A DNA stretch of 64,000 nt from an uncultured SAR324 cluster bacterium (lineage in GTDB: Bacteria; SAR324; NAC60-12): positions 771,040 through 835,039 of the forward strand of contig CAJJCY010000002.1 of NCBI GenBank assembly GCA_905182865.1, written 5' to 3'. The notes under the pieces are model-generated. The model saw only the letters and a program-made list of their open reading frames with translations. It ran no database searches and had not been told where the DNA came from. The position numbers and the translations under genes were made by a program. Below are positions 1 to 64,000 of this stretch, piece after piece. The first letter of the stretch is position 1, and the number at the start of each line of letters is the position of its first letter.

Positions 1-261
1 CCAGTAATCCATGTAATTTTGCCAACCAAACCACAAACGTAGTTGTTCCTGCACCGGTCCAGAAAATTCCAGCAGTTCCACGTAGACCATCGCGATAATG
101 TAACCAGGAAATGCCAACGGCAGTAACAATGCCCATTCCATCATCCGACGCCCGGGGAATTCTGTCATTGAAATCAACCACCCCGTACTCACTCCTATAA
201 GAAGAGTCCCGCTGCCAACACCAAGCATCAGCCAGAATGTGTTTTTTAGATAACCGGGCAT
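1..261 (-). CDS. Fe(III)-type ABC transporter permease, N-terminal fragment running off the window (FbpB/HitB-like)
   Basis: Reverse-strand ATG at 261-259 opens a frame to the window edge: MPGYLKNTFWLMLGVGSGTLLIGVSTGWLISMTEFPGRRMMEWALLLPLAFPGYIIAMVYVELLEFSGPVQEQLRLWFGW. It has hydrophobic TM segments and the FPGRR / LLLPLA / FSGPVQ pattern remembered from iron(III) permeases. It is absent from the ORF track because there is no stop inside the window. Confidence 0.55.
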   Translation of the reverse strand, partial: MPGYLKNTFWLMLGVGSGTLLIGVSTGWLISMTEFPGRRMMEWALLLPLAFPGYIIAMVYVELLEFSGPVQEQLRLWFGWQNYMDYW

Positions 262-424
262 AACCGTGCTTAATAAATGTCCCCATACATTTTCTCCTCC
301 TGAACCTGCAGTTACGATCAGAGAGAAAAAAGGTAATGCAAACAACAAAGCCAGCGAGAGTGTTAAAAGATTCCAGCTTCCAAAAGAGTGGACGGAAGAT
401 TTCATTTTTTTCTGGGAGATGAAT

Positions 425-1159
425 TCAAGGTTGAATAGAACGTTTCTTGTCTTTGGGAATTTCTATCACAAAGATTTTCTCTGCAACATGAAAAGGCAGA
501 GATGAAGGACCATCTTTTGATTCAAGTAAGATGGAGCGCATCACTTCCGTTTTTTCAATTACTTTGTGTTGCTTGCCGGGCATCACTTTGTGCTCATGCA
601 GGATCTTCATCAAATCAACTGAATCCTCTAATACCTCTCCAATCATGGCAACCTCAACAGTCGTTCCCGGCTGTGCTTCCATGAGAGTGATTGTATTTTC
701 AGGTAATTCGGTTCCGGGCATTGGTGTACCATGTGGGCAAAACTCTGGTTTACCGAGGAACTCTGCAAGTTTTTCAACTACTATAGGAGTCATTGCGTGT
801 TCCAAAAGGTGTGCGTGCTGATGCACTTCGTACCATGGAATTCCCAGGGTATTGCAAAGAAAATATTCAGAGAGGTTATGACGGTAGGCAATGTCTTCAG
901 CAATACTTTGGCCTTCTTTTGTCAATGTAAGTTCTTTTGTTTTTGTTACATTGACCAATCCATCCCGCTGCATTCTTAAGATTGTTGCATGAACGGTTGG
1001 AGGACTTGTGTCCAAACGGTTTGCAAGTGTAACCGCTTTTGCCGGCTCTCCTGCACGTTTCAGTTTGTAGAGTGTCAGCAGATACTCTTCAATAACTTTA
1101 GAATGCTCAGTCATAGCACTTTTTAATTGGGGTTTGAGATTAGCATATACAAACAACAA
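425..1159 (-). CDS. DtxR/MntR-family metal-dependent repressor with C-terminal FeoA/SH3-like domain
   Basis: N-terminal winged HTH (EEYLLTLYKL...TVHATILRMQRDGLV), a His/Glu-rich metal-site region (HNLSEYFL...HQHAHLLEHAM), and a C-terminal FeoA-like segment (GTTVEVAMIGE...). The true start is probably MTEHSK at 1114. Confidence 0.85.
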   Translation of the reverse strand: MLFVYANLKPQLKSAMTEHSKVIEEYLLTLYKLKRAGEPAKAVTLANRLDTSPPTVHATILRMQRDGLVNVTKTKELTLTKEGQSIAEDIAYRHNLSEYFLCNTLGIPWYEVHQHAHLLEHAMTPIVVEKLAEFLGKPEFCPHGTPMPGTELPENTITLMEAQPGTTVEVAMIGEVLEDSVDLMKILHEHKVMPGKQHKVIEKTEVMRSILLESKDGPSSLPFHVAEKIFVIEIPKDKKRSIQP

Positions 1160-1352
1160 TGTTTGAGAATGACTACCTCTATCTTCCGGTAGCCGAGCGA
1201 CAGCCTTTCGTTAATGTACAACTGAAAACGGCAGAAACTGTTTCAGCAGCAGCAACTCGCTTAGGCCTGCAATAACAAATTACATGTTAAATTTGTTCAA
1301 CTGTCATGTATGAGTTCCTGATTAAAAATTAATATTCCTGAAGTATTTGTGC

Positions 1353-2390
1353 TTAATTGTCAAAATCAACTTCATCAAGTATTTTGATGGATTTTTTTCG
1401 GTGACTGCCGATTTCAGCTAAATTACGTTGATCCTGTTTGAAAACTCCTTTCTTGACTCCGTCCTGTCCACCACCGAAACCCTGTACGATTGCTGAATAC
1501 TGAATTCCAGATTTGACTGGATATTCATGGTTCACCTGTGCATACATGTATTGGGCTAGATTCCCTGAAAGAAACTCCAGCAGTTTTACAGCCTCAGCTT
1601 TGTTTTTTGCGGCTTTAATGACTGCGCCTCCGGAGATATTCATGTGGGTACCACGATCACCTTGATTTGGAAAATAAATTCCTACTGATGCGCCCCATGC
1701 ACGCTGGTCTTCACGCTCCAGCATTTTACCCATGTAATATGTGTTTCCCAGCGCGACATCACACTGTCCCTGATAAATGGCTTTGACCTGACCTCGATCG
1801 TTTCCGCTAGGTTTGCGTCCCCGATTGTTTTTCAAACCCTGCAGCCAAGTTTTCGCTTTGGCCGCACCATGTTCTGCAATCATTGAAGAAATTAATGCCA
1901 CATTGTATTTGTGGTATCCGGAACGGGTACAGATGCGTTGGTTGTTTCCAGATTCACCCAATGCTTCATAGGTGGATAATTCACCGACTTTGATACGCTT
2001 TTTTGAATAATAAATTACACGGGCTCGAGCAGTTAGAGCCGTCCAAAGCCCTTTTGGGTCACGGTAGTTTCCCGGAACATTCTGTTCAATTACATTTGAG
2101 TTTATTGGCTGAAATAGTCCTGCATCTGCAATTGCGGTCAAATTTGAAATGTCCACTGTCAGCAGGGCATCGACCGAACCCGGCTGCTGCTTGAGGCGCT
2201 CCAGAGAGCCTTTTTTGAGATAAACAACATTGGCCTTGATTCCAGTTTGTTCTTCAAATACATCCAGAAAAGGCCGGAGCAAAAATTCCTGCCGCTCCGA
2301 AAGAATATTTACTTGTGCAGCCGGGACATAATGTGGAAACCACAACAGACTTCCGAGAATGAGGGTTATGATTTTTTTATTGTTAAACAT
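1353..2390 (-). CDS. Fe(3+) ABC transporter periplasmic substrate-binding protein (FbpA/AfuA-like)
   Basis: 345 aa with an N-terminal signal peptide (MFNNKKIITLILGSLLWFPHYVPA). Overall resemblance to ferric-binding SBPs (VNILSERQEFLLRPFLDVFEEQTGIK, GNTYYMGKM). Same strand as the permease fragment and the DtxR gene. Confidence 0.8.
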   Translation of the reverse strand: MFNNKKIITLILGSLLWFPHYVPAAQVNILSERQEFLLRPFLDVFEEQTGIKANVVYLKKGSLERLKQQPGSVDALLTVDISNLTAIADAGLFQPINSNVIEQNVPGNYRDPKGLWTALTARARVIYYSKKRIKVGELSTYEALGESGNNQRICTRSGYHKYNVALISSMIAEHGAAKAKTWLQGLKNNRGRKPSGNDRGQVKAIYQGQCDVALGNTYYMGKMLEREDQRAWGASVGIYFPNQGDRGTHMNISGGAVIKAAKNKAEAVKLLEFLSGNLAQYMYAQVNHEYPVKSGIQYSAIVQGFGGGQDGVKKGVFKQDQRNLAEIGSHRKKSIKILDEVDFDN

Positions 2391-2699
2391 AGTATTCCTT
2401 TACAAAAATATTAAAAATTACCCTGAGCCAGGATGTTGATAAAAAATTTGGTTCTTTGCAAGAGATCTTCCAGCTTGAGCCTTTATCGATTTTCTCCAGA
2501 AATACTGCAACTTCGATTAAAGAGAATGAGGAGTTGGAGTAGGGATTGCCCTGACAAAAATACCAGCATGGTAGTTATTGTAAGCACAATAATATTATTA
2601 GTCAATGCTAATTTAATTAAATAGCCTAACTTTTTATTTCACGATAGCAACCAGTATAAATTTTAGCAATCGATTCAGAAAAGTATCAGTATTAATATA

Positions 2700-3806
2700 T
2701 TATGAATTAGAGATTTTCCTGTCCTCAAAATACTGAAGAAGTATTTCGTTGAAAAGCAGCATGTCACGATAATCAATTGCACCAATGTTGGCAATCCTGA
2801 AAGTATCTTGTTTGGCTCCTTTTCCAGGATAGATTGTGATATCGTTTTCATAAAAATAGTCATGCATTTCCATAAAATCGTAGTTTGGGGATTGCGGTTC
2901 TACGATTGCCGTCAACAGCTTGGAGTGTTGTGATTTGGGCAGAAGGAGTTCCAGACCGACTTTATCAATACCATCCAGCAGAGTCTCATAAGCTTTGAAG
3001 TAGCGTGCAGTCCGTCCTGCCTGTGTCTCTTCAAAAAACTCATCCAGAGCTGCATTAAGAGCATAAACAATCTGCACAGGAGGCGTGAATTGAAATTGAC
3101 CGGTTTTTTCAATATAACTGTGATTTCCCAGCAAATTAAGGTAAAGATTCCGTGCTGGGAATTTTGCAGTTTTTAAGAGTTTTTCATTATTTGCAATCAC
3201 AAAACTTGTACCTGCCATGCCTTGAATACACTTGTTCGAAGAAGATATTAAATAATCAATCGGCAGTTCCTGCAAGTCAATGGGGAGTCCTGCATAAGAG
3301 GACATGGCATCAACAATTGAATCAACTTCATATTTTTGGCAAAGTTCTAATAGTTCCGGCAGGGGGTTGAGCATTCCAGTAGTTGTTTCGTGATGCACAA
3401 AAGCGAAGTGCGTCAGTTCTCGGTCCTGCTGAAATATTGATTCAATTTCCGCCACGTCCGGATATTCCCCCCAACCGATTCTGTATGTCCGGTGCGAAAT
3501 GCCATAGGCTTGAATAATCGTTTCTCCACGCTTGCCATAAGCGCCATTATCGAGAATTAGAATTTTGCCGTCCGGAGCTACTACCGAACTCAAGGCCGCT
3601 TCAACTCCGGCAGTTCCAGATCCGGCAAAAATGACAGCACTATGAGTCAAATTGCCATTAACCACCTGAACCACTTTTTTTAAAACGGACTGGGTGAGGT
3701 CACCAAATTCCTGTTCGCGGGGACAAATGTCCGGGACCATCAGTGCCTGCTTGACGCTGTCAGTCGTTGTGGCTGGACCTGGATTGAGAAGGATATTACG
3801 TTTCAT
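2700..3806 (-). CDS. phnW: 2-aminoethylphosphonate--pyruvate transaminase
   Basis: From MKRNILLNPGPATTT (ATG at 3806). Class-V aminotransferase blocks match remembered PhnW: HHETTTGMLNP, VDAMSSYAGLPID, DYLISSSNKCIQG, FRIANIG. Confidence 0.85.
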   Translation of the reverse strand: MKRNILLNPGPATTTDSVKQALMVPDICPREQEFGDLTQSVLKKVVQVVNGNLTHSAVIFAGSGTAGVEAALSSVVAPDGKILILDNGAYGKRGETIIQAYGISHRTYRIGWGEYPDVAEIESIFQQDRELTHFAFVHHETTTGMLNPLPELLELCQKYEVDSIVDAMSSYAGLPIDLQELPIDYLISSSNKCIQGMAGTSFVIANNEKLLKTAKFPARNLYLNLLGNHSYIEKTGQFQFTPPVQIVYALNAALDEFFEETQAGRTARYFKAYETLLDGIDKVGLELLLPKSQHSKLLTAIVEPQSPNYDFMEMHDYFYENDITIYPGKGAKQDTFRIANIGAIDYRDMLLFNEILLQYFEDRKISNS

Positions 3807-4254
3807 GAGATAATTAGCTTGGACTGTTGAGAAATTATGAGTGAATTCTTCTTTAATAATGTTAAATATTACTAAATTTTTTCGTATCTGTAAAATGCAA
3901 ATAAACAATTCTTCAGATTGATTAAATCAATAGTAGTAAAATATTTTAAGATAAACAGGGCTTACTAAAAAAAAATTCTTGTCATCCTGAATTTAATCCG
4001 TGATCCAGATTCCCAAAAAGGTTGAGTCCAGGAAGTGAGAAGTAACAACCTTTATACTCGTGATTAATCTCCTTGGAAAATAAACTCAAACAACAGAGGT
4101 ACAGGGCTTATGTTATTTTTCAGGAAAACCACTTGCATTTGATTCCATGGGGATTTTATCCTAATGATATTATTATAAAATATTATTTTTTAGGAAGCTT
4201 ACTATTTTTGAATGAAAAAAACTTACTATTGTTTAAATCAATAGATAAGATACA

Positions 4255-4282
4255 ATATTGATATTATACAGATATTGATATT
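4255..4282. promoter_or_regulatory. Two copies of the 11-nt direct repeat ATATTGATATT spaced 17 bp start-to-start, in the phnW/phnX divergent promoter region (candidate operator)
   Basis: ATATTGATATT is read at 4255-4265 and again at 4272-4282, about 75-105 bp upstream of the phnX ATG. A LysR-type regulator gene lies just downstream of phnX. Confidence 0.3.
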
Positions 4283-4358
4283 GTTGTTAGAATAAATATT
4301 TACTAATGTTTCCGGAGTTTCCAGAAACTATTTTTTCACTCACAAAAAGGAGATCAAA

Positions 4359-5207
4359 ATGAGCATTCAATCAAATTACGTTTACACCCGTGGCTACCGC
4401 GGAAAAGTCAAAGGGCTTGTACTGGACTGGAGCGGAACCACTGCAGATGAATACGTACTTGCCCCGGCCGTAGTGTTTGTAGATGTTTTTAAGAAATATA
4501 ATGTTGAAATCAGCATGGCAGAAGCGAGAGGGCCAATGGGCCTGCGAAAGGACCTTCACATCCTTGAGTTGACCAAGGTTCCGGAAATTCGTGAGCGCTG
4601 GAAAACAGTATACGGTAAGTATCCGGATCAAAGTGATGTGGATGATATGTTTAAAGATTTTGTCCCAATGCAACTCGCCTGTCTTAGGAAGTATACCACC
4701 CTCCTCCCCCACGTCGCAGAGGTGACTCAAAAGTTTCAAAAAGAAGGTATCAAAATTGGAAGTTCTACAGGTTTTGTAAGGAGCATGGTAGACATCCTTG
4801 AAGAGGATGCGAAAAAACAGGGGTACACTCCAGATGCATCTGTGGCAGGAGACGAAGTGATTAATGGCGCCAGACCCAAGCCGTTTATGGTTTATCGAAA
4901 TCTCGATTTAATGAATGTTAACCCAATTCAGTCCGTTGTAAAGGTTGATGATACCGTTTCAGGTGTCGGTGAAGCGCTTGAAGCCGGCTGCTGGGGAGTA
5001 GGTATTGCTCGTTACAGCAACTACATGGACATGGATACACTCGAAGAGGCTGGTTCGCTTTCTGAAGAAGAAATCCAGCGCAGACTGATTAAAACTAGGG
5101 ATATCCTGCAAAAAGCTGGTGCACACTATGTTATTGATACTTTTGACCAATTGGTGGATGTTGTTGATGACATTAACCTGCGCCTCTCCAGAGGTGAGCG
5201 TCCCTAA
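4359..5207 (+). CDS. phnX: phosphonoacetaldehyde hydrolase (phosphonatase), HAD superfamily
   Basis: 282 aa. HAD motif I in LVLDWSGTTAD, followed by EARGPMGLRKDLHI as in remembered PhnX. GGAG RBS upstream. Divergent from phnW. Confidence 0.85.
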   Translation: MSIQSNYVYTRGYRGKVKGLVLDWSGTTADEYVLAPAVVFVDVFKKYNVEISMAEARGPMGLRKDLHILELTKVPEIRERWKTVYGKYPDQSDVDDMFKDFVPMQLACLRKYTTLLPHVAEVTQKFQKEGIKIGSSTGFVRSMVDILEEDAKKQGYTPDASVAGDEVINGARPKPFMVYRNLDLMNVNPIQSVVKVDDTVSGVGEALEAGCWGVGIARYSNYMDMDTLEEAGSLSEEEIQRRLIKTRDILQKAGAHYVIDTFDQLVDVVDDINLRLSRGERP

Positions 5208-5227
5208 AAAGAGTTTGTCCAAATAAA

Positions 5228-6161
5228 ATGTTAAAACCTTCTGAATCGGAAACAGCGTCTCTTGATACTCAAGGTTCGCTGTTTTTACAAATCAGCTATA
5301 CCCAACTTCGTTCTTTTCATGCAGTTGCGGGTACAGGAGGTTTTACTGCCGCCTCCAAAGTACTCCATGTGGGACAACCCACCATAACTGCACAGGTACG
5401 GGCCCTGGAAGAATTTTATGGTGTTGAGCTGTTCCACCGCCGTGGCCGTAGAGTTGAGCTGACTGAAACAGGAATGGAACTCTATGCTGTCACTCAGCGC
5501 ATGGAAATATTAGAAAGAGAAGCCCAGGATGTGCTTCAGACTGCAGGAGGGTTTCAGAGTGGTCATCTCAGGGTTGGAGCCGTTGGACCTTATCATTTGA
5601 CGGAAATGCTGGCTGTTTTTCATGAACGGTTTCCATATTTGAAAATCACAGTCACAGTTCGAAATTCAGAAGATATTTTAGAAAACCTGTTAAATTCATC
5701 CAGTAGATGTTGCAGTACTTTCACAAACAGAAACCGATTCCAGAATTTTAGCAGTTCCGTTTTGTCAGGAACCTCTGGTTGTTTTTGTACATTCAGGACA
5801 CCCCTGGGCAAGTCGGGAGACTCTCCGGATCGAAGAGTTGGAAGGTCAGGATGTTATATTACGTGAACCTGGTTCTACAACACGTCGTGCTTTTGAAAAA
5901 GCATTGAAGCAGACTGGGGTCACGATTCGTCCGGTAATGGAAATCGGCAGCAGGGAAGCAGTCTGGATGGCCGTGGCCAGGGGTTTGGGAATCGGAGTGG
6001 TCTCGAATCTGGAGTTTATGCCGCATCCTAACTTACGAAAATTAAGTTTTGTCAATGAGGATGTATACACTCATGCACATGTAGGTTGTCTGCGTGAACG
6101 TCGAGATTCCCGAATGATTAACGAATTTTTTCAGATTGTGGAAGAGTTACGTCAAACTTGA
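5228..6161 (+). pseudogene. LysR-family transcriptional regulator next to phnX, split by one frameshift near 5694-5703
   Basis: The N-terminal HTH (YTQLRSFHAVAGTGGFTAASKVLHVGQPTITAQVRALEEFYGVELFHRRGRR) is in frame 2. After ...ILENLLN the LysR-like text continues in frame 0 (VDVAVLSQTETDSRILAVPFCQEPLVVFVHSGHPWASRETLRIEELEGQDVILREPGSTTRR...). The track shows the gene as two ORFs, 5228-5866 and 5838-6161. Confidence 0.75.
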
Positions 6162-6743
6162 TTCCTGACTGTGTCTTGCGTTATAAACCTGACCTCCAAG
6201 ATCAACATAAAGCTGTAAAACAGCTCGGCCTTCACTGCGCAGTAATTCAGGTACAATTTTAATTCCCCTACGTTCAAGCTGCGCGTTATAATCCAGGGGG
6301 GTAGGGCCTTCATCAAAACCGGTAATCTTTTCCACGTCTTCCGGTTCTGCAGATGACAACACCTCACTGACTCCAGACCAGCAGACATTACCCAGACACA
6401 TTGCACACATTTTTCCACTTGTTACCAGGCGGTGTTCTGGAAAACCGTCCGCACCCAAATCAAAGTGTCCCAACTCTTTTTGAGCCAGCATCAGAGCCAT
6501 CATTTCTGCATGCGCAGCAGAGCAGTTTTGCCGGACAACTACGTTGACTCCAACAGATACCAGCTTCCCGGAATCCCGTTCAAAAACTGCAGAACCAAAT
6601 GGTCCGCCTGTTTCCTCACGTATGTTACGCTCTGTCAATGCGAGGACGAAGCGCATTTGTTTTTCTGGATCAGGAATTATTTTTGGATATTCATTTAAAA
6701 AAGAATTAATCCAGTCGGGAAGACTGAGGTTCAGTTGGTTCAT
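6147..6743 (-). CDS. CDA-fold zinc deaminase (guanine deaminase / nucleoside deaminase-like)
   Basis: GGPFGSAVF, HAEMMAL (H-A-E zinc/catalytic motif) and KMCAMCLG (C-x-x-C) in the order typical of the cytidine/deoxycytidylate deaminase fold. ATGA overlap with the xdhC stop. Confidence 0.7.
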   Translation of the reverse strand: MNQLNLSLPDWINSFLNEYPKIIPDPEKQMRFVLALTERNIREETGGPFGSAVFERDSGKLVSVGVNVVVRQNCSAAHAEMMALMLAQKELGHFDLGADGFPEHRLVTSGKMCAMCLGNVCWSGVSEVLSSAEPEDVEKITGFDEGPTPLDYNAQLERRGIKIVPELLRSEGRAVLQLYVDLGGQVYNARHSQESSLT

Positions 6744-7576
6744 AATTTTTCAGGTACTGGATTACGAAGATGTGTTTTTCCAAAAAGTTTGTCCCGCTCA
6801 TAAAGCAGTTGGGAGGTGATGCTGATGGCAATTTCCTGTGGATGATTTCCTCCGAGTGAAAAACCAAGAGGACAAACAAGACGCTCTGTTTGTTCTTTGC
6901 TTAGACCTTCTTTTTTGAGTTCACGTTTCAAAGTAGCTGCTTTTGAACGACTGCCGATTACTCCTAAAAACGGCAATTCTTTCCGTGCAAGAAATCGTTG
7001 TGCAACATAAAAATCACTCCTGTGTCCCTGTGTCATTACCAAAACAAAAGCTTTTTTGGAAATCTCTTCAACACTTTCAGGAAGTGATTCTACACAAAGT
7101 TTTTTTAGTTTTGGAGTTTCAGGTAATTTGCTCAACCACTCATTCCTGGTGTCAAGGCAAGTCAGTTTACACTCCAGAGTCAGCATCAGCGGTATCAGGG
7201 CCTGAGCAACATGACCGGCCCCAAAAACAATTATTTCCCAGGGATTAGCATGGAATCGCTCAAAAAAGAGTTTGACTGAACCGCCGCAACTCATACCTGC
7301 ATCACGATTGAGGTTCCATTCAATAAATTTTGTTTGTTCTGTGGGATTAGTTTCTGCTAATAAAACCTGAGCAAATTCCAAGGCCTTTGCCTCAACCAGT
7401 CCACCTCCAATTGTACCGGAATGCAGGCCTGATGTAGTAACCAGCATACGCCCACCCTGGGCACGTGGTGTACTTCCTTTAACCTCAACCAGTGTTGCAG
7501 ATACAAATGAAGTTCCTTCTTCCAGCAAAGCCTGCATTTTTTTGAGATGATTTTCCATATCTGTTATTTGACTCAA
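6740..7576 (-). CDS. XdhC/CoxI-family accessory protein (molybdenum cofactor insertion chaperone family)
   Basis: ATLVEVKGSTPRAQGGRMLV...GTIGGGLVEAKA N-domain plus a Rossmann-like IIVFGAGHVAQAL segment. The start is either TTG at 7576 or ATG at 7558 (MENHLKK). Confidence 0.75.
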   Translation of the reverse strand: MSQITDMENHLKKMQALLEEGTSFVSATLVEVKGSTPRAQGGRMLVTTSGLHSGTIGGGLVEAKALEFAQVLLAETNPTEQTKFIEWNLNRDAGMSCGGSVKLFFERFHANPWEIIVFGAGHVAQALIPLMLTLECKLTCLDTRNEWLSKLPETPKLKKLCVESLPESVEEISKKAFVLVMTQGHRSDFYVAQRFLARKELPFLGVIGSRSKAATLKRELKKEGLSKEQTERLVCPLGFSLGGNHPQEIAISITSQLLYERDKLFGKTHLRNPVPEKL

Positions 7577-10500
7577 ACCAATACTGTTTCAAAAAACAAT
7601 TGAAAACGACGGTTCATCAATTGATGAGGATTTTCCGGATATGCTATGTCCGTCAAAAATTTAACTGGTCCGTATTGGGAGCTTATTCCAAGATTTTCAC
7701 TAGATGAGTTAAGTTTTGCATCCATCCATTCTGTATATCTTGAATTGTAGTCAGCACCTGTCAAGTTTTCCTTTGCCAATTCAAGTACAGATTCTACAGG
7801 CATTAACACAGCCGCATGTTCAGTATTCATTTCCTGCAGCAAATTAGCCAGATAATCTTGTGCCTGGTGTCGTGAAGGCAGATGGATTTTTCTGGATTTT
7901 CGTTTTCCTTCACCTGTAATGCATAATCCCGTGACTTGTGTACCTTCCGGGATTATGTCTACTGCAAGAAGAACCAGCACATCCAGAAAATGACGCAGCC
8001 AGACTTTGTCTTTACTTTCTCGCTCACTGAAATAAATGACATACCGGTTACCGGATTCATCTGTGTACCACCATTCCGTTTCTCCTTGAATTTTAAAATA
8101 CATATTTTCACTGTCAGACGGTTCCGGGTTTTCTTTTTGGATTTTGACGGCCGGCAAAATTCTATCTGTACCGGAAAGTCCTTCATTAAATTTACCCTTC
8201 CTGACTGCACCAAAATAAAACTGGCTAAGATTTTTTTGCAGGCTGTTCCAATCAGTTTCGAGTACTGCAGTGAGTTGTTTCTGCCAGTTTTTAAGAATCC
8301 GCAGGTGCCGGATCTGCATTGCTTCTCCGAAAATTCCAGTAGGCATTTCTCCCTGCAGTTCCATGCGTTGCGAATGAAGTCGATAAAGCTTCTGCCACTC
8401 TGGTTGTGATTTCTGCTGTGAACCTTTTGCAGGAGCATTCAAGCCCATGTTCCAGACTTTCCGGAGCAGTAACCATTCACTTAGCCGTACTAAAACAAGA
8501 GGTTCATCAACTTTTTCACTTACATCTTCTTCATCTTCCGCAAGGCCCAGCAAATGACTGGCAGTGGACTGCAGCGGAGATTCAAGAAATTTCCGCAGCC
8601 TGGAAAATGCAACAGAAGAAAGCTGTTTTACTGCTACAGATTCTGTTGCTGTAATACGAAACGCACCTGCTGTTATGGGCAGCATAACTTCAGGAGAAAG
8701 CCAGTCCGGAGAAATACGCTGAAATCCTCCGGAAGATCTGGAGCTGGGAAACTCCTGATCAAATAACTCCCTCATCCTGAATGCCCGTGCCTGATAAAAT
8801 GCAGCGGGATCGTAATTTGGATAATGGTTTTTCGATACAGGATTTTGATTATCGACAATGTCTATTTGTTCTGCAGATAGTTCCGGAAAATACTCTAGAG
8901 CATACGGTTTCAGTGGGTGTCGGATTATTTCATATTTTGCTTTCAAATATCCACTGTCCAATTCATCAATTAAAGTTTGAATGATTGAGGAATGATTGAG
9001 CTCATCATCTGTACGGTCGTTGCGTGAAACGTAACTCAGGACAAGATGTTTTCTTGTAGAAACCAGTGTTTCCAAAAACATGTAACGGTCACGCTCTGTC
9101 TCCGAGACATCACCTAATCGACGCTCCCGGAGGGTCTGTCCCTCTACAGCTGGATTTAGGTTTACGGGAATGTGTCTTAAATCCAGGTTGTCGCGCCGGT
9201 AAGGTGTTGGAAACAACCCTTCGCCCATACCTAACAAAAAAACTGCCTTGAAAGGAATTGGACGCATTGGCTTAAATGATGAGACAGTGACTCCCTCTGC
9301 TAAATAATGCCCGCGATGCACAGTTGCAGACTGCTGCTTTTGCTTGAAAAACTCGAAAATAGTGCTGAAACTAAACTGGCGTGGACCGCTCTCATCTCCT
9401 AAATCCAAATCACGAAATGCAAGCACATTCCTCAACAAATTCTGGAATGCTTCTTCATCTGCTTCTTCAATTGGCCTTAGATATGTTTTGAGCAGAGTCT
9501 GTAAGTAGCGCCCCCAGTCTTTTCCACACATTTTCCATTTTGGTAAATCCCTGGTATCGGCAATTAAAGAGCGCACTATCAACATAAAACGTGCGGCTTC
9601 TGCACTCCATTCTTCTGCCAGATCAACCGGCACAATCTGCTGATCTCCATTTGAGAAAATACCGTTTCCTTCTTCTGCAGGCACCATTTCGCCCAACGTC
9701 AAACGCTGAAAAGCCTGTTCCCAATGATAAATATCATGTTCTAAATGAAGGTAGCCCTGCTCCTCCTGCGACTCCCTGTCGATACCGTAAAAAACATTTA
9801 GTTCATCTGCCCATTGAAGCCATTGCTGAATTTGCAACGGCTCACCATATGAATTTTTTCCTGCTGAAACTGTATCGTTAAATTTCTGTAGAAAACAGGG
9901 ATTGTTGATTAAACTGAAAATATCCCGCCGTGTGTATTCCGTGAAGCATAAACCCAAAAGGGAGTTTGCTGCATCCTCCAAACGGCTTGCGCTTCCACTG
10001 ATTCCGTCTATCAAGTGGTAGGGCAAATTGTAAATACTTTCAAATACTTGTTCAATTTCATGTTGATAAAGCTCCATATCATGCACAATGAGCGCACATT
10101 CATTTAGCTGCAAATCTGGATTCCGGCGAATCCAATCCCAAATCAAGCTCGCCACTGCTTCAACTTCACGCCTTGGATTTGCGCAGGCGAGAACAACCAA
10201 ACTTTCATCCTGCTTCAAATTAAGCGGTTCGGCACGGCGCGGTTCCCTGAATAGAATATCCTGCTGTAATTGGTTGAGTACGCTTTGCTGGGGTTCCTCT
10301 GAGTTTTCAGTCTGTGTTGCCGATGAATCTGCATCTGCAAACCATGGTTCAAAAGACCAAGCACTCCATTGATTCAGTAGTTTTATATTTTCACGTCCTG
10401 GCCGTCCCCAGGCCTGTAAGAATGGATTATCCTCTTCATCCTGAAATAACTCACCCATTTCAATTTCTGTCTCAGACAAAACCTCATATTTTTCAAAACG

Positions 10501-11394
10501 TTGACGCTCTGCTTCCAGGGACCGCCGGGCAGCGGCTTTAGATTCTCCAAAACTCTGCACATCCTCCCAAAATTCCATACATGGATTGAGGGTATAGACA
10601 TGAATATCACGCAGGTTCGCTAGCTGTTCAGTAAGTGCTTTTTGATGAAAGCTGGAAAGATATGAAACACCAAAAATATGCAGAGGTTTTAGTTTATTAT
10701 TTGAGGATTGAGAATAAAGAATAGAATTCTGCTGTTTTGATTCACTGCTATAAAGCCGGCAAAGCTGCGGTAATGTATAAAGTTCCGGCTGGAATTCTAC
10801 GGATTTTGATTGACGGGCACTGCGGTTATGACGAGTGACCTTGCCTTCCGCACCAAATAGTTCGCTCCAGAGTTCCCTCTGCCAGCTTTCTGTTTCGAGA
10901 GGACCTTGATCAAACGCATTTCGTCCAGCCAGCCAGTGAGTTAGAATTTCGTCGTTTCGGGAAAGTTCATATTCCATGAACAAATGCGTTAAGCGTCCGG
11001 CTAACTGATATAGTCGATGTTCTCCTGCTTCCAGACTTAGTTTTGTTTTTGGTGTAATGTAATTGCGAACCGGCAACCAGAGAGGATCTGAATTTTTTAG
11101 TTTATTACGTAATACTTCCAGCAGCAGGCACTGCGTGGTTTCCGATTTAAGCAGGGCGTAAAATCCACCACTCATTTTTTTTTGCAAACCCTCATTGATG
11201 GCCTTTTCCAGCGTTATAAAACGCAGGTTTGCGGCAATACCCTGAAATTGTGCAAGTTTGAGAGAGATCCATTTTTCCAGGCTGAAATTCGGCACCACTA
11301 TCTCTGCCGAATCAAAAGGATCCCGTTTTTCCAGCTCTTGTGCCAGAGGCACAATTAGACATTCCAGGCGGTTTGAATAGTGAAGGAGAGGCAT
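7573..11394 (-). CDS. recC: exodeoxyribonuclease V gamma subunit RecC
   Basis: 1273 aa. Blocks collinear with remembered E. coli RecC: HYSNRLECL / GIAANLRF at the N-terminus, LNPCMEFWEDV, NPFLQAWGRPGRENIKLL, CANPRREVEAV, KPMRPIPFKAVFLLGMGEGLFP, ERDRYMFLETLVSTRKHLVLSYV. Confidence 0.9.
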   Translation of the reverse strand: MPLLHYSNRLECLIVPLAQELEKRDPFDSAEIVVPNFSLEKWISLKLAQFQGIAANLRFITLEKAINEGLQKKMSGGFYALLKSETTQCLLLEVLRNKLKNSDPLWLPVRNYITPKTKLSLEAGEHRLYQLAGRLTHLFMEYELSRNDEILTHWLAGRNAFDQGPLETESWQRELWSELFGAEGKVTRHNRSARQSKSVEFQPELYTLPQLCRLYSSESKQQNSILYSQSSNNKLKPLHIFGVSYLSSFHQKALTEQLANLRDIHVYTLNPCMEFWEDVQSFGESKAAARRSLEAERQRFEKYEVLSETEIEMGELFQDEEDNPFLQAWGRPGRENIKLLNQWSAWSFEPWFADADSSATQTENSEEPQQSVLNQLQQDILFREPRRAEPLNLKQDESLVVLACANPRREVEAVASLIWDWIRRNPDLQLNECALIVHDMELYQHEIEQVFESIYNLPYHLIDGISGSASRLEDAANSLLGLCFTEYTRRDIFSLINNPCFLQKFNDTVSAGKNSYGEPLQIQQWLQWADELNVFYGIDRESQEEQGYLHLEHDIYHWEQAFQRLTLGEMVPAEEGNGIFSNGDQQIVPVDLAEEWSAEAARFMLIVRSLIADTRDLPKWKMCGKDWGRYLQTLLKTYLRPIEEADEEAFQNLLRNVLAFRDLDLGDESGPRQFSFSTIFEFFKQKQQSATVHRGHYLAEGVTVSSFKPMRPIPFKAVFLLGMGEGLFPTPYRRDNLDLRHIPVNLNPAVEGQTLRERRLGDVSETERDRYMFLETLVSTRKHLVLSYVSRNDRTDDELNHSSIIQTLIDELDSGYLKAKYEIIRHPLKPYALEYFPELSAEQIDIVDNQNPVSKNHYPNYDPAAFYQARAFRMRELFDQEFPSSRSSGGFQRISPDWLSPEVMLPITAGAFRITATESVAVKQLSSVAFSRLRKFLESPLQSTASHLLGLAEDEEDVSEKVDEPLVLVRLSEWLLLRKVWNMGLNAPAKGSQQKSQPEWQKLYRLHSQRMELQGEMPTGIFGEAMQIRHLRILKNWQKQLTAVLETDWNSLQKNLSQFYFGAVRKGKFNEGLSGTDRILPAVKIQKENPEPSDSENMYFKIQGETEWWYTDESGNRYVIYFSERESKDKVWLRHFLDVLVLLAVDIIPEGTQVTGLCITGEGKRKSRKIHLPSRHQAQDYLANLLQEMNTEHAAVLMPVESVLELAKENLTGADYNSRYTEWMDAKLNSSSENLGISSQYGPVKFLTDIAYPENPHQLMNRRFQLFFETVLV

Positions 11395-11400
11395 TTTTAA

Positions 11401-11449
11401 ATGATCAGATACCGATGAACAATGATCAAGCTACTATGATCAATGAACA
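11401..11449. repeat. Five ATGAWCA heptamers (three ATGATCA, two ATGAACA) in the ppiD-recC intergenic region; contains three GATC sites
   Basis: ATGATCA is read directly at 11401, 11422 and 11436, and ATGAACA at 11415 and 11443. The array ends 6 nt from the recC start codon, which has no visible Shine-Dalgarno. Confidence 0.5.
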
Positions 11450-11482
11450 GTAAACAAAAATCAAATTGGAGAGAATTAAACC

Positions 11483-13378
11483 TCAGGCATCAGGTGTGCG
11501 GAACACCGGATTAATGACCTCAATTGATGCAGAATCCCGCAAGCGCTTCAGTTCCTTACTGAGCAGTGCCTGCTGCAAATTTTGACGGAGTTGCGCCCTG
11601 ACTTTGTCTTTCTGCTCATCTGCATTTTCTACTGCAAGAGTACGTTTTTTAAAGTGAATCAGGTCTGCACGATTTTCATTCAAGCTTAAGCCGAAAAGTT
11701 GATTTTGATTTAAATGCAAGCCCACTTTACGGAATTCTGTATTGTCACCCACTCCGGGCAGGAATCTGGTGTTTGCGGTAAAGGCTAAAGTTTCTATTTT
11801 TAGTCCAAGTTTATCTGCAAGTCTTTCAATGTTCTCACCTCTCTCAACTTGAGTCAAAGAGTTTTTTGCTGTTTCAAGGGCAAGTGATCTGGCTTTTTCA
11901 AGACGTACGGCAGTTTCGACATCCTCTTTTGCCTCTTCATAGTCACGTGTAACCGGTTCTTTTACTTGACTGAGACGGTAGACCACATGTCCCAAAATAG
12001 GATTACGTCTCCAGACACCCATTTCTCCAGGTTTCCGACTCAGTAACTCTGTAACAAGTCCTGAAGCCGAACCAATTCCAGGTATGACCTGAGATTTATC
12101 AAACCACTTTGAGATTTGCACATCTTTGCTTAATTTCAGGGCCTCCTCAGTAAATGACTCTCCTGCAAGTCCTGAAAGTCTGTCCAGGTCTTCATCGATA
12201 CGTTTTTGTGCTCGACTTTCTGCAAGAATACCCGTTATTTCATCTCGTGCTTCGTCCAAAGATTTTGTAATTTCCTCTTTAAGTTCATCGACTTTAATCA
12301 GGTGCAACCCAAATGGAGACTGTACAATATCACTCACTTCTCCTGCAGCCAGGGCAAAAGCAGCGGTTTCAAAAGCCGGCACCATTTCTCCGGGCTTAAA
12401 CCAGCCCAAATCACCACCATCTGCGGCTGTTCCATCTTCAGAATGCTCTCTTGCCAACTCCTCAAATGATTTTCCAGACCTGATTTGCGTCAGCAATTTT
12501 TCCAACTGCTGCTGTTTTTCAGTAAGTGTTTCTTCCGGAGAATCAGGTGGAAGTTTCAAAAGAATGTGACGAGCCTTTATTTGCGGTGGAGTAACATAAC
12601 TCTCAGTATTTTTCTTGTAGTAGCGTCGTACTTCACGTTCACGAACATTGACAATGTCTTTGTAGTAATCTGCTGAAAGAGTATAAAACTCAATTTTGAA
12701 TTGATTCAAAGTCTGGAATTCATCCGGATGTTCCTGATGGTACCTTCTAAGATCCACTTGATTTACTGTTGTTTTGTCGATGAAAATCTGTGGATCAAAA
12801 AACACATACTCCACTTCAATATTCTCAAAGTCCATGCGATAAGCTTGTTCGACCTCTGTTGAACTGATCACCAGACCTGTACCAAGCAGCTGTTGTTTTT
12901 TTGAAAGTAAAAGGTCTGTTCTCAGAGAACCCTCGTATTCGTGTCGTACAATCCTGTTTTGACTTAAAACAGTTTCATAAGTATCATAATCAAACTGTCC
13001 GTTTTTTTGAAAATACGCCTGCCGGCGGATGAAGTCCTGAAGTTCCAGATCTGTTGCCAACAGGTTGAGTTCAGCTGCATCCGTCAGAAGCAGGTGCCGG
13101 TCAATGAGCTGATTAAAAACTTGTTGACGCAGATTCAGCTGTTCTGCAAATTTTTCAGCATTTTCTCCAAACTGTTCCTGAAAAGTGCGCATCCGGTTTT
13201 CATAAGCTTCACGGTATTCCTTTAGCAAAATTTCCTGATCATTGACTTTGGCCACAACTTCCTTGCGGTCACCAAAAAAACCTCCTACTCCAAACGATAA
13301 GACAAAAGTGATGGCAATAACGCCCATGAGAAGTTTGAAGAATAAGTTATTTGAATATTCTCTTAATTCCTGAATCAT
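11483..13378 (-). CDS. ppiD: periplasmic chaperone / peptidyl-prolyl isomerase PpiD
   Basis: 631 aa with an N-terminal membrane anchor (LLMGVIAITFVLSFGVGGFFG), a SurA-N-like region, and a parvulin domain (ARHILLKL...GGDLGWFKPGEMVPAFETAAF...SPFGLHLIKV). Confidence 0.85.
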   Translation of the reverse strand: MIQELREYSNNLFFKLLMGVIAITFVLSFGVGGFFGDRKEVVAKVNDQEILLKEYREAYENRMRTFQEQFGENAEKFAEQLNLRQQVFNQLIDRHLLLTDAAELNLLATDLELQDFIRRQAYFQKNGQFDYDTYETVLSQNRIVRHEYEGSLRTDLLLSKKQQLLGTGLVISSTEVEQAYRMDFENIEVEYVFFDPQIFIDKTTVNQVDLRRYHQEHPDEFQTLNQFKIEFYTLSADYYKDIVNVREREVRRYYKKNTESYVTPPQIKARHILLKLPPDSPEETLTEKQQQLEKLLTQIRSGKSFEELAREHSEDGTAADGGDLGWFKPGEMVPAFETAAFALAAGEVSDIVQSPFGLHLIKVDELKEEITKSLDEARDEITGILAESRAQKRIDEDLDRLSGLAGESFTEEALKLSKDVQISKWFDKSQVIPGIGSASGLVTELLSRKPGEMGVWRRNPILGHVVYRLSQVKEPVTRDYEEAKEDVETAVRLEKARSLALETAKNSLTQVERGENIERLADKLGLKIETLAFTANTRFLPGVGDNTEFRKVGLHLNQNQLFGLSLNENRADLIHFKKRTLAVENADEQKDKVRAQLRQNLQQALLSKELKRLRDSASIEVINPVFRTPDA

Positions 13379-13681
13379 TCGAGTCCTGTTTTTATTTTAG
13401 TTTTTAATGTCAGCTTATTAGTAGTATGAATCGACCTTTAATTAGATTAGATTTTAATCATTCTTGCAAGTCAAACTCAGTATCTCCAAGGAATATTTCA
13501 GAATTAACGTTATTGTCTTCAAGGGCCGGAGTGTTATTTTTGGTTCGTTTTCAAACGTGTGTATGATAAAATAATTGTCCATGGTAACAATCACGATTTC
13601 ACTGATCCATGTAATCAGTCTTCCGCAGTTATAATTTGCTGAAGCCCTTCATAACCATTTTTATCGTTTTATGCAAATCGC

Positions 13682-14203
13682 ATGAATTACTTAAAACAGA
13701 AAATCCGTACGATTCCCGACTTTCCGGCACCCGGAATTCAATTCCGGGACATCACAACACTTCTTTCAGATCCGGAAGCTTTTAACGACGTTATAGAGCG
13801 CTTTGTTGAGCATTATCAGGACGAAGAGATTGACCTGGTGGCTGGTGTAGAAGCACGGGGTTTCATCATTGGAGCACCATTGGCTTTGCGTTTGGGAAAG
13901 GGCTTTATTCCAATCCGGAAAGCAGGAAAACTGCCCGGCCCCACTCACGGAGTTGCATACGATTTGGAGTATGGGACAGATCGGGTGGAAGTTCATCAGG
14001 ACGCTATTCCAGCAGGAAGCAAAATCTTGATAGTTGATGATTTGCTGGCTACAGGCGGTACGATTGAAGGTTGCTCAAGACTAATCGTACAAGCCGGAGG
14101 AGTCATTGTCGGATATGCCTTTGTAATTGAATTAATAGATTTAAATGGTCGTAACCGCTTGAATCACCCAATTTTCTCTCTTGTCAATTTTGAGGGAGAA
14201 TGA
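13682..14203 (+). CDS. apt: adenine phosphoribosyltransferase
   Basis: IRTIPDFPAPGIQFRDITTLL, VAGVEARGFIIGAPLA, YDLEYGTD and the PRPP loop ILIVDDLLATGGT match Apt. Confidence 0.9.
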   Translation: MNYLKQKIRTIPDFPAPGIQFRDITTLLSDPEAFNDVIERFVEHYQDEEIDLVAGVEARGFIIGAPLALRLGKGFIPIRKAGKLPGPTHGVAYDLEYGTDRVEVHQDAIPAGSKILIVDDLLATGGTIEGCSRLIVQAGGVIVGYAFVIELIDLNGRNRLNHPIFSLVNFEGE

Positions 14204-14706
14204 AACAGGTTGCATCCAAAACAGGGTTTACTGATTATAAAATCAGGCCCTTTGAAACCATTGCCGAGCAAGTCCGGAAATGGCGGGAAGAGGGCCGGAG
14301 CCTGGTTTTTACCAACGGCTGTTTTGATTTACTGCATGCAGGTCATGTCAGGTATTTGCAAACCGCAGCAGACTTTGGTGACATTTTCATCCTGGGCCTC
14401 AATTCTGATACGTCTGTCCGAAAATTAAAAGGCCCAACTCGTCCTATCATGCTGGAGGCAGATCGTGCGTTTTTGCTTAGTGGACTGGAAGCAATCGACT
14501 GTGTTGTGATTTTTGATGAAGAAACTCCAGCACGATTAATCGAAACAGTGATTCCGGATGTTTTAGTAAAGGGAGGTGACTATATCGCAGAAGAAATCGT
14601 CGGATATGACACTGTTACAAAAAATGGAGGCAGGGTGGAAATAGTTCCCTTTTTAGAAGGTAAATCGACATCCGGCATGATCAACTTAATAATGGAGAAC
14701 ACATGA
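14200..14706 (+). CDS. D-glycero-beta-D-manno-heptose 1-phosphate adenylyltransferase (RfaE domain II / HldC type)
   Basis: Cytidylyltransferase motif [19 protein letters not shown], then [19 protein letters not shown] and LVKGGDY. ATGA overlap with apt. Confidence 0.85.
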
Positions 14707-15638
14707 TTGTTGTTACGGGCGGAGCCGGATTTATCGGCAGTAATATTGTCAAGGGACTGAATGATGCCGGAGAAGAAGATATTCTGGTAGTCGACAATTT
14801 GAGTAACGCGGAAAAGCACCTCAACCTGAACAGCTTGTCGATTGCAGATTATCTGGACAAAGATGATTATTTGAACAGCCTCAACAAGTTTCAGAACGTC
14901 AGTGCAATTTTTCATCAGGGTGCCTGTTCATCTACAACAGAGCAGGACGGCAAATACATGATGTCCAACAATTACGAATATTCCAAAACGCTGCTCAACC
15001 ATTGCCTTAAAAACAAAATTGATTTTCTTTATGCTTCCAGCGCCGCAGTTTACGGCAATGGAGAAAAAGGATTTGTCGAGGAACGTGAATCTGAGTACCC
15101 GCTGAATGTTTATGGTTTTTCCAAATTTGCCTTTGATAATTATGTCCGGCTCATTCTGCCAAAAGCCGAAAGCCAGGTGATGGGACTGCGTTATTTTAAC
15201 GTTTATGGACCGCAGGAAAATCACAAGGGCCGAATGGCATCAGTCGCTTTCCATCTTTTTCATCAGCTTCAGGAAACAGGAAAAATGAAGCTTTTTGAGG
15301 GTAGCGGAAATTTCCGGCGTGACTTTATTCATGTTGCAGACACAGTGAAAATCAATCTCCATTTTTACGAATCCAAATCCAGCGGTATTTTCAATGCAGG
15401 TACAGGAAAAGCCCGGAGTTTTGAGGATATTGCCACCACCCTGCAACGCCTGCACGGCAGTGGTGAACTTGAAACTATTCCCTTTCCGGAAGATCTTCGG
15501 GGTAAATATCAGGAGTTCACGGAGGCCGGACTGAATAATTTACGTAGTGCGGGTTATACGGAGGAATTTATTTCCCTGGAAGAAGGGGTTGGGAAATATT
15601 ACGAGCAGCTTTCTAACACCGATGGAAGGTATATTTGA
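14703..15638 (+). CDS. hldD: ADP-L-glycero-D-manno-heptose 6-epimerase
   Basis: [66 protein letters not shown]. Close to remembered E. coli RfaD/HldD along its whole length. Confidence 0.9.
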
Positions 15639-16147
15639 AAGTACCCACAAAAAAATCGTCTAGCAAAGTTCCCGACTCCGAATTTTCCGGGTTCAGTGTA
15701 ACAGAACTGCCAGGCTTTCTATTTGTTGATCACATTGCAATTGCAGTCTGTGCCGGAGAGCTGGAAGCACAGTTGAAAATGTACCGACTGATGGGCTTCA
15801 GAGAACTGCACCGTGAAGAAATGGGCGGTACGGACCAGGTACGGGAAGTTCTGCTTCAAATTGGAGAAAGCCCAAATTTGATCCAGCTGCTGGAACCTCT
15901 TTCTGCAGAATCTCCGGTACAAAAACAAATTGACCGAAACGGAGGGCGCGGCGGATTGGCACATGTTGGTTTGCGGGTAAAAAGCGCGCAGGCTTCTTTT
16001 GACTTTCTCAAAGCACAGGGTTTCCGGATTGTAGATGATGCCCCACGTCCCGGTTCTCGGGGCACAACCGTCTTTTTTATTCACCCCAAATCTCATCAGG
16101 ATGCACCTTTTGGAGTGCTCTATGAAATAGTCGAAGATCCAAAATAA
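15635..16147 (+). CDS. VOC/glyoxalase-fold protein, methylmalonyl-CoA epimerase-like
   Basis: VDHIAIAV...ELLEPL-type pattern ([34 protein letters not shown]...FFIHPKS...VLYEIVE). The N-terminal 25 aa may not be translated. Confidence 0.65.
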
Positions 16148-16157
16148 ATTAACAGGA

Positions 16158-17149
16158 ATGGACTCTGAAAAGAAAATAGTTTTAGTAGTTGGAGGTGCAG
16201 GATACATTGGTTCGCATGTGGTCAAAGCACTGCGTGATGCAGGAAAATCTCCTGTCGTTTTTGATAACATGAGCAGCGGACTACAGGAAAATCTGTTGCC
16301 TGGAATTCCTTTCATCAAAGGCGACACGCAGTTTCCGGAACAATTAGCTTCTGCCATGAAAGGAGTGGATTCGATCATCCACATGGCGGCCCTGAAAGCT
16401 GCAGGTGAGTCAATGACAGAGCCCGAAAAATATGCTGAAAACAACATTTCCGGAACCATCAACCTGCTCAATGCGGCAACGGCAGCAAAGGTGAAATATT
16501 TTGTCTTTTCCTCCAGTGCGGCAGTTTACGGTGAACCGCAATATCTTCCTCTTGACGAGTCACATCCCACGACGCCTATTAACTTTTACGGCCACACAAA
16601 ACTGGCAATTGAGAATTTGCTTCACTGGTACAGTCAGCTCAAGGGGTTGCGGTTTTCCAGTCTGCGTTACTTTAATGCTGCAGGTTATGACGTGGATGGT
16701 GAGCTGAACGGACTTGAACATAAACCTAATAACTTATTGCCGATTGTACTGGAAACGATTGTAGGCCGGAGAGAAAAAGTGGAAGTTTTCGGTACTGATT
16801 ATGATACTAGGGACGGCAGTTGCATACGTGATTATATTCACGTCAGTGATCTCGCAGACGCACATCTAAAGGCACTGGATTATCTGAAGCATGAAAATCA
16901 GGATCTGGTGATTAATCTTGGCACATCCAAAGGTTTGAGTGTGCTGGAAATTATACAGATTGCACGTGAAGTATCCGGACAGGAATTTAATTATACCCTC
17001 GGCCACGCCGTGCCGGTGATCCGGCTGTTGTTTTGGCAAAAGCTGAATTGGCCGCAGAACTGCTCGGCTGGAGACCAAAACACAGTGATGCGCACACACT
17101 CTGCTGGAAACAACTCTGCGGGCTTATCGGCAGAGTTCGTAGTCTTTAG
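16158..17149 (+). pseudogene. galE: UDP-glucose 4-epimerase GalE with a 1-nt frameshift at 17003-17004
   Basis: VLVVGGAGYIGSH, SSSAAVYG, YGHTKL and RYFNAAG are all intact. After ...FNYTLG the GalE text PRRAGDPAVVLAKAELAAELLGWRPKHSD continues in the +2 frame. Reading GGCCCA instead of the observed GGCCA would restore the frame. The exact C-terminal end (17142 or 17149) is uncertain. Confidence 0.8.
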
Positions 17150-17197
17150 GTCGCCGAATCATCAAACTCATCTTATAATCATACCAATAGAACAATT

Positions 17198-17949
17198 ATG
17201 CGTATTTATATTCTGATTCTTGCAGCGTTTACTTGGGAGCCTGTACTCTCAAACCAGTCGAGACGGTTTATCACGAAGAAAAAGACTTTACTCGTTTCAC
17301 GACTAAAGCATTCAAAACCGAAACGGGAGCAAGGAAATTGAGTTGGTGGCCAGTAAGGAATGTCCAGGTAAAGTGATCTGCACTGATCAGGAAATTAAAT
17401 TGAAAGTCATGCATACAGACCGTTTTTCATTGTTAAAGGGCAAGGACCTTGTTCTGGAAACTGAGCAGGGACAAACTTAATTTAAATGAGAGGGATTATT
17501 CAAATTCATACGATATGAATAAGATAGCTAAAGATGGAACGAGATGGTGTTTTGAATGAACAATTCTTAATCTGGGTTTCTGAGTCAGATTTCCGCAAAG
17601 CAGCTATGCTCAAAACGCAATTATGAAAGTCGGAGATGATTCTTTTGAGCTCTCAAGTGAGGGACGAAACTCCTGGCAGATAATGCTCGACAAAGAGCGT
17701 TTACTTGAGATCATGGATGAAGAACAGCAGCGGGAATATGGACTGTATACGCATGAAAGAAAAGATAAAAAAGAGATAACTGTTCAAGAAAAACGGATGT
17801 CTTCAGAAGCAGAGGAATCAACGTGGAAACTGGTTAAGGACTCAAACAGTGTTGAAGACTTACGCTATTTCCTGGAGAAGTTTCCGGACAGTCCTTATGC
17901 CATTCCTGCAAAGCTGAAACTCAAGCAGTTGGAAAGGGGAAAAGAATAA
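17198..17949 (+). pseudogene. hypothetical lipoprotein gene broken by about five 1-nt indels
   Basis: Hand translation follows one protein-like reading through five frame changes, near 17231-17242, 17341, 17468-17478, 17545-17549 and 17621-17624. Adding one T at about 17233 gives MRIYILILAAFTLGAC, a signal peptide plus lipobox. Only the last 108 aa (17623-17949) appear in the track. Confidence 0.5.
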
Positions 17950-17972
17950 ACGTCTTAACAATTTTAATCTGC

Positions 17973-18404
17973 TTAGTCCGGCAAAAACCGCTTACTTAGT
18001 TCTGCAGTTGGCACCATGCATTGCTCTCTTCTTCCAAACCACTTGTAGCGGTTCTTTGCAATGAAACGGTAGACCAGATCACGAAGAGATCGTGGCACAA
18101 CTGTCAGAAAAATCAGATGTTTTTGCCAACCGTCCAAATATGATAATGTTCTTAAAGCAGCATTACTGCTAACAGAAAAACTTCCTTCCTCAAAAAACAC
18201 CAGACTTTCGATATAATTTTCATCTATTTTATGCTCTTCCAGCAATCTCCTGCCGGCTCCGCTTTGGAGTGAAGCAAAACGTATTGTACTGGAAGAATCT
18301 CTTTTTACAATAAACTGGACCCAGGCATTGCAGAGGTTACAATGACCGTCAAAGAGAAGAATTGGCATTAGATTTTTTAAGATTGGTTTGCAATGATGAT
18401 TCAT
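17973..18404 (-). CDS. DCC-family thiol-disulfide oxidoreductase (DUF393)
   Basis: ILLFDGHCNLCNAWVQFIVKRD (C-x-x-C) followed by FASLQSGAGRRLL is characteristic of DCC1-like proteins. 143 aa and intact. Confidence 0.8.
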   Translation of the reverse strand: MNHHCKPILKNLMPILLFDGHCNLCNAWVQFIVKRDSSSTIRFASLQSGAGRRLLEEHKIDENYIESLVFFEEGSFSVSSNAALRTLSYLDGWQKHLIFLTVVPRSLRDLVYRFIAKNRYKWFGRREQCMVPTAELSKRFLPD

Positions 18405-18474
18405 ATTTTCTGAACAAATTGACTTAAAATTTAGAAAAGTATGATAGTTTAAGTATACTCCAAGAAAGTATTCA

Positions 18475-19859
18475 ATGGTAGAGAGTTTTAAAATGAAAAC
18501 ATGGATTGAGCTAATTATAAAGAGGTTAGATACACCAACGGATACAGCCAGTGTCGTCCTGCTGCGTATTGTTTTTGGATTGCTGATGTTCTGGGAAATG
18601 ACCCGTTATTATTATAATGGCTGGATCAGAGAGCTTTATGTAAAACCCCAGTTTCATTTCCAGTATGAATGGTTTCAGTGGCTTAGACCCTTCCTGAGGA
18701 GGCTATGTACCTCCTTTTCGCATCTCTTGCGATACTGTCCTTAATGATTACATTAGGTTTATTTTACAGAATTTCGACATTTTTTTCTTTTTGGGATACA
18801 GCTATTTTTTCCTCTTAGAACGTGCCATCTACAACAATCATTATTATCTGATTTGCCTGCTGAGTTTAATGCTGATTCTGGCTCCACTTCACAAGTCATG
18901 GTCCCTGGATGTTTTGCGAGGTCAGTGCACATACAGACAAGCTGCCTGCCTTGTGGCTTTGGATCTTTCGGCTTCATATGGGAATTGTATATTTTTACGG
19001 AGGGATTGCCAAGTTTGATCATGATTGGCTGAATGGACTTGCCACACGAAAATTAATGGGTGAAGGAAACCGTGGAACATTTCTGGAACCACTGATGCAG
19101 TATGAGTGGGTTCCCTATATTTATGCCTGGTCTGGAATGTTGTTTGATTTATTAATTCCATTTCTGATGCTTTGGAAGCCAACACGCAATTTGGCTTTTT
19201 TTGCTGTAATTATTTTTCACACTAATAATAATTTTGTTTTTTCAATTGGCGTTTTTCCCATGCTTGCTTTGATGTTAACACTCATTTACTATGATGCAGG
19301 ATTTCCTCGAAAAATCGTTCCAAATAAAATAAAAAAATGGGTAAGTGGAGAGTATAGAAAAAGGCTACTTGAACGAAATCAGGCTATATCTGCTTCGCAT
19401 AGTCAAACTCGGCCCCTATTTCTCGCTTTTCTTGGGATTTATATTTTAATACAGCTGCTGGTTCCTTTCCGTCATCTAACCTATCCGGGATGGACGACAT
19501 GGCATGAAGAAGGGCATGATTTTGCCTGGCGTATGATGCTTCGTCAAAAGACGAGTAGAATGACATTCAATGTAACTCATCCAGTGACTGGAGAGCAGCG
19601 CTATGCAGATCCGAGAGGACTACCTAAATTTTCTTCAGCTTAAGCTCATGGGAATCCTAGATTATTACTCCAGTTTGCACATCATCTTGATCAGCTCGTG
19701 CAAAAAAATGCAGGCTTTGATCCGATAATAACGGCCAGATTTGAAGTGAGTATGAATGGCAGGGAGTTCAGGTATTTGGTTGATCCAAATCTTGATCTCT
19801 CCGAGATTCCAGCCTATGAGCCAAGTTATCTCTGGATCAAACCATTTGGGGAGCATTGA
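18475..19859 (+). pseudogene. HTTM-domain (vitamin K-dependent gamma-carboxylase-like) membrane protein, about five frame disruptions
   Basis: HTTM-like text (DTASVVLLRIVFGLLMFWEMTRYYYNGWI...YVKPQFHFQYEWFQW; YFYGGIAKFDHDWLNG; C-terminal LLLQFAHHL...SMNGREFRYLVDPNLDL) can be followed through frame changes at about 18693, the T7 run 18780-18786, 18909-18930, about 19614, and the G run 19650-19652. The track shows three separate ORFs. Confidence 0.7.
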
Positions 19860-20009
19860 TTATTCAGTATAAATAGTATTTAAATTGAAACTTTTCTGTT
19901 TCCAATCTTGCCTGACAAACTCTGATCAAAGTTAGTCAAGTTCTTTTACTTAAGTGATTCAAATCTGAAAAAAGAACACTTACCTATTCAATATATTATA
20001 TTTTTTTCC

Positions 20010-20038
20010 TTGACACAAATTATATATTCATATAGCAT
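20010..20038 (+). promoter_or_regulatory. sigma70-like promoter candidate: TTGACA, 17 nt spacer, TAGCAT
   Basis: TTGACA at 20010-20015 and TAGCAT at 20033-20038, about 105 bp upstream of the ATG at 20145. Sequence inspection only. Confidence 0.3.
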
Positions 20039-20144
20039 TCTTCCAAGATTATTTTGCATTTAGCATTTAATCTAAATGATGGGGAATTTAATATTTGGGT
20101 TAACTTCCTCTTTTTTAATCAAAAACACTTCGATAGGAGTATGT

Positions 20145-20948
20145 ATGAAGAAGTCAGTAAAATTGTTAACTATTATATTTATTGTGATTTTTCTAATGCC
20201 AATAGCATCTTACGCAGACGGAAGAGTTCGCTTTAATTATGGTTTCTCAAGTTCAAATAATAATCCAGAATTGGGATCTAAAACTGTTTCATCCTACCAT
20301 CAGGGTGACGGTACCACGAAGTCCACTGGTGCAGATAAACTAGATTCGCAATCATTCAGCTCTTTTTCAATTCATTATGTCAGTGATTATGGCCTAGATT
20401 TTCTTGGCGGCGGAGAGATTCTTTTGGGAATGTATCAATTCGACAAAAGCTATAAAACAATTATTAATACTACTTCAGTGTGGGTAATAGGTGCAACTCC
20501 CATGGCCGCATCAGGCGAACATCTAGCTACAAGAACAGCATCGGGTACCAGTCGTTCCCTTGATGTAGGATATGTTTATCCAATTGGAGACATGAGTGTC
20601 GGAGGAGGGATTGCACTGCCTATATTAGGGAGTTCTGGAGGATCTGAAGTAGCGTGGACTGCTAAAGGATCTATGATATCTGCCCACACTACGCCGGCTC
20701 AATACGCTGCAGGTACTACTACTGTAGAAAAACTAGATCCTGAAGGGAAATCTTTCACATGTTTTTTCCTTAATTTTGGTTATTCAATTGGTTCCTATGA
20801 AGTACTAGGGGAATATAGGTCTGTTTCATCATCGACTGCCGCACCTCTTGACAAAACTAAAGGCGTAGGCGCATTGCTTGGTGAAAGCGAGCTTACAAGT
20901 GATGGGGAGACAACAACTATTTCTCTCGGAGTTGGATACCGTTTCTAG
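20145..20948 (+). CDS. hypothetical outer-membrane beta-barrel protein
   Basis: AGGAG RBS then MKKSVKLLTIIFIVIFLMPIASYA signal peptide. Gly/Ser/Thr/Tyr-rich alternating pattern. The C-terminal ...ISLGVGYRF ends in an aromatic residue, as in OMP sorting signals. Confidence 0.55.
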   Translation: MKKSVKLLTIIFIVIFLMPIASYADGRVRFNYGFSSSNNNPELGSKTVSSYHQGDGTTKSTGADKLDSQSFSSFSIHYVSDYGLDFLGGGEILLGMYQFDKSYKTIINTTSVWVIGATPMAASGEHLATRTASGTSRSLDVGYVYPIGDMSVGGGIALPILGSSGGSEVAWTAKGSMISAHTTPAQYAAGTTTVEKLDPEGKSFTCFFLNFGYSIGSYEVLGEYRSVSSSTAAPLDKTKGVGALLGESELTSDGETTTISLGVGYRF

Positions 20949-21164
20949 ATTATTAAGTTTCAAGGGCCAGTGGGGAGAGTTTAAATCCCTTTGGCCCTTC
21001 TTCCCTCCTTTTAGTACTCTCATCTCAGAGATCTCAGTATTCTACATAGGGATCAATCGCTCCTGTTATCCTGAATTATGCCTTTTGGAGAGTGGAGAGC
21101 ACTCTCTCTTCATATTTATGTGGATATGGATGTCCATGGACTTTTCATGACCGCCACGCCTTTA

Positions 21165-21485
21165 CTATGGTCGGATACTTTTCGTAACGAAGCCCACTTT
21201 AACTATTTAATTAACACGATATCTTCCAGCACGAATTCCCCTTAATCCTGAAAATCTCTTGCGCTATACCGGAATTTTTCTCGGCACGCTCAGAGTGTAT
21301 ATCCTCGATTTAGTTTAGATGCTTAGTGATCATCCGTATCATTCTGCTAATCCAGCTACATATAAATCTGCATATTCTTTAATATACATTATCAGAGCTT
21401 TCTGGATGTGGAACGACATGGAACGTTCTGTCTCCTGAGCAATTTCATCCATTTCTATGGCAAGGATACTGTGAGTACCTTACAT
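21165..21485 (-). pseudogene. remnant type II toxin-antitoxin pair (RHH antitoxin plus ParE/RelE-like toxin) with several frame breaks
   Basis: Reverse strand reads ..KVLTVSLP / IEMDEIAQETERSMSFHIQKALIMYIKEYADLYVAGLAE* (CopG/RelB-like). An ATGA-overlapping MIRMITKHLN / IEDIHSERAEKNSGIAQEIF... and later GIRAGRYRVN follow, resembling ParE/RelE. Each part is interrupted by stops or shifts. Confidence 0.4.
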
Positions 21486-21689
21486 TATTTAAACGGTAGC
21501 AAAAGAAACTGGGGCTTATGTCTTGGAAGGATATGTTTGAATTTTACTGAAATTAAGGACTTTCGCCTGCCTATCAGGTTGTGGGGCAAGCTTTTCGTGG
21601 GTATGAGACAGGAGAACAAACTCCTATTACAAAAGATTTAAACCTGGTCCGGAGAGATTAAAGAAAGATCAGCAAGAAGAAATAAAAGC

Positions 21690-21728
21690 AAAAAAAAACG
21701 GGACCGCCTGCCGAAGCAAACAATCCCG
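21690..21728 (-). terminator. rho-independent terminator, minus-strand specific
   Basis: On the minus strand: GGGAUUGUUUGC-UUCG-GCAGGCGGUCCC, a 12-bp stem with four G-U pairs and a UUCG loop, followed by U9. On the plus strand the G-U pairs become C-A mismatches. It lies about 57 nt downstream of the putative porin stop. Confidence 0.6.
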
Positions 21729-21784
21729 TTTTATAATATAATCTAGCTTGATAAATATCAGGCAAAAACCTGAATCAAATCAAA

Positions 21785-22912
21785 TTAGAAACTCATGGAC
21801 ATTTCTGCGCCCATTGGTCTGCTGTCCTTGGTAGTGCACCAGTCGTAACTGCGCACTACCATAACCAACAGCTCAGGCTGACTGGTCCAATGGGACAGTG
21901 TACCAAAGTTCAGTTCCACCTAGTATCAGCAGCATCACCAGTGCCTACTGTGTACTGTAGCATGTGAACTAATATTGACTCCAGCTGTTGCGTCTGCCAA
22001 CAGGCATTGTGACACTAATCTCAAAACCAGCTTTGAGCCATAGCGTTTCTGTCTTTCACTTATCAGTTGCAAGAGTCGACTGTTGCCTCATAAGTCTATG
22101 GCAAGATCATCCACCAATGGTACAGCAACACCAAGTCCCATTGTAGTAGAACTGCAGCATTGATGCATTGTCTCCAGTACAACTAGGCTGAGGATGAACT
22201 ACCTGAAGCATAAGTAAAGCTAAGATCGGCACCAACGTCACCAGCGAAGTTCAAACCAAATCCTGTGTTCCTTGCATCCACAAGCGCATTGTCCACAGCG
22301 TTCTTCACCCAAAGACTGTGTCTCCGAATTCATATCCAGAGCAACTGTCAGAGTTCCAGGACCAACACCCAAACCTACGGAAAAACCGTTGAATGAGTCT
22401 ACACGAGCTTCTGCATCAACAGCACCACCCATTGGACCATTTACGGCTTTCTCTGCAGTACTTAAGTGAGCAGCATCACCTAACTTATAGGTGATAGAAC
22501 CATCTGTCAGTGTAATGCGCAGCTGTTACCTCCAGCCGTCATAGGCTGTGCTCCAGCAGTTGACATCTTTCTGCATGTACTGAGAAGTACTTGAGGAAGC
22601 AGTCCAGTTACCGACTTTCTTTGATCCACTAACTGTAACGTATTCATCAAAGTTACCAGCATCACCGTTCCAATCAGCAGTGTAGGAAAACGTTGCTGAA
22701 TTAGCACCGTCTGTTTGAACTTGATACTGTAACTCCACCTGACTAGAAGAAATTAGTTCTATCGCTTGCATCACCACTGCTACCTGCGTTGTCTGTTCTG
22801 TCTTCCACGTTGCAGAAGATGAACCACTTGCACCAAAGTCCCATGCAAACGCAGGGGCTGCAAGTGCAACGGAAGCAACAGCGGCTAACATTATTTTACT
22901 TAATTGTTTCAT
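21785..22912 (-). pseudogene. porin-like outer-membrane protein gene, heavily frame-disrupted after codon 128
   Basis: Intact N-terminus with a signal peptide (MKQLSKIMLAAVASVALAAPAFA). Downstream, OMP-like text (GFSVGLGVGPGTLTVALD, NTGFGLNFAGDVGADLSFTYASG) is scattered over all three frames with stops. The last readable codons are ...MSMSF*, a terminal Phe, followed by the terminator. Confidence 0.45.
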
Positions 22913-22936
22913 AACTCTCCTTAAAATGTTATGAGT

Positions 22937-23365
22937 TTAGTTCGAGATCCAACCATTAGGATCTTCAAACTCAAGATATACGGCTGCTGTAACCACCATG
23001 GTTGTCCAGCCCGTTACGGCTTCAGGAAACACTCCTGAAAACCCGGGGATAAATCCCTTATAGAAGAGAATTGCACCTTCCGGGCCAAATACCGCTGAAC
23101 GTAGAGAGTGATCTGGCGTAAAGTCAGTCCCAGTCTGTCTCTACCACAAAACCAATCTGTCAGCATGACAGGTTGATAGCCTCCTAACTCTTAGATTTTT
23201 CACTTGATGCATGAGCAAAAGCCCTCGAAGCGACTGTTTCTGAGTCAGGCCGCCAGTTGCACACATCGAAGTAATTTGCGATTGAGCTACCCCTCCTGAC
23301 GGTTCAGAATTGCCAATTCCTGTTAAGGAGTTGCTTATCACCGCCAAGGGGTTTCGTTCAAACAT
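22937..23365 (-). pseudogene. hypothetical small protein upstream of the porin-like gene, frame-disrupted
   Basis: MFERNPLAVISNSLTGIGNSEPSGGVAQSQ... (track ORF 23141-23365). A protein-like C-terminus lies in another frame: TDFTPDHSLRSAVFGPEGAILFYKGFIPGFSGVFPEAVTGWTTMVVTAAVYLEFEDPNGWISN*. The stop is 24 nt before the porin ATG, with AAGGAGAG between them. Confidence 0.3.
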
Positions 23366-23669
23366 CTCAGAAAAACCACATAGTTTAGAGACTTACTTAG
23401 GAATTATCGTACTTTTTAGATAAATGTCAAGAAAAAAATCACTATTTTTTGATTATTTTTGCTAAAATCTGTAAAAAAAAGCCTTTTGCTGTTATTTAAG
23501 CTACTATTTTACAACTTCAGTACAGTATAGCATGGTCTGCGCGACTAGTAAATAATACGAATAAATGCTCAATTAATTAATCTCTATCCTTAATTTCTGT
23601 GTTAAAATAATAAATGGTTTAAAAATTATACTAACCAAATTATTAAATTAATAAGCTACAAAGGACAAG

Positions 23670-24617
23670 TTGATTAATTTACTTCTTGATGTAGACACAG
23701 GAATTGATGATGCCCTGGCACTTTTTTATCTGGCAGATGCACAAAAACAAGGTCTGCTGAAAATTCTTGGTAGCACCACTGTCGGCGGAAATGTTGAAGT
23801 TGCACAAACTACTTTGAACACACTCAAAGTCTGGGAAATGCTGGAACTGGAAATTCCTGTTGCTTCCGGAGCAGAAAGTCCTTTGCAGGCACCATTGAAC
23901 GCAGCACCTTTTGTACATGGAGATGACGGTCTGGGAAATACTTTTCTGACGCCGCCAAAAAGATTACCTGTTGATGAGTCGGCTGCAGACATGATATTGA
24001 GACTCAGTCATGAATATTCCGGAGAACTGACTTTGCTCACAACTGCACCCCTGACTAATATTGCCGTGGCCCTGTTGCGTGATCCGGACCTTGCCGATCG
24101 AATCAGGAAGCTGGTGATTATGGGCGGAGCAGTTTTCACTGGAAATGTAACTGCTGTGGCTGAAGCCAACATTGCCAACGATCCCGAAGCAGCACGGATT
24201 GTTTTCCGCTCCGGAATGGAGATGACGCTGGTCGGTCTCGATGTTACTCACGAAGTGTACTGGGAAGAAGCGGATCTGGAACCTTTGATAAACATTAACA
24301 ATGAGCGCTCGGCTTTTTTGCTGCAGATCATTCGATTCATTTCTGGAGCCTACGAAAGTCTTTCCGGCTGGAGGCGCTGTGTTCTCCATGATCCTCTGGC
24401 GGCAGGAGTGTGCCTTTTCCCGGATTTGGTGAAAACCGAAAAACGTTATGTGGATGTAGAGTTGAATGGAGAATTAACCCGCGGAATGACCGTGGTGGAC
24501 CGGCGCGGCAGAACACCTTTAGGTGAGGATAATATGCAGGTGGCGCTAGAAGTTGATGCAGAACGTTTTAAGAAGCAACTCATGCAAAGTCTGCTGGTTT
24601 GGGTTCAGGAAGGATGA
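23670..24617 (+). CDS. nucleoside hydrolase (inosine/uridine-preferring, IUNH family)
   Basis: N-terminal LLLDVDTGIDDALAL (DxDxxxDD calcium/ribose motif), and later VHGDDGLGN and LTNIAVAL. TTG start. Confidence 0.85.
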   Translation: MINLLLDVDTGIDDALALFYLADAQKQGLLKILGSTTVGGNVEVAQTTLNTLKVWEMLELEIPVASGAESPLQAPLNAAPFVHGDDGLGNTFLTPPKRLPVDESAADMILRLSHEYSGELTLLTTAPLTNIAVALLRDPDLADRIRKLVIMGGAVFTGNVTAVAEANIANDPEAARIVFRSGMEMTLVGLDVTHEVYWEEADLEPLININNERSAFLLQIIRFISGAYESLSGWRRCVLHDPLAAGVCLFPDLVKTEKRYVDVELNGELTRGMTVVDRRGRTPLGEDNMQVALEVDAERFKKQLMQSLLVWVQEG

Positions 24618-24685
24618 TGTTTCGGCCGGCGTGTTATCGTCCGACGTGTATAAGAGTGTAAGTGTTGTGAGTAGGGCTTTGATCT

Positions 24686-25594
24686 TCAGGCAGTAAGAAC
24701 AAACTGATTATCATCCATCAACTCCAGTCCGGAACCAACCCAGTCTTCCGGCGAAAATTCCTGCAGAAGTTCAACAACCTCTTTGCGTGCTTCCAGGTCA
24801 ACCGGGGAATAAGGCAACCGGAAAACAGGCTGTGTTGCACCCGTCATGCTCAGGACTGTATTCAGGGCATTTGGGCTGGGAACATGAAAAAGCCAGGACA
24901 TCAGCGGTTGTAAACGGTCATTAAGCATTGGATCATCTGAATCCATCAGGCGCCGCATCAATCCCGGCATTAAATTACTGATCACTGAAATCACTCCGTG
25001 TGAACCATGAAGGTGACGTCCCTCAAAACACTGGTCATCATTTCCTGACCAGCAGGCAATTCCTTTTGACTCATAATGTGCCATCCGTTCGTTTCCTGCA
25101 CACTCTTTGACACCAATCAGGTTTGGATGTTGAGCCAGTTCTTCAATTAATTCCGGCTGCAGATCCTGTCCGGTCCTTCCGGGAACGTTGTAAATTATGG
25201 AAGGCCCCAAATCTAAAACACGCTTAAAATGCTCTCTTAGTCCTGCATCAGAGGTTTTACCGTAATATGGATTTATCTGAAGGGCTGCGTTCATTCCAAA
25301 TGCAAATCCATATTTGGTGCCCTTGATTGCTTCGCGGGTGTTGTTGCTTCCGGTGTTGCCGACTATTGCCAGACGGTCGCCGAATTTGTTTACACTGTGT
25401 GCAATCAGCATCAGATGCTCTTCCCAGTCCATCAAATGACCTTCGCCGGTGGTTCCGCAGACAATCAGGCCCTGCACACCATTTTTTATCTGTGCTTCAA
25501 CCAGAAAGTCATAACTATCCAGATCAACATCTCCATCCAGTTTGTAAGGAGTTTTAATTGCGGTCATCAGACTCGCAGATTTTATTTTTTCCAT
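24686..25594 (-). CDS. dapA: 4-hydroxy-tetrahydrodipicolinate synthase
   Basis: TAIKTPY, GLIVCGTTGEGHLM, VGNTGSNNTREAI, INPYYGKTS, IYNVPGRTGQDL and GVKEC (active-site Lys region) match DHDPS. Confidence 0.9.
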   Translation of the reverse strand: MEKIKSASLMTAIKTPYKLDGDVDLDSYDFLVEAQIKNGVQGLIVCGTTGEGHLMDWEEHLMLIAHSVNKFGDRLAIVGNTGSNNTREAIKGTKYGFAFGMNAALQINPYYGKTSDAGLREHFKRVLDLGPSIIYNVPGRTGQDLQPELIEELAQHPNLIGVKECAGNERMAHYESKGIACWSGNDDQCFEGRHLHGSHGVISVISNLMPGLMRRLMDSDDPMLNDRLQPLMSWLFHVPSPNALNTVLSMTGATQPVFRLPYSPVDLEARKEVVELLQEFSPEDWVGSGLELMDDNQFVLTA

Positions 25595-25746
25595 TTTATG
25601 ATGTTAACTGTTCCAGCCCGAAATACTGTATGTTATTTGATTTTTCTGTTTTTGCTGCAAAAATATATCAAGCAACTAAAGTTTATTAAATATTTGCACA
25701 GTTTACTTTAATCAGCAGAAACGTTCAAGGCAGGCAGAGAAAATAA

Positions 25747-26205
25747 TTATGGAGCTTTTTTAAGGTTGGATTCATAATAACGCGTGTAAAGATTCCCTCG
25801 CTCTGTAAACCGCACCCCATAAACATTGCTCCGCAGTCCCGGACGGAAAAAACTGTTTTCTATCACACCAAGCCACTGATCGGTCAAATGTTTTTTCAAA
25901 ACTATCTGCACACGGTCACCGTCCTGAAATCGAGGGTTGATGGCTTTCGGCATCGGACAGACCTTTTTATAGAGTGATGTGTCTCCATAGCAAATCCACG
26001 AAGCCCGGATGATAATGCCGATACGCTGCGGCCCACCGTTTACCTGAATAAAGTCAGATGGTGAAAAAGAAGTGATGACTTTGCGGGAAGTGTTTACGAT
26101 GCGGTCAAAAACCTCCAGTTCATAGGCACGATACTCGGCAAATGCTGCACTTGAACTCAGCAGCAAAAATACTAAAGTAAAATTAAAGCGAACTATCCGG
26201 TTCAT
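25747..26205 (-). CDS. hypothetical secreted protein
   Basis: 152 aa with signal peptide MNRIVRFNFTLVFLLLSSSAAFA. No family recognised. 4-nt overlap with the upstream pentapeptide-repeat gene. Confidence 0.45.
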   Translation of the reverse strand: MNRIVRFNFTLVFLLLSSSAAFAEYRAYELEVFDRIVNTSRKVITSFSPSDFIQVNGGPQRIGIIIRASWICYGDTSLYKKVCPMPKAINPRFQDGDRVQIVLKKHLTDQWLGVIENSFFRPGLRSNVYGVRFTERGNLYTRYYESNLKKAP

Positions 26206-27107
26206 CGGATTACTCCTTCCAGTTTGGCTCCGTCATATATCGTATCCTGATCCAATACTCCGTTCATGGAAGAACCGTTAAAAATGCTTTTTGAAAAATC
26301 TGCTTTTGTTAAATTTGCATTATCAAGATTTACGTCATTCAACTCTGTTCCACTGGCTTTTGCGTCCATCAATAAAACCTCATTCAAAATGGAAGTATTC
26401 AAACGTGCATTGTTCATTGTTGCAGAAAGGAGTCTGGCCCGGCTCAAGTCACATTCCTGAAGAGAGGCTTCCGAAAAATTGCAAAAATTTAAAATGGAGC
26501 CCTGCATCTGTGATGAATCAAGGTGAGCACCGATGAACTCTGAACCGCTGAAATCTGCATCGGCTGCTTTGAGATCAACGGAACGACAGGCACTGAAATC
26601 ACAGACATGCATTTTTGCTCCACTAAAATTTACTGCAGATAAAGATGTAAATGAAAAATCGCAGAGATCTCCCTTGACGTTAAGCAGTACCGAATCTTTG
26701 ATAAAAGAACCACTAAAATCAATACTATGCATAATTGACTGACGGAAATTTACTTCTATCAGGACACAGTCACGTAAATCTGACTTACTCAGATCGCATT
26801 CTATAAAAGAGGATTCCTGCATGTGGCTGCCGTATATCTCACAATCATCTATAATACATTCTTTAAAGTTAGCAAAAGCAAAATCGGAGCCGTTGAAAGT
26901 ACTTCCAGTAAATTTGCACTTTGTAAAAATTGCTCCCTCAAAATTAAACTTATCAAGATTCAATGCAGTTATATTTACCTCCTTTATTGGAGACCTGCGC
27001 TTTACCAGACGTTCAATTTCTTTTCTGGTGATATCGGCCATTAGTTCGTTTAATATTGATCGGTTATGATACAAAAAAATTCCCGAATCGGAGTTCGGGG
27101 CTTCCAT
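26202..27107 (-). CDS. pentapeptide-repeat protein
   Basis: About 45 consecutive A(D/N)LxX-type pentads (e.g. ANFKECIIDDCEIYGSHMQESSFIECDLSKSDLRDCVLIEVNFRQS...). Confidence 0.85.
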   Translation of the reverse strand: MEAPNSDSGIFLYHNRSILNELMADITRKEIERLVKRRSPIKEVNITALNLDKFNFEGAIFTKCKFTGSTFNGSDFAFANFKECIIDDCEIYGSHMQESSFIECDLSKSDLRDCVLIEVNFRQSIMHSIDFSGSFIKDSVLLNVKGDLCDFSFTSLSAVNFSGAKMHVCDFSACRSVDLKAADADFSGSEFIGAHLDSSQMQGSILNFCNFSEASLQECDLSRARLLSATMNNARLNTSILNEVLLMDAKASGTELNDVNLDNANLTKADFSKSIFNGSSMNGVLDQDTIYDGAKLEGVIR

Positions 27108-27184
27108 CTGATATTTTACTTTTTTGCCTCAGTGCGTCAGTCTCTTTTACAAAGAACAAAAATGACTGCCAGAAACTTAAAAGT

Positions 27185-28846
27185 TCAGGCTGGCATCCTG
27201 AAAAAATATTGCTGGTAGTTTTTCAAAAGCTCTTTGCAGGAGTTAAACTTGATTCCGTTTTCGTCGAAACTATAGGCTTTGTCTGTTGCAGTCGCCGGCA
27301 CATTGAAACGTGAACGGCGTACATTTATTACTGTTCCAGTCAAGATTTTGCCGGTAATGAAAACCACACCTCCATTTGAAATTCTGTTCAAATCTTTTAT
27401 TTCTATGTGGCTTTCTCGTTTTCTTAGATTTGTGAAAGCACTAATAACATTTTTTTCGGCCTCTGTTTCAAATTCACTCAGGGTTTCAATTTTTTCCTCA
27501 TTCCAACCACCATCCTCAAGCTGCTCAAGAATAGTATCAATTTCTGTTAAATTATCCTGCAGAGACTGCAATGATGTATCTGTCAGTTTTTGGAGTTCAT
27601 TAAACTGCTTTCGGTTGTTTGTTGTAATACCAACCTCTAAAATAGTATGGGGCTCACTGTTTTCTTCACTAACTTCGTCGCTTTTAGTATCTTTTGTTCC
27701 AGGCAAACCAACATTCGGCAGCAGAATAAGATTTCCGGCTTGAAGAACACCTCCGTAAACATAACCGTATGGTGCCGTGACCTGGAGAGTTGAACCGCAA
27801 AAAACTTTTGAGTTCAGGACAAAGTCATCTACTAAAAGATGTTCTCCGACATTTGCCTGAGTGTCAGTCATGTCGCTTGTATGAAGCGATCTGCCGCATT
27901 GAACGATGGCACCTTTGATACCATGTGCGACTCGGATTTCACCGAGTGAGCGTAGTCGTGCTTTTCCTACGGAACCTCCAATATCTATCCGTACTGCTTC
28001 CACACTGCAGCGATCAGCAACATTACCCCGTATTTTTACAATTCCGTCAAAACGAAGGTGTCCTGTGGAGGCATCAACTTTATCGACTACTTTTATCTTT
28101 TCCACCGAAATGCTGTCGCTATTTAGACAGACAACTCCGGATTTTGTTGCAATGATATGAGTACCTTCCGGATTGTACCTGGTGTTTCGTCCCGGACGGA
28201 TACGATATTGTTTTCCGGATTTTGCAGTAATCATCTTTCCGGTAATACTATAGCCGTTTTCACCCATTGTGGCCGACATCAACCGTACCAGTTCCTGTCC
28301 TTCTTCTACTTTCTGTAAAACAGGTACCTCTTCAAGTTTTACCGCAGTTCCCAAAGCAGGTCGAGACTTCTCCGGAATAAAAAGCAGTTCCGGATACCCA
28401 TTTTTTCCATGTACAACCGTTTTCCCGCTAGCGACTAAAGCCGGTTCATAAAAAATCTTATCTGCAATAATATTTTTAATATTTTTGCTGCTGATTCCCT
28501 GAAAAATATTTTTCCCCTCGAGAGCAGCAATAATAAGCTCCACCGTCAGAGGATCACCTTCTTCACTTGGAGGAATGATATTTACATAGGCCCTTGACTG
28601 ATCTTCACTGAGTTCAATCTGCAAAGTGTAATCATTAGTTTCTACATCCGACAGGTAATCAAATTCACCGCTTGTTCGATTATATATTTCGAGCAATTGT
28701 TCCGGAACATAGTTCAAGTTCCTCAGGTGAAGTTCTGCCTGAATATCATCCATGTTGGCAGTTTCTGCTCCCACAAGCTGCTCTGGAATACGCAGCATCA
28801 CTTTACCTTCGTTAATCGTAATTTTATATAATTCAGCCTTGGCCAT
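27185..28846 (-). CDS. FapA-family (DUF342) protein
   Basis: 553 aa. The N-terminal domain and central beta-helix-like region with repeated G-x-V/I turns (GHLRFDGIVKIRGNV...GSVGKARLRSLGEIRVAHGIKGAIVQCG) and the C-terminal coiled-coil segment are as remembered for DUF342/FapA. Confidence 0.7.
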   Translation of the reverse strand: MAKAELYKITINEGKVMLRIPEQLVGAETANMDDIQAELHLRNLNYVPEQLLEIYNRTSGEFDYLSDVETNDYTLQIELSEDQSRAYVNIIPPSEEGDPLTVELIIAALEGKNIFQGISSKNIKNIIADKIFYEPALVASGKTVVHGKNGYPELLFIPEKSRPALGTAVKLEEVPVLQKVEEGQELVRLMSATMGENGYSITGKMITAKSGKQYRIRPGRNTRYNPEGTHIIATKSGVVCLNSDSISVEKIKVVDKVDASTGHLRFDGIVKIRGNVADRCSVEAVRIDIGGSVGKARLRSLGEIRVAHGIKGAIVQCGRSLHTSDMTDTQANVGEHLLVDDFVLNSKVFCGSTLQVTAPYGYVYGGVLQAGNLILLPNVGLPGTKDTKSDEVSEENSEPHTILEVGITTNNRKQFNELQKLTDTSLQSLQDNLTEIDTILEQLEDGGWNEEKIETLSEFETEAEKNVISAFTNLRKRESHIEIKDLNRISNGGVVFITGKILTGTVINVRRSRFNVPATATDKAYSFDENGIKFNSCKELLKNYQQYFFRMPA

Positions 28847-28900
28847 TGCTTGAGTGTAGAATGTTGGGTCTTGAGTGGAGGGTGGTGTTGACTTTCGGAC

Positions 28901-29638
28901 TTAATTCGTTAATTGTTTCATTTCCTCCTGACTCAAAGCTCTGCTTTCACCGGACTGCAAGTCACCTAAAGAAACCGTTCCAACCTGGAAGCGCTTAATT
29001 TTTTGCACCGGATAACCTAAGTCTAGAAGCATTTTTTTGATTTGCCGGTTTGTTCCTTCCCTGAGAAAGACTTCAAGCCATGTTTTATCGTTTACAGTAT
29101 GCAGAGTTTTTACCCGTACAGGCTGGTGTTTGCGTTTTTCAATCACCGGTCCTTTCCGCAAAGTTGACAGAGCTGAATTCTCAACGATACCACGTACCTT
29201 AACAAAATAACCTTTCCAAACCTTGTGACGGGGATGCATCAGTTGCTGGGCCAATTCACCGTCGTTGGTCAGTAAAATCAAGCCTTCTGCATCATAATCA
29301 AGCCGTCCTACAGGAAAAAGTCTGGCTGAAGTTCTAGGAAAAAAGTCGCTGATTGTGGTGCGTCCCTCAGGATCGTTGAGGGTCGTGATGCAATTTTTAG
29401 GCTTGTAAAGAGCATATACCTGCGTTTTTTGACCCTGAGGTAATTTTACCCGCCGTCCTTCCACGCTCAAGTGGTCTTTTCCAACGAGCATTTTCTGTCC
29501 CATCTTCAGGACAGTTTGACCATTCAGACTCACTTCGCCGGCCAAAATTAATTTTTCTGCGGCACGTCTTGACGCAATTCCGGCCTGGGCAATAACTTTT
29601 TGGATCCGTACAGGCTCTGCTAAATGAAAATTTTGCAT
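28901..29638 (-). CDS. rluB: 23S rRNA pseudouridine synthase, RsuA/RluB family
   Basis: S4 domain (RIQKVIAQAGIASRRAAEKLILAGEVSLNG) and catalytic GRLDYDAEGLILLTNDGEL motif. Confidence 0.8.
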   Translation of the reverse strand: MQNFHLAEPVRIQKVIAQAGIASRRAAEKLILAGEVSLNGQTVLKMGQKMLVGKDHLSVEGRRVKLPQGQKTQVYALYKPKNCITTLNDPEGRTTISDFFPRTSARLFPVGRLDYDAEGLILLTNDGELAQQLMHPRHKVWKGYFVKVRGIVENSALSTLRKGPVIEKRKHQPVRVKTLHTVNDKTWLEVFLREGTNRQIKKMLLDLGYPVQKIKRFQVGTVSLGDLQSGESRALSQEEMKQLTN

Positions 29639-30378
29639 CAGCTGGCACCTTCTGTTTGAAGAAAAGAAGGGTCCTCTTGTATACTCAATAAAACTTTTTC
29701 TGCAGCAAGCTGACTGGCCAGTTTTTTGCTGGCACCGCTCCCTCGTCCATATTCTTTTTCTTTGACATAAACTGCCATCGTAAATTCCTTTTCATGATCA
29801 GGACCAGATTCTTCAACCAGTTCATATGTCGAGGGAATTCCCATTATTTTCTGTACATGTTCCTGCAGTTCTGACTTATAATCTCGTGTAATATAACCCT
29901 CTGCATCTTGCGGCAAATATGGAAGAAAAATTTTGCGAATTACTCTGTTGATTTGGGAAAGTCCGTGTTCTTCACGGCTGTCAAGGTAGATAGCTGCCAT
30001 AACTGCTTCAAAGGTGTCAGCCAGCAAAGATTTTTTCTTTCGCCCACCTGTCATTTCTTCACCCCTGCCAAGTAACAAACATTCGCCTAATTCCAGGGTC
30101 TCGGCCTGTTTGCTGAGTCCGGATTCACTGACCAGGCTTGCCCGGAATTTTGAGAGTCCTCCCTCATCTAGTTCCGGGAACCCTTCCATCAGCATTTCAC
30201 TGATCACCAGGTCCAGGACTGCATCACCAAGAAACTCAATCCTTTCGTTATTGCCGTAATTTTCATCTGACTCCTCAGGGAGAAAAGATTTATGCGTCAG
30301 TGCTTGGCGGAGAATATCCGGTTTTTTGAATTGATAATCAACACGTTGACATAAGCGGATCCATTCTTGTTTCATCAT
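29638..30378 (-). CDS. rnc: ribonuclease III
   Basis: RNase III signature NERIEFLGDAVLDLVISE plus a C-terminal dsRBD (GPDHEKEFTMAVYV...GSGASKKLASQLAAEKVL). Start taken at MMKQEW (30378). Confidence 0.9.
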   Translation of the reverse strand: MMKQEWIRLCQRVDYQFKKPDILRQALTHKSFLPEESDENYGNNERIEFLGDAVLDLVISEMLMEGFPELDEGGLSKFRASLVSESGLSKQAETLELGECLLLGRGEEMTGGRKKKSLLADTFEAVMAAIYLDSREEHGLSQINRVIRKIFLPYLPQDAEGYITRDYKSELQEHVQKIMGIPSTYELVEESGPDHEKEFTMAVYVKEKEYGRGSGASKKLASQLAAEKVLLSIQEDPSFLQTEGAS

Positions 30379-30379
30379 T

Positions 30380-30715
30380 TTACCTTTTTCTTCGTTTGCA
30401 CCAGACGCGAATGGTTTGTGGACTGTAGAACCCAAGGCTCAGATAATGCACCAGACCGTCTGAAACAGTTTGCTCTATTTCGATAAGTGAAGCACCTCCG
30501 GGACAGGCTGAACTAATTTTTGCCGGGCCGCCAATTTGGCTGTCTGTGAATAGCATACTGACACTGGATATTTCCCCATCGTGCTTTTCACGCAGCATTT
30601 CTGTATCGTGATAAACACGCACGGTATAACAACCTGAGAGCATAACCGAAAGTACGAAAGCAATCAGCAATGATAAGATGGACGTAGCATTAAAGCTGAA
30701 TTTTAAGTTGATCAT
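30380..30715 (-). CDS. Bor/Iss-family outer-membrane lipoprotein
   Basis: From MINLKF...: signal peptide plus lipobox (VMLSGC). The C-terminal CPGGASLIEIEQTVSDGLVHYLSLGFYSPQTIRVWC parallels remembered lambda Bor (CGG...TLGIYTP...VYC). Confidence 0.6.
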   Translation of the reverse strand: MINLKFSFNATSILSLLIAFVLSVMLSGCYTVRVYHDTEMLREKHDGEISSVSMLFTDSQIGGPAKISSACPGGASLIEIEQTVSDGLVHYLSLGFYSPQTIRVWCKRRKR

Positions 30716-30858
30716 TTGCCAAAATTTTGAAGGGTTGCAGAGCAGCAACCAGATTTCTGCTGTGAGTTCAGAGTCAAAACTGACGGCTTCGACATTACAA
30801 ACAACAAGCAAATTCTTAAAATTATTATCACGACTAATGTAGCCCATTTACACACTCT

Positions 30859-31629
30859 ATGACAAGTTTTATTGATACTCACTGCCACCTTGACATCCTG
30901 GAATCAACTCCGGAAGAATCAATTATTGAAGCAAAACAGGCAGGTGTTCAACGGATGGTTACTATTGCTGTAGATGAGCCATCTCTGGATTTCGTTTCAA
31001 GTACAGTACAGGAATTTCCTTCTGTTTACGGAAGTGTTGGTTTTCATCCGCATGATGCTTCAAAACTTACAACGTCGCTATTACAAAAAATTCGGCAACT
31101 TGCCGAAGAACAGCATAAACTGATTGCAATTGGCGAAATTGGGCTTGATTATCATTATATGAACAGTCCTGCTGAGATCCAGCAACAGGCGTTCCGAAAA
31201 CAGCTTCAACTGGCAGTTGAGCTCAATCTTCCAGTTATCCTGCACAGCCGGGAAGCAGAAACCGATACCCTGAAAATTCTGCAGGAGTTTCCGGTACCAT
31301 CTCTTGGTGTGGCACACAGTTTCACCAGTTCAATTGAAATGGCCAAAATACTTGTGGATATGGGATGGTATCTGGGCATTAATGGAATAGTAACTTTTAA
31401 GAATGCGGAAGATTTACAAGAAGTGGTGCGTTGGCTTCCACTTGAGCATTTACTTCTGGAAACAGACTCACCCTTTCTTGCCCCAATTCCCTTTCGTGGA
31501 AAACCCAACAAACCGGCACACATTCCCACCATTGCCAATTTTATTGCTAAGTTGAAAAAAATTACCCTGGAGGAATTAGCACAACAAACTACAGCAAACG
31601 CGGAACGCTTGTTTAACTTTCCTGAGTGA
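30859..31629 (+). CDS. tatD: TatD-family metal-dependent hydrolase/DNase
   Basis: FIDTHCHLD, IGEIGLDYHY, PVILHSREA, LLLETDSPFLAP. Confidence 0.9.
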   Translation: MTSFIDTHCHLDILESTPEESIIEAKQAGVQRMVTIAVDEPSLDFVSSTVQEFPSVYGSVGFHPHDASKLTTSLLQKIRQLAEEQHKLIAIGEIGLDYHYMNSPAEIQQQAFRKQLQLAVELNLPVILHSREAETDTLKILQEFPVPSLGVAHSFTSSIEMAKILVDMGWYLGINGIVTFKNAEDLQEVVRWLPLEHLLLETDSPFLAPIPFRGKPNKPAHIPTIANFIAKLKKITLEELAQQTTANAERLFNFPE

Positions 31630-31966
31630 ATTGTGCCGCATTCTTATATAAAGTCCTGTATCGAAAATCCTTCCATAATATTATATAAAATTCTGTAAAA
31701 ACAATAGTCTGCGTCTATAATAATTGAACTTTTTTTTGCGTTTATTGATTTCCTAACTGGCATGCAAAGATGCAGAAAAAAATTTAACGCATTTTGTTAA
31801 ACCAGGATTTTTCGGTTGTAATCATCTAATGTTTCATAATTAATTCAGATCAACTGTTTGAATTTTCACAGTTATTGCAGCCTAAATTGTGTTAAAATAA
31901 CTATTTAAATAATTAATTTTTGAGGCTTTAAAACCTCATTTCATAAACATTGGTAGAAAACTTTTT

Positions 31967-32788
31967 ATGGAACAGGGTACTCTAGTTGGGACTATTTTAG
32001 CATGGTTTATGTTGTTATTTGCCATGATGTTTAATTTTTCTACGTTATCATTGAACATCGGAAATGGAGTTTACTTCTGGGACACTCCTTCATTAATGAT
32101 CGTTTTTGGAGGAACTATTGCCTCCACATTTATTTCGCATCCTATGGCAGATGCGAAGGGATTTTTGGGCATCATCGGCAAGTCATGGAAGCCGAATTCT
32201 GTTCAACTTGTAGAAACGTTGACCTTGATTGTTGACGTTTCTAAAATTGCCCGGAAAAATATCCTGGCAATTGAAGATGCACTGCCCAGCATCGAAAACC
32301 TTTTCTTGCGAGGAGGATTAAGACTGGTGGTGGATCGGGCTGACCGGGAAGCAATTGTGAACATGATGGCACACGAAGTAAAGTACACAATGGCCGGCAA
32401 GGATAATGAGATTGCTGTTGTTGGTACTATGGCTTCACTCTGTCCTGCATGGGGGATGCTTGGAACGCTGGTTGGACTGGTGCTGCTTCTACAGAACCTT
32501 GATGATCCTTCCGCGATTGGCCCTGCAATGGCTGTGGCTTTGATTACCACCTTTTATGGATCCCTTTTTGCGAATACCATTTTTTCTCCAGCCAAAAAGA
32601 AGCTTGAACTCTATGCGGGTGAACAAAAAGTTTTGATGGAAATGATCCGTGACGGCGTACTTTACATTGAGGGAGGACAACGTCCAGATTTTATTGAAAA
32701 CGACTTGATGAACTATCTGCCACCCGTTCAAAAAACAATGTATGAAGCTTTGAAGTTTGAAGGCGGCGATAGCGGCGGCGGAGAGTAA
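31967..32788 (+). CDS. motA: flagellar stator protein MotA/PomA family (MotA/TolQ/ExbB proton channel)
   Basis: 273 aa with four TM segments and the C-terminal channel region GPAMAVALITTFYGSLFAN. Followed by MotB-type genes. Confidence 0.75.
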   Translation: MEQGTLVGTILAWFMLLFAMMFNFSTLSLNIGNGVYFWDTPSLMIVFGGTIASTFISHPMADAKGFLGIIGKSWKPNSVQLVETLTLIVDVSKIARKNILAIEDALPSIENLFLRGGLRLVVDRADREAIVNMMAHEVKYTMAGKDNEIAVVGTMASLCPAWGMLGTLVGLVLLLQNLDDPSAIGPAMAVALITTFYGSLFANTIFSPAKKKLELYAGEQKVLMEMIRDGVLYIEGGQRPDFIENDLMNYLPPVQKTMYEALKFEGGDSGGGE

Positions 32789-32813
32789 TCTGAACCTAAA
32801 AAAGGAGTAAATA

Positions 32814-33470
32814 ATGGCTCAGATGATTGATGAGGAAGATTGTGAAATTTGTATTCCTTTTGATCAGGAATGGATTTTTACTTATGGTGATTTGGTAACT
32901 CTCCTGCTTTGCTTTTTCATTTTGCTCTTTTCCATGTGCAAGACTGATATCGAAAAAAGCAAACAAATTTCTGAAAGTTTCAAAAGCATGCCGCCGGGCA
33001 GTCCCTTTATTTTCAGTGGACAATCTTCAAATTTGGATAAAGCTTCAAAGGAGCTTGAACAGTTGGATGTACCTGATGATGTGTCAATCAATGCCTCAAA
33101 GGCTGGACTGGAGGTTACATTCAGCAAAACAGTGGCCTTTGAACAAGGTTCTGTATCAATTTCTGAGAAAGCAAAAAAGACTTTGATCAAGATGCTGCCA
33201 ATTATTGGGCAGATGCAGAACAATATTGAAATATCCGGACACACCGATGAATCTGATTCAAATCAGAAATATCCATCAAACTGGGATCTTTCTGTAGCAC
33301 GAGCAAGCGTTATTGCCGCTTTTCTGGAATCAAAACTTATTCCAGTAAATCGTATCCAGGTAGCCGGATATGGTGATTCCCGTCCAAGATTTAATCCGGA
33401 TACAGCTTATAAACGTAACTTGAACCGACGTGTACAGATTCTGCTCCTTCCTGAAGATCAAACACGTTAG
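32814..33470 (+). CDS. motB: MotB-type stator subunit (OmpA-like C-terminal domain), copy 1
   Basis: The TM/plug region WIFTYGDLVTLLLCFFILLFS contains the conserved Asp. The C-terminal OmpA-like domain reads ISGHTDE...NWDLSVARASVIAAFL...GYGDSRP...NRRVQILLLP. Confidence 0.8.
   Translation: MAQMIDEEDCEICIPFDQEWIFTYGDLVTLLLCFFILLFSMCKTDIEKSKQISESFKSMPPGSPFIFSGQSSNLDKASKELEQLDVPDDVSINASKAGLEVTFSKTVAFEQGSVSISEKAKKTLIKMLPIIGQMQNNIEISGHTDESDSNQKYPSNWDLSVARASVIAAFLESKLIPVNRIQVAGYGDSRPRFNPDTAYKRNLNRRVQILLLPEDQTR
32826..32929 (+). repeat. about 104-nt segment roughly 90 percent identical (hand count, 11 mismatches) to 33521-33624
   Basis: Codon-by-codon comparison of the two motB 5' regions. There is a 29-nt identical run, TGGATTTTTACTTATGGTGATTTGGTAAC. 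The remainder of the genes is only weakly similar. Confidence 0.7.
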
Positions 33471-33508
33471 TTTCTCTGAAACCCTTAACTTAATACTGCG
33501 TACCTGAG

Positions 33509-34147
33509 ATGGGACAACTCATTGATGAGGATGATTGCGAAGTTTGTGTTCCGTTCGATCAGGAGTGGATTTTTACTTATGGTGATTTGGTAACGCTCCT
33601 ACTTTGCTTTTTCATCTTGCTCTTTTCATCCTGCAAATATGAAACAATGAAATTCAAAAGCCTGGCTGCGAGTTTTAAACCTCTGCCGGCTGGTACTCCG
33701 TTTTTGAATGAGGGTAAAGACTCAATCGTTGAGCAGATTGCCCAGCAGTTGGAGGAAAGTGAGCTGGGAGATGACGCAAATATCAATGTTGAAGAAAAGG
33801 GGGTTGTTGTCTCTTTTAAAGCAAGTGCATATTTTAAAACAGATTCTGCCAAGTTGAATGCAAAGGCAGTCAAGGAAATGACTCGTTTCTCCAAACTCAT
33901 TTTTCTCTTGCCCAACAAAATCCAAATCGAAGGACATACTGAAAAAAAACAACCGGATAATTGGGATTCAACCTGGGAACTAGCTGGCGCACGTGCCTCG
34001 AAGATTGCTCGATTTTTTATTGAAAACGGGCTGGATCCAAAAAAAATAACAATCAAGAGCTTTGGTTCGTCACGTCCGCGCTTCCGCGAAGCTTCACCTA
34101 CTCAAAGAAGCTTAAACAACCGGGTAGAAATTGTTGTCCTACCGTAA
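33509..34147 (+). CDS. motB: MotB-type stator subunit, copy 2 (paralogue)
   Basis: N-terminus nearly identical to copy 1 (LIDEDDCEVCVPFDQEWIFTYGDLVTLLLCFFILLFS). Divergent periplasmic part with OmpA-like motifs (IEGHTE...WELAGARASKIARFF...FGSSRP...NNRVEIVVLP). Confidence 0.8.
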   Translation: MGQLIDEDDCEVCVPFDQEWIFTYGDLVTLLLCFFILLFSSCKYETMKFKSLAASFKPLPAGTPFLNEGKDSIVEQIAQQLEESELGDDANINVEEKGVVVSFKASAYFKTDSAKLNAKAVKEMTRFSKLIFLLPNKIQIEGHTEKKQPDNWDSTWELAGARASKIARFFIENGLDPKKITIKSFGSSRPRFREASPTQRSLNNRVEIVVLP

Positions 34148-34156
34148 TACCCACAA

Positions 34157-35461
34157 TCAATCCATATTCCGCCCGTAAACAATAGACTCCTGAAAATCGT
34201 AGTTTTTAAGTTTTTGCTCCGGAAGTTCTTCCGGACTTATTTCACGGAAACCGCATTGAGTAAAAACATGTGAGGTGGCAGTACTTAAAGCGAATGCAAG
34301 TTTGCAGTTTTCAGAGCGGATTTTTTCAGAAGCAGCCTGAATCAGTTCACTGCCGATCCCCTGATTACGATATGATTTATTCACTGCCAGACTGGCAATT
34401 TCTGCAGCAGAACCATCTGGATAATAAATAACTTCGCAGCAACCAACAACGTCTTCATCAATACAAAACACCAGATAATTATCAATTTGCTGTCCAATGT
34501 AGGAAGACGTGCGTAAAACAATTGCTGCATGCTGAACCGGACTTTTGAGGATTTCCAAAATAGACTGCAAATCACTAAGCTGTGCAGGACGAGTGCGTTT
34601 GTATGAACTGTTTGTAATCATTACTCCGGCTCCTTTTGGAGTAAGCAGCTCTGCGAGCAGGGCACCCTCAACCCTGCCGTCCAGCAAATGACACCGTTCA
34701 ACACCATGAACACAGGCTTCAGCCAGTACATTCAATTGCAGGCGCTGTGATGAAGGTAAATCCGGATTTTTTTTCAACCATTGCTGAACACTTTCTGTTG
34801 TCATTTCCAGAGAATCTGAGCCATCAATTTGCGGCAATGTTAAAGTATCCAGTATAATAAATTTTTTTGCACGTAGGCGGGTTGCCACTTCAAAGGCAAC
34901 CTGATTTGGATCAAGAATCCACAATCTTCCCTTTTCTCCCAATGCAAAAGGTGGTAGTATAACAAGCTTTGAGTTTGAAATTTCCTGACGGAGTGTTTCC
35001 AGGTCAAGTCCGCAAACGTTTCCAGTGAAGTGTGTCCCGAAATTTCCAGAAAAAGATTTTTTCTCTGCAAACATGAAATGACCAGTTAAGGTTTGAAGCT
35101 GCCGACTACAACTCCTGAACCGAGTCAGTAACTGCCAGTTTGCATTAGAAATTGCCTGTTCAATCAGCGGCAAATGACTCTCTTCCGCAACAAGAATACC
35201 GTCTTCAGTTTGGCAAACAAGACCACCATCAGTTAGAGACTTGCGGATCTGTGTTTCTGCGCCATGGATCAAAACGATTCTGATACCAACTTGTTGCAAG
35301 AGCGCTAAATCTTCAATTACTCTGAAATTGTGACCATTAAGCAAATCTCCGCTTAGTTGAACCACGAAAGTTTGCTGATGGAACTCCTCCAGATAGGGCA
35401 GGGAAGCCCGTAAATTATGAATAAAACCGGACAACTCCGGATCAAGAGAATGCTGTGGCAT
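34157..35461 (-). CDS. argA: amino-acid N-acetyltransferase (N-acetylglutamate synthase)
   Basis: Amino-acid-kinase fold N-domain (FVVQLSGDLL...IVLIHGAETQI) plus a C-terminal GNAT domain (YRNQGIGSELI). Confidence 0.8.
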   Translation of the reverse strand: MPQHSLDPELSGFIHNLRASLPYLEEFHQQTFVVQLSGDLLNGHNFRVIEDLALLQQVGIRIVLIHGAETQIRKSLTDGGLVCQTEDGILVAEESHLPLIEQAISNANWQLLTRFRSCSRQLQTLTGHFMFAEKKSFSGNFGTHFTGNVCGLDLETLRQEISNSKLVILPPFALGEKGRLWILDPNQVAFEVATRLRAKKFIILDTLTLPQIDGSDSLEMTTESVQQWLKKNPDLPSSQRLQLNVLAEACVHGVERCHLLDGRVEGALLAELLTPKGAGVMITNSSYKRTRPAQLSDLQSILEILKSPVQHAAIVLRTSSYIGQQIDNYLVFCIDEDVVGCCEVIYYPDGSAAEIASLAVNKSYRNQGIGSELIQAASEKIRSENCKLAFALSTATSHVFTQCGFREISPEELPEQKLKNYDFQESIVYGRNMD

Positions 35462-36527
35462 GGGTTATATTAAAAAAAAAGTTGACCTGGAATCTTCAGG
35501 GCAAAGTAAACAAAAAGCGAAAGTTCTTTCAATCGTAATTCCTACTTTCAACAGCGCAAAACTGTTGTCAATCTGTCTTGAAGCCCTTGAAAAACAAACT
35601 GCGCAAAAAACCTGTTTTGAAGTTACAGTTGCAGACGATGGTTCTACAGATGAAACTTTGCAGATGCTGCAGCAGTTTAAAGCACGCTCTGAGTTACAGC
35701 TTCAATGGACTACAATTCCGAATTCCGGTCCAGGCAATGCCCGTAATGCCGGAGTTTCTTTATCTTCCGGAACATGGATCGGGTTTATGGACGCGGATGT
35801 TATTCCACATCCGGACTGGGTAAAAAATGCACTTACGCTAATTCCGCAGAAACCAGAAGCTGGAGCATTTGAGGGCCGAACAGAAGTCACTCAACGCAGC
35901 CGGGCTACGCCATTCACGCATCAAACCGAAAACATTGACGGCGGACGCTACCCAACATGTAATTTTCTTGTCCGCCGAAACTTAGCACATTTTCACCCGG
36001 CTTATCTTATTCCTTTCCGGGAGGACACAGATTTAGCGTTCAGCATTTTAGCTGCAGGATTTTCGATTATATTTGCTCCCGAACTGATTGTGGAGCATCC
36101 CCCTCTACCTTCAAGCTATTTACGGCCTCTGGTTTTAGCACGAAGATATTATTATGACGGTTTATTGTCTCGGAGATTTCCCAGTCGTTACCGTAATGAT
36201 TTGGACGCACATCAGATAATTGGTCTCAAAATTCCACATTTGAAGAAGAAATTATACTCTTTATTTGTGCTTTCTCAAATTGTTTTTCTTGGATCACAGC
36301 TTTTAGGTTTATCAGGCAAGGGTTTGTTTCTGGCAGGAAGTGCCTACCTTTTGTGCCTGCTAATGACTGCCGGAGCAAGTCTGCGCTTTGCAAATTGGCG
36401 GGATCTTTCGCTCAAAGACTGGCTTGTCTTTATTTGCCAGCAGCACGTGCTGCCGTGGGTGATGGGTTATTCACTGTTTCGGGGCTGGTTGGATTTTCGC
36501 GGAGAACCTGAGTATTCTGACAGTTAA
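35460..36527 (+). CDS. family 2 glycosyltransferase with C-terminal membrane segments
   Basis: LSIVIPTFNSAKLL...VADDGSTDET...FMDADV (DxD) motifs, with hydrophobic C-terminal helices. Confidence 0.75.
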   Translation: MGYIKKKVDLESSGQSKQKAKVLSIVIPTFNSAKLLSICLEALEKQTAQKTCFEVTVADDGSTDETLQMLQQFKARSELQLQWTTIPNSGPGNARNAGVSLSSGTWIGFMDADVIPHPDWVKNALTLIPQKPEAGAFEGRTEVTQRSRATPFTHQTENIDGGRYPTCNFLVRRNLAHFHPAYLIPFREDTDLAFSILAAGFSIIFAPELIVEHPPLPSSYLRPLVLARRYYYDGLLSRRFPSRYRNDLDAHQIIGLKIPHLKKKLYSLFVLSQIVFLGSQLLGLSGKGLFLAGSAYLLCLLMTAGASLRFANWRDLSLKDWLVFICQQHVLPWVMGYSLFRGWLDFRGEPEYSDS

Positions 36528-36584
36528 TTGTGACGTCAGAACTATACGATAATTTGACTATTTACTCAAAGCAATTCAGAATTG

Positions 36585-36636
36585 AAGACCACCCTTTGAA
36601 GAGTTGTGCAAGGACGTCAACTTCTGGTCTTATTTT
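36585..36636 (+). terminator. possible rho-independent terminator after the GT2 gene
   Basis: Long imperfect hairpin AAGACCA...TTGAAG-GTTG..CAACTTC.TGGTCTT followed by ATTTTAATTT. The stem is interrupted, so this is weak. Confidence 0.3.
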
Positions 36637-36747
36637 AATTTGTCGTTGAATGCAGATACATGGAATTATTTAGTTTGTATTCAAAGACAAACTGACTCAG
36701 GCTCAGTAAAGCAAAAGATTTAAATTAGAAAATAAGTGTAATTCAAG

Positions 36748-37602
36748 ATGTTTGTTACCTATAAACTTTCAGAAAAATCATTTAAAAAACTCCGGAAAAA
36801 AGGAGTCAGTGATGTTGCTCTAAACGACCTTGCTGAGCTGGAAAACAGGGTATTTCCAAACTCGTATATTTTTTTGAGCCGTGTCCGTAAACTCCCTCAG
36901 GCAGAAGAACTCATGAAAAATGAGGCGGATCTTTTGAAAGCAGCAAAGGGATTTTTGCGTCTGGACCTTCTGATTCCGAACCGGACAATCAGGGAATGGG
37001 CTGAGGCTCTGATTTTTGCGGTTGTAGTTGCAACCATTGTCCGAACCTATTTGTTTGCACCTTATCAAATTCCATCCGGATCGATGCTGCCGACTATTCA
37101 GATTGGAGACCACATATTTGCCAGTATGTATTCCTATGGTTCACCGATTCCCTTCACAGATATCAAACTTTTTAAAAAACCTGTACTGCGGCGAGATATT
37201 ATCATTTTCCCATTTCCGAATGACCCCTCGGTTGACTACATAAAACGTGCAGTTGGGCTGCCTGGTGAGACACTGGAAATTCGGAAAGATCAGGTTTTCA
37301 TAAATGGAGAACAACTTGATGAGCCTTACGCATATTATGAACCAAATGAACGGAGAACCCGACTGGCGCAGGGTTTAATGTCCTCAACTCCGGTCAGCCG
37401 CTTTGGTCCGATTAAGATTCCGGAAGGTAAAATATTTGCGATGGGAGATAACCGATACAACAGTGCAGATAGTCGTTACTGGGGTTTTGTTGATCTTAAA
37501 ACAGTTATCGGAAAAGGACAAATTATCTACTGGTCGCACGATCCTGAAGAAAATTTTTTTGGTGGATATAGATTTGGCCGTTTACTTGATTACCTGAAAT
37601 AA
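36748..37602 (+). CDS. lepB: signal peptidase I
   Basis: Catalytic Ser box IPSGSMLPTI, Lys box DYIKRAVGLPGE, and GDNRYNSADSRYWGFV. Confidence 0.9.
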   Translation: MFVTYKLSEKSFKKLRKKGVSDVALNDLAELENRVFPNSYIFLSRVRKLPQAEELMKNEADLLKAAKGFLRLDLLIPNRTIREWAEALIFAVVVATIVRTYLFAPYQIPSGSMLPTIQIGDHIFASMYSYGSPIPFTDIKLFKKPVLRRDIIIFPFPNDPSVDYIKRAVGLPGETLEIRKDQVFINGEQLDEPYAYYEPNERRTRLAQGLMSSTPVSRFGPIKIPEGKIFAMGDNRYNSADSRYWGFVDLKTVIGKGQIIYWSHDPEENFFGGYRFGRLLDYLK

Positions 37603-37635
37603 TAAATCAGCAAGAGTAGTTTTTTGAATGAAAGC

Positions 37636-38535
37636 ATGAAAACAGCAGCAAATACAATTCCTCGAAATTCACCATGCTGGTGCGGAAGCGGTAAAAAATA
37701 TAAAAAATGCCACATGGGAAAAGGGCAAAGACAGGTGCCGTTGCCTGAGACAAAACCTAAAGGGCGTCAAGTTATTATTAAAACCGAGAAACAGATTGAA
37801 GGTATCCGCAAAAGCAGCCAACTTACAAAAATGCTGCTCGATATGGTTGAGGAACGAATCGGTGAGGGAGTGACCTCAAATGAAATAGACGGATGGGTTT
37901 ATCGTGAAACTTTGGCTAACGGCGCAATTCCGGCTCCATTGAATTACGGGCACGGTCAAGGTCGACAGAGGATGCCGTTTCCTAAAAGTGTCTGCAGTTC
38001 GCCGAACAATGTCATTTGCCATGGTATTCCAAACAATCATGCACTGCAGAGCGGTGACATTGTGAATATTGATGTTACCTGCGATTTAGACGGCTATTTT
38101 GGAGATGCCAGCAGAATGTTTATCATTGGCGATGTTCCAGATAGAACGCGGGAATTGGTGGAGGTCACACGGGAATGTCTTGAACTTGGGATAGAACAGG
38201 TTTATCCATCTAATACACTTGGGGACATTGGCCACGTTATTCAGCAGCATGCAGAAAAACATGGCTTTTCGGTTGTCAGAGATTTTGCTGGACATGGAGT
38301 TGGAGTGGAATTTCACGAGGCTCCACAAGTACTGCATTACGGTCAGCCGGGGACAGGTGTTACAATTCAGGAAAATATGATATTCACAATTGAACCAATG
38401 ATCAACATGGGTAGTTATGAATGCAGAGTTTTGGGTGACGGCTGGACGGCTGTGACTGTGGACGGAGAGTTATCTGCTCAGTGGGAACACACTTTGCTGG
38501 TTACTGAAAGTGGAGTTGAGGTACTGACTGCATAA
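37636..38535 (+). CDS. map: type I methionine aminopeptidase with N-terminal SEC-C zinc motif
   Basis: CWCGSGKKYKKCH (SEC-C), then MetAP blocks VCHGIP, VNIDVT, DASRMF, GHGVG, FTIEPM, EHT. ATG at 37636, with an alternative TTG at 37624. Confidence 0.9.
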   Translation: MKTAANTIPRNSPCWCGSGKKYKKCHMGKGQRQVPLPETKPKGRQVIIKTEKQIEGIRKSSQLTKMLLDMVEERIGEGVTSNEIDGWVYRETLANGAIPAPLNYGHGQGRQRMPFPKSVCSSPNNVICHGIPNNHALQSGDIVNIDVTCDLDGYFGDASRMFIIGDVPDRTRELVEVTRECLELGIEQVYPSNTLGDIGHVIQQHAEKHGFSVVRDFAGHGVGVEFHEAPQVLHYGQPGTGVTIQENMIFTIEPMINMGSYECRVLGDGWTAVTVDGELSAQWEHTLLVTESGVEVLTA

Positions 38536-38776
38536 GTCATTCTGCATTTACAATGTTTTGCTTGTTAGCAATCAAAATTAGACAATTACCTGAAAATTAC
38601 CCATTCCCGCGAAAGCAGGAATGACAAACAATTTTGAATTATAGACTTTGTAAACTAGTTCATCAAAATACTTTTTCAATCATTTTGTATTTATGTGAGC
38701 ATTAAGCTTGTATTTTCCGCAGTCTTGGCTTAATTTATTGTCTAATCTATTACAATCTTAAACACGAAAATTTAAA

Positions 38777-39820
38777 ATGGGTACCTGGAACAAACCGCCA
38801 AATAAATCACCTTGGGAAAAAGGATCGCAACCTCCCGACATTGATGAACTTCTCAACAATCTTCAGGATAAGTTTAAGATTGGTCTGCCAAAAAAAGGGC
38901 TATTTAGCTACATCTTAATTTTAGCAATTATCGTTTGGTTGGCAACAGGTATTTTTATTATTGATCCTGAAGAACAGGGAGTCATCAAGCGTTTTGGAGA
39001 GGTTACAGAAGTGGTTGGACCGGGACCGCATTATCATTTACCGTCTCCGATCGAAACCGTCCAGATTGCTCCTGTAACTGCAGTGCGGAGACTTGAAATT
39101 GGATTCCGTACAATACAGCTTGGACCTCCTGCCAAATACAGACGTGTTTTAAAAGAATCATTAATGCTCACCGGAGATGAAAACATCATTGATGTTCAGT
39201 TCATAGTGCAGTATCGCATTTCTGTTTTGGAGGATTATTTTTATAGTCTGACTAATCCAGATGTAACTGTGAGATCTGCCGCTGAATCCGCGATGCGTGA
39301 AGTTATTGGTGATTCAACAGTTACGGAAGCACTGACTGTTGGAAAAGGAGTAATTGAAAATACTACTGCTCTGCTTCTTCAGGAAACAATGAACAGTTAC
39401 AAAGGCGGAATTAAGATTGAGAATGTGAAACTGCAGGATGTTCATCCTCCAGACGCAGTAAAAGAAGCTTTTAAAGATGTGGTAAGTGCCCGTGAGGATC
39501 GTGAAAAAATGATCAATGATGCAGAAGGTTACAGAAACAATCTTGTTCCAACAGCCAGAGGAGAAGCTGCACAAATGATCAATAATGCAAAGGGTTATGC
39601 CAAAGAAAAGGTGTTGGTCGCCATTGGTGAATCAGAAAGATTTAATCTGGTCTATGAAGAATATAAAAATGCCAAAGAAATTACCCGGGAGCGGATTTTG
39701 CTAGAAACAATGGCCAGCATTCTACCCAAAGTAAACAAGGTGATTGCTGACAAAGAGTTGGGAAGTAATGTTCTTCCGTTTTTACCGATTGGACAATCAT
39801 TGAATCAACTGAGTAAATAA
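38777..39820 (+). CDS. hflK: SPFH/band-7 protein, HflK type
   Basis: The PWEKGSQPPDIDELL N-terminus, a single TM, and an SPFH domain (GVIKRFGE...), with the C-terminal EGYRNNLVPTARGEAAQMINNAKGY characteristic of HflK. No hflC follows. Confidence 0.8.
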   Translation: MGTWNKPPNKSPWEKGSQPPDIDELLNNLQDKFKIGLPKKGLFSYILILAIIVWLATGIFIIDPEEQGVIKRFGEVTEVVGPGPHYHLPSPIETVQIAPVTAVRRLEIGFRTIQLGPPAKYRRVLKESLMLTGDENIIDVQFIVQYRISVLEDYFYSLTNPDVTVRSAAESAMREVIGDSTVTEALTVGKGVIENTTALLLQETMNSYKGGIKIENVKLQDVHPPDAVKEAFKDVVSAREDREKMINDAEGYRNNLVPTARGEAAQMINNAKGYAKEKVLVAIGESERFNLVYEEYKNAKEITRERILLETMASILPKVNKVIADKELGSNVLPFLPIGQSLNQLSK

Positions 39821-39942
39821 GTTTATTCAGATCTAATTTGACAACCGAGTTATCCCCATCTTTCGGCTGTTAGACTCAGTTTACGTTTACTCTGAATTCA
39901 TGTTGTTTTCAGGGCTTTTTATATATTTAATTGGAGATACAA

Positions 39943-40401
39943 ATGATTGCAGTTGGTTCGGAAGCACCGGATTTTAAATTGGCCAGTCAGTTTGATACGG
40001 AGTTTTCCTTGAGTGAGTTCAAAGGAGAAAAGAATGTAATGCTGTTGTTTTATCCACTTGACTGGACTGGCACCTGAAGCAGGGAGATACCCAAAATTGA
40101 GTCGATGATTGATCGATTCAAGGAGGCAGACACTCAAGTATTGGGTGTGAGCATTGACAGTAAACATTCACATAAAAAATGGGCTGAGTCCCTTGGCGGT
40201 GTGTCTTATCCACTGCTGCAGGATTTCCATCCAAAAGGCTCCATGGCGACTTCTTATGGAACTTATTTGGAGAATAAAGGTTTTGCAGCTCGATCAACAG
40301 TTATAGTAGACAAGCAGGGCTCTGTTCGATATTCCGTTATGGCAAATGGAGAGCGCATCATTACTGAGCTTTTAAATGAGTGCCAAAAAATAAACGGTTA
40401 A
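39943..40401 (+). CDS. peroxiredoxin (AhpC/TSA/BCP fold) with in-frame TGA (40075-40077) at the peroxidatic Cys position; probable selenoprotein
   Basis: GGAGA RBS 5 nt before ATG 39943. The frame is open except for one TGA: ...NVMLLFYPLDWTGT[TGA]SREIPKIESMIDRFKEADTQVLGVSIDSKHSHKKW..., so the PxxxTxxC motif has TGA in place of C. The track lists only the 3' part (40105-40401). Confidence 0.7.
40097..40121 (+). promoter_or_regulatory. SECIS-like hairpin downstream of the in-frame UGA
   Basis: UUGAGUCGAU-GAUUG-AUCGAUUCAA: 10 bp including one G-U, with a 5-nt loop containing G and U. The stem starts about 20 nt and the loop about 30 nt after the UGA, within the range I recall for bacterial SECIS elements. 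Confidence 0.5.
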
Positions 40402-40431
40402 ACGGTTTAAAATCTTATGTGAATTATTCGT

Positions 40432-40461
40432 GGCGGTCTCTGTTTTGACCGCTTTTTTTTT
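40432..40461 (+). terminator. rho-independent terminator after the peroxiredoxin gene
   Basis: GCGGTC-tctgtttt-GACCGC followed by T9 (40453-40461). Confidence 0.75.
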
Positions 40462-40486
40462 GCAAAAAAAGTTGAAGTGGTCAAGG

Positions 40487-40720
40487 ATGGTACTCTATTT
40501 CTACGAAGACTGTGAATATTCGCAAGTTGTACTGAACACGATTACCAGTTTACATATAAAGGATAAGTTCACATTCAAGGATATCCGCCTGAATCCGGAC
40601 TATGCAAAAGAACTTGTAGAACTTACAGGCGATGTGACAGTACCCTGCCTGGTAAATGCGGAGGGTCCTATGAAAGAGGCAAAAGATATCCGTGAATACC
40701 TTGTTTCGAATTTCATTTAA
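40487..40720 (+). CDS. glutaredoxin-like small thioredoxin-fold protein with C-x-x-S motif
   Basis: MVLYFYEDCEYSQVVLN...VTVPCLV... has the layout of small Grx/NrdH-like proteins. The track start (40430) would include the terminator, so ATG 40487 or TTG 40472 is preferred. The RBS is poor. Confidence 0.55.
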   Translation: MVLYFYEDCEYSQVVLNTITSLHIKDKFTFKDIRLNPDYAKELVELTGDVTVPCLVNAEGPMKEAKDIREYLVSNFI

Positions 40721-40792
40721 AACCCTTTAGGTCGTCTCTCCCACGCTTTCAGACTTTATCCAACTTTGATTCTAAGAACAGTAACCGTCCTT

Positions 40793-41341
40793 TTACAAAT
40801 CGTCTGACAGTGCTTTTTTTTGTTCCGATGTGAGAGATGTTTCCTCTTTAAATAAAGGATGATCTGAACCAATTGCTACAGGTACTTTCCCCTTCGTATT
40901 GAACTTAATGTATTGAACAGAAGACAGTCGACCATCTCCAATTTGTCTTTCGTCAAAAGTTGCCCTTATACGAGTTTTATCCTCTAATTTTAGATATAGA
41001 TGCATTGGCAATTCAAGCCACTTGCTCAGTTTGTCATCTCTTTCCACAGGATCATCAATTTCTATCAAAAGCGTACATCCTAACTCTCCGGACACACCAA
41101 GAATTTCATTGTAGGTTTTTATTTCATGCTGGATATCTGCCTCTTTTACAATACGTTCCACCCGCATCATTTCCTGAATTTGGTAACAAACAGTATCTTT
41201 GTTTTCAAACAGGAATGACAAAACACCTCCAACATTAATTCTGCGGACCTCCTTTATTTTCATTATGTTTTCACGAACTTCACTTCGCTGATCTTCATAA
41301 GTTACATAGTCCATAATTTCTTTACGGCTGACATGCTTCAT
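40793..41341 (-). CDS. DUF3501-family protein
   Basis: 182 aa. Recognised from memory of the DUF3501 pattern (...VRRINVGGVLSFLFENKDTVCYQIQEMMRVE...) and its typical neighbourhood with a CCG-domain Fe-S protein and rubrerythrin. Confidence 0.6.
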   Translation of the reverse strand: MKHVSRKEIMDYVTYEDQRSEVRENIMKIKEVRRINVGGVLSFLFENKDTVCYQIQEMMRVERIVKEADIQHEIKTYNEILGVSGELGCTLLIEIDDPVERDDKLSKWLELPMHLYLKLEDKTRIRATFDERQIGDGRLSSVQYIKFNTKGKVPVAIGSDHPLFKEETSLTSEQKKALSDDL

Positions 41342-41391
41342 TCCGACTCTCCTTTTATTTGTGAAAAATAGTTAACAGGTAGAAAAACATA

Positions 41392-42729
41392 TTATTTGTT
41401 ATTGGTATCATCAGAACGATAAGCCTCTGCAAGGATGGACATGGGGTGTTTGGGTTTCACTCCTGCATGTTGTTTAAACTGAAGTGCCGCAAGGGGACAG
41501 TCGGTAACCCATACTTCAGTTTCTTCGTTTTTCATTCCATCAAATGATTTTTGACCAATTCGTTTGGAGGCATCAAAGCTCTCAACTTTCATGGCATAAG
41601 TCCCATCGTGTCCGCAACATTCCATGACAGTTTTCATTTTTGAACCTGTCACTTTATTAATTAAATCCCGTCCCTTAAAGCCAATTCCTTGAGCCCTTAA
41701 ATGGCAAGGAGCATGATAGCTAATGGCTTCTGTTGGCAAATTATGCGTGTCCGTGTTAAACCTGTCTTCATTCCGAATGTTCCATAAAAATTCTGAAGGA
41801 TCGTTTATTGCTCCTGATAATTTTTTGGCTCTTTCACGATCCTCACCTTCCAGGAGTTCCGGATACTCCCGTCTCATCATCATTGCACAGGTTGGGTTGA
41901 TCGCCAGGACCATGCTGCCCTGTTCCACAAACGGCATAAGAATATCCAGATTATGTTTTGCATTGGCACGTAATGTTTTCAAATCTCCCTGCTCCCATGC
42001 CGGCATCCCACAGCACTTCAATCCTTTTACACAAGCACAGTCTACCTTATTTTTTTCCAGCACTTCTAGCGTATCTTTACCAATTTGTGGTTCATTGTGC
42101 TGGACATAACATGTTTGAAATAAAACGGTTTCTGATTTTTTATTTTTACGAATCAGTCCCTTTTTAGTTGCCCATTTTTCAAATGTCGAAAAACTGAAAT
42201 CAGGCAGTAATTTTTCTCGATGAATGCCAAGCAATTTTTCCATAAACCATCGATGGGCTCCGACCCGGTTCATTACATTTGCAATTCCGAAACTCGCACG
42301 GGCCATACCGGCAGATTTATCGGGATTTCCTAAAATTTTATCACGCAAGCTCCTGGGTTTGTTTATGGAATGGATTGCTCTATGACGATGAACTAGTTTG
42401 GGGAAATCGAGTTTAAACTGGTGTCCATCTCGAACAGAATAAGGACACTGAACTTCACACAATTTACACTGAAAACATGCATCCATGACCTGTTGTGTTT
42501 CCTGTGGTTTAATCTTTTTTACATCTCCATCGTATTGTTTGTCTATGAAATTAAAGAGCGTAGGAAAGGAGTCACAATACTTAAAACACATTCTGCAACC
42601 ATGGCAAATTTCAAATGTCCTTTCAATTTCTTTATCTAGCGCAGCCTTATCCCAATACATTGAATCACTGGGATCATAAGTTAAACCGTCTGTTGGCAAA
42701 TAAGATATTCTAGATTTATTTTCTTCCAT
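41392..42729 (-). CDS. HdrD/GlpC-like iron-sulfur protein (2x[4Fe-4S] binding motifs plus two CCG cysteine-rich domains)
   Basis: CHGCRMCFKYCDSFP and CFQCKLCEVQCPY ferredoxin-type motifs. CCG motifs LKCCGMPAWE and MECCGHDGTY. Confidence 0.8.
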   Translation of the reverse strand: MEENKSRISYLPTDGLTYDPSDSMYWDKAALDKEIERTFEICHGCRMCFKYCDSFPTLFNFIDKQYDGDVKKIKPQETQQVMDACFQCKLCEVQCPYSVRDGHQFKLDFPKLVHRHRAIHSINKPRSLRDKILGNPDKSAGMARASFGIANVMNRVGAHRWFMEKLLGIHREKLLPDFSFSTFEKWATKKGLIRKNKKSETVLFQTCYVQHNEPQIGKDTLEVLEKNKVDCACVKGLKCCGMPAWEQGDLKTLRANAKHNLDILMPFVEQGSMVLAINPTCAMMMRREYPELLEGEDRERAKKLSGAINDPSEFLWNIRNEDRFNTDTHNLPTEAISYHAPCHLRAQGIGFKGRDLINKVTGSKMKTVMECCGHDGTYAMKVESFDASKRIGQKSFDGMKNEETEVWVTDCPLAALQFKQHAGVKPKHPMSILAEAYRSDDTNNK

Positions 42730-42808
42730 AAGTTTTAATGGGTGATTTTCTTGTAAAAAAGAAGTAAACGCCTCAAATGTATTTGATTCGAGGCGTTTTA
42801 AAGTTTAA

Positions 42809-43228
42809 TCAGGAAACACTGTCTGCCATTTGTTGAAATCGACCGGCATGAGATTTTTCTGCTTTTGCCAATGTTTCAAACCAATCGGCAATTTCTGAAA
42901 AGCCTTCTTCTCTAGCTGTTTTTGCCATGCCTGGATACATATCTGTGTATTCATGCGTTTCACCTTGTACTGCTGAAGCTAAATTATCTAGCGTATCTCC
43001 AATAGGTAGACCTGTTGCAGGATCACCAACTTCTTTCAAATAATCCAGATGCCCATGAGCGTGCCCAGTTTCTCCTTCTGCGGTTTCACGAAAATTACTT
43101 GCTATTTCAGGATAACCCTCAATGTCAGCGGCTTTTGCAAAATAAAGATAACGTCTATTTGCTTGAGATTCTCCTGCAAATGCATCTTTGAGGTTTTCGT
43201 GAGTTTTTGTTCCATTCAAATTACTCAT
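42809..43228 (-). CDS. rubrerythrin-family diiron protein lacking the rubredoxin domain
   Basis: THENLKDAFAGESQANRRYLYF, EGETGHAHGH, GETHEYTDMY and KAEKSHAGRF form two E..EXXH diiron half-sites. 139 aa with no C-terminal CxxC pairs. Confidence 0.85.
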   Translation of the reverse strand: MSNLNGTKTHENLKDAFAGESQANRRYLYFAKAADIEGYPEIASNFRETAEGETGHAHGHLDYLKEVGDPATGLPIGDTLDNLASAVQGETHEYTDMYPGMAKTAREEGFSEIADWFETLAKAEKSHAGRFQQMADSVS

Positions 43229-43407
43229 ATTCTACTCCTTTTTGAAGTTCATGCACAGGCCTTTGGTTTTACATCCGACAATGAGGTGAATGATATGACT
43301 TTTTATAATTATAAAATTATTAAATTGATTTGTCTAATCGTTTATTATTATTATATTGATAGGTAATATCTATTAATATCGATTAACCCATTGTTTGAGG
43401 AGTGATT

Positions 43408-44352
43408 ATGAATCTGAGAGATTTGGAATATCTTGCAGCTGTTGGAGAATATAAACATTTTCGAAAAGCTGCAGAAAAATGTTATGTGAGCCAACCAACT
43501 TTGAGCGGACAACTAAAGAAATTAGAAGACCACATTGGCGCTCAACTGGTTGAACGAACCACCAGAAATGTCTTTTTGACACCCATTGGTGAAGAAATAG
43601 TAAAAATATCACGGAGAATTTTGGCTGATGCGGCTTCCATTGAAAATATGGTTTCAACCTATACTGATCCTATGAGCGGCACACTCAATGTTGGTCTAAT
43701 TCCAACAATAGCACCTTATCTTTTGCCCTTGATTGTGCAACCTATAAATCAAGCTTATCCTCAACTGGAAATTATCTTACAGGAAGTTCAAACAGAAGTT
43801 ATGTTGAAAAAACTTAGTGAAGGAACATTAGATGCGGGAATCTTAGCAGTTCCTCTAGAAATGAGAGGACTTGAAGAGATCATTCTATACACAGAACCAT
43901 TTTATGTTGCTGCTAACAATCAGCACCCATTTGCTGCTAAATTATCAATCAAGATAGAGGATTTACAGGATGAAACTCTATTATTACTGGAAGAAGGACA
44001 TTGCTTGAGAGGGCAGGTTATGGATGTTTGTTCACAAACTATGACCAAAGAAAGAAAAAATTTCCAGGGTACAAGTCTGGAAACAATCAGACATATGGTA
44101 TCTACTGGTATTGGGATTACCCTGATTCCACAAACTGCAATTGATTATAATAATCTAATTCAAAATTCTTCTATCAAATATATTCCGTTTAAAAACCCTG
44201 CCCCTGCTAGAAGAGTTGGATTATTATTTCGGAAAACTTCCAATAGAAAAGTATGTTTTAAAAAATTAGCTGCTTCGATTCAAAGTATCATTCAAAAAGA
44301 ATTTTTACTGGAAGAAACTGTAGAGGTCCTTCCAGTAAAATTGAACAGATAG
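43408..44352 (+). CDS. oxyR: LysR-family hydrogen-peroxide sensor OxyR
   Basis: MNLRDLEYLAAVGEYKHFRKAAEKCYVSQPTLSGQLKKLE HTH, and the redox-Cys region LLLLEEGHCLRGQVMDVC as in OxyR. GAGGAG RBS. Divergent from rubrerythrin. Confidence 0.8.
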   Translation: MNLRDLEYLAAVGEYKHFRKAAEKCYVSQPTLSGQLKKLEDHIGAQLVERTTRNVFLTPIGEEIVKISRRILADAASIENMVSTYTDPMSGTLNVGLIPTIAPYLLPLIVQPINQAYPQLEIILQEVQTEVMLKKLSEGTLDAGILAVPLEMRGLEEIILYTEPFYVAANNQHPFAAKLSIKIEDLQDETLLLLEEGHCLRGQVMDVCSQTMTKERKNFQGTSLETIRHMVSTGIGITLIPQTAIDYNNLIQNSSIKYIPFKNPAPARRVGLLFRKTSNRKVCFKKLAASIQSIIQKEFLLEETVEVLPVKLNR

Positions 44353-44393
44353 AACTTAACCAAATATATGTGAGGGAAAGGGCAGAGTGGTTC

Positions 44394-44885
44394 TCAGGTT
44401 TCCTCAAGTCCCCTCTTCATTATCAACTTCCCGGAACGCACCATTTCCACAAGCCCCATTGGTTCCAGTAGTTTTTCAAGGGCATCAATTTTTAATGAAT
44501 CGCCGGTCGTTTCAATCACAAGAGACTGATCCGTAATGTCTACTGTTTTTGCACGAAACACCTCTACAATCTGGAAAATTTCTGCACGCTGATCAGGCTT
44601 TGCCCTTACTTTAAATAATGCCATCTCCCGATCCACAATATCCGCAGAAGGGTGACTGGCGGCATGAACAACATCTACTAATTTATTCAGTTGCCGCAGT
44701 ATTTGGTCGTATGAGCTCGGTACACCTTGTACTACTACAGTAATTCTTGAAAAGTTGGTATTGTGCGCCGGTGAAACGACCAGTGAGTCCACGTTATAAC
44801 CACGACGCGCAAATGTTTGAGCAATCCTGACAAGAACTCCGGGCTTGTTACAAACATAAATACTGATTGCAAATTTTTCTTCCAT
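44394..44885 (-). CDS. ilvH: acetolactate synthase small (regulatory) subunit
   Basis: ACT domain ISIYVCNKPGVLVRIAQTFARRGYNVDSLVVSP, and a C-terminal domain ending LIMKRG. Confidence 0.9.
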   Translation of the reverse strand: MEEKFAISIYVCNKPGVLVRIAQTFARRGYNVDSLVVSPAHNTNFSRITVVVQGVPSSYDQILRQLNKLVDVVHAASHPSADIVDREMALFKVRAKPDQRAEIFQIVEVFRAKTVDITDQSLVIETTGDSLKIDALEKLLEPMGLVEMVRSGKLIMKRGLEET

Positions 44886-44990
44886 AAAAGCCTGATTGTG
44901 ATTAATTATGATCGACTATTCAGCAGGACATCGATTAAAAATATAAAATTTAAACAGTAATAAAAGCTGATTTTTCACCTATTTCAGAGA

Positions 44991-46681
44991 TCAAGTACTG
45001 CCAACGGGCTTTTTAAGTTTCTTGCTTGCCGGAGGTTCATCAATTAACATTTCGCTGACTGCAGCTCCTGCAGGAATCATTGGGAAAACATTATCACCTT
45101 TGACAACTTCTGCTTCAATAATGCAGGGACCATCGTTGTAGGCCAGAGCTTTTTTTAACACTTTGGTCACATCACCTGAACGCCTCAGATGAAAACCCTT
45201 GATTCCATATGCTTCCCCAATTTTGACAAAATCCGGATTACCTTCCATATCCACACCACTTTCACGTTTTTCAAAAAACAGCTGTTGCCATTGTCTTACC
45301 ATGGAGTATTGTTGTTGATAATCAAAATTTTGAGTGGCAACTTGTTAATTGCAGCCGTTGCCAGCTCTGACATAGTCATTTGGAAACCGCCGTCACCCAC
45401 AACAGCAACTACAAGATCTTCTGGGTTTCCAAGTTGTGCTCCAATAGCTGCGGGGAAACCGTATCCCATTGTTCCAGCTCCTCCGCTAGAAAGCCATTGG
45501 CGTTCGCGGGTTGATCTGCAGAATTGGGCAGCCCACATTTGGTGTTGGCCGACATCCGTAGCAATAATAGCATTGGATCCGGTTAAACGGTCCAGTTCAG
45601 CTAAAACATGTTGTGCGCGCAAACCTCCACGCTTTGGATATTTTAAGGGGTGTTTCTTTTTCCAGTTCTCAATTTTCTTCAGCCACTCTTTGGTATCAAG
45701 CTGCTTTACCAGAGGAATCAATTCATCCAGACCAAACTGCATCTCCCTACGGCGATGTACAATGATTTTTCCAAATTCAGCAGGATCGATGTCTATATGT
45801 AATTTTTGTGCGTTTGGACAAAATTCACTAACTTTGCCAGTTACACGATCATCAAAACGTGTTCCAATAGCAATTAATAAATCACATTCGCTAACAGCAA
45901 AATTGGCATAAGCTGTTCCATGCATCCCTAACATACCTAAAGACAACGGATGGTTTTCATTAAACGAACCTTTTCCCATTAATGTTGTTGTAATTGGAAT
46001 AGAAAATAATTCAGCTAATTTTAATAATTCTTTATGAGTATTAGAAATAATGGCACCTCCCCCTACATAAAATAAAGGTTGCGATGCTTGACTAATCATT
46101 TTTAAAACTTGTAGTATTTGGTTATCACTAGTTTTGAATTGAAAACGGTATCCTTTCAATTTTAAAATATCTTTTTGTTGAATTGGTTTATAATTTGTAA
46201 ACTCTTCCAAAACGGGTCCAGGACGACCTGTTGAGGCTAGATGGAATGCTTCTTTAATAATTCTTGACAAGTCTTTTACTTCCCTGACAAGATAACTGTG
46301 TTTGACTACAGGCATTGTCACACCAAACACATCGGCCTCCTGAAAAGCATCTTTACCCAAATTGGGCGTGATGGTTTGTCCTGTTAGAACCACAAGAGGT
46401 ACTGAATCCATATGAGCAGTGAGTATCCCCGTGACAGTGTTAGTCGCCCCGGGTCCGGAAGTCACCAAAACCACTCCGGTTTTTCCAGTAGCTTTCGCAT
46501 AACCGTCCGCCATGTGCGTTGCCGCCTGTTCATGACGAACAAGGACGTGCTTCATTTTATCCTGCCTGAATAGTGCATCATAAATATGAAGCACCGCACC
46601 GCCGGGATAACCGAAAACGTAATCCACGTCCTCTTCCTGCAATGAGCGAATCAGGATATCGCCCCCAGATAGCATTTCCAC
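44991..46681 (-). pseudogene. ilvB: acetolactate synthase large subunit with one frameshift near 45303-45304
   Basis: ThDP-enzyme blocks (GYPGGAVLHIYDAL, GPGATN, and the ThDP motif GDGGFQMTMSELATA...ILIINN). The expected ...MVRQWQQLFF continuation is in another frame (track ORF 44991-45302). One extra C on the coding strand would restore it. Confidence 0.85.
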
Positions 46682-47107
46682 TTAATTTCCCCAATGTATA
46701 GTTTTACCTAAAATATACCACTATTTTAGTGCCGCCTCAAGTAAAAACGCAACCGTTGTGAAAAATATTTAATAATAATACCTTGTAATAAAAACAGTTG
46801 TCAATTATGACGATAAAAAGTGATTAAATGGCATTCGACTATAAATAGAGAGTCAACATTAAGAATATAATACAAATAATAGTTGGTTTTAATAATAAAA
46901 AATTAATGATACACACAGGAAGCACAGAAACATTTAGTATTAAAAACACCTTTGATAACTGACTTCTAATTTTTGGAGTATTAGATAGAATTCATTACTT
47001 GTATTATTTTGATAGTTCATCGAAAAAAGAGGTTTTAATTTGTTTTCCAATGTATGCGATACTTGCTATAATTAGTCCAAATCCATAGAAATGATTCAAA
47101 TTTTAGA

Positions 47108-47491
47108 GTGGCTCAGCAAGAAAATGAAGGCTGGTTGACAGAAAAGTGGATGCAGCACGTCGCCGATATTTGTGAAGTCCCGCTTACTCATGTTGAAGGC
47201 GTGGTCACCTTTTACACTATGTTTCGTTTGAAACGTCCAGGTAAATTCCATTTGCAGGTTTGTACTTGCGTACCATGTTGCCTCGTTGGAGGAACAGAGT
47301 TGTTGGAACACACAGAAAATAAACTTAACATTCATGCGGGACATACTACAACTGATGGTGAATTCAGCATTGAAGAAATGGAGTGCCTAGGTGCGTGCAG
47401 CTTTGCACCTGCAATAATCGTAAATGAAGACTATCATGAACAGGTAACTCCGGATAAAATGGATAAATTGATTGATCAACTCAAACAATAA
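47108..47491 (+). CDS. nuoE: NADH-quinone oxidoreductase subunit E (24-kDa, 2Fe-2S); N-terminus uncertain
   Basis: EGVVTFYTMF, VCTCVPCCLVG and MECLGACSFAPA supply the four 2Fe-2S cysteines. The GTG-initiated ORF lacks about 25-35 N-terminal residues of canonical NuoE. See the finding on 47050-47110. Confidence 0.8.
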   Translation: MAQQENEGWLTEKWMQHVADICEVPLTHVEGVVTFYTMFRLKRPGKFHLQVCTCVPCCLVGGTELLEHTENKLNIHAGHTTTDGEFSIEEMECLGACSFAPAIIVNEDYHEQVTPDKMDKLIDQLKQ

Positions 47492-47493
47492 AA

Positions 47494-48753
47494 ATGCTAG
47501 AAGAAACCCTTGTTCTTTTCAAAAATATCAGAAACCCCAAATACGATAAGTCTCTGGCCGGTTACAAAAACACCGGTGGGTTTAAATCTTTGAAAAAAGT
47601 ATTTGGCATGAAGCCCGAAGAAGTTGTGCAGGAAGTCAAAGAATCCGGAGTACGCGGACGGGGCGGAGCGGGATTCCCGACAGGTTTGAAATGGAGCTTC
47701 ATGGCCAAAGGAACCGGTAAACCCAGTTATCTGGTTGCCAATGCTGATGAATCTGAACCGGGGACCTGTAAGGATCGCGAACTGATGCTTAAAGATCCTC
47801 ACCTTTTTTTGGAAGGCCTGATGATTGGAAGTTATGCAGTTGGTTGCCATCATGCTTATGTCTATGTTCGTGGTGAATTTTTTCCAGCCATCAAGATCTT
47901 AAATGCTGCGGTTGATGAATTATATGCGGACGGGCTTCTTGGACACGATCCGCTGGGCAGTGGCTTTAATTTGGATATCACTATCCACACCGGTGCGGGT
48001 GCTTATATTTGCGGCGAGGAAACCGCACTGCTGGATTCATTGGAAGGTAAACGCGGACAGCCCAGAGTAAAACCTCCTTTCCCTGCAGTTTCAGGCTTCA
48101 ACGGATGCCCAACGAGTGTAAACAATGTTGAAACATTGGCCTGTTTGCCCTTTATTTTTAGCGATGGAGGAGTGGAATCTTTCAAAAGTTTTGGTCCACA
48201 AAATAATTCAGGGACACATTTAGTGAGCTTGAGTGGTCATGTAAATAGTCCGGGAGTTTATGAGTTGCGGATGGATGTCAGTATGAAAGACATTATTTAC
48301 GAAATCGGCGGAGGCATCCGCAATGGAAAGAAGCTTAAAGGTGTAATTCCCGGAGGCTCCTCTTCACCTGTCATGAAAGCCGATGAAATTGATGTGCTTT
48401 ATAACTTTGATGATTTGGCAAAAATAGGAACCATGATGGGCTCTTCTGCAATGATGGTCTTTGATGAAGACACTGATGTAGTAAAATTACTCCACCGCAT
48501 TACCCGTTTTTACGCCCATGAATCCTGCGGACAGTGTACGCCCTGCCGCGAAGGGACTCACTGGTCTCGTCAAATTGTTCGTGATTTTCTCAATGGAAAC
48601 GGAAGTGAAGAAAAATTAAAGCGTCTTGACCGAGTCGGCGGAAATATGTTGGGGACCACTCTTTGTGCCTTGGGTGACGCCGCCGCGATGCCGATTCAAA
48701 GTTTTGTAAACAAATTTCCGGAAGAATTCCGGAAATATTATGCCACTACTTAA
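47494..48753 (+). CDS. nuoF: NADH-quinone oxidoreductase subunit F (51-kDa, FMN/NADH site)
   Basis: GRGGAGFPTGLKW, ANADESEPGTCKDR, GAGAYICGEETALL, and the 4Fe-4S motif ESCGQCTPCREG. Confidence 0.95.
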   Translation: MLEETLVLFKNIRNPKYDKSLAGYKNTGGFKSLKKVFGMKPEEVVQEVKESGVRGRGGAGFPTGLKWSFMAKGTGKPSYLVANADESEPGTCKDRELMLKDPHLFLEGLMIGSYAVGCHHAYVYVRGEFFPAIKILNAAVDELYADGLLGHDPLGSGFNLDITIHTGAGAYICGEETALLDSLEGKRGQPRVKPPFPAVSGFNGCPTSVNNVETLACLPFIFSDGGVESFKSFGPQNNSGTHLVSLSGHVNSPGVYELRMDVSMKDIIYEIGGGIRNGKKLKGVIPGGSSSPVMKADEIDVLYNFDDLAKIGTMMGSSAMMVFDEDTDVVKLLHRITRFYAHESCGQCTPCREGTHWSRQIVRDFLNGNGSEEKLKRLDRVGGNMLGTTLCALGDAAAMPIQSFVNKFPEEFRKYYATT

Positions 48754-48763
48754 CGAGTTTCCC

Positions 48764-50401
48764 ATGCCTGTATTTCAAATTGATGGTGAGCCGGTTGAAT
48801 ACGAGCCGGGTGAAAAAGTCCTTTCTGCCGCTTTACGTTGCGGAAAAATAATTCCTCATTATTGCTACCATCCCGGAATGTCTGTAGTCGCCACCTGCAG
48901 AATGTGTCTGGTGGATGTGGTCGATCTTGGTAATGGCAGACCTGCACCAAAACTCCAGACCGCTTGTTCTGTCGATGCCTCGGAAGGCATGAAGATCGAA
49001 ACTTTCAATCAAAAAGTTGAAGAGGGAAGGAAACTTGTTAACGAATTTTTTCTGATTAATCACCCTCTCGATTGTCCGATCTGTGATCAGTCCGGAGAAT
49101 GTACACTGCAAGACTATTCCTTTAAATATGGTTCCGGAAAATCGGAAATGGATTATTCTAAACGGGTTAACGGCTGGCGCGACATTGGTACTTTTGTAGC
49201 CCTGGAACGTAACCGTTGCATACAATGTTCTCGCTGTGACAGATTTACCAGGGAAATCACCGGCACCAACGAATTCGGTATGTTTAATCGGGGACATGAA
49301 TTGGCCGTGGATACCTATACAGACAGACCGATGACGAATAAATTTCAGGGAAACATGGCAGACATTTGTCCGGTCGGTGCCATCACCGAAAAAGAGTTCC
49401 GCTTCAAGCGTCGCGTTTGGAAACTGAAAAAAAATCATTCCATTTGTACAGGCTGTTCAACCGGATGCAACGTCACAATTGAACATGACAGAAACGAAGT
49501 CTTTAGGCTCAAACCACACGAGAACCAAAGCGTCAATAAATGGTGGCTTTGTGATGAAGGACGTTTGACTTACAGAAAAATGAATGAAAAAAAATCCAGA
49601 ATAAATCAGCCTTTGGGACTAATTGGAGAAAATCTCGAAGGTATTTCATGGGAAAAAGCATACGGTGCAATTGCGGAACGAATCAGAGAACTGAAGCCGC
49701 TTCCCCATGAGGTGCTTGCACTTACCGATACTCATGCAAGCAACGAAGAATTATTTTTAATTCAAAAATTGTTGAAAGAAGGATTCTCTTCTGAAAACAT
49801 CTTTTGTCCTTTTCCGACGTGGGAACAAAGTGAAAGTGATTTTTTCATAAATACCCTCATCACAACAGACAAAACTCCCAACCGAGCTGGAGCACTTGCG
49901 CTTCAAATCAAGGGGGACCAGAAGAATAAAAAACTTAAAAAAGCGATCGAAGGTGAATTGAAAGTAGTCTTCATACTAGGCAACCCCTTTGAAAACGAAT
50001 TGGAGTTTAAGGAAATAATAAAGCGAACACAACTTGTAATTCATATTGGAGTTTTTCACAATTCCTGGAGTGAAATGGCTGACGTTGTTCTTCCCGGACA
50101 GTTTTATTCAGAAAAAGAAGGAACCTATACCAACAAAAATCAGCGTGTTCAGTCGACTGAAATTGCCGTCAAGGCTTTACGCAGAACTCGCCCAGAGTGG
50201 CAGATTATTTCAGAATTATTGCAGGCTCTGGGGCACAAAAGTAGTTTCGAAAGTATTCCACAAGTTTTTAACACAATGGTTCAGGAGGCTAAGGCATTTA
50301 CCGGAATTAGTTTTGATAAAATTGGAGGTTTTGGAATTGAACTGACGAAAAATACAAAAGACCCTGGTAAAAAAGTAGTTCCGGAAATGACAGCTATTTA
50401 A
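48764..50401 (+). CDS. nuoG: NADH-quinone oxidoreductase subunit G (75-kDa family, short form)
   Basis: 2Fe-2S (CYHPGMSVVATCRMCLV), HPLDCPICDQSGEC, CIQCSRCDRF and CPVGA motifs. About 545 aa, so the molybdopterin-like C-domain is shorter than in E. coli NuoG. Confidence 0.85.
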   Translation: MPVFQIDGEPVEYEPGEKVLSAALRCGKIIPHYCYHPGMSVVATCRMCLVDVVDLGNGRPAPKLQTACSVDASEGMKIETFNQKVEEGRKLVNEFFLINHPLDCPICDQSGECTLQDYSFKYGSGKSEMDYSKRVNGWRDIGTFVALERNRCIQCSRCDRFTREITGTNEFGMFNRGHELAVDTYTDRPMTNKFQGNMADICPVGAITEKEFRFKRRVWKLKKNHSICTGCSTGCNVTIEHDRNEVFRLKPHENQSVNKWWLCDEGRLTYRKMNEKKSRINQPLGLIGENLEGISWEKAYGAIAERIRELKPLPHEVLALTDTHASNEELFLIQKLLKEGFSSENIFCPFPTWEQSESDFFINTLITTDKTPNRAGALALQIKGDQKNKKLKKAIEGELKVVFILGNPFENELEFKEIIKRTQLVIHIGVFHNSWSEMADVVLPGQFYSEKEGTYTNKNQRVQSTEIAVKALRRTRPEWQIISELLQALGHKSSFESIPQVFNTMVQEAKAFTGISFDKIGGFGIELTKNTKDPGKKVVPEMTAI

Positions 50402-50436
50402 TAGTCCACCATTATTCATGCCGTAATTTAAAAACT

Positions 50437-50949
50437 ATGTTAACAATTTTTTACATTTTTGCTGTATTGAGCGTGTTTGGTGCGTTGGGTGTCCTTTTTT
50501 TACGGAATCCAATACACTGTGCGCTGTCTTTGGTGGGGACCTTTTTTTGTTTAGGAGCTATCTATGTAATGCTCAACGCGGAGTTTGTAGCAGTCATTCA
50601 GGTTTTGGTTTATGCTGGTGCAATCATGGTTCTTTTCCTCTTTGTGTTGATGCTGCTTCCCTCAAAGGACTCTGAACAGTATGTCAACAAATGGTCCGTG
50701 GGGAAAATTTTGGCTGGTCTTCTCTCATTGGGAATTTTTATTCAAATTGCCAGTCTATTCACAGCAAACGAATTACAACTTGGATCGAAGGGTGAATATC
50801 CGCTTGAGGTTGTAGAAGAAGTTGGTTCGATTACTCTAATTGGACGCCTACTTTTTACAGATTATATTTTGTCATTTGAAATAATAGCTATTCTCCTGCT
50901 AGTTGCGGTAATTGGGGCGGTTGTGATTGCAAAACGTCGTTTTCAGTAA
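50437..50949 (+). CDS. nuoJ: NADH-quinone oxidoreductase subunit J
   Basis: 170 aa, polytopic. [21 protein letters not shown] is typical of NuoJ/ND6. Position between nuoG and nuoK. Confidence 0.85.
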
Positions 50950-50957
50950 ATCTTTTT

Positions 50958-51260
50958 ATGATTCCCATTGAACATATATTATTGTTGAGTGCACTCCTTT
51001 TTATAATTGGGGTACTGGGTGTGATGCTGCGTCGCAACGTCATTGTGATATTTATGAGCATTGAACTGATGCTCAACGCAGTCAACTTGTCATTTGTGAC
51101 TTTCGCCAAAAGCTTGGACTCCATGACCGGTGTTGTCTTTATCTTTTTTATCATAGTGGTTGCTGCTGCAGAAGCGGTGGTTGGCTTATCGATAATTCTT
51201 TCAATATTTCGAACACGAAAAACTCTGAATATTGATAAGTTTAATTTATTAAAGTGGTAG
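50958..51260 (+). CDS. nuoK: NADH-quinone oxidoreductase subunit K
   Basis: 100 aa with three TM segments. [12 protein letters not shown] and [11 protein letters not shown] are NuoK/ND4L signatures. Confidence 0.9.
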
Positions 51261-51262
51261 CT

Positions 51263-53145
51263 ATGTCACAAATTTGGCTTGTACCGGCATTCCCACTGCT
51301 GGGATTTGTCCTAAACGGTTTTTTGGGGAAACGTTTTGGTACACGTTTTGTTACCTTTGTCGGTCCATTGGCAGTCGGAATGGCATTTGCCCAGTCGCTA
51401 GTTCTGTTTTTTCAGATGCTTGAGGCAGAGGGGAATGTTCTCAATGAACACCTTTATACCTGGATTTCCTCAGGAAATTTTGAAGTAGGGATAAATTTTA
51501 CAGTCGATCAACTTTCAGGTCTTTATTTACTCATAATCACCGGAGTCGGTTTTTTGATTCATGTATATTCTGTGGGATACATGAAAGGAGAGTCCGGCTA
51601 CTACCGCTTTTTTGCCTACCTGAATTTATTTGTGTTTTTCATGCTGCTGCTGGTTCTCGGTGACAGCTTTTTGCTGATGTTTGTTGGCTGGGAAGGAGTT
51701 GGTCTTTGTTCCTATTTGTTGATAGGTTATTATTTTGAAAAAGATTCTGCCGCCGAAGCTGCCAAAAAAGCTTTCCTTTTCAATCGAGTCGGTGATTTTG
51801 GCGTGTTGTCAGCAGTAATGTTAATTTTCCTGTCATTTGGTTCTTTGTTGGAAAGCCCGAGTATTCCCCCTTCTTCCTCGGCACCGCCGTCCTCCTCATC
51901 TTCATGGGAGCGATGGGAAAATCAGCTCAAGCACCTCTCCATGTCTGGCTTCCAGACGCCATGGAAGGACCTACTCCGGTTTCCGCCCTCATCCACGCCG
52001 CCACCATGGTCGCGGCAGGTGTTTACATGCTTTTCCGCGTCCAGTTCTCCATTGGAGCGGATGCCTTCGAAGGCTTCTCAGGAACCACCATCGCATGGAT
52101 AGGAGCCATTACTGCACTGATAGCCGCGCTGATGGCGACCCAGCAGGATGATATCAAACGCGTTCTTGCCTACTCCACCCTCTCGCAGCTTGGTTATATG
52201 TTCCTAGCAATGGGCGTCGGAGCTTTTGGTGCAGGAGTTTTCCACGTAATGACACACGCTTTTTTTAAGGCACTACTTTTTTTAGGTTCCGGGTCCGTCA
52301 TTCTGGCAATTCACCATGAGCAGGATATGCGGAAAATGGGTGCACTAAAAAACAAGCTGCCAATCACCTATGTAACCATGCTGCTCGGAACATTGGCGAT
52401 TTCCGGTATTCCTTTTTTCTCTGGATTTTTCAGCAAAGACGAAATTCTCTGGAAAGCCTTCAGTTCTCCATTTGGAAGCCCCTGGCTTTGGTTTGTAGGA
52501 TTTTTGACGGCCGGCATAACAGCATTTTATATGTTCCGGATGATCTATTTGACATTTCACGGAGAGTCAAGAGTGGATTCACATGTTGCTGAACATGTAC
52601 GGGAGTCCCCTTTGTCAATGACTTTACCTTTGATGATTTTAGCGGCACTTGCAGTTATAGGTGGTTTTTTTGGGGTTCCACATGTGTTTCATGTTATTCC
52701 CAATGGAATAGAAGTTTACTTTCATAATTTCTTTGCAGAAATTCCAGCAAGTCATGGTAATGTTTCGACTGAGTGGACGCTGATGATTCTGTCTGTAATA
52801 TTTGCTCTTTTTGCCTGGTTTATGGCAAGTCGTTTGTATCATTCAGGATTTGAAATTGCTTCCAGGTTGAGAAGCAAATGGGAATGGGCATATCAACTTT
52901 CTCTAAATAAATGGTATGTAGATGAATTGTATAATTCGTTAATTATTCGGCCAATACGTTTACTATCGACCCACTTACTTTGGGGCCTGTTTGATCAAAA
53001 CGTGATTGACCGGGCTGTCAACACTACCGGGGCAGTTGCACGTTCGGTTGGCAACACTATTCGCCCCCTCCAGAATGGATTGATACAAAATTATGCTCTC
53101 ATTTTCACCCTTGGAACTTTCCTGATTCTATGGTACCTGACGTAG
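51263..53145 (+). pseudogene. nuoL: NADH-quinone oxidoreductase subunit L, interrupted by a 1-nt frameshift in a C5 run (51866-51870)
   Basis: The N-part (…LLMFVGWEGVGLCSYLLIGYYF…) is in frame 2 and the C-part (GAMGKSAQAPLHVWLPDAMEGPTPVSALIHAATMVAAGVY…) in frame 1. Reading C6 instead of C5 gives the continuous ...SIPPFFLGTAVLLIFMGAMGKSAQ. Confidence 0.9.
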
Positions 53146-53207
53146 AACTGCTTAATTGGAGTTTTACTTCTTCTGCTGGAAAGATAATCATAAGTAAAAA
53201 CAACGTC

Positions 53208-53732
53208 ATGAAATATTTATTTGCTATTTTTGCTCTTGCATCTTTTTCCATGTTCACTCAAGCCTCTGCCTTTGAGATTGGAGTTGTTGACCTGAACCAA
53301 GCTCTTAACCAGTCTGAACCTGGAATTCGTTCCAAAAATATACTGGAGCGTCGAGGACGTCAAAAGCAGCAGGAATTTAAACTTGAAGAGTCCGAACTCC
53401 GGAAACTTGCTGAGGACCTGCGGAATAATCCGTTGTTGACTCCCAAAGCCAAGACAAATAAAGAACAGGATTTGATTGCACGACAACAGCAACTGCGTGA
53501 AAAAGTTCGCTCCATTGAACAGGAAATGAGACTGGAAGAACGACGCTTAACGGAAGTTATCTTCAAAGAACTCAAAACTGTGATCCGCAGTATTTCCATC
53601 AAAGAAAAACTTGATTTGGTACTTGAAAAAAATGCTGCACAGGTAATTTTGTATATGAAAGAAGACACAACTGATCTTACTCAAAAAGTGATTGATGAAT
53701 ACAATGCACTAAAACAAGATGGAGGAAGTTGA
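53208..53732 (+). CDS. skp: OmpH/Skp-family periplasmic chaperone
   Basis: Signal peptide MKYLFAIFALASFSMFTQASA, then a coiled-coil-rich 150 aa stretch (IGVVDLNQALNQS...) upstream of fabZ, as in skp-(lpxD)-fabZ clusters. Confidence 0.7.
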   Translation: MKYLFAIFALASFSMFTQASAFEIGVVDLNQALNQSEPGIRSKNILERRGRQKQQEFKLEESELRKLAEDLRNNPLLTPKAKTNKEQDLIARQQQLREKVRSIEQEMRLEERRLTEVIFKELKTVIRSISIKEKLDLVLEKNAAQVILYMKEDTTDLTQKVIDEYNALKQDGGS

Positions 53733-53734
53733 TT

Positions 53735-54166
53735 ATGAATTTGGAGGAAATCAAGAATATTCTACCGCACCGCTACCCTTTTTTACTGGTTGACAGGGTG
53801 CTGGAAGTACGTGATGGAGAATACTGTAAAGCGCTGAAAAATGTTTCTGGTAACGAAGAGGTTTTTTTGGGGCATTTCCCCCAACAGGCAGTGCTGCCCG
53901 GAGTGATGATCATTGAAGCTTTGGCGCAAACAGCCGGACTTGTAATCAATTCCGGAAAGGGTGAGTCTGAAGCTGATGCAATTGTTTTTTTTGCAGGAAT
54001 AAATAATGCCAAATTTAGGGTTCCTGTTGTTCCTGGTGATCAGTTGATATTGGAAACAACTTTGAGCAATCAGCGTCGAAACTTTTGGGTCTTTGAAGGC
54101 AAAGCAAGTGTCGATGGCAAATTGGCGGCACAGGCAGAAATTAAATTAATGATGCAACCAACATGA
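53735..54166 (+). CDS. fabZ: 3-hydroxyacyl-ACP dehydratase FabZ
   Basis: ILPHRYPFLLVDRV, FLGHFPQQAVLPGVMIIEALAQ. Confidence 0.9.
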   Translation: MNLEEIKNILPHRYPFLLVDRVLEVRDGEYCKALKNVSGNEEVFLGHFPQQAVLPGVMIIEALAQTAGLVINSGKGESEADAIVFFAGINNAKFRVPVVPGDQLILETTLSNQRRNFWVFEGKASVDGKLAAQAEIKLMMQPT

Positions 54167-54456
54167 CAACTAAATTCAGCCCCGAAGAAGTACAAAAGAT
54201 TGCCCGGCTTTCTTCTTTGGAATTAACAGAAAAAGAAACGGAAGTTTTTGCAGAACAGTTTTCTGGGATTATGGAATACTTTGAATTGTTGAAAACTGCC
54301 GAAATTCCGGACGTTGTTACCAAGGTAGATGAAAGCCATTTAGGAGACAGCCGGAAAGATAAAATGATAAAGTCACCAGTTTCTCCTGAACAGTTTAGTC
54401 CGTATCTTGAAGATGGATTTTTCAAAGTACCGAGGGTGATAGATCAGGAAAATTAA
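54163..54456 (+). CDS. gatC: Asp/Glu-tRNA amidotransferase subunit C
   Basis: 97 aa. VQKIARLSSLELTEKETEVFAEQFSGIMEYFELL is typical of GatC. Confidence 0.85.
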   Translation: MTTKFSPEEVQKIARLSSLELTEKETEVFAEQFSGIMEYFELLKTAEIPDVVTKVDESHLGDSRKDKMIKSPVSPEQFSPYLEDGFFKVPRVIDQEN

Positions 54457-54458
54457 AC

Positions 54459-54767
54459 ATGACAGGAAAACAAAAAAAATATTTACGTGCATTGGCCCAT
54501 CCGTTAAAACCATTAGCGAATCTTGGCAAGCATGGACTTTCTCCTGAAAACAAGCGAGAAATTGAAACCCTGCTGCTGGACCATGAATTGATTAAACTAA
54601 AAGTTCTTGACAGTTGCCCTTTATCAAAAAAAGAATGTGCCAATGCGGTGGGCAGAATTAAGGGTCTTGAAGTTGTGCAGGTTATTGGAAAAACACTTGT
54701 TCTTTTTAGTCCTCATCCAGATGACCCAGAAACAATCGTAGAACGAATGGATCTGTTCTTGAAATGA
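54459..54767 (+). CDS. yhbY: CRM-domain RNA-binding protein YhbY
   Basis: LTGKQKKYLRALAHPLKPLANLGKHGLS...HELIKLKV pattern. Confidence 0.8.
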   Translation: MTGKQKKYLRALAHPLKPLANLGKHGLSPENKREIETLLLDHELIKLKVLDSCPLSKKECANAVGRIKGLEVVQVIGKTLVLFSPHPDDPETIVERMDLFLK

Positions 54768-54918
54768 ACCGTAAAAAGTAATTTATATTTAATGACGGCT
54801 GTATTTAATAGTAAATGTGCAGTCCTAATACTTAAAACACCCCTCGACGATCTCTCGAAAAATAATCTTTAGAGGTTTTTTTAACTTTGTAGAAATAATT
54901 CATAGTTGCTCAACTCGT

Positions 54919-56844
54919 ATGACCGACACTTTTTATATTACCACTCCAATATACTATGTAAACAGCCATCCACACATTGGCCATGCTTACACTACGATTG
55001 TGACTGATGTATTGACACGCTTTCGTAAACTGTTTGGTGATGACACTTATTTTTTAACCGGAACCGATGAGCATGGACAAAAAATAGTTGAATCTGCCGC
55101 CAAAGCTGGTGTTGAGCCGCAAGCATTTGTGGACAAGATCAGTCGGGAATTTCGTGAAATGTGGCCGCATCTGCATATTGAATTTGATCAGTTTATTCGC
55201 ACGACTGATCCTGAACACAAAGCCTGTGTTCAGGAAATCCTGCAAAAAATTTATGATCAGGGTGAAATTTATCTAAAAGAATACGAAGGACTTTATTGCG
55301 TCGGTTGTGAACGTTTTTTGGACGAAGCAGAGTTGGAGGACGGAAATTGTCCAGACCATCAAACACCACCAAAATTTTATCAGGAACAAAATTATTTCTT
55401 CAAAATGAGTGCTTACCAGGATTGGCTGCTTGAAGAGTTGAAGCAAAATGAAAGCTGGATATATCCCGGACGTTACCGCAATGAGCTAATACAGTTTCTA
55501 AAAGCACCTCTTCAGGATTTGTGTATTTCTCGTCCTAAAAGCCGGTTAGCCTGGGGTATTGATCTCCCTTTTGATAAAAACTTTGTCACCTATGTCTGGT
55601 TTGATGCGCTGCTTAATTATGCGAGCGCCTTAGGCTGGCCGGAAGGAGAAAAGTATACAAAGTACTGGCCGCATGTACACCACACAATAGGCAAGGACAT
55701 TTTAAAAACACATGGAATATACTGGCCGTGTATGCTCAAGGCTGCAGGTTTGCCTGTCTTTAAAAAACTTGTGGTTCACGGTCACTGGGTCGTAGGAGGC
55801 AGGAAGATGAGTAAGTCTCTCGGTAATGTGGTTGATCCACTGGCCATGAAAGATCAACTTGGTGTGGATGCCCTACGTTATTTTTTATTGCGTGACATGA
55901 GTTTTGGTGAGGATTCAAATTTTACTGAAGATTTGGCTATCACACGTTACAACGGTGATTTAGCCAATAACTTTGGAAATTTACTCAATCGCTCAATAAG
56001 TATGAGCCGAAATAATTTTGAAGGCTGCGTACCTCCTTTGGGTGAAGTTGGAGAACTGGAAAAAGATCTCCTGAATTCGTTTAGCAAAGGAGTGGAAACT
56101 TGCCGGGAATACATTCTTGCTTTTCAGCCGCATCGTGCTCTGGAACACATAGCGTGGCTCAGCAGCCAAGTCAACAAATACATTGACAACTGCAAGCCAT
56201 GGAGCCTGGCAGGGCAACTGGAAGACAGAGAGCGCTTAGGAACTATTCTTTATACTTCACTGGATATGGCAAGAATTCTGGTTGGCTTGCTGGATCCAGT
56301 AATGCCGGAAAAGATGTGCGAGGCTCGTAAATCTCTCGGACTTGTTACAGAGGCAATTCCTTTTGAGAAACTTACTCACGGAGTATTGGTAGCGGGAACA
56401 GAACTGCCGGAACCAACACCGTTGTTTCCAAAAATGAAAATTTCTGCCACAAATGAATCTGTTGTAAAAGATCAACTACCAGAAAAAATAGAAAGTAAGC
56501 CGGCGGAGAAGGAAAAAGAGTGGCTGGCTTTTGACGATTTTCAGAAAATGGAACTAAAAGTTGGTCATATCAAATCTTGTCGGAAGGTGGAAAAATCAAA
56601 TAAGCTGCTCTGTTCTGAAGTAGATTTAGCAGAAGGACGTATGCGTTCTATAGTTTCTGGAGCTGCTGCATTCTACACTCCTGAAGAATTGACTGATCGC
56701 AGAGTTCTTGTCGTTGCAAACTTGAAGCCGGTCAAATTGATGGGCGAAGTTTCTGAAGGCATGATCCTTTTTTCTGACGATAATGGAAAACTCGTTTTGA
56801 TTGAAGCTCCAGAAGACGTGAATCCGGGTGTGACTGTACGTTAA
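54919..56844 (+). CDS. metG: methionine--tRNA ligase with C-terminal tRNA-binding (EMAP/Trbp111-like) domain
   Basis: The HIGH motif (PHIGHAYT), KMSKS (RKMSKSLGN), and the C-terminal LKVGHIKSCRKVEKSNKLLCSEVDL... Confidence 0.95.
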   Translation: MTDTFYITTPIYYVNSHPHIGHAYTTIVTDVLTRFRKLFGDDTYFLTGTDEHGQKIVESAAKAGVEPQAFVDKISREFREMWPHLHIEFDQFIRTTDPEHKACVQEILQKIYDQGEIYLKEYEGLYCVGCERFLDEAELEDGNCPDHQTPPKFYQEQNYFFKMSAYQDWLLEELKQNESWIYPGRYRNELIQFLKAPLQDLCISRPKSRLAWGIDLPFDKNFVTYVWFDALLNYASALGWPEGEKYTKYWPHVHHTIGKDILKTHGIYWPCMLKAAGLPVFKKLVVHGHWVVGGRKMSKSLGNVVDPLAMKDQLGVDALRYFLLRDMSFGEDSNFTEDLAITRYNGDLANNFGNLLNRSISMSRNNFEGCVPPLGEVGELEKDLLNSFSKGVETCREYILAFQPHRALEHIAWLSSQVNKYIDNCKPWSLAGQLEDRERLGTILYTSLDMARILVGLLDPVMPEKMCEARKSLGLVTEAIPFEKLTHGVLVAGTELPEPTPLFPKMKISATNESVVKDQLPEKIESKPAEKEKEWLAFDDFQKMELKVGHIKSCRKVEKSNKLLCSEVDLAEGRMRSIVSGAAAFYTPEELTDRRVLVVANLKPVKLMGEVSEGMILFSDDNGKLVLIEAPEDVNPGVTVR

Positions 56845-57063
56845 AACAATTGAAATGTATTTACAATTTACGATTTGTGTGAGACACTACTTTTGAGCTG
56901 AAGGATATATTTTTTGTTGCTGATACGGTGCAACAGTCGGATTCTAACATTTCCATTTTACTCCTGTATTAGCAGTATATTTTGAAAAGAGGGTTAAAGG
57001 GGATCATAGACAAAAAACCGACTGTTCTCAAAAATCCTGAAAACTGTAAAACTATTTAAACTT

Positions 57064-57426
57064 ATGACTATTGCATCAGGCTATCTGCCGATATTAATTA
57101 TGATTGTGCTGGGAATCATTCTGGCAGGTGCGTTTAGCTGTATCGGACTTTTTCTGGGACCAAAACTTAGAGGGGAAGTTAAGGAGACCCCCTTTGAATC
57201 AGGTTTGCTTAGAGATGGAATGGCAGGACAACGATATGATGTTAAATTTTATATGACTGCTTTGGTCTTTCTAATTTTTGACGTAGAGGTGGTATTTCTT
57301 TATCCCTGGGCAGTGCAGATTCGCGAATTAGGGTGGTTTGGTTTTTTGGCCAGCTCAGTTTTTTTAGGAATACTGATTCTTGGTTTGGCTTACGATTGGA
57401 AAAAAGGTGCGCTGGAATGGGAGTAA
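57064..57426 (+). CDS. nuoA: NADH-quinone oxidoreductase subunit A
   Basis: 120 aa with three TM segments. ETPFESG...YDVKFYMTALVFLIFDVEVVFLYPWA is the NuoA/ND3 signature. Confidence 0.9.
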   Translation: MTIASGYLPILIMIVLGIILAGAFSCIGLFLGPKLRGEVKETPFESGLLRDGMAGQRYDVKFYMTALVFLIFDVEVVFLYPWAVQIRELGWFGFLASSVFLGILILGLAYDWKKGALEWE

Positions 57427-57520
57427 TTCATTAAATTGTTTTTTCTTTAACCTCATAATACAGCTGTGACCAGAGTTAAAAGAATAATTTTTCTGAAAAA
57501 TGCACAATTACAAACACAAT

Positions 57521-57696
57521 ATGCCGTTTAAATACAGGCAAATTGAGAGAAACCTAAAATAATGGGATTTCAAGTTGTTCGTCAAAAAGATTCTCATGTT
57601 ATTTTCTTAAATGGAAGGGACACTTTCCCGGTACCAAAGCACGGTTTAAATGATATATTAATAGGAGTGGAACGTCAGTTGTTAAAAATTCTGTAA
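57521..57696 (+). pseudogene. hicA: HicA-family mRNA-interferase toxin (orphan), with a frameshift in an A4 run (57556-57559)
   Basis: ATG 57521 gives MPFKYRQIERNLK then a stop. The next frame gives MGFQVVRQKDSHVIFLNGRDTFPVPKHGLNDILIGVERQLLKIL*. Reading A5 instead of A4 joins them into a 58-aa HicA-like protein (GF..VRQKGSH...P.H pattern). Too short for the ORF track. Confidence 0.55.
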
Positions 57697-57752
57697 ACTA
57701 CAAAAGAGGAATTTAGAAATATCAAATAATGTTAACTTAACAGGAACTAATT

Positions 57753-58445
57753 ATGGAAACAGATTATGGTGGTTTTAAAACCACAAAATTTGACAGTGTA
57801 GTCAATTGGTCCAGGAAATTTTCGCTTTTTCAGTATCCGTTTGTAACTGCTTGCTGCGGAATGGAGTACATGGCCGCAGCCTGCTCACATTATGATATGT
57901 CACGTTTTGGTGCAGAAATTCCCAGATTTTCACCTAGACAGGCGGACGTTCTCTGGGTAGTAGGAACAATCACTCATAAAATGACACCGATCCTCAAGAC
58001 GATTTATGATCAGATGGCAGATCCAAAGTGGGTGATTGCTTTTGGCGCATGTGCATCTTCCGGAGGATTCTATCAAAATTACTCTGTACTTCAGGGAATT
58101 GACCGTTTGATTCCAGTTGATCTTTATATCGCAGGTTGTCCTCCGAGACCCGAAGCTGTGCTGGACGGACTTATTGAGTTGCAGAATAGCATTCAGAATG
58201 ATGGCCCGACTGCCAACGGCATTACTCCAACTGCCATCAGGCATAAAGATCAAAAAGCAGATCAGCTAAATCGATACTTTGAAATATCCAAAAAAGAAGT
58301 CTTTGAAAATTTACAAAATCCTAAAAGCAACCGCATCAGCAAACCGGGATTCACGTATTCTGAAGATTTCATCAATGTCAGTCCTCATATTGGCTATGAC
58401 TCTCCAAGAATGCAGAAAGATAAAGCTGCTCTTAAAGAAAAATAA
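57753..58445 (+). CDS. nuoB: NADH-quinone oxidoreductase subunit B with about 70-aa C-terminal extension
   Basis: [30 protein letters not shown] and IAGCPPRPE supply the N2-cluster cysteines. Extra Lys-rich tail after ...LQNSIQN. Confidence 0.9.
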
Positions 58446-58482
58446 CGGTCTATTATCATCTAACACGAACCTTTAAATAATC

Positions 58483-59043
58483 ATGAGTGAAGAAATTTCC
58501 ACAAAGGAAACGGGAACGCCTCCGGAGACAGGAGAACTGACTACCTTGCTCAAACAGGAATTTCCGGATGATGTCACCGATTTTCATGCTCACCGTGATG
58601 ACGAAACCGTCGTTATAAAACGAGATGCACTGGAGGCTGTTTGCCGCTTTTTACGGGATGATACACGCTGCTCTTTTGAGATAATGATGGATTTAACTGC
58701 AGTGGATCGTCTTGAAATGAATGAGACACCACGATTCGAAATGGTTTATCATTTTAAGTCGTTGACTCATGCCCGGCGTTTGAGACTGAAGGTTCGTTTA
58801 ACTGAAGATGATTGTAAAATTGCATCAATTCATCATTTGTGGAAAGCAGTAGACTGGTATGAGCGAGAATGTTTTGATATGTTCGGAATTGTTTTTGAGG
58901 GACATCCGGACTTGAGACGAATTTTGATGTACGATGAATTTGAAGGACATCCCCTCCGTAAAGACTATCCAATTGATAAACAACAGCCTTTAATGGAACT
59001 AAAAGAAGTTGAGGAACGACACGTATACGGGAGGCACTCATGA
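58483..59043 (+). CDS. nuoC: NADH-quinone oxidoreductase subunit C
   Basis: DLTAVDR, WYERECFDMFGIVFEGHPDLRRIL. Confidence 0.9.
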   Translation: MSEEISTKETGTPPETGELTTLLKQEFPDDVTDFHAHRDDETVVIKRDALEAVCRFLRDDTRCSFEIMMDLTAVDRLEMNETPRFEMVYHFKSLTHARRLRLKVRLTEDDCKIASIHHLWKAVDWYERECFDMFGIVFEGHPDLRRILMYDEFEGHPLRKDYPIDKQQPLMELKEVEERHVYGRHS

Positions 59044-60266
59044 CAGATATGACCTTACTTCAGTCCAGTTCTGAGGATGCTTCAACCGGAGAAGACTTTT
59101 CCGCCTCAGTTATGAGCATTGAGATTGGCCCCGCTCACCCAGCCATGCACGGAATTGTGCGCTTCACCACACATCTGGATGGAGAATTGATAGTCGGAAT
59201 GGATCCGGAAATCGGCTATCTGCATCGTGGTTTTGAAAAGGAATCAGAAAATTCAAAATGGATTCAGGTCATCCCGTATACTGACCGGCTGAATTATGTG
59301 TCTCCTCTGCTGAATAATATCGGTTATTCAATGGCAGTGGAAAAACTATATGGAATTCAAGCTCCCCCACGTGCCGAATTCACCCGGGTTATTATGGGTG
59401 AAATATCACGGATCACAGACCATCTGACTTGTCTGGGAGCAGTAGCCATGGAGATAGGTGCATTTACATTTTTTCTCTGGTTTATTAAGGCTCGTGAATA
59501 CCTTTGGGAACTAGTTGAGGAAATGACTGGTGCAAGACTGACGACAAACTGGACTCGTTTTGGTGGAAATCATTCCGATCTTCCAGATGGTTTTTTGGGT
59601 GATCTGGCAGATCGTTTAGCCAAATTGAAAGAAATCATGACGGAATGTGACAAACTTCTCACTCGTAATAAAATTTTCATTGATAGAGTAAAAGATGTTG
59701 GAGCTATCTCTAAAGAAGATGCCCTTTCTTTTGGTTTTACCGGGCCACTGTTGAGGGCCTGTGGGATACCTTATGATGTCCGGAGGGCGGATTCATATTC
59801 TGTTTATGATGAACTTGATTTTGAAATTCCGGTAGGAAGCACAGGTGATTGTTTTGATCGATTTTTGGTCAGGATGGAAGAAATCAGACAAAGCATCAGC
59901 ATAATTGAACAGGCTGCAGACAAAATGCCGGAAGGGCCGTTTATGACAGACGAACGAATGATGCATTTTCCGGATAAGAAAGATGTTTATGGAAATATCG
60001 AAGGACTAATTGATCATTTCAAATTGGTCATGGAAGGACATCAGCCGCCTGCCGGTGAGATATACATGCCGGTTGAGGGTGGAAACGGAGAAATGGGATT
60101 TTATCTCGTTTCAGATGGTAGTGGTGATCCAGTGAGGGTACGAATGCGCCCACCTTGTTTTAATTTTGTTGCAGCCATGCCGGCCATGACAGTTGGCCAT
60201 TATGTCGCAGACATCGTACCGATTTTTGGTTCTGTTAACATGATTGGCGGAGAGTTGGACCGCTAA
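59040..60266 (+). CDS. nuoD: NADH-quinone oxidoreductase subunit D
   Basis: GPAHPAMHGIVR, IGYLHRGFEK and DRLNYV, with the C-terminal GSVNMIGGELDR. Confidence 0.95.
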   Translation: MTDMTLLQSSSEDASTGEDFSASVMSIEIGPAHPAMHGIVRFTTHLDGELIVGMDPEIGYLHRGFEKESENSKWIQVIPYTDRLNYVSPLLNNIGYSMAVEKLYGIQAPPRAEFTRVIMGEISRITDHLTCLGAVAMEIGAFTFFLWFIKAREYLWELVEEMTGARLTTNWTRFGGNHSDLPDGFLGDLADRLAKLKEIMTECDKLLTRNKIFIDRVKDVGAISKEDALSFGFTGPLLRACGIPYDVRRADSYSVYDELDFEIPVGSTGDCFDRFLVRMEEIRQSISIIEQAADKMPEGPFMTDERMMHFPDKKDVYGNIEGLIDHFKLVMEGHQPPAGEIYMPVEGGNGEMGFYLVSDGSGDPVRVRMRPPCFNFVAAMPAMTVGHYVADIVPIFGSVNMIGGELDR

Positions 60267-60301
60267 GTCCAGCTTATTGAAAATAGTTAAGAAAAACGAA
60301 A

Positions 60302-61375
60302 ATGGAGAATGTACTTGAAATAATTATGATTCCGGCAGTTCTGGCCATAATTAAAATTATGGTGATTATTCTGTTGTTTGCCATGCCGTTGGGTACTTTT
60401 TTGACTCTAATGGAACGTAAATGGAGTGCCATGATTCAGGACCGCGTAGGACCAAACAGGGCGAACATCGGAAATTTTACCGGACATGGAATCATGCATA
60501 TTGCTGCAGATGGCCTCAAATCCATTTTCAAGGAAGATACGATGCCAAAAGGGGCTGACGGGTTTTTGTACCTGATTGCACCTTTTTTTGGTTTGATAGC
60601 AGCAATCGCTACATTTGCTGTCATTCCGATTGCAGGACCCATTGGGAATTTTACTTTTCAAGTGACAGATATCGAACCTGGGCTGCTTTTTATTTTTGCC
60701 ATCACCTCACTCAGTGTATATGGAGCAGTGCTCGCAGGAACAAGTTCAAACAGTAAGTTTGCACTACTTGGGGGTACTCGTGCCTCAGCTCAAATGATTT
60801 CTTATGAAGTTTTCATGGGTTTGGCATTGATGGGTGTTTTCATGGTTTATGGAACTACCCGAGTAAGCGGAATTGTAGACGGACAAAATGAATACTGGTT
60901 TGGAAGCCTGATTCCCATGTGGGGTGTTTTTACGCAACCCCTTGGATTTCTTCTCTTTTTTACTGCACTTGTTGCAGAGACTAAACGAGCCCCGTTTGAT
61001 GCACCGGAAGGCGAATCTGAGATCGTTGCCGGATACTTTCTTGAATATTCCGGAATGCGCTGGTCTGCTTTTATGCTTGCGGAATATGTGTCACTCGTTG
61101 GTGTAGCTTCCTTGATTACGACTCTATTTTTTGGTGGGTATCATATCCCATGGCTGCACCTTTGGGAAAATGCTCCACAGTGGCTGGTAACTATCCTGCA
61201 AATTATCAAGTTTTCGGTCTTCACACTATTTTTCTGCTGGTTCCAAATACAGTTACGCTGGACAGTGCCGAAATTTCGCTTTGACCAAACGATGGCTCTC
61301 GGCTGGAAAAAACTTTTGCCGCTTTCATTAATTAACATGTTCGTAACTGCATTTGTGATTCTAGCTTTTGCGTGA
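60302..61375 (+). CDS. nuoH: NADH-quinone oxidoreductase subunit H
   Basis: MERKWSAMIQDRVGPN, AETKRAPFDAPEGESEIVAGY. Confidence 0.95.
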   Translation: MENVLEIIMIPAVLAIIKIMVIILLFAMPLGTFLTLMERKWSAMIQDRVGPNRANIGNFTGHGIMHIAADGLKSIFKEDTMPKGADGFLYLIAPFFGLIAAIATFAVIPIAGPIGNFTFQVTDIEPGLLFIFAITSLSVYGAVLAGTSSNSKFALLGGTRASAQMISYEVFMGLALMGVFMVYGTTRVSGIVDGQNEYWFGSLIPMWGVFTQPLGFLLFFTALVAETKRAPFDAPEGESEIVAGYFLEYSGMRWSAFMLAEYVSLVGVASLITTLFFGGYHIPWLHLWENAPQWLVTILQIIKFSVFTLFFCWFQIQLRWTVPKFRFDQTMALGWKKLLPLSLINMFVTAFVILAFA

Positions 61376-61409
61376 TGATTTCTGAAAAGCAAGGGTTTAG
61401 GAGTAATTA

Positions 61410-62045
61410 ATGGATTTAACTTTTATGCGTCAGGGCTACCAGAATGAAGGACTGTCCAAAGAGGAATTAAGTCCTGACCCGTTTTTGCAATTTGAAGCAT
61501 GGTTTAAGGAAGCGAATGAAACGGAGCCAATACCGAATGCCATGAGTCTAGCAACAGTCAATCATTCCGGATCACCGATGATGAGAACTGTTTTGCTGAA
61601 GCTGTTTGATGATAATGGTTTTGTATTTTTCACTAATTATAAAAGCAGGAAGGCTGAACAAATTTCAGAGAACCAAAATGTTGCGGTGCTTTTTAATTGG
61701 GTGGCTTTGGAACGTCAAGTGAGTATAAATGGAGTTGCAGAAAAAGTTGAGAGGAGTGAGTCCCTTAAATATTTTATGGGCCGACCCCGTGGCAGCCAAC
61801 TGGGAGCCTGGGTTTCAGATCAGCATTCTGTGTTATCTTCAAGGAAAATTCTGGAAATGAAGCTTGATGAAATAAAGCGGAAATTTGGTGAAAATGAAAT
61901 ACCGTTGCCGGAATTTTGGGGTGGATTCAGAATTAAACCGAAAAGATTTGAATTTTGGCAGGGCCGCCCTAACCGTCTTCATGATCGATTCTTATATTCA
62001 AAGATTGATGATGAATCATGGAAAATAGAGCGTTTGGCTCCGTAA
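61410..62045 (+). CDS. pdxH: pyridoxamine 5'-phosphate oxidase
   Basis: DPFLQFEAWF, PNAMSLATV, RTVLLK, FVFFTNYKSRK, WGGFRIKP, EFWQGRPNRLHDR. Confidence 0.9.
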   Translation: MDLTFMRQGYQNEGLSKEELSPDPFLQFEAWFKEANETEPIPNAMSLATVNHSGSPMMRTVLLKLFDDNGFVFFTNYKSRKAEQISENQNVAVLFNWVALERQVSINGVAEKVERSESLKYFMGRPRGSQLGAWVSDQHSVLSSRKILEMKLDEIKRKFGENEIPLPEFWGGFRIKPKRFEFWQGRPNRLHDRFLYSKIDDESWKIERLAP

Positions 62046-62240
62046 ATTTTAATAATGATACAGTCGTAAAAAGACCTGAGATCGTGTAATTTTGGGTAAA
62101 GAGAGAACTCTTGCTATTAGCTGTTGCACTAATATCATTAAGATTTCTCCATTCTGTAGAAATGACTGTGTGTATTTAAGACTTCTTATGACAGTTATTA
62201 ACAATTAAATAAAAGAGAAAAATTAGCTTACAGGAGAAAC

Positions 62241-62825
62241 ATGGAACTAAAAGTTAAACAAGTTCAACGGGTGGACGGTGCAAAAGAAGCTTTGTATCTT
62301 CCAGCACTTTTTGGTGGACTGAGAATAACCGTAAGACATTTCTGGCGCAACCTTTTTGGCGCAAAAGATGTGGTGACTATCAGCTATCCAGAAGAAAAAC
62401 GCCATGTCTCCGAACGATGGCGCGGACGACATCGGTTGACTCGACTTGATAACGGATTTCTCAGTTGTGTTGCCTGTTATATGTGTGAAACCATTTGTCC
62501 CTCAGAATGCATTCACATTGAGGCTGGTGAGCATCCAGACCTTTCAGTTGAAAAATATCCTGTAGTATTTGATATCGACGAACTACGCTGCGTTTTTTGC
62601 GGACTCTGTGTTGAAGCATGCCCAAAAGACGCCATTCGAATGGACACCGGAGTGATTTCAATGGCCTATACGTCTCGTCATACATTTGATTTTACACGTG
62701 ATCTACTTAAAGACAGTTATGACCCAAAATCTCATTCCAATACTAAGTATGAGGATAAAGACCTGCCCTCCCCCAAAGACCAGACAGAAGCTCTGCCCAA
62801 TTCTCTGGGAGTACCAGCGACATAA
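62241..62825 (+). CDS. nuoI: NADH-quinone oxidoreductase subunit I (2x4Fe-4S)
   Basis: CVACYMCETICPSECI and CVFCGLCVEACPKDAI. Confidence 0.9.
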   Translation: MELKVKQVQRVDGAKEALYLPALFGGLRITVRHFWRNLFGAKDVVTISYPEEKRHVSERWRGRHRLTRLDNGFLSCVACYMCETICPSECIHIEAGEHPDLSVEKYPVVFDIDELRCVFCGLCVEACPKDAIRMDTGVISMAYTSRHTFDFTRDLLKDSYDPKSHSNTKYEDKDLPSPKDQTEALPNSLGVPAT

Positions 62826-62834
62826 AATCTTTGC

Positions 62835-64000
62835 ATGAGCACCTCCAACGAAGTTTTCACCCCCGAAGAACAAGTCATTCTTTCTTCTTACGTCACCAAT
62901 ACAGACCGCTCCGTTTTTGTACTCACTAATCTTCCCGAGGTAATAAAAGGTGCGCTTTTTTCGCGCTACTCCCGTTCGACTCTTGGACTTCGCACATTAC
63001 TGCTCAGGGATTTTATTCAGAAAAAAGAATCCAGATTTTCTGACATGCAAACTGGTTCAAACCCATCGAATTCTGCAAAAGAGACGGAACTGGCAATTGA
63101 ATCTGCACAAAATTTTTATGACAGGATACTTGATGGCTATGGTGACGATTCTATTGGTGAACTTGGTGGTGCGCATCTGGCGTTGGAAAATATTTCCATT
63201 TTAGCTACCAAAACTGTTGAAGATGCACGAATCGGAGGCTCTCCATTAGAAAAATCGACTCGCTACGTAACTTTTGCAGAAAAAATAACCGGATTGTCCG
63301 GAAATGAAGAGTTTCGATTTTATCAAGAACCAACTTTACTAAATTCCGTGCACCGTGACTTGTATTTGGAAACTTGCAGGAACCTGTTTGAAACCTATGT
63401 TCGCTTTACTGAACCACTGCGGACACACGTCCGGAAACAGTTGCCTCGTGATCAAGAGATTAGTCAAGCCGCATACGATCGTTCCGTCAGGGCACGTGGA
63501 TTTGATATAATCCGTGGATTATTACCATCTGCTACTCTGACGAACATGGGTGTTTTTGGTAACGGGCGATTTTTTGAAACCCTGATAATGAAATTAAGAA
63601 CTGAGCCCTTCGGAGAGCTGAACGAAATTGGTCAATTTGCCTTCGAAGAATTAGCAAAAGTGATACCTTCTTTTGTACGGCGTGCAGAAGCTGGACACCG
63701 GCATTTTCAGGATTTCCAAAATTTCAGTCTGGCCCAGAAAAAACTCATTAGTAAATTTAACTCAAAGTATCTGGGGCAATTAAAAGCAGACTCTGCGGAA
63801 GCAGTTCGACTGGTAGATTTTGATCCGGAAGCGGAAACCAAACTTCTGTCAGCCTTGCTTTACTCACACTCCGGATTGACTTTACAACAAATACGTGATC
63901 GTGTTTGCGCTCTACCGGATTCAGAAAAAACAAGACTGATTGAAGAGACTGTTGCCTTGCGAAATCACCGACGGCATAAACCGGAACGTGGTTTTGAGAT
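62835..64000 (+). CDS. large (two-domain) ThyX-like FAD-dependent thymidylate synthase, 5' partial
   Basis: ATG 62835 opens a frame to the window end with no stop (checked by hand). GALFSRYSRS..., RGLLPSATLTNMGVFGNGRFFE and ...LRNHRRHKPERGF resemble ThyX-family motifs in the long form. Absent from the track because no stop lies in the window. Confidence 0.55.
   Translation, partial: MSTSNEVFTPEEQVILSSYVTNTDRSVFVLTNLPEVIKGALFSRYSRSTLGLRTLLLRDFIQKKESRFSDMQTGSNPSNSAKETELAIESAQNFYDRILDGYGDDSIGELGGAHLALENISILATKTVEDARIGGSPLEKSTRYVTFAEKITGLSGNEEFRFYQEPTLLNSVHRDLYLETCRNLFETYVRFTEPLRTHVRKQLPRDQEISQAAYDRSVRARGFDIIRGLLPSATLTNMGVFGNGRFFETLIMKLRTEPFGELNEIGQFAFEELAKVIPSFVRRAEAGHRHFQDFQNFSLAQKKLISKFNSKYLGQLKADSAEAVRLVDFDPEAETKLLSALLYSHSGLTLQQIRDRVCALPDSEKTRLIEETVALRNHRRHKPERGFE

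Follow-up and report, generated by a model that had tools for sequence, protein, structure and literature searches.

The window, that is, the whole 64-kb stretch of SAR324 DNA analysed here, contains on its forward strand a single reading frame (39943-40401) that starts with an ATG (39943-39945), ends with a TAA (40399-40401) and is broken only once in frame, by a TGA at 40075-40077 that corresponds to codon 45. A Shine-Dalgarno-like GGAGA (39933-39937, forward strand) precedes the ATG at 39943 with a 5-nt spacer. An earlier note on this DNA had described the same arrangement, with a frame open from the ATG at 39943, GGAGA 5 nt upstream and the TGA as the only interruption, and its translation matches the one obtained here. 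Translation, Pfam and the match to AhpE jointly delineate a complete coding sequence (39943-40401, forward strand) for a putative selenocysteine (Sec) peroxiredoxin of 152 residues that is AhpE-like.

The mechanical list of open reading frames gives only two pieces at this locus, 39931-40077 (48 aa) and 40105-40401 (98 aa). The second piece, also on the forward strand, is the one reported by gene callers; it restarts at Met55 and is an artefact of the stop at the TGA. The same 98-aa stubs, called 'alkyl hydroperoxide reductase subunit AhpC', are found in public databases (P0034-P0098), where one cluster of them is present on 186 contigs. Both the ORF list and these database stubs bear out the earlier claim that the locus is mis-called as a truncated gene. 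The apparently full-length database proteins (P0001-P0036) have a Trp at the Sec position, which is the signature of code-4 translation of short contigs, and some of them also run through the true stop codon. Apart from these Trp forms, most database entries are 98-aa stubs.

Beyond a small glutaredoxin-like gene described below, Pfam and NCBIfam searches assigned three genes on the reverse strand, encoding a DUF3501 protein (40793-41341), a GlpC-like CCG/4Fe-4S protein (41392-42729) and a rubrerythrin (42809-43228), followed on the forward strand by an OxyR-type LysR regulator (43402-44352), which scores 328.5 bits against the NCBIfam OxyR model NF008361 (cut-off of 329). In the flanks (2.5-3 kb) of other Sec-peroxiredoxin loci, DUF3501 recurs in 19, the GlpC-like gene in 13 and rubrerythrin in 11. 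These recurring neighbours extend to loci beyond the closest (SAR324-type) relatives of the window (L032, L038, L039, L043, L046, L053, L060 and L063). Surroundings that comprise DUF3501, GlpC-like, rubrerythrin and OxyR genes fit a role in peroxide defence.

Several genes in and around the window are broken or unusually placed. The gene for the large subunit of acetolactate synthase, a TPP enzyme, has an early stop (45296-46681, reverse strand); its C-terminal part (…YSMVRQWQQLFFE… to …KKPVGST) is encoded below 45296 in a different frame, immediately upstream of the gene for the small subunit (44394-44885), and the entire region spans 44990-46681. The break is a one-base frameshift, which reflects an indel in the assembly or else a pseudogene. 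A LysR-type regulator on the forward strand is divided between two frames, one with the HTH part (5228-5866) and the other with the substrate domain (5838-6218); the same split appears in the gene calls of the source contig (L100 6230-7163), and is likely a second assembly indel. An ORF of 44 aa that matches HicA_toxin in Pfam (about 57560-57700, equivalent to 5322-5456 of L096, among near-identical contigs) sits between nuoA (57064-57426) and nuoB (57753-58445), which is odd in an NADH dehydrogenase operon. Two further splits lie outside the window: a NifU-like gene in a near-identical NCBI assembly (L097 16432-17015) is divided by an insertion of ~155 bp into 51 + 109 aa, compared to 142 aa elsewhere, and an aconitase-family large-subunit gene of the source contig (L100 18566-19941), which adjoins a LeuD-like small subunit, is divided into 57 + 403 aa.

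Peroxiredoxin domain and downstream hairpin

With Cys put in place of the stop, the product matches the Pfam AhpC/TSA family (PF00578) at an E value of 7e-36 (123.3 bits vs a cut-off of 26), and the alignment of residues 4-130 covers profile positions 1-123 of 124. The motif at the locus reads P38-L-D-W-T42-G-T-(TGA)45, in which the TGA occupies the last position of PxxxTxxC. This whole-domain match supports what the earlier note had read from the motif, namely that the TGA falls on the C of PxxxTxxC in an AhpC/TSA peroxiredoxin. The residues expected around the active site are almost invariant among 83 unique homologues: Pro38 is kept in 80/83, Thr42 in 82/83, and both Sec45 and Arg117 in 83/83. 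A second cysteine, Cys147, is present in 66/83 of these homologues and may be the resolving residue; of the 17/83 that miss it, 16 have a Cys at position 76 or 84.

The nearest solved structure is that of AhpE from Mycobacterium tuberculosis, which matches residues 1-135 with an E value of 4e-28 and 50/135 identical residues, and the Cys45 of AhpE is aligned with codon 45 of the window gene. In AhpE, Cys45 is the active site (PMC6178380). On the strength of this similarity to AhpE, the protein is predicted to belong to the thioredoxin-type fold family, in which the catalytic residue would stand at the beginning of a helix. Comparison of subfamily scores gave 101 bits for AhpE entries, against 88 for the best Prx1-type and 55 for the best BCP-type sequences; moreover, the window protein is short (152 aa) and devoid of a C-terminal extension, as is the AhpE-type subfamily. 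Cys-form homologues, which had been expected to align at the TGA, indeed do so, as seen for Cys45 of AhpE and for P0106, P0108 and P0119, the latter three at 46-54% identity. The best NCBIfam match is PrxU, a clostridial selenoprotein (NF040737), at 77.3 bits, far under the equivalog cut-off of 270, and the window protein is therefore not a PrxU orthologue.

Downstream of the TGA and within the coding sequence, the forward strand contains a SECIS-like hairpin (40097-40121), recognized from its fold, its position in homologues, synonymous recoding and covariation. Its 10-bp stem is composed of the arms 40097-40106 and 40112-40121, which enclose the loop GAUUG (40107-40111). The hairpin starts 19 nt and the loop 29 nt after the TGA; the 10-bp GAUUG hairpin that had been noticed earlier at ~20 nt past the TGA is thus recovered at a place typical of bacterial SECIS elements, and it proves to be structurally conserved. 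Folding of the 61 nt from the TGA on gives -16.3 kcal/mol, a stability reached by 3/200 dinucleotide shuffles (z = -2.8), and permutation of the synonymous codons of this segment with the protein kept gave z = -3.0 with 0/100 as stable; therefore, the window hairpin is more than chance. The hairpin itself has an energy of -11.0 kcal/mol, as computed on the identical 69-nt segment in L016.

Similar hairpins are found throughout the family. Among 74 unique sequences, the loop of the best hairpin is located 16-37 nt after the UGA in 73 (median 28), and the hairpin energy is -7.5 kcal/mol or better in 63. The bSECISearch model reportedly asks for an apical loop 16-37 nt from the UGA whose first or second nucleotide is a G; the window hairpin has such a G, as do 33/74 minimum-energy hairpins of the family. 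The stem reads UUGAGUCGAU/AUCGAUUCAA in the closest (SAR324-type) relatives of the window, ACCUUCAGG/CUUGAAGGU in the gammaproteobacterial clade and GGCGUGGAAGC/GCUUCCGCGCC in GC-rich clades.

Alternatively, the hairpin at 40097-40121 might not be a SECIS element at all, being a side effect of the encoded residues (Glu GAR vs Phe UUY) or serving another role, such as mRNA stability. Part of the stem is indeed set by conserved residues, with Glu codons facing Phe codons and Glu53 placed opposite the invariant Phe59. In addition, no SECIS family of Rfam matches, neither in a scan of the whole window with gathering thresholds nor in 40040-40180 with hits up to E<=10 admitted, and the loop G rule fails in more than half of the family hairpins counted above. 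An Rfam DnaX frameshift-element hit on 40040-40180 (E 3.7) was rejected as a chance match.

Because conserved residues account for part of the complementarity, synonymous codons were permuted within each gene, with the protein and codon usage kept. Under this permutation, the post-UGA region has a mean z of -1.59, and p<=0.05 is reached by 45% of sequences; in two control regions of the same genes, the mean z values are -0.37 and -0.69, and 7-8% of sequences reach this level. The sequences are related, and the pooled statistics hence overstate their independence. For 24 sequences sharing one register, a choice that in itself favours structure, 79% of cells are paired versus 30-49% with the partner slid, 8/15 pairs change on both sides, and 0/500 shuffles reach the observed covariation. 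RNAalifold on a codon-wise alignment of 13 sequences returned a stem of just four pairs, because the hairpin shifts by a few nt between clades; it was superseded by per-sequence folding, register analysis and the pair count in one register. The stability in excess of synonymous permutation and beyond both control regions, the persistence of a stem that AT-rich and GC-rich clades build from different bases, and the constant position relative to the UGA all argue against a hairpin without SECIS function, which we consider unlikely.

Conservation and decoding of the TGA codon

A scan of one genome per species yielded 12 loci, six of which are SAR324-related (five SAR324 MAGs and one complete chromosome) and six gammaproteobacterial, and a metagenome scan retrieved 80 further loci from ocean, sediment and soil samples. 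Codon 45 is TGA in 12/12 genome loci and 80/80 metagenome loci, which amounts to 93/93 with the window included, in homologues that share 52-99% protein identity. Together with the alignment to Cys45 of AhpE, this conservation points to the in-frame TGA (40075-40077, forward strand) as Sec codon 45 at the peroxidatic position of a PxxxTxxU motif. A comparison of 14 unique close relatives gave pN/pS values of 0.17 upstream of the TGA (43 codons) and 0.21 downstream of it (107 codons); thus, both parts are translated in frame. The 44 N-terminal codons, which are under purifying selection (0.17), belong to the family; the earlier note had named their not belonging to it as an outcome that would speak against its proposal.

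The two pieces produced by mechanical ORF calls could in principle be genuine products, a 44-residue peptide and a 98-residue protein from the ATG at 40105, which act separately or as a split enzyme, and the 98-aa entries do dominate the databases. However, the Met at the start of the 98-aa ORF (Met55) is present in just 20/93 homologues and is replaced by Leu, Asn, Arg, Lys and others in the remainder. The homologues begin with the same Met as the complete frame (39943). The Pfam domain and the AhpE alignment also run unbroken across the TGA, and the 98-aa piece lacks Pro38, Thr42 and the catalytic residue. We therefore regard two separate products as very improbable.

There is equally little to recommend decoding of the TGA as Trp, Gly or another standard residue, whether by an alternative code or by near-cognate read-through. 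Many database entries do show W (P0001-P0036), as a result of applying code 4 to short contigs; however, TGA terminates 22/58 long ORFs of the window and is thus an ordinary stop of the standard genetic code. Moreover, the same TGA occurs in lineages as unrelated as SAR324, Gammaproteobacteria and soil bacteria, and it matches the peroxidatic Cys, a position at which Trp or Gly would abolish activity. When the window was scanned for further ORFs with read-through of a single TGA, no convincing candidate emerged besides the peroxiredoxin gene.

An artefact of sequencing or assembly at the TGA, or a nonsense mutation of recent date that left a broken Cys-peroxiredoxin gene, can practically be dismissed, since the errors seen in this assembly (the frameshift in the acetolactate synthase gene near 45296 and the LysR split at 5228-6218) are indels and not substitutions, the TGA is shared by 93/93 sequences from independent assemblies and habitats, and purifying selection acts on both flanks of a codon that is followed by a conserved hairpin. 

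Searches with ARAGORN, and with tblastn using E. coli SelA, SelB and SelD from NC_000913, detected no selA, selB, selD or tRNA-Sec gene in the 64-kb window and 98 other loci (about 0.5 Mb), nor were Sec genes present in the 10 kb flanking either end of the window. Ten ORFs of suitable length that were considered as candidates for the Sec machinery proved to be other proteins. In Table 1 of PMC5029168, two SAR324 single-cell genomes, which are incomplete, are listed with SelD and without other Sec components or selenoproteins. Since SAR324 MAGs keep a conserved Sec-peroxiredoxin gene, it is suggested that the Sec pathway is present in SAR324 yet was missed.

Elsewhere in the window, three genes on the reverse strand encode a cysteine-desulfurase-like protein (Aminotran_5; 2700-3908), an ABC transporter component (1353-2390) and a XdhC/CoxI-family protein (6740-7576). 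The cysteine-desulfurase-like gene adjoins the ABC transporter, whose solute-binding protein is encoded in the window and whose permease and ATPase are encoded just outside it (L100), and the XdhC/CoxI-family gene is close to both. Genes of pfam00266 and ABC ATPase genes are reported near orphan selD genes in Peng et al. (PMC5029168); no selD was found near the cysteine-desulfurase-like, ABC and XdhC genes of the window.

The glutaredoxin-like gene and the proposed redox cycle

The forward-strand ORF at 40487-40720 begins 85 nt past the stop codon of the peroxiredoxin gene and encodes a glutaredoxin-like protein of 77 aa, as assigned from Pfam matches, linkage and fusion. Its product scores 29.8 bits against Pfam Glutaredoxin (PF00462; cut-off of 22.9) and 32.9 bits against GST_N_3 (cut-off of 22). 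It has the motif C-E-Y-S after the first strand, and a cis-Pro motif T-V-P at residues 51-53. A weak NCBIfam 'Uxx-star' match raised the idea of a second selenoprotein, which was rejected: the gene ends with TAA, has no in-frame TGA, and the family carries CxxS or CxxC in 77/77 copies.

Among the 86 informative loci, namely related loci with enough DNA downstream, the glutaredoxin-like gene lies directly downstream on the same strand in 63, is fused in 14 as a domain at the peroxiredoxin C-terminus, and is absent in nine. The gap between the two genes is only 13-22 nt in many loci, and about 85-90 nt in the close relatives of the window. Fusions occur with a Sec form (P0099) as well as with Cys forms (P0106 and P0108). 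The partner motif is CxxS in 67/77 copies and CxxC in 10/77, and TGA is never found within it. The CxxC carriers, either partner genes or fused domains, are from L074; L021, L026-L028, L034, L048, L064, L085, L086 and L092, and the Cys-form fusion P0108 reads C-P-H-C. This CxxC minority suggests that members of the family may have switched between a monothiol and a dithiol mechanism.

Gene linkage and fusions indicate that the glutaredoxin-like protein is probably the reductant of the Sec peroxiredoxin. A terminator-like hairpin with a T-run (40432-40462, forward strand), found by a pattern scan as a consensus match only, separates the two genes in the window, and the argument for their coupling is accordingly a comparative one. 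A Sec-containing AhpE-like peroxiredoxin and a CxxS glutaredoxin-like protein may even constitute a dedicated, hitherto undescribed two-component selenoperoxidase system in SAR324, marine Gammaproteobacteria and soil bacteria, with the components fused in some lineages, a proposal that we put forward tentatively and rate as somewhat short of an even chance. If it is true, the 'orphan SelD' of SAR324 would serve ordinary selenocysteine synthesis.

Altogether, we hold with high confidence that 39943-40401 encodes a 152-residue AhpE-like peroxiredoxin with Sec at the TGA codon 45, a SECIS hairpin and a probable glutaredoxin-like recycling partner. By analogy with the established bacterial mechanism, the hairpin 19 nt past the UGA would act as the SECIS element during translation: SelB with Sec-tRNA(Sec) would bind the hairpin and put Sec at the UGA, displacing release factor 2, after which the ribosome would continue to the TAA that ends at 40401. 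The enzyme is predicted to be a peroxidase, in which a selenolate held in a pocket of Pro38, Thr42 and Arg117 would attack the peroxide and be converted to a selenenic acid. Judging from linkage and fusion, the oxidised peroxiredoxin would probably be recycled by the CxxS glutaredoxin-like protein (40487-40720), possibly via a selenenylsulfide formed with Cys147, which is conserved in most homologues, and the electrons would ultimately come from glutathione or a different small thiol. This proposed route parallels the reduction of AhpE by mycoredoxin-1.

The most immediate consequence is a correction of annotation. Public records of the gene show either the 98-residue stub or a Trp in the catalytic position, and surveys of antioxidant enzymes and selenium use based on such collections therefore miss it; the cut-off of the nearest curated selenoprotein model (PrxU) is not reached by the window protein either. 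In addition, SAR324, an abundant deep-ocean lineage that the genome table of PMC5029168 lists with orphan SelD only, carries a conserved selenoprotein gene. The locus also points to a tight pairing of peroxiredoxin and glutaredoxin-like protein. The finding leaves the knowledge of how selenoproteins or peroxiredoxins work unchanged.

Comparison with known peroxiredoxin systems

Sec-containing peroxiredoxins are well documented. The selenoprotein families listed for the GOS data include 'Prx, pfam00578, TxxU', with 253 members (PMC2398784, Table 2). A tally of sequenced bacteria has this family in 78 of them (PMC5029168, Table 3), and a 2026 review includes Prx, with the motif PxxxTxxU, among the experimentally verified families (PMC13188914). 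The statement of the earlier note that the family is not new is in line with the first and the last of these sources. Most simply, the window gene would be a member of the marine Prx TxxU family, known from Sargasso Sea and GOS metagenomes, a placement that fits every feature tested. The two share the Pfam domain, the Sec position, the PxxxTxxU motif and the marine habitat, as well as the type of evidence, i.e., a TGA/Cys pair with a downstream hairpin, and the family as outlined by Zhang and Gladyshev in 2008 (PMC2398784) displays no essential difference from the window locus. The sections of PMC2398784, PMC5029168 and PMC13188914 drawn on here describe neither a SAR324 host, nor an AhpE-like placement, nor a linked CxxS glutaredoxin-like gene. 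The kind of peroxiredoxin is thus known; what the locus adds, in a modest way, is the linkage to a partner gene and a host in SAR324. Sec peroxiredoxins are a well-known marine selenoprotein family that gene callers routinely cut short, and the window gene is therefore a mis-annotated new member.

PrxU of Eubacterium acidaminophilum (Söhling et al. 2001, cited in PMC13188914) likewise has Sec at the peroxidatic position. However, the PrxU profile NF040737 comprises 233 positions, compared to the 152 aa of the AhpE-like short form in the window. The window protein would work like PrxU, though it is not an orthologue.

AhpE (Rv2238c; PDB 1xxu and 4x0x), which is recycled by the glutaredoxin-like mycoredoxin-1 (PMC6178380), resembles the window protein closely in size, with 153 versus 152 aa, and residue 45 is catalytic in both. 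They differ in their redox chemistry: AhpE is a mycothiol-dependent, one-Cys enzyme with Cys at the active site, whereas the window protein would have Sec and usually possesses a second cysteine, Cys147. Moreover, the window protein comes from Gram-negative lineages, in which glutathione is expected in place of the mycothiol on which AhpE depends.

A further parallel is provided by hybrid peroxiredoxin-glutaredoxin proteins such as PGdx of Haemophilus influenzae, in which the two domains share a gene or are otherwise encoded jointly, and the peroxiredoxin is reduced by the glutaredoxin. These hybrids are Prx5-type enzymes with Cys, and their glutaredoxin motif is CxxC. By contrast, the window family is AhpE-like with a predicted Sec, and the motif of its glutaredoxin-like partner is mostly CxxS (67/77).
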